From a virus (lineage: Duplodnaviria; Caudoviricetes): 25,002 bases of DNA. The notes beneath the pieces were generated by a model. The model was not told the origin of the DNA. It saw only the letters and a program-made list of their open reading frames with translations, and searched no databases. This document shows positions 1 through 25,002 of the stretch, one piece after another (positions within the stretch are counted from its first letter, which is position 1; each line of letters starts with the position of its first letter). The DNA lies in the IMG/VR virus record IMGVR_UViG_3300034356_000431, positions 1 to 25,002 of that record; one strand, given 5' to 3'. The translations under genes and the position numbers were made by a program.

Positions 1-814
1 CAACGACGCCGGTCGAGCGAATCCGCATCACCTCAACCGCCGCCGCACCAGCCGCCATGACCTTGAACGAGAGGTCGAAGTCCTCGCTGGTCGACGTAAC
101 GTCGGTCGTGATCGCGTCAATCCGCGCCCCAATCTCGAAATTGTTTGCCGCCGTCTCGGTCGCAAAAAGCAGCCCTGATCCAATCCCTGCGGCCGGTGTC
201 CCGGTGCTGCGCGCCTCGATCTGCGCGACATCAATCACGGTGTTCGTCGCGGATGTCTCCACCAGAGATCGGACGACGCCCGTCCCCTTTGATGACATGG
301 TAATCCCGATGTTCGTATCGCCCCCTGCTGCCGAGAGCGTCGGCGCGCCGGTCGTGGCGGCATTGGTGATGTTGAGCTGGTTGACCGCGCTGGCGGTCGT
401 CGTGAACGAGAGCAGTTCATTATTGTTGCTGTCCGCAACCACCGGAGCGGCGATATTGAACTGCGCGCCGGTCGATCGGATCGTCAAGATGTCGGAGCCC
501 GCGATCAAGTGCCGGATCTGCCCGTTGGTCGTCGATGTGATATAGCTAGTCTCTGCCGGGTCAACCGCGACCCGCGCGACGTTGTTTGTCGCGTCGATGA
601 TCGCCAGGGTGATCCATTGCGCGCCGTCATACTGCTTGAGCTCGTAGTTCGCCGACGTCGTGTCGGCCCAGAGCATCCCCGCCACGAGATAGCTCGGCGC
701 GGTCGCTCCGGAGTGCGTCGAGTGCAGAGCCGTGCGGAACGAATTGAGGTCCGACGCCAGCGCCGTTCCACTTTTGGTGTTCGGGTCAATCGTCCCGAAA
801 TCAAACTGCGACAT
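1..814 (-). CDS. Tail fibre / receptor-binding protein, 3' end truncated by the window edge
   Basis: Not in the ORF track. ATG at 814 directly follows the TAA of the J-like gene. Hand translation MSQFDFGTIDPNTKSGTALASDLNSFRTALHSTHSGATAPSYLVAGMLWADTTS...AVNQLNITNAATTGAPTLSAAGGDTNIGITMSSKGTG... stays open to base 1. Thr/Ala/Gly-rich and in the fibre position. Confidence 0.8.
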   Translation of the reverse strand, partial: MSQFDFGTIDPNTKSGTALASDLNSFRTALHSTHSGATAPSYLVAGMLWADTTSANYELKQYDGAQWITLAIIDATNNVARVAVDPAETSYITSTTNGQIRHLIAGSDILTIRSTGAQFNIAAPVVADSNNNELLSFTTTASAVNQLNITNAATTGAPTLSAAGGDTNIGITMSSKGTGVVRSLVETSATNTVIDVAQIEARSTGTPAAGIGSGLLFATETAANNFEIGARIDAITTDVTSTSEDFDLSFKVMAAGAAAVEVMRIRSTGVV

Positions 815-3800
815 TTAAGTGCTCCTCTCTCTGCCGAACCCGATCGCCTGATAGTCGAAAGTCCGACTGATCGTTGTTCCGGCGCTGTTGCGGAATGTAA
901 CATCGAACCCGGTCCGCGTCTTGCCCGAAATCGTGTAGTAATCGCCCGTCTCCATATCCTGCGCGGCAATCGTAACAGATCGCAGCTCGCGAAACCACGG
1001 GGAGAAGGCGACCGCGTAAGTCGCTGCCCCAGAGACTAGGTCGTTTCCGTAGTCGACGCGATCCGGCATGTCGATCACGGCCGTGAGCGCACTGATCGTC
1101 GGCGAGATCGTCGTATAGTTGCTCGTCAGAACCGCGCGGAATTTCAGATGTCTGGCGGTGTAGTCACCGACCACGAAGCGCCGCCACCCTTGATAGACAG
1201 GCGTCGCGCTGTCGACGATCGAGTAATTGACCTGCAGTTCAACTGAGACCTCATCGCCGGTGTCGTCTCCTGCGAGATCCGAAAGACCTGCGAGCGTGAG
1301 CCATCCGGCCATCGTTGAGAGCCCGCCTGTCGTTGAGACCACTGCGTCGACGATCACGCGCGAGGTGTAGACCTCGCTGAGGTCAGTCTCTCCGAACTCG
1401 TAGATACCGACGCTTGGATACCCGGTCGCGGCCGTAAACCCGATGATCGGGACCGACGCGAGCGTCGTCCAGGTTGCCATGTAGTTTTGGCTGCTGAGTT
1501 GGATGATTGATCCATTGAGATCAACGTCGGTCTTCGTCCCGGTCCAGAGGGGCTCCTCGGTGATCGTCGATACGACGTTCTGCGCGGCAGGGTCTTCGAG
1601 CGAGGCGTTTATGAAGGTCGCGGCCACTGAGCGGTTGCCGAGGATGTCGAGCGCCTTGATTGCGTATGATCCCGAGCGGCTTGGCACGGTGAAAGAGCGC
1701 GCCTCCCGCGGGAGCGCGTCCGATAGGACCGTCATAGAAATCCACGAGGTGTTGTTCTGATCCGCAGAGTAGCGGATCTCGTAGCCTATCACGTCAACGG
1801 CGATCGACGGGTAGGTCCACTCAACGTAGGTGTGATCGCCGATGGTGTTGAGTGTGAATGTATTGACCTGCGGAGGCTTGGCGGTCGCGCCGATGACCGT
1901 GTGATTTGATATCTCGGCGAATGCGCTCGTCGTTGCCTCGTCCGGACCGATCGCGCGCACGCCGATGTCGTAGTTGATACCGCTCTCGACCGGGAAGATC
2001 TGGACGTAGGGGCTATCGACGACGCTGTAGGGCATATAGCTGAACGGGTCGCTCGATCCTGATCTGCGGAATCTTGCCTGAAAGAAGGAGGTCCGGGTGA
2101 CCGTGCCGTCGCTCGTCTTGGCGGTCTTGCCTGGCTGAACGTATAGGAAAATCGATGGGACGACCGCGCCGCTCGATGTGACCTGGAGCGCGAGCTCGTC
2201 TGAGACGACTTGAGAGATGGTCGGGATCGGCGGGCCTATGAACGACGCGGAAACCGGCGCGGATAGCGCGGTCGTGTACGCCGGGATCGTGATCGCAGAG
2301 TTGTAGATCTCGGGAGAGTATGGAACGCAAGTAACCGCGGCGCCGAGGTCGTCGAGGTATTCGATCCCCGCGATTAGAACCTGCAAGCTCTCAAGGTTCT
2401 GCTCTCCGAACTGATAGAGGGCGCCGGCGACGATCTGGTTACCGTTATTGACGATTATAGTGTTGCTGGTCACAGTCGTCGCGACTGCTGCCACTGTGCG
2501 GACGAGCGTTGCTCCGGTCGTCGGAATGCGGGTCCGCAGCGTGTAGGTCTTGCCCGCCTCGCGTGTCACAGGCTCATCAAGAACGATAGTTGCCGCCGCA
2601 CGGGATACGACGCGCCCCGACATCTGACCAATGCCAGGGACGTCATGCGTGAGCCTGCACAGGTCTCCACGCATCGCGACGATATGCTCGACATCGATCT
2701 CAAAGTTGAAGATCTCCGGCCGTAGGCGCGCCGCCGCGATATAGTGCCGGCCGAGCTTGTAGACGTTGTCGGGGTCGGTCTGCCCGGGAAGATCGATGAC
2801 CTGAAAGGTCGTTGCGTTTTCGGCGTTGAATCCGTCGTCATAGATGACGCGCTCGTCTTCTCGATAGTCCGAGAACTTGTTGAAGAACCGGATCCGGAGC
2901 GCGTCGGGGATCTCGTTGTAGAGGATCCGACCGGCGAAGTTGCGGGTGTTGCGCGGGGTAAAGTGCTGGACGACGGTTGAGCGCGGCTGTTCAATGACGA
3001 CGGTCCACTTGTCGTCAACGTAAGCTGGGCTGGCCTTGCCCGCGTTAGCGACGTCTTGCAGGAGGTCACGGACCGAGAGTTGGAAGTCGATCACCTGGTC
3101 GAATGCAAGCCCGTTCGTCCCGCAGAAGGTAAACCACGCGCCCAGCGCTGCATCGTTGATATTCGCGGCCGCGACCGGCTTCTTGTTCGGCGCGCCATTG
3201 AGGACGTAGCGGAAAATAGCGGCTGGGTTCGATGTCGCGCTGGTCGTCGCCGTCGTCCAAGCAGATCCGGTCCATGTCGGGATTTTCAACGAGACGAGCG
3301 CGTTGAGTTGGTCAACGATCCCGTTGAGCTGATCGGTCGCCTTGATGCGGAATGCGCTTTTTGCAATCCCTGGGAGCAGAACTGGCTGCGTGCTAGTGTT
3401 GAATGATCGCAGGTCAGACCAGTCGGCGCGGTCGTAGATCCGGTCGTTCCTGAGGTTCTGCTCTGCGGCAAAGCGCCGGATCTGAACCTCGTACTGTCCC
3501 GATGTGAGCGCGGTCTGACGCTGCGAGACGCGCTTCACTTGAGCGGTGTCGTCGCTGTAAGTCTTGTCAAACCATGCCGTGTAGGATCCTGCGCCGACAA
3601 GCCGATACTCCCCGACGATGCGCGCCGATGCGCTGACCCGTTTTCCCTTGCTATTGCTCTCAAAGAGCCCGGTCGCAAAGGTGATCGTGATCCCGATCTC
3701 GGTCGTGTTAAGCGCGGTCGTGCGAGATACAAAGCTGGTCGTGAGCCGGATCGAGAGGTCATCCTGCGAGACGTCGCCCGGGTAGAGCCCGAGCGTCGAG

Positions 3801-4510
3801 GCGCTGCCGTTGAAATCGTGCTCAACATCGACGTCGGTGAAGTCCTCAATCGGCGTGTTTCCGATCTTGATCTGAGAGACGTCGACCGGCCCATAGCCCC
3901 AGACCAGCACGAAGCGCAGGAATTGATCATTCCCGACGATCTCGGTGTAGGGTGCCGCGCCGTAAGGCGGGACCATGCGATGCGTGCCGAGGACGACCGG
4001 CACGGTCTGGTAAGGCGCCAGACCGTTGCGCGCTGCGCTGATCGAATAGCTCGCGCTCTCGGCGCGGTTCTGCACCGGACGCGGCCCGAACAACGCAGAG
4101 GCGGCATAGGTGACCGCCATCGCGATTGCTGCCCCCGCCACTGAGGCGGCAAAGCTACCGGCCACAAGAGCCGGGAAAAGCGCCGTTGTGATCGTCGGAG
4201 CGGCGGCCGTGGCAAGGATCGAGATGATCGAGACCGGATCCTGCGGGATGACACGCAGATAGACCGACGCGCCCGACTTTGGGCGAACCCTCGACCAGAT
4301 CTTTGGATCGATGTAGTCTCCGCCAAGGAATGCGCTGATGTGATCGCGATCAAGCTCGTTGGGGACCATAGCCGCAATTAAATCCGCAAGCGTGCCCACC
4401 GCCGCGACCCGGACGATCAGGCGATCCCCTTGCGCAAATGGGTTCAGGACGAGCGTGACCTCGATGTATTCGGCGAGCGCGCTCTCGGTATATGAGGTGA
4501 GATCATTCAA
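815..4510 (-). CDS. Tail tip / host-specificity protein (lambda gpI+gpJ-like, 1231 aa)
   Basis: N-terminal gpI-like segment, then PYQTVPVVLGTHRMVPPY, TSNPAAIF and GDLCRLTHD motifs and Fn3-like segments (GYEIRYS). Lies downstream of the NlpC/P60 gene. Confidence 0.88.
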   Translation of the reverse strand: MNDLTSYTESALAEYIEVTLVLNPFAQGDRLIVRVAAVGTLADLIAAMVPNELDRDHISAFLGGDYIDPKIWSRVRPKSGASVYLRVIPQDPVSIISILATAAAPTITTALFPALVAGSFAASVAGAAIAMAVTYAASALFGPRPVQNRAESASYSISAARNGLAPYQTVPVVLGTHRMVPPYGAAPYTEIVGNDQFLRFVLVWGYGPVDVSQIKIGNTPIEDFTDVDVEHDFNGSASTLGLYPGDVSQDDLSIRLTTSFVSRTTALNTTEIGITITFATGLFESNSKGKRVSASARIVGEYRLVGAGSYTAWFDKTYSDDTAQVKRVSQRQTALTSGQYEVQIRRFAAEQNLRNDRIYDRADWSDLRSFNTSTQPVLLPGIAKSAFRIKATDQLNGIVDQLNALVSLKIPTWTGSAWTTATTSATSNPAAIFRYVLNGAPNKKPVAAANINDAALGAWFTFCGTNGLAFDQVIDFQLSVRDLLQDVANAGKASPAYVDDKWTVVIEQPRSTVVQHFTPRNTRNFAGRILYNEIPDALRIRFFNKFSDYREDERVIYDDGFNAENATTFQVIDLPGQTDPDNVYKLGRHYIAAARLRPEIFNFEIDVEHIVAMRGDLCRLTHDVPGIGQMSGRVVSRAAATIVLDEPVTREAGKTYTLRTRIPTTGATLVRTVAAVATTVTSNTIIVNNGNQIVAGALYQFGEQNLESLQVLIAGIEYLDDLGAAVTCVPYSPEIYNSAITIPAYTTALSAPVSASFIGPPIPTISQVVSDELALQVTSSGAVVPSIFLYVQPGKTAKTSDGTVTRTSFFQARFRRSGSSDPFSYMPYSVVDSPYVQIFPVESGINYDIGVRAIGPDEATTSAFAEISNHTVIGATAKPPQVNTFTLNTIGDHTYVEWTYPSIAVDVIGYEIRYSADQNNTSWISMTVLSDALPREARSFTVPSRSGSYAIKALDILGNRSVAATFINASLEDPAAQNVVSTITEEPLWTGTKTDVDLNGSIIQLSSQNYMATWTTLASVPIIGFTAATGYPSVGIYEFGETDLSEVYTSRVIVDAVVSTTGGLSTMAGWLTLAGLSDLAGDDTGDEVSVELQVNYSIVDSATPVYQGWRRFVVGDYTARHLKFRAVLTSNYTTISPTISALTAVIDMPDRVDYGNDLVSGAATYAVAFSPWFRELRSVTIAAQDMETGDYYTISGKTRTGFDVTFRNSAGTTISRTFDYQAIGFGRERST

Positions 4511-4940
4511 GGCGGTATGCTCCGATCACGCGCTGCAGGAAACGGTTGTCCCCATCATAGCGCGAAACGCACGAGCCGACGACCTCTTCCGCGTGGAGTA
4601 CGAATCCGGGCTCGGTTATGACCCCGCAATGCGTCGGCCGGCGCTTGCCGCGGTGCATTCCCCACATATGCAGGACGTCTCCGGAGCGCGCATCCTTGAT
4701 CGGGATTGATACGCCGGTCGAGGCGAAGTCGGCCACGGTCTCCGCGCCGCCCTCAATCTGCGTCTCCATCTCGTTGTGACGCGGAAGCCTGATCCCGAAG
4801 ACCTCGCTATAGACCATGCAGACAAGCCCCCAGCAGGACGCGCCCTCGCGGGTTGACCCGTTCCAAGCAAAAGGGATGCCGACGTAGTTGTTCCACCAGT
4901 TAGAAGATGCCGGGGAACGTGGATGGCGAGAAGGTTGCAC
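4503..4940 (-). CDS. NlpC/P60-family tail tip assembly protein (gpK-like)
   Basis: YVGIPFAWNG..REGASCWGLV (catalytic Cys), GDVL, THCGV, VLHA. The GTG start at 4940 has GGAG 10 nt upstream and overlaps the previous gene by 41 nt; start uncertain. Confidence 0.85.
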   Translation of the reverse strand: MQPSRHPRSPASSNWWNNYVGIPFAWNGSTREGASCWGLVCMVYSEVFGIRLPRHNEMETQIEGGAETVADFASTGVSIPIKDARSGDVLHMWGMHRGKRRPTHCGVITEPGFVLHAEEVVGSCVSRYDGDNRFLQRVIGAYRLE

Positions 4941-5376
4941 TTGGGAATGGCTCCGTGAGGAAGTTGTCGATCGTGAGGTCGATGTCCATTGCGCTTGCGT
5001 TATAGCCGACCGACGCGGCCACCAAGCCTGAAATGCTCTGCAGGATCACGGTCGGATCGCTCGCTTCGATGACCTTAAGCGAGAAGGAGACGCGCTCGCG
5101 CTGTCCAGCAAGCGTCCGCAGGATGTTGAGCTCGCTTGTGACGTGCGAGAGCGTGAGCCGTGCCCGCACTTGCAGTTCTGGATCGTCGGGCGGGAGAGTA
5201 ACCGAGAACGGAAACGCGAGATAGGTGTTGGCGCCGGAGATGATGTTCTCGGTGTTGTTGACGAGGTAGAACGTCCCGATCGCGCTGTGCGAGATCTCGA
5301 GCAGCACCAAGAATACGTTGGTCGTCGTCTGCGAGTTGACGGCTGTGATGACCGATGTGGGGAGCGTGCGCGGCAT
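4900..5376 (-). CDS. Minor tail protein, DUF1833/gpL-like (158 aa)
   Basis: LLEISH...YLAFPFSVTLP...FSPSTFPGIF pattern. Start moved to ATG 5376, which overlaps the upstream TAA (TAATG). Confidence 0.78.
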   Translation of the reverse strand: MPRTLPTSVITAVNSQTTTNVFLVLLEISHSAIGTFYLVNNTENIISGANTYLAFPFSVTLPPDDPELQVRARLTLSHVTSELNILRTLAGQRERVSFSLKVIEASDPTVILQSISGLVAASVGYNASAMDIDLTIDNFLTEPFPSATFSPSTFPGIF

Positions 5377-5741
5377 TAGGGGAGCACCTCTAGCATGAGG
5401 TCCAGTCGCCACTGGACCGTCGTTGCAGTGTCGCCTCCCGCAACGCCAGAGCATGACGGCGCTTGCACAAAGCGAGCAGATACGGTCGAGAAGTCGATGG
5501 GATCGATGAAGTCGAACTCGTCCGTCCCCTCTGACAGCGTCGTCTTGTAGAAGGTCTCGAACGTTGCGCGCTCGGATCCGGTCAAGAGCATAGAGCCAGA
5601 CAAGAAGCGCGATGTCGCGGTGAACCTCTTGCGCTGCTTGTAGGGTCCGGTCTCGGTCTGCGACCGGATGAAGCCCTGCTGCCGGGTGTCCTGCACGCCG
5701 ACCTCGAAGTATTGCGGAAGTGAAACCGGCCAGACTGCCAT
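5376..5741 (-). CDS. Distal/minor tail protein (gpM/Dit-like)
   Basis: WP..LP start, GPYKQRKRFT, FETFY...G...FDFIDP. Immediately after the tape measure gene. Confidence 0.78.
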   Translation of the reverse strand: MAVWPVSLPQYFEVGVQDTRQQGFIRSQTETGPYKQRKRFTATSRFLSGSMLLTGSERATFETFYKTTLSEGTDEFDFIDPIDFSTVSARFVQAPSCSGVAGGDTATTVQWRLDLMLEVLP

Positions 5742-5744
5742 CGC

Positions 5745-7943
5745 TTAACCCCTTTGCTGCAAGCGGTTGCCGAGCCCGAACGTCGTCCGGATGGCTCGGT
5801 AGGTCGGCCCTCCGGAGGTGATGTCCTGCGCGATCGCGCGCCCGATCTCGACGACGATGTTCCCGGCGCTGTCGGTCGAGGATGTCGCCTCCTGCCCGCT
5901 GTAGTTGTTGATCGTGATCGTCGGCGCACTGTTGCCGTTCGCTGCGACCACGCCGAGCTTGCCGTCAGATCCCCTGGAGAGCGGCATGATCGCCTCAGGA
6001 CCGGCTTCGCCCATGAGCCCGGTCCCGTTGGCGAACGGGAAGATCGTCGGACCAGAGACGACGCCGCCCTTGGCGAACGGCACGAACCCGCTTGGTCCGA
6101 AGACGTTGCCGTCCGCGCTGCCAATGAACTGCTTGATGCCAGCGGCTATGGGTTCGGCGAACTGCTTCGCGAAGAGATCCTGGGCGACCTTGGCAAGGAC
6201 GTTCGATGCGAAGTCGAGCAATGCATCCCCGAGCGACTTCGTGCCGTCCAGAACTGAGGCGAATGCGTTGTTGAGTTCGTTCTCGACGGTGTCTGCAATG
6301 CCCTCGACCAGTTTGGTGAATGGGTCGAACTTGGCGTTCAAGTCCTCAAGCGCACGAGTGTAGACCTCGCCGCTGATCGCCCCGGCGCGGTAGAGCGTCT
6401 CGACCTTTTCTTGCTCGGCTGCAAATCTCTCCGCCTCGGTGCGCGTGCTCTCGTAGAGCCGTTTCGCCTCCTGCTGGATGTCGTTGAGCGTCTTAGCGCC
6501 GCCCTTTGCGGTTTCGGAGAGTTTCGCGATCTCGGCGTTGAGCGCCGCTGTCGCCTCTGCGTCGGTGATGATCTGCGCTTGCAGCGCGGCACCCTGTGCG
6601 CGCAGGATCCCGTCCTGCGACCCGCGCAGCGCGCCCGAGGAGCGATTGAACTGCGCGGCAGCAAGCGCGCCTGCCTGCCCGATCGGATCCCCAACGAACT
6701 GCCGCCGGATCTCGGCATCTTGCCGCCGGATCTCGGCATCTTGCCGCGCTGCGGCAGCGCTTGAAGCCGCAGAAAGCGCGTTTGTTGCAGCGCGGCCAAG
6801 CTCGTCTGCCATCCGCGAAGCCTCAGTCGCCGCAGAACTAAGCGCGCTAGGAAGATCCAAGCTCTTGAGGTCAAGCCCAGCGAGCGCCGCATCGAGCAAG
6901 GCGTTGTAAAGCGCGATCCCTTGGTCGGATGTCAGGCCGAGCTCGTCGGTCGCCTCGCCGATAGCTTTTGCAAGAAGCTGCGTCGCGGCGACGCGCGATT
7001 CGGTCGTGTCGGCAGTCTTGACGGACGTCATCATGATGACGAGGTTCGCTGCTGCTTGCTCGGTGACCCCGAATGTCGCTGCCATTTGTTTCAGCGCAAG
7101 GCGATACTCATTAAGCTGCGAAAACAGCTCTTCGTTCGCGGCCTTGCGAGCGTCAAGTGCGGTGAGTTCTTCATCGTTTAGGGTAGACGTCCCCGCTTGA
7201 ACTTGGGCGATTTGATCCCGCAGTTCTGCTTGATCTGCCAGCGCTTTGTTTAGATTGATTGCGTTATCAAGTGCGGTTGAGAAATCGAGATCGGCGAGAC
7301 CCGCCCCCATCGCGACGACAACTGCCCCGGAGGCTGCGCGGAAGGCGCGGTCCGCTTCGATTTCGGCAATCTGCCTCTGGATGGCCAAGAGCTCCTGCGC
7401 GGCCGATGCCTGCGCTCCGTACTGAGCCGCGAGGTCTTGCAGGCTCTGCCCCTTCTGCGCTGCGTTGAGCCGCTGCATCGCATCCTCAAGCGCGTCCATC
7501 TTCTCCTTCAGGTCTTCCGCAGCGTCGGCAGTATCAAACATGGCCGGAGCAAAGGACAGGAGCGCGCCGATCGCCACGCCAGCGATCGCGCCCAGAGCAC
7601 CAAAGCCCCCGAGAAGCTGCGGCAGCTGCTGTCCGAGCACGCGCGAAGCGTCAGTTCCCCCCTGCATCTGCACGATGATATCTGAGAGCTGAAAGCTGGC
7701 GTTCTGGATCGAGGACGCGTTATTCTTGAACGCGCTGCCGACGCGGCCTATCGCTCCAGCAATCGGACCCCCTGCGGTCGTGACCTTGCCTTGAGCGCTG
7801 GCGAGCCCGTTGAGTTGATCCTCCAGCTTGTCGGCCGAGCCCGCCGCGCCCTTTGCCGCGTTCTGGAATTGCCCGAGTTGCTGTGCGGATTGCGCCGCAC
7901 CCTTGGTTTGAACCTCGACGCCAAGAGATACTATGTCAGTCAC
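5745..7943 (-). CDS. Tail tape measure protein (~732 aa)
   Basis: Ala-rich helical protein with N-terminal FQLSDIIVQMQGG...QQLPQL and C-terminal FAKGGVV...GLMGEAGPEAIMPL. GTG at 7943 overlaps the upstream TGA (GTGA) and follows AGGAGAGGG. Confidence 0.92.
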   Translation of the reverse strand: MTDIVSLGVEVQTKGAAQSAQQLGQFQNAAKGAAGSADKLEDQLNGLASAQGKVTTAGGPIAGAIGRVGSAFKNNASSIQNASFQLSDIIVQMQGGTDASRVLGQQLPQLLGGFGALGAIAGVAIGALLSFAPAMFDTADAAEDLKEKMDALEDAMQRLNAAQKGQSLQDLAAQYGAQASAAQELLAIQRQIAEIEADRAFRAASGAVVVAMGAGLADLDFSTALDNAINLNKALADQAELRDQIAQVQAGTSTLNDEELTALDARKAANEELFSQLNEYRLALKQMAATFGVTEQAAANLVIMMTSVKTADTTESRVAATQLLAKAIGEATDELGLTSDQGIALYNALLDAALAGLDLKSLDLPSALSSAATEASRMADELGRAATNALSAASSAAAARQDAEIRRQDAEIRRQFVGDPIGQAGALAAAQFNRSSGALRGSQDGILRAQGAALQAQIITDAEATAALNAEIAKLSETAKGGAKTLNDIQQEAKRLYESTRTEAERFAAEQEKVETLYRAGAISGEVYTRALEDLNAKFDPFTKLVEGIADTVENELNNAFASVLDGTKSLGDALLDFASNVLAKVAQDLFAKQFAEPIAAGIKQFIGSADGNVFGPSGFVPFAKGGVVSGPTIFPFANGTGLMGEAGPEAIMPLSRGSDGKLGVVAANGNSAPTITINNYSGQEATSSTDSAGNIVVEIGRAIAQDITSGGPTYRAIRTTFGLGNRLQQRG
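6700..6747. repeat. Perfect 21-bp tandem duplication in the tape measure gene
   Basis: tgccgccggatctcggcatct twice plus tgccgc; encodes RQDAEIR-RQDAEIR-RQ. Confidence 0.93.
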
Positions 7944-8278
7944 GCCTTTGCCCTCTCCTGGTGCCACAGAGCATCGAGTTCCGAGATCATGTCGACCTCG
8001 AGGGGCGTAAAGATCCGCCCGGTGAGGTGACTATACGCCAAGACCTCAGAAAATACTATCGGCGCGTCAGCCTGTCGTGATCGGTGCAAGCGCAGAAAAG
8101 TCGCCCAAAACTCGCCGGTCGTCTTGGGCAATGGCGGGACGTCAAGCTCGTGCGGCCGCATCCCGGTCGCTTTCTCGACTTGCTCGTAATGCTCGCGCAA
8201 CGAGATCCCGTCCTTGTCCTTCTGCGAGAGCCGGAAGACGCCCTCGGCGTGCTTCAGGAGCTCGCCGAGGTCTCGACG
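7940..8278 (-). CDS. Tail assembly chaperone, -1 frameshift (GT) extension
   Basis: The -1 frame is open from the slippery site: RRDLGELLKHAEGVFRLSQKDKDGISLREHYEQVE...ELDALWHQERAKA. It includes the track ORF 7940..8200. Confidence 0.8.
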   Translation of the reverse strand, partial: RRDLGELLKHAEGVFRLSQKDKDGISLREHYEQVEKATGMRPHELDVPPLPKTTGEFWATFLRLHRSRQADAPIVFSEVLAYSHLTGRIFTPLEVDMISELDALWHQERAKA

Positions 8279-8625
8279 AAAAAATTTGCGCGGGTCGATG
8301 CTGCTGCAAAGGTGTCATCGCGCAACCACGCCGGAAACTTCGGGTATATCTCGGCGGCCTCACTCACATCCGGGCGCTTGCCCCCAGCAGTGATCGACCA
8401 TCGCGCCGTGATCCTGGCGAGGAACGCGATCAGCTTCTCGGTCGGATCCTCAATGCCGAGGCGCGCCACCTCGGCGAGCGCGTTTCGATATTGCTTGGTG
8501 TCGGCCCCGTAGAGCTCAACCCATTGGGGCGACCCATCCTCGTTGGGAACGGGCGCCTTCGTGATAGGATGCAAAACCTGATATGTGTAGGTGTCGCGGA
8601 AGGTGAGGTCGTAGAGGTCCATCAT
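8254..8625 (-). CDS. Tail assembly chaperone (G)
   Basis: 123 aa with LHPIT...G.D...YRN...RANFF pattern. Upstream of the tape measure gene and ends in a slippery sequence. Confidence 0.82.
   Translation of the reverse strand: MMDLYDLTFRDTYTYQVLHPITKAPVPNEDGSPQWVELYGADTKQYRNALAEVARLGIEDPTEKLIAFLARITARWSITAGGKRPDVSEAAEIYPKFPAWLRDDTFAAASTRANFFVETSASS
8278..8287 (-). promoter_or_regulatory. Programmed -1 ribosomal frameshift site
   Basis: Minus strand GCA AAT TTT TTC holds two overlapping X XXY YYZ heptamers (A AAT TTT and T TTT TTC) near the end of the chaperone gene. Confidence 0.82.
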
Positions 8626-9002
8626 ATTTCCCTGTCATTCGTTGAAAACAATCCCATCGCCGCCAGCGCATTTGGCCCATCCATACCACCGATAGCAGTC
8701 AGGGTTGTAGGAGATGCGCTGAGAGCCTCTGTGCTGAACGCTAGAGCAGCTTGAGCACGTTCTGCGGCTACCATGTCGATCACTTCAGCAGTGTCCCAGA
8801 GCGGGCGCTGTAGGGGTGCCTGCGCGAAGATGATCCATTCGTCACGAGCATCAAAGGATGCTGCTGCGTAGAGGTTGCCTTGGGCATCTACCCAGTTCAG
8901 TCCACGATAGGTTTCCCCGTCAGCCTCAGAGAAGCCAAGGCACATGGCATACTGGTTGGCCTCGGGGATAAGTAGTTCAGGACAAGAGCATGTAATCCGC
9001 AT
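8622..9002 (-). CDS. Hypothetical protein in the head-spike cassette
   Basis: 126 aa; start and stop overlap both neighbours; lower-GC codon usage like the upstream fibre gene. Confidence 0.65.
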   Translation of the reverse strand: MRITCSCPELLIPEANQYAMCLGFSEADGETYRGLNWVDAQGNLYAAASFDARDEWIIFAQAPLQRPLWDTAEVIDMVAAERAQAALAFSTEALSASPTTLTAIGGMDGPNALAAMGLFSTNDREI

Positions 9003-10357
9003 CAGTATGCTCCCGTCTTTTCATTAACAAAAGTCTCAGTGGAGTAGATAGCCCCAGCGTCTAGGTTAGTCCCGAAGCGGACGATCATGTTGTAGATTTG
9101 ACCATTAGTCGCTATCCCACCCACACCTCTAGCCCCGATATAAATTGGGTAGGCAAGGTAGTTCCCAGTGCCTTGATCACCTGTAGACTGTAGTGCTTGA
9201 GTCCCGTTAAACCTGATGGTAGACCTGTCTCCACCAATATCCCCCAGCCCAGTTATCACAAAACTCTCAATTGCCGCAGTGCCCGTGAGTGAGTCAACTG
9301 GGATTGTACCTTTTGATCGAAACCCACCTCTTGTAGAAGCCCAGTTTCCTAGTAACATAAAAGTTCCGTTGTTGTTATCTGTAATCGTGCTCAGTTCAGC
9401 TATAATGCCAATGTTAGTAGAAAGCTTCCGCACCCCAGCAAAGACCTGAACCTTATCAACCCCCGGAGTAATAGTAGGGGTAACAAGGAAGTCGTCTACC
9501 CCATCGAAGGAGAGGTACGACAAGGATCGAACACCAGCCTCAGTAACGTCAAAGGCAGTCTCTACGCGCTGATAGGCTGTGGCGGTGGAGCCTAGTTCGA
9601 GTTGGGGGCGACCTATGCGATTAAAACTTGTGCCATCTGCCAACCATGTAGCGATATCAAGATCAGCCTGAGCCAACCTCATTAGCCAAGATACTGTCGT
9701 ACCCCCCGTGTTTACAGGAATGGCTGACAGTGTTATTCTACGCCAACCGTTACCCAAGTCAGTAATCGTATGGTTCACATAGGTCATGCTGGCAGAGGTA
9801 GTAAATGACCCTTTGGTAGCGTTGGTTAAATCAAACCACGCATCGACACGATCTGCCACGTTAAGAAAAGCCAGCCTAGCCCATTGTGTGTAGCCTGTTT
9901 GAACCTCGAGAGATAGCGTATGAACCACACCAGCATTTGAAGCGACGCTTCCAGAGATGCCGTGTGTCGATATTGTTGCTGTTGGAATTAGACGCCAATC
10001 TGCGCCATCCGCCGTGACGGTTGATCCATTTTTGGTCCAAAAGACATTGTTGAACTGTTCCGTGAAGGTATATATATTCCTCCGACCACCCAGAGGCACG
10101 ATACCATAAGTAGGACGAGAAGCAGCAGTGGCTTGGGTGGCGTTATTTCCTCTACCGCTTTTGTCGTTAATACGGGCAACAGTCTGACCCGGAGTGGTCA
10201 CAGGGGTAGTGCCTGCGGTGTCTTGGAACATAGTGGTCAGGTCTGAGGGATCATACCAGACGCCGGGTTCAGACGCAGCGAACAAGGATGCAGGAGAGAA
10301 CCTAGAACCAGAAAGGAGTTGCCCTCTAAGGGACACAGGAAGAGCAATAGAGGGCAT
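9002..10357 (-). CDS. Putative head spike fibre protein (lectin/jelly-roll-like domains)
   Basis: WYDPSDLTTMFQD...DKSGRGNNATQAT, DLGNGWRRITL, QLELGSTATAYQ and FDGVDD motifs typical of phage fibre or carbohydrate-binding proteins. Directly after the spike base gene. Confidence 0.65.
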   Translation of the reverse strand: MPSIALPVSLRGQLLSGSRFSPASLFAASEPGVWYDPSDLTTMFQDTAGTTPVTTPGQTVARINDKSGRGNNATQATAASRPTYGIVPLGGRRNIYTFTEQFNNVFWTKNGSTVTADGADWRLIPTATISTHGISGSVASNAGVVHTLSLEVQTGYTQWARLAFLNVADRVDAWFDLTNATKGSFTTSASMTYVNHTITDLGNGWRRITLSAIPVNTGGTTVSWLMRLAQADLDIATWLADGTSFNRIGRPQLELGSTATAYQRVETAFDVTEAGVRSLSYLSFDGVDDFLVTPTITPGVDKVQVFAGVRKLSTNIGIIAELSTITDNNNGTFMLLGNWASTRGGFRSKGTIPVDSLTGTAAIESFVITGLGDIGGDRSTIRFNGTQALQSTGDQGTGNYLAYPIYIGARGVGGIATNGQIYNMIVRFGTNLDAGAIYSTETFVNEKTGAY

Positions 10358-10369
10358 CTTAGTTAATCC

Positions 10370-10639
10370 TTAGATAACCAGAGAGTGAATACCAGTAGCG
10401 GTAGTCCCAGTTGATTTGATCCGGGTCACATTGGAACACGTCACATAGAAGTTCGACGGGAAAGTGACTGTCCGATCAGTCCCATCTACCGTGAATACTA
10501 CGGCGCCGCCGACAGTCACATAGAAGCCGATGACTTGGTTTTGTGCACTGATCCCCATGTTATCCGTGCTGTTGTTGGGAGTAACCGGAATCCAGTCACG
10601 AGCCAACCCAGACGAAAGATCAACGTAATTCGCTGCCAT
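10370..10639 (-). CDS. Head spike base protein (RcGTA Rcc01079-like)
   Basis: 89 aa; VTP...G.V.F...VTF...VTRIKSTGTTATGIHSL matches the family pattern as recalled; AGGGG RBS. Confidence 0.75.
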   Translation of the reverse strand: MAANYVDLSSGLARDWIPVTPNNSTDNMGISAQNQVIGFYVTVGGAVVFTVDGTDRTVTFPSNFYVTCSNVTRIKSTGTTATGIHSLVI

Positions 10640-10654
10640 TTTTTCCCCCTATAA

Positions 10655-11563
10655 TCAGACGGTTCTGGTGATCCGGAGTTGCGTGCCGGTCGTGCTGTCG
10701 CGCAAAGCGACGAACGGCAGCGTGATAAGGCGAGACGCCGGACTTCCGACCGGGACTGCCGCGCCGTTGATCTTGATCCTTGGCATGAGAAGCGTGTACG
10801 CCAGCCCAGCCACGCGGTCATCAAGGACAATCTGCAGCGAGCTCTCGGTCTCGTTCAGGAACTTGTTGATGAGGACGGCGTCTTGATAGAAGACCGTCAT
10901 CGTCCCCTCGAGCGTCGACATCCCGAACTCCATCTGCGGCGTCTGGACTGCGCCAAGAACGAAAATCGGGTTCAAGTTGTTGTTGAGCGTAAAGTCGATC
11001 GAGTTGACAAAGGCGATCGCGGATCCGCCCTCGGTGATCGCTCCGGAGAAACTGTCGAAGGGCTCGTTGTTCGATGCGGCAGTCAAGCTCGCGTCGAGTG
11101 GGGTCGCGCTTTGCGTGATGTTCCGGCCAATGATCCCGAAGGTCGCGGTTGTCATCTGGTTCGGCGCGATCGACATCTGCATCGTGTTGACCATGCAGCC
11201 CGTGAAGGCGCGATACTGCGTGACGTCCAGCGCGCCGTCCTCGACGGTGAACGATTTAACGGTCGTGCCTGTATTCAGAATATTCGATGTGAACGCCCCG
11301 AACAGCGCACCCTCAAGCAGCCAATCGTAATCGGCCGGACGCATCTCGACGGCGATGTCGCCGGTGACGGTGCGCTGTCCGTGACGATCAATGCGCGGCA
11401 TTCGATCTGCCGTGATCTGAGCCGACTGCACGCGCGTCTTGGTGAGGTCAAGCGAGTGCGTGACGAACGGGACCTCCACCATCGCGGGCGTTGATGGCGT
11501 CGTGCCATAAGTGCTCTCCGCGATATAGGCGAGCTGAGTTCTGGAGCCCTGTGCAAACGGCAT
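10655..11563 (-). CDS. Major tail tube protein
   Basis: AYIAESTYGTTP, SFTVE, FTGCMVN motifs; 302 aa; strong AGGAGGG RBS; follows the tail terminator. Confidence 0.88.
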   Translation of the reverse strand: MPFAQGSRTQLAYIAESTYGTTPSTPAMVEVPFVTHSLDLTKTRVQSAQITADRMPRIDRHGQRTVTGDIAVEMRPADYDWLLEGALFGAFTSNILNTGTTVKSFTVEDGALDVTQYRAFTGCMVNTMQMSIAPNQMTTATFGIIGRNITQSATPLDASLTAASNNEPFDSFSGAITEGGSAIAFVNSIDFTLNNNLNPIFVLGAVQTPQMEFGMSTLEGTMTVFYQDAVLINKFLNETESSLQIVLDDRVAGLAYTLLMPRIKINGAAVPVGSPASRLITLPFVALRDSTTGTQLRITRTV

Positions 11564-11578
11564 TTGTAAGCCCTCCTT

Positions 11579-11998
11579 TTATGAGCTGGTGTATGTGTAC
11601 CACGATATCGCCACCGTGACGATATACCACGGCGTATCGAGCACGGCGCCGCCGCGTTCGGCATAGTTGAAGCGAACAGTCACGTCGCCCGAGGTTAGGC
11701 CGGTGTCGACCGTGAACGCCGCGCGGATCGCGTCAGCCAGGGCGTCCGCTGCCGACGCCCCCACGCCCTCGGGGAGGTGCGCAGTCACAAGGAAGCTGCC
11801 GTCATGCCGGATCTGCGGGCTGGGCCCGCGAACGGCGGGGCGGCTTGTCACGGGCACAAGCGCCATGCGGACCCACGCGGTGTTGGTCGTTGGGGTGAAC
11901 CGCACGTTCTCCCATGCGCGATTGCTCGATGACGGGATCCCCGAGACGTTCGCGATCTGCTGCTCTAGCGCCGCGCGGATGTCGTTCATGACTGTCAT
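11579..11998 (-). CDS. Tail terminator-like protein (DUF4128-like)
   Basis: AWENVRFTP...WVR...G.G...A...ADAI...F pattern; directly before the tube gene. Confidence 0.75.
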   Translation of the reverse strand: MTVMNDIRAALEQQIANVSGIPSSSNRAWENVRFTPTTNTAWVRMALVPVTSRPAVRGPSPQIRHDGSFLVTAHLPEGVGASAADALADAIRAAFTVDTGLTSGDVTVRFNYAERGGAVLDTPWYIVTVAISWYTYTSS

Positions 11999-12432
11999 GG
12001 GATCCCCGTCGCCTTGATGTTCTTTATCTCGGTCACGACTGCGTTCGCAATCGCCTTCGAGCGAGCGAGTACCTTGCGCAAGAACTGCGTGCGCGCCTCA
12101 ACGGGCGCTGCGTAGTTCGCGCCGTTCAGGAGGTAGATTGATCCATCAAGGTTCGCAAGCGTCTCGGCTTGACCTGCGAGGCGGGCCATTGTCATCCCGG
12201 GAGCACCGGTCGTCGCCTCGCCGCCAGAAGAGCCGGGAGATCCGGTAAGCGTCGGGGAAAGAAACCAGGATGCCCTGAGCCGCCCGGTCTTCACCGGCGT
12301 GCCCTTCACGACCTCAAGCGACAGCCGGTTTAGATATTCGTTGCGCGCCTGGGCGACTGTCACGCCCGCCTTCTTGGCGATCTTGTCAAGATCGACCGTG
12401 ATCTGCTCGAGGATCTGCTTTTCTGCCATCAT
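11995..12432 (-). CDS. HK97 gp10-like neck/tail completion protein
   Basis: TPVKTGRLRASW and NGANYA..VE motifs. Confidence 0.8.
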   Translation of the reverse strand: MMAEKQILEQITVDLDKIAKKAGVTVAQARNEYLNRLSLEVVKGTPVKTGRLRASWFLSPTLTGSPGSSGGEATTGAPGMTMARLAGQAETLANLDGSIYLLNGANYAAPVEARTQFLRKVLARSKAIANAVVTEIKNIKATGIP

Positions 12433-12806
12433 TCCCTCGCTTGGCAGATGTAGGCGAGGATCGAAGCCCCGCTCTTGATCGTCTGAACCGAAACAACCCG
12501 CACCGGGTCGCCTTCGCCACGCAGCTCGTCATCGATCTGCGGTGTTTTAGTCAACGCCGTGCCGTTATAGGTCGCGGCAATGACTGCCTTGCGGTCGCCG
12601 CGCTGCACCAGCGTGCCGTCGATGTCGCGCGAATTATAGTTGAGGAAGACGACGCGCGCCGTCTCGTCGGCATTGGTCCCGCCAGTTATCGCGCCGGTCG
12701 CCGGGTTGTAGGATCCGCCGCTGCGCGGGCGTCTGAACGTCAGATTGTAGCCATGCTCCCGGAGGAGCGCGACGACATCCCGTTGCATCTCCGCTCCGGT
12801 CGGCAT
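12429..12806 (-). CDS. Head closure / head-tail joining protein
   Basis: YNPATG, IDGTLVQRGDRK and terminal QAR motifs; synteny. Confidence 0.72.
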   Translation of the reverse strand: MPTGAEMQRDVVALLREHGYNLTFRRPRSGGSYNPATGAITGGTNADETARVVFLNYNSRDIDGTLVQRGDRKAVIAATYNGTALTKTPQIDDELRGEGDPVRVVSVQTIKSGASILAYICQARE

Positions 12807-12811
12807 TGCGA

Positions 12812-13270
12812 TCAGTCCTCGTCAAGCATGGGGTCGAACCGCGGTGGGTTCGAGAACTGGTCGACCCGGAACGCCGATGGAACGCGATCAAGGTCGTCCT
12901 CTACGCTGGCCATCTCCGAGATCGACATCCCACCCGCGACCGGCACGCCAAGTCCCACGGATCCCAGCCGTTTGCCCTCTTTGATCAGGCGAACGGCGAG
13001 CTCTGCGTATTGCGTCGCGCGCTGGGAATAGGACGACGAGACGCTTTCGATGCTGGTATCGACCAGCCGCGCATATTTGCCCGAAAGCGCGCGGCATATC
13101 AGAGCGCTGCCGTTGTAGATGTCATCAGCGGCCTGAGATAGCCCGAAGGCGATTTCTTCGTCGCTGACCTGCTGATCGGTCGTGTCGGTGTCACCTACGA
13201 GGAGGCGCACGGCATCGCGCCGCGTCGCCGAGGACGTTGTGCCTGGCGCTCCCCCGTAGGTCCACGTCAT
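12812..13270 (-). CDS. Head-tail adaptor protein
   Basis: MTWTY...DAVRLLVGDTD...SDEEI pattern; position after the capsid gene. Confidence 0.7.
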   Translation of the reverse strand: MTWTYGGAPGTTSSATRRDAVRLLVGDTDTTDQQVSDEEIAFGLSQAADDIYNGSALICRALSGKYARLVDTSIESVSSSYSQRATQYAELAVRLIKEGKRLGSVGLGVPVAGGMSISEMASVEDDLDRVPSAFRVDQFSNPPRFDPMLDED

Positions 13271-13557
13271 TCTTGCACCTTTTTCGCTCGAGCCCTCTTG
13301 GCCAGTGATGGATCAGGAACGTCCTCGGCCAGCTTCTCGCCGAGACCTTTGTCTGTCAGATCGATTGCTGGATTTCCGGGCGCATAATGGCGGACCTTAC
13401 CCGCCCGGAATAGGAGCTCGACCTTCTCTGCGGCAATCCCGAGGGACTGCCAATCAAACGCCGCGCCTCTGTTGAACCGCCGCCCGTGAGCCACGAACGA
13501 GCGGAACGCAAAGAGCGGATCCGACTTCTGGAAAGATCTCTGCTCGACTTTCATCAT
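13267..13557 (-). CDS. Hypothetical protein
   Basis: 96 aa; ATGA overlaps at both ends. Confidence 0.65.
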   Translation of the reverse strand: MMKVEQRSFQKSDPLFAFRSFVAHGRRFNRGAAFDWQSLGIAAEKVELLFRAGKVRHYAPGNPAIDLTDKGLGEKLAEDVPDPSLAKRARAKKVQE

Positions 13558-14546
13558 GCGACAATCGCGTCCCAGAAGAAGCCCAGAGCCGAAGAGACGA
13601 GCTTGTGGTCGTAGTGCGCGCGAGCGCGAACGACGTCAGTGTCCTCTTCATCGCGACGCTTGGTGTCGACCACGAAGCCATACTCGTTCGTGCCGCCCAG
13701 ATAACCGGCCCACGAGAAGGTATAGCCTGCGGCCGGGGTCATGATGCCCGGCGATGGCGGACGATAGGTCAGCAGGCACTTCTTGCCCAGAATGAACGAG
13801 TGAGCGGCGGTGTCGCCCTCTGCTGCGGTGTTCTGGATTGCCTCGCCGACCATGACCTCGTCGACCTCGAAGATCTGCGCGAGCAGGTTCAAGGATGCGA
13901 TCGAGGGCTGCGAGGTGGTCGCGCCGCCGTTGATGCGGCCCTGCACGTCCGGGTGATCAATCAGCGCCGAGTAAACTTGACGGCCCATGACCATCACGTT
14001 CGGCTTGATGCCGGTCGATCCAAGGATCGTGTCGATGCCGACGCGGACGTTGCCGATCGGGTCGCCCGATGTGGTGTCCGACCAGCGAATGACCTGACCA
14101 GTCGACGGCGAGGAAGCGACGCCGGTGATGTCGGTGCCCCAGAGAGAGGTCGAGAAGAACGACGACGAGAAGTCGGTCTCTTTCTGGATCAGCATCTGGT
14201 GCGTCGCCAGTTCGGCGGCCGCGCGAGCGGGATCTGCGGCCGGATCTGCGTTAGCGCGGATCTGATCTGGGATCGGGATCGCAACGCCATATTCTTCGCA
14301 GAAATAGCTGTCGTTTGAGAGGGCATAGCCCACCTCAGACACGCGAGCGCCGGCTGCGCGCTTCTTGGCGCCGTTGCGGTTGAAGTGCGAGCGATCGAAC
14401 GTGAAGTATTTGTCCGATTGCTTCTGCACCGGCACGTTCTGGAAAACGCGCGAAGCGACGAAGCTCTGCGGGTTTTGAAGGAGCGCCAGCGAGATGTTGG
14501 TCAGGGCTGCGTCGATGTGGAACGAGCCAACGGTGGGTTGCGGCAT
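13554..14546 (-). CDS. Major capsid protein
   Basis: HIDAALTNIS, VPVQKQSDKYF, WSD...DPI, G.KPNVMVMG, L.DHP motifs; 330 aa; AGGGGG RBS. Confidence 0.9.
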   Translation of the reverse strand: MPQPTVGSFHIDAALTNISLALLQNPQSFVASRVFQNVPVQKQSDKYFTFDRSHFNRNGAKKRAAGARVSEVGYALSNDSYFCEEYGVAIPIPDQIRANADPAADPARAAAELATHQMLIQKETDFSSSFFSTSLWGTDITGVASSPSTGQVIRWSDTTSGDPIGNVRVGIDTILGSTGIKPNVMVMGRQVYSALIDHPDVQGRINGGATTSQPSIASLNLLAQIFEVDEVMVGEAIQNTAAEGDTAAHSFILGKKCLLTYRPPSPGIMTPAAGYTFSWAGYLGGTNEYGFVVDTKRRDEEDTDVVRARAHYDHKLVSSALGFFWDAIVA

Positions 14547-14564
14547 GATCTAAATCCCCCTGCC

Positions 14565-14933
14565 TTATGCTGATGCGCCGCGCGGCTGGAACAGGATCTC
14601 GATGATCCGCCCAGTAGCGCCGGTTTCAAGAGCCGTGCCGAGGATGATATCTCCGGTCGCGGGATTGACTGCGGTGCCGCTGGCATCCGAAGCCACAGGA
14701 CCGCCACGGGTGACGACGCCACCGCAAACGACCTTGACCTTGCCAGCGATCGCCACGAGCGCAGCGCGCCCAGCGGCTGCGGGAGCGTCTTGCAGGACGC
14801 CGTCCGCATCGACACCATCACCGGTGGGGTCGATCTGACCATCCGCTGCGACGGATACGAAATAGAACTGCTTCGTCGAGAGGTCAGCACCGGCCTCCAG
14901 AGTGACGCAGATCATGTTGTCTTGAGTTGCCAT
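14565..14933 (-). CDS. Capsid decoration/cement protein (DUF2190-like)
   Basis: Small Gly/Ala-rich protein (GVLQDAP, VASDASGTAV, GTALE) directly upstream of the capsid gene. Confidence 0.75.
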   Translation of the reverse strand: MATQDNMICVTLEAGADLSTKQFYFVSVAADGQIDPTGDGVDADGVLQDAPAAAGRAALVAIAGKVKVVCGGVVTRGGPVASDASGTAVNPATGDIILGTALETGATGRIIEILFQPRGASA

Positions 14934-14945
14934 CTGTGGGGCTCC

Positions 14946-15785
14946 TTACTGCACGTTGCGCTTGGCAAAGAGTTCCGCGCCGCGTCCAGTCCTGGTCACC
15001 TCGGCAAACGCCTTGGCAAACGTGACCTTCTTTTCGGCGGCAAACTCGTCTGCCATCTTGTTGAGCTCGGTCATGGCGTCGGTCTCTTGCGGAGCGACGG
15101 TGCCGAACTCGCGGGTCAGCTTCGAGGCGACGGAGTTCGCGCCTTTCAGCATGGCATGAGCGGACTTGCGAACGGTCTCGTCAGCGATCGCATCGATCGC
15201 CTTGAGGACCGCGCCTTTGGTCGCTGCGTCGCCTGCGAGGTGCGGAATCTCGGCGCTTACGCGCTTCGTCAGCTCTTCGGATGCGAGGCGCTTGTTGACC
15301 TCAGCCAGCTCGTCGGACTGCTTGGCGATCATCGAGAGAACGCTCGCAGGGAGCACGCTCTTGAGGATTACCTCGCCGCCGATCTCGATGTAGTCTTCAG
15401 GCTTGCGCTTTTCGACGGTGACGGCTTCGGCGGCGATCTGCACGACGTAACCCTCGGCCTCGAGCGAGCTCACAAGTGCGTCGCGAGATGCTTCGAGGCG
15501 CTTGTTAGTTGCCTCCAGGTCTACGACGCGCTTCTCTTGATCGGACATAGATTGACCCCCTTTGCCCGGATCGCCGGTCGGTCCGGCCCCCTTGCCGCGC
15601 TTCATCCGCGCGACCTGCTCTCGGGCGTCGTCTTCCGACATGCCGCTCTCGATCAGTTCTTTGATTTTGTCCGCGTCGGGCATCATGTCATAACGCTTGA
15701 ACATGACGACGCGCGCGGCAGGGTTTGCTGGCTCGTCGACCAGCGAGAGCTCAATCAGCTCTAGATCTGTAACATTAAACGGCAT
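14946..15785 (-). CDS. Scaffold protein with an N-terminal prohead-protease-like motif
   Basis: Starts with LELIELSLVDEPANPAA, followed by a charged coiled-coil-like region. Confidence 0.75.
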   Translation of the reverse strand: MPFNVTDLELIELSLVDEPANPAARVVMFKRYDMMPDADKIKELIESGMSEDDAREQVARMKRGKGAGPTGDPGKGGQSMSDQEKRVVDLEATNKRLEASRDALVSSLEAEGYVVQIAAEAVTVEKRKPEDYIEIGGEVILKSVLPASVLSMIAKQSDELAEVNKRLASEELTKRVSAEIPHLAGDAATKGAVLKAIDAIADETVRKSAHAMLKGANSVASKLTREFGTVAPQETDAMTELNKMADEFAAEKKVTFAKAFAEVTRTGRGAELFAKRNVQ

Positions 15786-16761
15786 TGCGTTTTCCTATGC
15801 CCCCGATTGAGAACGCGGCCAGCTCGCCGCTCTTAACCCTATTCCATACACTATCGTCGTGCACTTTCATAGCCACGATCCATCCCTCAAGCGCGGAGTG
15901 CACGCCCAGCGCCTCGCCAAGCGCCTTGGTGAGGGGGAATGAGTGAATGACCTCCCCTATCTGCGCGCCCTCGTGCATGGCCTTGGCGACGCGCACGTCG
16001 AGCATGAAGCGATCCGCCGCCTTCGTCATGACATCGGCGGAGATGATGTCGCCCTGCCGATCGACCATCGGCTTGCCGTCGATTGAGACAACCGACGCCC
16101 AGCCCCAGACGATGCGCGCCTCCTCGTCTAGCTTGATAATCTTCGCCGCGCGCTTCTCGACCCGCGCATCTAAGATCGCGCCGATCGCGGCCTCGATCAC
16201 GGTCTCGATCAGATCCTCGGTCGGGTCTTCGATCTCGGCCTGCTCTGGGTCGAGGCTCGCGGGCATGACCATGCCGGCCTCGCCGACCATCTCGAGGTAA
16301 CCCTCATGGGTCGCGCCTGGCATGTAGAACGCCTGCCCGTCAGGCCCTTCGGTCATATGCGCGACGAGCCCGAGCCCGAGCTGGTGCGCGCGCTGCACGG
16401 CCTCGGTCGCCGTTGTAAAGACGTCGTCCGAGATCTGCCGCTTTCCGATATTTTTCATCTTCGTCATCTCCGATACTGAGGTTCCGCTTTCCCACATCCG
16501 GCAAGACCAGTAACGCGCCGAGGTCTTGTCCGTTGCGGTGTCGCATGAGTGCCGCGCGCGGAAATTGGCGCGCGCTTCTGGGTCGTCGCGCCGGATCTCC
16601 ATGTCCGGATCCCCGAACGTGACCTTCGTCACGCGATCCCCGACCTTGACGTAGACACCGAACTTTTTGCTCGCGCCTGCCGGAAGCCGGAATGGCTTGT
16701 CGAGCTCAACCGTGCGCCCTTCATAGTCGGCCTTCGTGATATTGACGGCATCAGTCGACAT
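15775..16761 (-). CDS. XkdF-like putative prohead serine protease with N-terminal accessory domains (328 aa)
   Basis: C-terminal RIVWGWASV...DRQGD...AMH...GW...VWNRVKSGELAAFSIGG. Start set at ATG 16761, overlapping the end of the upstream gene. Confidence 0.8.
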   Translation of the reverse strand: MSTDAVNITKADYEGRTVELDKPFRLPAGASKKFGVYVKVGDRVTKVTFGDPDMEIRRDDPEARANFRARHSCDTATDKTSARYWSCRMWESGTSVSEMTKMKNIGKRQISDDVFTTATEAVQRAHQLGLGLVAHMTEGPDGQAFYMPGATHEGYLEMVGEAGMVMPASLDPEQAEIEDPTEDLIETVIEAAIGAILDARVEKRAAKIIKLDEEARIVWGWASVVSIDGKPMVDRQGDIISADVMTKAADRFMLDVRVAKAMHEGAQIGEVIHSFPLTKALGEALGVHSALEGWIVAMKVHDDSVWNRVKSGELAAFSIGGIGKRNAV

Positions 16762-17584
16762 CTTCGATCCACCCATAAAATCCTGCCGAGACGCTTGCAG
16801 CCTTATCTGTCGTGACGCGAAACCCGACAATCGCTCCGGCGGGAAACGCCGCTAACGCGCCATCTGCAAGCGTTGTTGTGTTGTCTTGAAGGTCGAGCGT
16901 CCCCTGCTCCAAGAGCAGCCCGGTGTCCTCGAAGCGATCAACGGTCCCGTCAAGGTTCGCGATCGCCGATGCGACTATCGAGACCTGCACCTTCGCCGCC
17001 GCGCTGCCCGAGGATGATCCGGCAAAGAGCGAATGCACGATCAGCCGCTTGCCCGCAGGAACGCGAAACGCGCTGCTGCGCGTGGCGCGCGCTTCTGCCT
17101 CAAGATATTTGTAACGTGTTCCGCTATTGGTGACAGTGATATTCCCTACGACGTGCTTTTCAGATCCGAATGTCAGCCCGGTGAGATCCCCGACCCAGCG
17201 CACATTGGTCGCCGTCGTCAGCACGGGCGTCGTTCCGTTCATCGTCACGATCTCGCTCTGCGGGTTCAGGTTCGCATCGAGGTAGTTGAACCGCAGGGTG
17301 CGGACGCCCGTGCCTGCCGCGCTGTCCTGCGCGCTGGTCGAGACGATCGTCATTTGCACGCCGCCTGCGGGCGCGACTGATGGGTCTTTCACAGTCGACC
17401 CGGGCCAAATCATAATATCTGTCACCGCGCCGCTGGTCGTCAGCGTCCCGGTGATCGCGACCGACTGCGCGCCTTCGACGCGCCCGCGTGCGATCTCAAC
17501 CTGCTGCGTGAACATCAGCCGCCAGATCCGCTGCGACCAATCGCGCACGGGTTTGATCGTCTTGGTGTATCCGACTTCCGTCAT
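16751..17584 (-). CDS. Hypothetical protein, probably virion-associated
   Basis: 277 aa, Thr/Gly/Val-rich with beta-type composition; coupled to both neighbours. Confidence 0.65.
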   Translation of the reverse strand: MTEVGYTKTIKPVRDWSQRIWRLMFTQQVEIARGRVEGAQSVAITGTLTTSGAVTDIMIWPGSTVKDPSVAPAGGVQMTIVSTSAQDSAAGTGVRTLRFNYLDANLNPQSEIVTMNGTTPVLTTATNVRWVGDLTGLTFGSEKHVVGNITVTNSGTRYKYLEAEARATRSSAFRVPAGKRLIVHSLFAGSSSGSAAAKVQVSIVASAIANLDGTVDRFEDTGLLLEQGTLDLQDNTTTLADGALAAFPAGAIVGFRVTTDKAASVSAGFYGWIEDVD

Positions 17585-17754
17585 AGCAAAAACACCTGCG
17601 TCGTGTCATCCGCTGCCGCGATCGCCTCGTATATGTAAATCTCAACCAGCTCTTTATCGGGCTCATTGTATGATTTGAGCAGATCGTCCGCCGCTGCGTC
17701 GCGCTGGTTAGCCGGTAGAGCAAAGATCTGTGCCGTCATCTCTTGATACGTCAT
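17581..17754 (-). CDS. Small acidic protein (57 aa), candidate immunity/inhibitor of the MuF peptidase
   Basis: Not in the ORF track. Hand translation MTYQEMTAQIFALPANQRDAAADDLLKSYNEPDKELVEIYIYEAIAAADDTTQVFLL*. ATGA overlap with the MuF stop and ATGA overlap with the next start. Confidence 0.72.
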   Translation of the reverse strand: MTYQEMTAQIFALPANQRDAAADDLLKSYNEPDKELVEIYIYEAIAAADDTTQVFLL

Positions 17755-19646
17755 GGTTTCACCTTCTTGTCAAACTTGCGGTAGATCGCCAGCAATACGG
17801 GGTGGATCCGGTAGTGCTCACTCTCTGGCATCCCCATGTAGATCGCGAATGTTTCGGCGATATACTCTTTGTCGTTAGTGTTGCCATAGACCGAAACTAG
17901 CAGATCCCACCCAGTTTTGCGCGGCCTCTCTTGCAAAAGAAATGCGTTGATCTCTGCTCCTATGCGGACGTCGGTCAAATGGATGACATGCCCGTATTCA
18001 TGGTAGACAGTCGACTTCGTTGTCACATCATTATCGCTCGACGTCACGTCAACAGTCCAGTTGTATGGCGGACCATTCCCCGCCTCCATTTGTTTAACTC
18101 TGTCGCGGACGCGCTGGTCTATTGAGACCCCCGCTGCCGGGTATAATAAGGTGCTCTCTCGTTTTTTCCGGTAAGTCTCGGCATTCTTCTTGCCAATCGC
18201 CGCCCACTTCTCCGCGCCCTGCCCGAAGCCCGAGGTCGGGATGTGAAAGAGCCCTTTGTTGCCGGTCTGCGAATCTGAGATCGTGGAGTAAATCGCGGCG
18301 AGCGCGTTCTTCGGTCCTCTGATCGAAGAGTAAAACCGTTTCACGTTGCCAAACGCTGCCAGCGGCTTGAGCCCGAACCGCTCCACGACCTCCTGCATCG
18401 CCGGAAGCGCGACGTTGAGCGCCGCTAAGGTCGTGCCCTTCAGATCCACCCGGCCCGCAATACCGCTTGACGTCACATAGGTTTCAATCTGGGCCAGAGA
18501 TTTGAGCGGCTGGTAGGTCTCATAGGCAAACACGGGCGCGAGGGCCGCTGGAGGGGCGGCCACGGGTAACGGAGTGGGTGATACGCGCACAGGTGGTGGA
18601 GGCGCTGGCGGTGCGACTGCAGGCCCGTCTAGCCCTGGTATAAGACCGCGAGAGATGATGCGCGCGAAGACAGCGCATCGGCATTGGATCGTATTCGCGG
18701 CAACCGCGCTGGGATCGCCGGGATAGAGGATCGGACCGAGCGGGCTCGTGAATGTCTCGGCCTGCCCGACGCCGCGCGGGTTCAGGCTCGGGATCTGAAC
18801 GTGCGAGTTGCGGACGTGCCCGTCGCCGGTGTTGATCCACGTCCTGCGGATCTGCCGAGCGTCGATCTGCCCCTTGTTGATCATGTCCTGGAAGAGCTCC
18901 CACTGCGCCCCTTGCACGGCGCGGATGCTCTCGGTCCGGGCGATGACGTTCGCTCGGTACTTGATGTATCGGTCGCGATAACGATCAACCAGCGATCGTA
19001 CTTGCGCATCGGTGAGCGCCTTGTCGTTGCGGATCGCGCGCCCGACGGATGCGTCGCTGCGTCGATCGCGGAGCTTGCGATCCAGCGCCTCCGGGTCGAG
19101 TGCCCGCAGCATCCGCTCATAGTTCGATACCGCCGCCTCTTGCCTGCGCGTGAGCCCGATAGATCCACGGATCCGGCGCGCGATTGCAAACGGATCGTCG
19201 CCCGCAGTCGTGCCCGATTGGAGCACCTGCCGGATCGTGTCGCGCGTCGTCTGGTCGATCTCGCGGATGCGCGTCGATGTGAGCGTGATCGCGAACTGCT
19301 CAAGGCGCGGGTTCAACCCAACCGCGATCTGGAAGTCCTCTTGCGCGCCGTTTACAACACCTTGCGTGTCGCTGGTGGCCTTTACGCCTGCGAGGACGGC
19401 CTGTTGGATCGCTGCCCCGTAAGGTTGCCACTCGGTCGACGTGAAGTGTCCCGCAAAGGCGTTCTCCAGCGAGACGAAGTCGCGCCTTTCGATCATCCGG
19501 GCAATCTGCTCGGCCGGGACGCGGGTCCGGATCTGCTCGATCGCCGCGATGAACGCCCGCGCGATCTTCGGATCCATGCCTTCCGCCGCCCGCAAGAAGA
19601 CGGCCACCGCATCCGAGGCGGTCATCTTGCGCAGGACGGCGTTCAT
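17751..19646 (-). CDS. MuF minor head protein with a C-terminal zinc metallopeptidase domain
   Basis: RANVIARTE, W...DGHVR.SH, YPGDP and CRC MuF motifs; Pro-rich linker; HEYGH (17988-18002) and SVYGNTNDKEYIAETF. Confidence 0.85.
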   Translation of the reverse strand: MNAVLRKMTASDAVAVFLRAAEGMDPKIARAFIAAIEQIRTRVPAEQIARMIERRDFVSLENAFAGHFTSTEWQPYGAAIQQAVLAGVKATSDTQGVVNGAQEDFQIAVGLNPRLEQFAITLTSTRIREIDQTTRDTIRQVLQSGTTAGDDPFAIARRIRGSIGLTRRQEAAVSNYERMLRALDPEALDRKLRDRRSDASVGRAIRNDKALTDAQVRSLVDRYRDRYIKYRANVIARTESIRAVQGAQWELFQDMINKGQIDARQIRRTWINTGDGHVRNSHVQIPSLNPRGVGQAETFTSPLGPILYPGDPSAVAANTIQCRCAVFARIISRGLIPGLDGPAVAPPAPPPPVRVSPTPLPVAAPPAALAPVFAYETYQPLKSLAQIETYVTSSGIAGRVDLKGTTLAALNVALPAMQEVVERFGLKPLAAFGNVKRFYSSIRGPKNALAAIYSTISDSQTGNKGLFHIPTSGFGQGAEKWAAIGKKNAETYRKKRESTLLYPAAGVSIDQRVRDRVKQMEAGNGPPYNWTVDVTSSDNDVTTKSTVYHEYGHVIHLTDVRIGAEINAFLLQERPRKTGWDLLVSVYGNTNDKEYIAETFAIYMGMPESEHYRIHPVLLAIYRKFDKKVKP

Positions 19647-19671
19647 GCGGCGATGTCCAGTGCGAGGAACC

Positions 19672-21033
19672 TCATTCCGGAACTCCTTGGTCTAGAGGCG
19701 CATCAGGTGATCCGAGCAGATCCGGATCAATCGCCTTCTCGGGGAACCCAGCGGCGCGCCGGATCGTGTTTTCTGTGTCGTCGTCGGGGAAGAGCGGCAT
19801 CCCAGCGCCCGCGATGTCGCGCACGAACGCGCCCAGCTCGGCCAGATCCACAGGGGCGATCTCGCCAAACCCGATCTTGGGCATGACCTCGGGGTCGAAC
19901 CCGTTGATCTCCCAAAGGCGTGGCAAGAGCTGTCGATTAAGCACGGACGAGATCGCTTCGGTGTAGCCGCTCGCAGCAGCGAGGAACAAGTCCGTCTTGC
20001 TCTTCGAGAGCGCGAACGACCCGGTATCGCCACCGCCGAGCATCAGGAAGTCCGCCAGCACCGACCGCGCAATGTTCTGCTGGTGCCGCAGGATCACATC
20101 CCCGGTCGGGATCGCCCGATTTCCTTGCGCAGTCACGAGCCCGAACTCAACCATCGGGATTGAGGTCTTCGTGCCGTCGTCGTTCTCGTAGACGTCGGAC
20201 GGGATCAGGATGAAACCCTGGTCGTTGAATTTGACGTCGCGCAAGATCTTCTTGAATGCGTTGGTGAATCCCTGCTGCGCCGCGCTCGCGCTTTCCCCGA
20301 GGTATTCTGATGGGATTTTTCCAACCGGGATCCCGTTCATCTCGCGCTCGACCGCGATCGCCTCGATCATCTGGATATGCGATGCGTAATGGTAGGAGGT
20401 GAAGGCGTTGCGGAGGATCGATCGGCCGCTCGGGTCGTTGTTCACGGTCGATGTGCGGAAGTGCAGCATCTTCGAAGCCGGGATGTCGACCGATCCAAGC
20501 TTGAGCGAGAGCGCGCTCTGGCGCACGCCGGTGATCGTTCCGTTCTCGTCCGTGAGGAAACGGTCTATCGTCCACTGGGCGCGCGGCGCCAGCTTCCGGA
20601 TCCCGTAGCGGCCGTCGTCAAACTGCGAATAGCGCGTCGGGTCGTCGGTTTTGCGTCCGGATCGGGTCTTGTAGACCACCTCAAAGACCGCGAACCCAAA
20701 CGGGAGAAACGTCAGCACCTCGGCCAGGAAGTCGTCTGTCGTCCCATCCATGTCATCGAAGCATTGCTCGACGAAGACCTGCGCCTCCTTTGCCTCTGGG
20801 CTGTCGTCTGCTGCCTCAACGCGAAACTCTGCCGCGCGCAAGAGCATCTCGAACGCCATGAGGATCGCGCCGATTGTCGGGTCGTTGTCTTTCATCTCGC
20901 GAAACGTTCGCGTCGCGTTGATTCCCCGGAGCTTCGGGAGAAACTCGTCCGGGCGGAGCTGATCGTCCCGGCCGTAGTTACCGGCGGCGCCGAGCTCTCG
21001 GGTTGCCGTCGCCTTCATTGGTGCTTTTGCCAT
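19672..21033 (-). CDS. Portal protein (DUF935/Mu gp29-like)
   Basis: 453 aa after terL; FGFAVFEVVY, PSGRSILR, GSFALS, LNRQLLP..WEING motifs. Confidence 0.88.
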   Translation of the reverse strand: MAKAPMKATATRELGAAGNYGRDDQLRPDEFLPKLRGINATRTFREMKDNDPTIGAILMAFEMLLRAAEFRVEAADDSPEAKEAQVFVEQCFDDMDGTTDDFLAEVLTFLPFGFAVFEVVYKTRSGRKTDDPTRYSQFDDGRYGIRKLAPRAQWTIDRFLTDENGTITGVRQSALSLKLGSVDIPASKMLHFRTSTVNNDPSGRSILRNAFTSYHYASHIQMIEAIAVEREMNGIPVGKIPSEYLGESASAAQQGFTNAFKKILRDVKFNDQGFILIPSDVYENDDGTKTSIPMVEFGLVTAQGNRAIPTGDVILRHQQNIARSVLADFLMLGGGDTGSFALSKSKTDLFLAAASGYTEAISSVLNRQLLPRLWEINGFDPEVMPKIGFGEIAPVDLAELGAFVRDIAGAGMPLFPDDDTENTIRRAAGFPEKAIDPDLLGSPDAPLDQGVPE

Positions 21034-23414
21034 CAGACCGGCCTCGCTTTATTGCCCACATGATCCCCGATCACGAACAGACCGGCCTTCTTCTGCCGCT
21101 TGGGAGCGACGGCATTAAAGCCAGAGCTCGCAGCGTCTGCCTGATCCTTATACACGCCTCTTGGGAAATGTCGAAGCTCCTCGATGAAATCTCTGTTCCA
21201 CGCCCCGATCACGACGTCGACGTTCCCCGCCTCGATCTGCGCCGCGAGCGGCTCGGCCCGAGTCTCCTTGGACCCGCTCTGCGGTTCGATCCGCACGCGA
21301 TAGCCAGCGAGCCTGACGGTGAAGTCGCGCGCCTGCGCCTTTCCCGCCTGCCCTGGATCCTGCGGCAGCGAGATCGGAACGTCGTCGCCGTCAAACTCGG
21401 CAGCATCTGCGACCATCTTTCGCACGCCGTCTGGCCCAAGTCGCCCGCGCTTGACGTCCGCGATGATGACCCGGCGGGCCTCGACGCGCCAGCCGACCAG
21501 AACGCCTGCGGTGTAAGCGCCTGCGCCGTCCGTCGCTGCCAAGTCCCAAGCCCTGCACCAGTTGATCTCCTCGTCGGGCACGGCGTTGATCATCCTGATG
21601 TTGTCGACTTTGAACAAGCCGCCTTCGCGCGGCGTGGGGCGCTGCTCAAGTTGCGCGGAGGATGCGTATGGGCCGAGCGTGTGGACCAGATCAGCCACTG
21701 CCTGCGCCGAGAAGCGCGCGGGCCACATGAGATCACCGTCCTGCGTGCGAGGATCCTTCCAGCCGATCGAGGTCGTGCGTGATCTCGCGCTGTCGTAGTG
21801 CATCGGGATCATGAGGTGCTCGTATCCCTGCTCGATCGCCGCTGCGGCGACGTCCTCGTGGTGCACACGCTGCATGATCGTGACGAATGCGCTGCGGTCC
21901 AGATCGTTCACGCGGCTTGGTACGACCTCGCGGAACCATTGCAGCGTCTCACCGCGGATCGCGTCGCTCTCGGCCTCGAGGATGTTGTGCGGATCATCTA
22001 TGCAGTTGCTGACAATACATCCACTTCCTGCTATGAAGTTATTGTTATCAGCAACAGTCAGGCAGAAGGTTTCATCAACATGACCCACATGGATAACACT
22101 GAGTGGCGTAGTATTCCCGGCATGGAGGGGTTTTACGAAGTCTCCGAAACAGGCCTCATCCGCAGCCTCTCGCGCATCGCCAAGCGAGCGCATACCGGCG
22201 ACTACACGGTCAGAGGCAAAGTGCTCAGCCTGTCCTTGGATGGTCGGGGGTATTTGCGCTGCGCGGGGTCGCTCGGATGCGCCGCCAAACGAGTGATGAT
22301 CTGGTCCCATAGTGCGGTCGCCGCAGCTTTCATCGGGCCTCGCCCGGAATGTCACGATGTCAGGCACCTCGACGGGAACGCCCTCAACAATCATGTCAGC
22401 AACATCGCGTATGGGACGCGGGCCGAGAACGTCGCCGACTCCAAGCGGCATGGCACATTTAACCCCCGAGTGACCCGAAAACTGACCCGTGCCCAAGTGA
22501 TCAACATTTGCAAGCGCCACGACCTCACCGCCAAAGTGGCTGCTAAGGAGTTTGGGTGTAGTGAAACATACATCGCCGCAATTCGATCTGGGGTTTACTA
22601 CAGGGAACTGACCGAGGGTGTGCGGCTCCCGCACTACCACCGCGCTCGGAAGGGAATGTCGCGCAGTCAAAGCGGAGGCAGGGCAATCGCCGCCCCCGAG
22701 TAACGGAAACCTGTGATCGTCGGTTGTGCGCACGGACGCGCCGTCCTTGAGCGTGGTGCGCACAACCTGCCCCCCCGGATTGCGGAATAGCTGGGTGACT
22801 GGCTTCAATTCGATCGCGTGCGTTTTGCGGTTGAAGGACCAGACACGCGAACCAATCAATACATCCCGGATAGGAACGCACCCGTTCTCCGCCCAGACGA
22901 CTTCATCACCGGGCAGGCAAAACACGTCCCCGCGCTCGCCAGTCGCGCGCCCTCTGACCGATGTCGCCATCATTGATCCGGTCTCGGTGTTCGCGAAGTT
23001 TACCTTTTGCGCCTGGTCATCCGACAGCCGCACGCGCGGGAATAGACGCTGATAGAGCGGGCTCTCGACGATCATCTTGGCGCGCCGATTGTCACGCGCT
23101 GCGAGCGCCTCGGCGTAGGACGCGCCGATATACCGGAGCGACGGCTGCGCAATCCAGCTCCACGTCGGCCAGAATGCGCGCGTGAGGAGCGATTTCATCG
23201 AACCAGGCGGGACCGTGATCAGTAGCTTGCGGATCTCGCCCTTGGTGACCGCCTCAAGGTGCTCGGCGATCGCCTCGATTGGCCAGCCGGTGACGAGCTT
23301 GCGGCCAGGTTCGAGCACCGGCCAGAACGTCTGGGCGAAGTAGAGCACCGACCTGCGGCATAGCTCCGCCTCAATTAAGTCGCGATCCGCCGTCGTGATC
23401 TTGGGGAGCTGCAT
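21033..23414 (-). CDS. terL: Terminase large subunit, intein-containing (793-aa precursor, 488 aa after splicing)
   Basis: Walker A region VPPGSMKS; Walker B TGERGDVF|CIDDPH split by the intein; IMQRVH coupling motif; nuclease motifs AWDLA and DQADA. Confidence 0.95.
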   Translation of the reverse strand: MQLPKITTADRDLIEAELCRRSVLYFAQTFWPVLEPGRKLVTGWPIEAIAEHLEAVTKGEIRKLLITVPPGSMKSLLTRAFWPTWSWIAQPSLRYIGASYAEALAARDNRRAKMIVESPLYQRLFPRVRLSDDQAQKVNFANTETGSMMATSVRGRATGERGDVFCLPGDEVVWAENGCVPIRDVLIGSRVWSFNRKTHAIELKPVTQLFRNPGGQVVRTTLKDGASVRTTDDHRFPLLGGGDCPASALTARHSLPSAVVVREPHTLGQFPVVNPRSNCGDVCFTTPKLLSSHFGGEVVALANVDHLGTGQFSGHSGVKCAMPLGVGDVLGPRPIRDVADMIVEGVPVEVPDIVTFRARPDESCGDRTMGPDHHSFGGASERPRAAQIPPTIQGQAEHFASDRVVAGMRSLGDAREAADEACFGDFVKPLHAGNTTPLSVIHVGHVDETFCLTVADNNNFIAGSGCIVSNCIDDPHNILEAESDAIRGETLQWFREVVPSRVNDLDRSAFVTIMQRVHHEDVAAAAIEQGYEHLMIPMHYDSARSRTTSIGWKDPRTQDGDLMWPARFSAQAVADLVHTLGPYASSAQLEQRPTPREGGLFKVDNIRMINAVPDEEINWCRAWDLAATDGAGAYTAGVLVGWRVEARRVIIADVKRGRLGPDGVRKMVADAAEFDGDDVPISLPQDPGQAGKAQARDFTVRLAGYRVRIEPQSGSKETRAEPLAAQIEAGNVDVVIGAWNRDFIEELRHFPRGVYKDQADAASSGFNAVAPKRQKKAGLFVIGDHVGNKARPV
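22009..22037 (+). promoter_or_regulatory. Candidate sigma70-type promoter for the antisense endonuclease
   Basis: CTGACA (22009-22014), 17-nt spacer, TATGAA (22032-22037) preceded by TG at 22029-22030; in an AT-richer patch 42 nt before the ATG. Confidence 0.45.
22080..22703 (+). CDS. NUMOD4-HNH homing endonuclease with a C-terminal HTH, nested antisense inside the intein (207 aa; alternative start 22089)
   Basis: EWRSIPGMEGFYEVSETGLIRS...GY (NUMOD4); HSAVAAAFIGPRP...VRHLDGNALNNHVSNIAYGTRAEN (HNH); KLTRAQV...VAAKEFGCSETYIAAIRSG (HTH). AGAAGGT at 22064-22070 precedes ATG 22080. Confidence 0.9.
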   Translation: MTHMDNTEWRSIPGMEGFYEVSETGLIRSLSRIAKRAHTGDYTVRGKVLSLSLDGRGYLRCAGSLGCAAKRVMIWSHSAVAAAFIGPRPECHDVRHLDGNALNNHVSNIAYGTRAENVADSKRHGTFNPRVTRKLTRAQVINICKRHDLTAKVAAKEFGCSETYIAAIRSGVYYRELTEGVRLPHYHRARKGMSRSQSGGRAIAAPE

Positions 23415-23886
23415 CTGCGATCGCCTTTGACAGTTCGAGGAGTGCCTCGGTTGAGAGCTTGGATAAGTCGACCGTCTGGATCGGCCCGCCGGCTGCGCCG
23501 CTGATCTCGACCTTCTGCGTCTCCGACCAGCGCATCTGCGTCTTGGTCCACCAGATCATCGCGGTCGTGTCGCCCTTCAGTGCCTTGTTGAACAATGCGT
23601 TCGCGATCTTCCAGCCCGTTTCGGCCTTTCCCTCATCAAGCTCGACGCGGAAGTGCTCGGCCAGCGTGTCGATCCCGATCCCCTTCTGGCGGACGAGCAT
23701 CCGGATCTGGTGCTGCGGCAGCCCGAGCCCGGAGAGCTTGCGGACGAGCTTTCGATCCGCGTCGGTCGGGACGAACGGAGGACGCCCTGCTCCGGGCTGC
23801 GCTCCGCCTGAGACGCCTGCGCCTGGCTTCGGCCCGCGAGGCTTGCGGACCTTTTCTGCTTTCGTTTTTTCTGTTTGGTCCGTCAT
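23371..23886 (-). CDS. terS: Terminase small subunit
   Basis: GGAQPGAGRPP, HTH-like segment, ELDEGK, LFNKALKGDTTAMIWWTKTQMRW motifs; overlaps the terL start; GGGAG RBS. Confidence 0.85.
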   Translation of the reverse strand: MTDQTEKTKAEKVRKPRGPKPGAGVSGGAQPGAGRPPFVPTDADRKLVRKLSGLGLPQHQIRMLVRQKGIGIDTLAEHFRVELDEGKAETGWKIANALFNKALKGDTTAMIWWTKTQMRWSETQKVEISGAAGGPIQTVDLSKLSTEALLELSKAIADAAPQDHDGGSRLN

Positions 23887-23958
23887 CTTCCGTCTCCCGT
23901 GCGTTACCGATATTTTGCCGCATGATACGCTAAAAGCGCGGCCTTCGCCACGCAGTCG

Positions 23959-24165
23959 TCAACGATCTGCGCCGGGTCGTGCCGGAGGTGCGGGCATTGG
24001 CATCCAGTGCGTTGGATTTGTGATGGTGTAGGGCCACCATGCGCCGCCGTCGAAGTCCTCCCAGAACCCCGCGTCGACGATGTATCGCGATTGCGCCTCG
24101 GACCAAGATGCGATGAGGATCGTCCCGACGATTGGTGCTGTCTCTATTGGATGCCATTCGCTCAT
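23959..24165 (-). CDS. DUF551-like small phage protein (68 aa)
   Basis: WHPIETAP...PTHWMPMPAPP signature; ATG 24165 overlaps the upstream TGA. Confidence 0.78.
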   Translation of the reverse strand: MSEWHPIETAPIVGTILIASWSEAQSRYIVDAGFWEDFDGGAWWPYTITNPTHWMPMPAPPARPGADR

Positions 24166-24461
24166 GCTGTGATCCTCTCCTGATGCAGACAATGGTGGCA
24201 GATCACGTCTGCCTGGGTTGCGCTGATGATCCTGACCACGAGGCAGGGCTCATCTGATTTTTCCCGCCACGGGCTGCACGTCGGGCATGGCTGGCGATGG
24301 TAGGTTGCGGCTGGCTGCGGAAAGATGCCGTGATAGCCCAGTTCGACCATGATAGGCCAAAACGCGGGCGCTACAGCGTCAAGTTGCCCTTGGGTGGCCG
24401 GATGTAGCGGCGCGGGGCTGTGTGGCCCCTCCTGTGCGCTCTGGTGGCCGCTGTGGGTCAT
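24162..24461 (-). CDS. Small zinc-ribbon protein
   Basis: CPTCS...CL...CHHC; ATGA overlaps at both ends. Confidence 0.65.
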   Translation of the reverse strand: MTHSGHQSAQEGPHSPAPLHPATQGQLDAVAPAFWPIMVELGYHGIFPQPAATYHRQPCPTCSPWREKSDEPCLVVRIISATQADVICHHCLHQERITA

Positions 24462-24877
24462 GGTTGCACCAAAGCTGAAAGGATGCGCGATTCATAGTCG
24501 GCTTGGGCTGCAGCTTGGGCTTCCGACATGGACGCAACGTCTTGCGGCTGGATAATGATCGGATCTTCATGATCGCCAAGTTCGAGGCTGGCAAAGAACG
24601 CGCCAATCTCGTCATCCCATTGCGCAAAATAACAGCCCCAAGGCGTTTTGGCGCAAAAGATGTTCCCTTCGTATTGTTTCCACTCAAGCGGCTTGACCTT
24701 TGGCGCATCCGACACTTGCATGGCTGCAGTCAGGCTGCCGATGATGTTCAATGCGGCTCGGTGCGTCAGGGGCACGGCGCAGAACTCCGCCCCGTTGCGC
24801 CAGACGTGCAGCACGGGTCCCGGCCGTATGGTGACGATGTTCTGCCAGTCGGCTTTGGTCGTTTCGCCGTGGCTCAT
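24458..24877 (-). CDS. Hypothetical phage protein
   Basis: 139 aa; coupled by ATGA overlaps; VKPLEW...EAQAAAQADYESRILSAL segment resembles small phage accessory proteins. Confidence 0.65.
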   Translation of the reverse strand: MSHGETTKADWQNIVTIRPGPVLHVWRNGAEFCAVPLTHRAALNIIGSLTAAMQVSDAPKVKPLEWKQYEGNIFCAKTPWGCYFAQWDDEIGAFFASLELGDHEDPIIIQPQDVASMSEAQAAAQADYESRILSALVQP

Positions 24878-25002
24878 GCTTGCACCCCGGCCATTTCCAG
24901 CACTTCGCGGTATTTCATGCCGTACATGGTGGACACATCACCGAGGCGCTTGATCGGGTTTTTGGCCGCCAAGGCCCGCTTGATCGCGTCCGACAGTCCG
25001 GG
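24874..25002 (-). CDS. Hypothetical protein, 5' end truncated by the window edge
   Basis: Open frame PGLSDAIKRALAAKNPIKRLGDVSTMYGMKYREVLEMAGVQA*, whose TGA overlaps ATG 24877. Confidence 0.55.
   Translation of the reverse strand, partial: PGLSDAIKRALAAKNPIKRLGDVSTMYGMKYREVLEMAGVQA

Follow-up and report, generated by a model that had tools for sequence, protein, structure and literature searches.

The large terminase gene (terL) of the phage analyzed here appears to house a mobile element that is written on both DNA strands. In the 25,002-nucleotide stretch that was examined (the window), the terL strand encodes an intein that is predicted to splice, and the opposite strand of the intein's center encodes a NUMOD4-HNH protein. 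We consider it quite probable that this protein cuts empty terL alleles and that repair copies the intein together with ∼12 flanking bases, including the codon of the +1 Cys. The element itself is evident from its two open frames, the switch of the selected strand inside it, a family of like loci, its scattered distribution, the short tract at its junction, and the non-Cys codons of empty alleles. Two-strand inteins of this kind have already been published with antisense homing endonucleases of the LAGLIDADG or VSR-like type (Gosselin, Arsenault, and Gogarten, bioRxiv 10.1101/2025.01.02.630785); the HNH version is added here.

The terL frame (21033..23414, minus strand) encodes a 793-aa precursor that matches Terminase_6C, TIGR01630, and phrog_38 (E 1.5e-68), and it is flanked by genes for a portal protein (19672..21033, minus strand; phrog_113, Portal_Mu) and a small terminase, terS (23371..23886, minus strand; phrog_309). 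The frame is split in the Walker B strand by a stop-free 305-aa insert (22005..22919, minus strand), which begins with C1, ends with S304-N305, and lies two residues ahead of the Walker B Asp-Asp. A Cys (+1) directly follows N305, giving the junction context GERGDVF|CIDDPH. An earlier reading made from the sequence alone had called this insert an intein, and the profiles agree: the N-terminal splicing region (72 codons, 22704..22919, minus strand), which lies outside the overlap with the HNH ORF, passes TIGR01445 (29.7 bits, cut-off 24.5), and the C-terminal region (25 codons, 22005..22079, minus strand) passes TIGR01443 (23.1 bits, cut-off 15.6). The Pfam Intein_splicing match (E 9e-8) is slightly short of its cut-off. 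The antisense strand of the C-terminal region is the leader of the HNH gene, and its GC content is 41% as compared to 60% for the window. The splicing blocks had been described as normal, which is true in part. The class 1 residues C1, block B TxxH (T66-H69), terminal N305, and +1 Cys are all there, but both usual C-terminal histidines are missing, the penultimate residue being Ser304 and block F reading DNNNF. As the sequence-only reading had stated, the central ∼200 residues are free of recognizable motifs, with no match in Pfam, NCBIfam, or PHROG. The same three databases place no in-frame nuclease domain in the window intein, which departs from the canonical bifunctional layout. Rfam returned nothing at gathering score within the window, so no group I ribozyme core was detected, and the insert keeps the terL frame and has intein ends.

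The opposite strand of the intein encodes a 207-aa protein (22080..22703, plus strand), and profile searches of both strands placed the nuclease domains on the plus strand and the intein splicing domains on the minus strand, as predicted. The NUMOD4 motif (aa 8-61, 22101..22262; PF07463, E 3e-10) and the HNH core (aa 77-118, 22308..22433; PF13392 or HNH_3, E 5.5e-9) are above their cut-offs. The helix-turn-helix that had also been claimed is a weak match below cut-off (aa 133-169, 22476..22586; PF13384 or HTH_23, E 0.005); with this proviso, the domain order is that of the I-HmuI-type homing nucleases. The protein matches PDB 1U3E, annotated "HNH homing endonuclease" (E 2.7e-6), the structure of I-HmuI, with which the His and Asn positions align. 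Residues H96, N108, and N117, plus D120 just past the core, are invariant in 28/28 family members. Immediately ahead of the catalytic His, 25 of the 28 intein HNHs carry Arg, and 1U3E carries Asp, presumably a metal ligand; Arg is also the commonest residue there among free-standing relatives (44/72 matched). Read on the terL strand, the ATG of the HNH gene is a His codon of the intein. A GTG at 21798 would open a longer plus-strand ORF (301 aa), but it was discarded as a start because family members begin at the His-codon position, 24-33 codons in from the end of the intein.

Codon boundaries of the HNH gene and terL coincide, and the avoidance of the three codons that would read as stops in terL was found as had been proposed, with no TTA or CTA among 13 Leu codons and no TCA among 16 Ser codons. 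For the window alone, this avoidance carries modest weight (P about 0.044 given the codon use of the phage itself; about four antisense stops expected at free-standing rates). Across the family it is far beyond chance, with zero stops observed and about 248 expected in 28 genes.

It had been suggested that constraint in the overlap should follow the plus strand. When dN/dS was computed per strand against one 80%-identical homologue, this was the case inside the HNH ORF only, with a value of 0.15 on the plus strand (P 1e-14) versus 0.95 on the terL strand; the helix-turn-helix stretch (aa 126-175) gave 0.12. In the flanking intein and the exteins the strand pattern is reversed, with minus-strand values of 0.03-0.19, including 0.19 for the N-terminal and 0.06 for the C-terminal splicing region. 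Third positions show an excess on the plus strand in 10/11 homologous pairs; the exception (L008/L116, 22 differences) lacks the plus-strand pattern. The HNH protein is under purifying selection, and the terL-strand reading of the same stretch reflects stop-avoidance only. With about 200 codons open on both strands and function on one, the locus is a clean natural example of such an overlap.

These values also bear on the view that the locus is a dead end, in which either the insert does not splice and the phages are defective or the HNH ORF is a relic in decay. The penultimate Ser and the block F Asn of the window intein would fit such a locus, and an AlphaFold model of the intein, built on an alignment of 4 rows, is uninformative (mean pLDDT 33). 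However, the purifying selection on the splicing regions (0.06-0.19) speaks against it, as does a terL frame that is open in 45/45 loci. A non-His penultimate residue is frequent in phage inteins (PMC5050341), so Ser304 is not disqualifying. His occupies this position in only 9 of the 105 inteins of the Walker B set, and the intein of BUCT618, a complete E. coli phage genome as deposited, likewise has NNNF...SN ends. We regard a dead end as very improbable and predict that the window intein splices itself out, because the insert divides the Walker B strand of an essential enzyme and its splicing regions are under purifying selection. Splicing would then remove some 200 residues of antisense filler from TerL.

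The arrangement is that of a large family. Among 185 HNH loci examined, 45 are nested in an intein (29 distinct, GC 29-65%), and all 45 are antisense, in register 0, and without a terL stop. The same frame is open in 10/113 distinct free-standing relatives and in 0/40 of those below 55% GC. On an antisense HNH-core profile, 90 of 92 long Walker B inteins beat all 525 shuffles, as compared to 0 of 13 short ones. A full-length antisense profile was set aside in favor of the core profile, as it scored some mini-inteins through its edges (100/105). No in-frame nuclease family was found in 52 proteins scanned. The 28 intein HNHs fall in one clade alongside 4/92 free-standing relatives, related mini-inteins make up 13 of the 105, and the family comprises at least 90 clusters at 50% identity. 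The proposal that an HNH gene entered an intein in inverted orientation is supported; the related mini-inteins may be either ancestors of the family or products of decay. The capture dates to the base of a large family and is not a local event. This supports the model in which inteins become mobile by capturing free-standing nucleases. It had also been anticipated that standard annotation would miss the gene, and the GenBank record of coliphage BUCT618 (OM735461.1), which carries the same element, leaves the HNH ORF unannotated. Annotation reads this family as inteins with a decayed middle, and counts of active phage homing nucleases are probably too low.

Signals for expression of the nuclease are clearer in the family than in the window. 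A Shine-Dalgarno-like GAAGGT (22065..22070, plus strand) lies 9 nt ahead of the HNH ATG, with a P value of 0.35 for this copy alone and 0.0005 for enrichment across the family. A candidate promoter, CTGACA-17-TG.TATGAA (22009..22037, plus strand), is weak, was picked by eye, and fails scans; the window's best strict promoter score is 6 of 12 (P 0.9), and a consensus promoter and terminator scan of 21500-23100 returned nothing. Contigs of two small-share sequencing runs leave 22015-23220 uncovered, a gap that is uninformative as to expression. A sigma-70-like promoter score of at least 9 of 12 was reached in 11/23 representatives versus 5.8 in synonymous shuffles (P 0.0045), although the representatives are related and such P values are optimistic. 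Three control regions were null for promoter and Shine-Dalgarno enrichment. In family members both signals lie antisense to splicing blocks, and the block F His codon is CAT in 15/15. Our proposal is that the start codon, the ribosome-binding site, and in many members the promoter are carried opposite the C-terminal splicing blocks, that the nuclease would be made from its own antisense transcript, and that its synthesis would be uncoupled from late terL expression.

Intein mobility had been predicted, and the alleles show its pattern, with intein-bearing alleles scattered among empty ones and a short junction tract. The 105 inteins use four neighboring codon positions (66 at -1, 23 at -2, 1 at -3, and 15 at -4). 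The intein is present in 3 of the 45 closest terL loci (the best 45 of 79), and the other 42, some of them 96% identical, lack exactly 22005..22919. A single clade for the intein-bearing alleles is rejected (p-AU 6e-47), in a tree test that free recombination among these phages weakens. The distribution is at odds with vertical descent, with recombination as a caveat. The empty loci also bear on a domesticated role, in which the HNH protein would aid terminase cutting or packaging and be kept for the benefit of the phage. The location of the gene within terL is in keeping with such a role, and HNH proteins that aid terminases are known, encoded beside terminase genes in some phages (PMC11855218). 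However, the 42 empty loci also lack an HNH gene at this site, and the NUMOD4-HNH-HTH order fits a homing nuclease; we give a domesticated partner very little credence.

The junctions were compared between close alleles. The intein of allele L208 is identical to that of the window (915/915 nt), and the N-exteins differ at 35/495 sites. Over these 495 nt, L208 equals the empty alleles L210 and L211 save at -13, -10, -7, -4, and -1, and in the 30 nt around the junction it differs from them at 11 positions, as compared to 30-32 differences over the remaining 1434 nt (P about 1e-10). Mismatches are concentrated at -13..+12. The N-side tract (-13..-1, 22920..22932, minus strand) has five synonymous differences from empty alleles, in common with L208, and in the C-side tract (+1..+12, 21993..22004, minus strand) 6 of the 12 nt differ from those of near-identical empty alleles. 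In a second sub-family, L016 differs from 4/4 close empty alleles at +1, 2, 3, 7, and 9. It should be noted that ordinary recombination could yield similar junction tracts. The inteins and nucleases of L058 and L136 are 78-87% identical and their exteins 28-42%. Long-range jumps are nonetheless a minority in the family, because nuclease identity follows extein identity (family-wide Mantel rho 0.34-0.50) no less closely than it follows that of the N-terminal splicing region (0.26); this test gave no sign that nuclease and splicing domain travel together more tightly than nuclease and extein.

The +1 Cys codon (TGC, 22002..22004, minus strand) is replaced by Val or Ile in 42/42 close empty alleles. 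Cys is missing at +1 in 42/42 empty alleles of site -2, 47/48 of site -4, and 8/8 of site -1, empty alleles having Val, Ala, or Leu where intein alleles have Cys. A Cys was found in 1/48 empty alleles at -4 and in 2/10 parsed distant terL genes at -2; the pattern parse left out 24/80 site -4 loci and 24/34 distant loci, and duplicates were dropped (seven at -4, one at -1). From these alignments, the intein likely imports its own +1 nucleophile. If so, a native nucleophile would not be a requirement of intein targets, a point relevant to how inteins spread to further sites. Import would be forced by selection and cannot place the cut, because transfer without the +1 Cys would be lethal. Viability alone would likewise force Cys import if the element were a passenger, that is, if the nuclease were active but selfish in another way (cutting elsewhere or harming competing phages) and the intein were a harmless landing place moved by recombination filtered for the +1 Cys. 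Purifying selection tells of activity and not of target, I-HmuI nicks intron-plus alleles too (PMC3017599), and recombination tracts are common among these terL alleles. Nevertheless, one clade unites the 28 nucleases, which without exception lie in this intein and in the Walker B motif, the conversion tracts are short and junction-centered in two independent sub-families, and the intein, although rare (3/45, again the best 45 of 79), occurs in separate lineages. We consider a passenger unlikely.

Under the preferred reading, homing into empty terL, the nuclease would nick within a few bases on the downstream side of the insertion point, like I-HmuI, which nicks 3 nt downstream of its own insertion site (PMC3017599), and would probably read the conserved Asp-Asp-Pro-His codons. 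A downstream nick would put the +1 codon inside the converted tract and would let any nearby codon boundary serve as a site. An extension of this mechanism, which we hold to be evenly balanced between true and false, is a self-contained invader that needs no native Cys, Ser, or Thr. Its antisense nicking HNH, with promoter and ribosome-binding site in the catalytic blocks, would cut just downstream, and homing would overwrite the host codon with Cys. Freed from the +1 constraint and from late terL timing, it could have slid across four Walker B codons into at least 90 divergent terminase lineages. With the near-identical empty alleles L210 and L211 and with BUCT618 at hand, splicing, antisense expression, and homing are open to direct tests.

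The closest known systems are the inteins of bioRxiv 10.1101/2025.01.02.630785, which cites Gorbalenya 1998 for Synechocystis DnaX and a Chloroflexus SpoVR-like protein. These share a contiguous intein, a nuclease in a separate opposite-strand ORF, an open host frame, terminase among the hosts, signs of continuing spread, and a proposed origin from a free-standing nuclease. The nuclease here is NUMOD4-HNH, whereas the available text of the preprint has HNH in frame only and does not contain the terms "NUMOD", "promoter", "Walker", or "co-conversion". Our literature search turned up neither a paper on BUCT618 nor one on an HNH gene lying antisense within an intein, and the preprint's supplementary intein list might hold an HNH case. 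The preprint calls such layouts rare (63/784 non-canonical), whereas antisense intein nucleases here form a large family, and it treats an allele without a +1 Ser, Thr, or Cys as a possibly non-viable target, whereas the HNH family sits in such alleles.

The NUMOD4-HNH-HTH layout is that of I-HmuI and I-BasI, nicking HNH enzymes of phage group I introns (PDB 1U3E, PMC3017599), but the window HNH, a predicted nuclease, is antisense in an intein and has Arg in place of Asp before the catalytic His. The ShiLan domain, an HNH concealed out of frame within a phage methylase (PMC11855218), also overlaps a stop-free host frame, is missed by annotation, and shows homing-like spread; as described there, it uses an alternate frame of a non-essential host and has no splicing domain or detectable ribosome-binding site, whereas the present gene is antisense in a full intein of an essential enzyme and has a putative ribosome-binding site. 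The TerL inteins of mycobacteriophages (Kelley et al. 2016, PMC5050341) also occupy the ATPase domain, with TerL1-e in Walker B and two Walker A sites one residue apart, and often lack the penultimate His; an antisense nuclease is not mentioned in the available portion of that paper. Dassa et al. (2009, PMC2677866) described fractured genes that combine split inteins with free-standing GIY-YIG or Vsr-like nucleases; in these too, the nuclease lies between splicing blocks, and one such locus is a terminase. Their host gene is split into two parts, whereas the window terL stays one ORF because the HNH gene avoids TTA, CTA, and TCA.

The morphogenesis genes of a tailed phage that make up the window all lie on the minus strand, including a terL (21033-23414, 793 aa) interrupted by a 305-aa intein (22005-22919, minus strand). 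As the sequence-only reading had described, the insert begins with Cys, ends with Ser-Asn, and is followed by Cys in the extein. It sits two residues ahead of the Walker B Asp-Asp. The splicing blocks, which had been called normal, are so in part: both the N- and C-terminal splicing-region models (NCBIfam) score above cut-off, but the penultimate His and the block F His are absent. We regard a non-splicing dead end as highly improbable. The middle 200 residues match no family in profile searches, in agreement with the motif-free center noted earlier. The opposite strand (22080-22703, plus) encodes a 207-aa protein that matches NUMOD4 (E 3e-10), HNH_3 (E 5.5e-9), a weak HTH, and the HNH homing endonuclease PDB 1U3E (E 2.7e-6), which bears out the proposed antisense NUMOD4-HNH-HTH gene. 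The nuclease and terL frames are in register, as claimed, and the nuclease gene contains no TTA, CTA, or TCA codon; for one gene at 60% GC, this absence is only mildly surprising (P about 0.044). The C-terminal block (22005-22079) is 71% identical to that of Escherichia phage BUCT618, while the nuclease is closest (47%) to the group of locus L029; by these sequence comparisons, the intein is a mosaic.

The constraint inside the HNH ORF follows the plus strand, as the earlier reading had predicted. Compared with the related locus L003 (80% identity in the intein frame and 88% in the nuclease frame), differences number 19, 9, and 46 at plus-strand codon positions 1, 2, and 3, and dN/dS is 0.15 on the plus strand (P 1e-14) and 0.95 on the terL strand. 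The plus-strand value is 0.12 to 0.16 for each of NUMOD4, core, HTH, and tail, and the splicing regions and exteins reverse the pattern, with 0.03 to 0.19 on the terL strand. The plus-strand third-position excess recurs in 10 of 11 family pairs; the sole exception (L008/L116) has only 22 differences. At two loci (L035 and L020), the antisense ORF extends into intein block B and reaches its stop 63 codons from where the intein begins, so that both strands constrain some of the codons there.

Related loci were collected by a nuclease-alignment search of viral, metagenome, and genome collections, followed by a six-frame scan for intein blocks that imposed neither orientation nor frame. The nuclease is nested in an intein at 45 of 185 loci (duplicates, the window, L008, and L020 counted), and all 45, of which 29 are distinct, are antisense and in register, with a host frame free of stops. 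Among distinct free-standing relatives, the corresponding frame is open in 10 of 113, and in none of the 40 below 55% GC. At free-standing rates, about 248 antisense stops would be expected in 28 intein nuclease genes, and none was observed. These 28 form one clade with four of 92 free-standing rows (SH-aLRT 98), which suggests that a single origin is likely. Two of the four (L077:2489-2926 and L034:2501-3199) are antisense and adjoin a terL-like ORF, and are possibly escapees or ancestors; L034 lies between an apparent terS and a terL called by sequence appearance rather than profile.

When 1.84 billion representatives were searched with a protein profile, 81 matches reached E<=1e-30. The intein ends just ahead of Asp-Asp in 105 of 153 parsed proteins, at four adjacent sites, counted in residues before the motif: -1 (66), -2 (23), -3 (1), and -4 (15). 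TerL inteins at Walker B are noted in PMC5050341. The antisense HNH-core signature, inferred from protein sequence alone, is present in 90 of 92 long inteins and 0 of 13 short ones, and no in-frame nuclease family was found in 52 scanned family proteins. The antisense HNH intein element is real, selected, and widespread. One TerL (P0006) carries two inteins, the second being of this family at site -1. Related mini-inteins of 136 to 151 aa without the antisense nuclease occupy the same Walker B sites (L014:579-1031; P0049, P0071, P0073, P0084, P0099, P0102, P0112, and P0115) and could be either ancestors or decay products. Among 50,697 phage records, the only match is BUCT618 (OM735461.1; L008:2234-2905, minus strand, site -4), whose 223-aa antisense ORF is unannotated, just as standard annotation had been expected to miss such a gene. 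Loci L116 and L187 hold near-identical copies of the BUCT618 element.

The nuclease leader is antisense to the C-terminal splicing blocks. In 29 of 29, the nuclease starts opposite an intein His codon (either His codon, reverse-complemented, yields ATG or GTG), 24 to 33 codons from the intein end; this is partly by construction, since starts were picked near the profile start. Across 23 representatives, the leader Shine-Dalgarno match is 105 versus 69.5 in synonymous shuffles (P 0.0005), and sigma-70-like promoters number 11 versus 5.8 (P 0.0045); three control regions gave no excess of either. Block F His is encoded by CAT in 15 of 15, which creates TATGAT on the opposite strand, and TTGACA/T-17-TATGAT is present in several members. 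The window lacks this His and its promoter score is just 6/12; its best candidate, chosen by eye, is CTGACA-17-TG.TATGAA (22009-22037, plus).

The intein is present in three and absent in 42 of the best 45 of 79 close terL loci, and we give scant credence to the nuclease being a packaging helper. On a tree built from the C-exteins of 38 distinct rows, grouping the intein-bearing rows together is rejected (p-AU 6e-47), a test weakened by recombination among these alleles. The window and L208 share 915 of 915 intein bases, while their N-exteins differ at 35 of 495 positions, the nearest at -22. Inteins of L058 and L136 are 78 to 87% identical and their exteins 28 to 42%. The element is probably mobile. 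A counterpoint is that, family-wide, nuclease similarity tracks extein similarity as well as splicing-domain similarity, so spread is mostly between related terminases. An active passenger nuclease, with the intein moved by ordinary recombination, is an unlikely alternative reading; an active homing intein with its nuclease as a separate antisense gene is what we consider quite likely.

The junctions point to an imported +1 Cys. The 42 empty alleles all read GDVF-V-IDD at this position, save one GDRF-I-IDD. In the site -4 sub-family, 47 of the 48 distinct empty alleles that could be parsed lack Cys and mostly have Ala (24 of 80 loci were left unparsed); Leu is found in 8 of 8 at site -1. Against the empty L210/L211, the 495-nt N-extein of L208 is identical except at -13, -10, -7, -4, and -1, and the C-side differs at +1, 2, 3, 6, 9, 12, and 27, such that 11 differences fall within 30 nt around the junction versus 30 to 32 in the remaining 1434. 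A second short downstream tract occurs at L016, which differs from four of four close empty alleles at +1, 2, 3, 7, and 9, and from three also at +12. Per Gosselin et al. (bioRxiv 10.1101/2025.01.02.630785), an allele without Ser/Thr/Cys at +1 is possibly a non-viable target. For I-HmuI, the nick lies 3 nt downstream of the insertion site (PMC3017599); if the nuclease here cut in a similar place, the converted tract would include the +1 codon. We infer that the intein probably brings its own Cys, although selection alone also eliminates insertions without it, and empty alleles with Cys do occur (1 of 48 at site -4 and 2 of 10 parsed distant ones). Three empty alleles with Cys at an intein position (L363, FGGCIII; L268, IICV; L273, IICI) are possibly natural targets, or else scars left when an intein was lost.

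The Gosselin et al. preprint describes whole inteins, some of them in terminases, that have a LAGLIDADG or VSR-like nuclease on the antisense strand, and terms them rare; its text gives HNH solely in frame, whereas the window nuclease is an antisense HNH. The ShiLan HNH (PMC11855218) involves no intein, unlike the nested HNH here, and fractured genes (PMC2677866) have a split host gene. A literature search that covered few subscription journals, and the preprint through its main text, turned up no report of an HNH gene lying antisense in an intein. Five things go beyond prior work: the type of nuclease, the size of the family, the probable import of the +1 Cys together with the four neighboring sites, the predicted expression signals embedded in the element, and an E. 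coli phage, BUCT618, that offers a system for testing these points.

Elsewhere in the window, a 451-aa ORF (9002-10357, minus strand) lies in a low-GC stretch (47-50%) amid tail genes and has no Pfam match and just a weak PHROG match; it is likely a recently swapped module. A MuF-type head morphogenesis protein (17751-19646, minus strand, 631 aa) has a Pro-rich linker and a C-terminal extension of ∼260 aa with HEYGH...E, a metallopeptidase-like motif. It is followed by an overlapping 57-aa ORF (17581-17754, minus strand), and the two resemble a MuF polymorphic toxin with its small partner.
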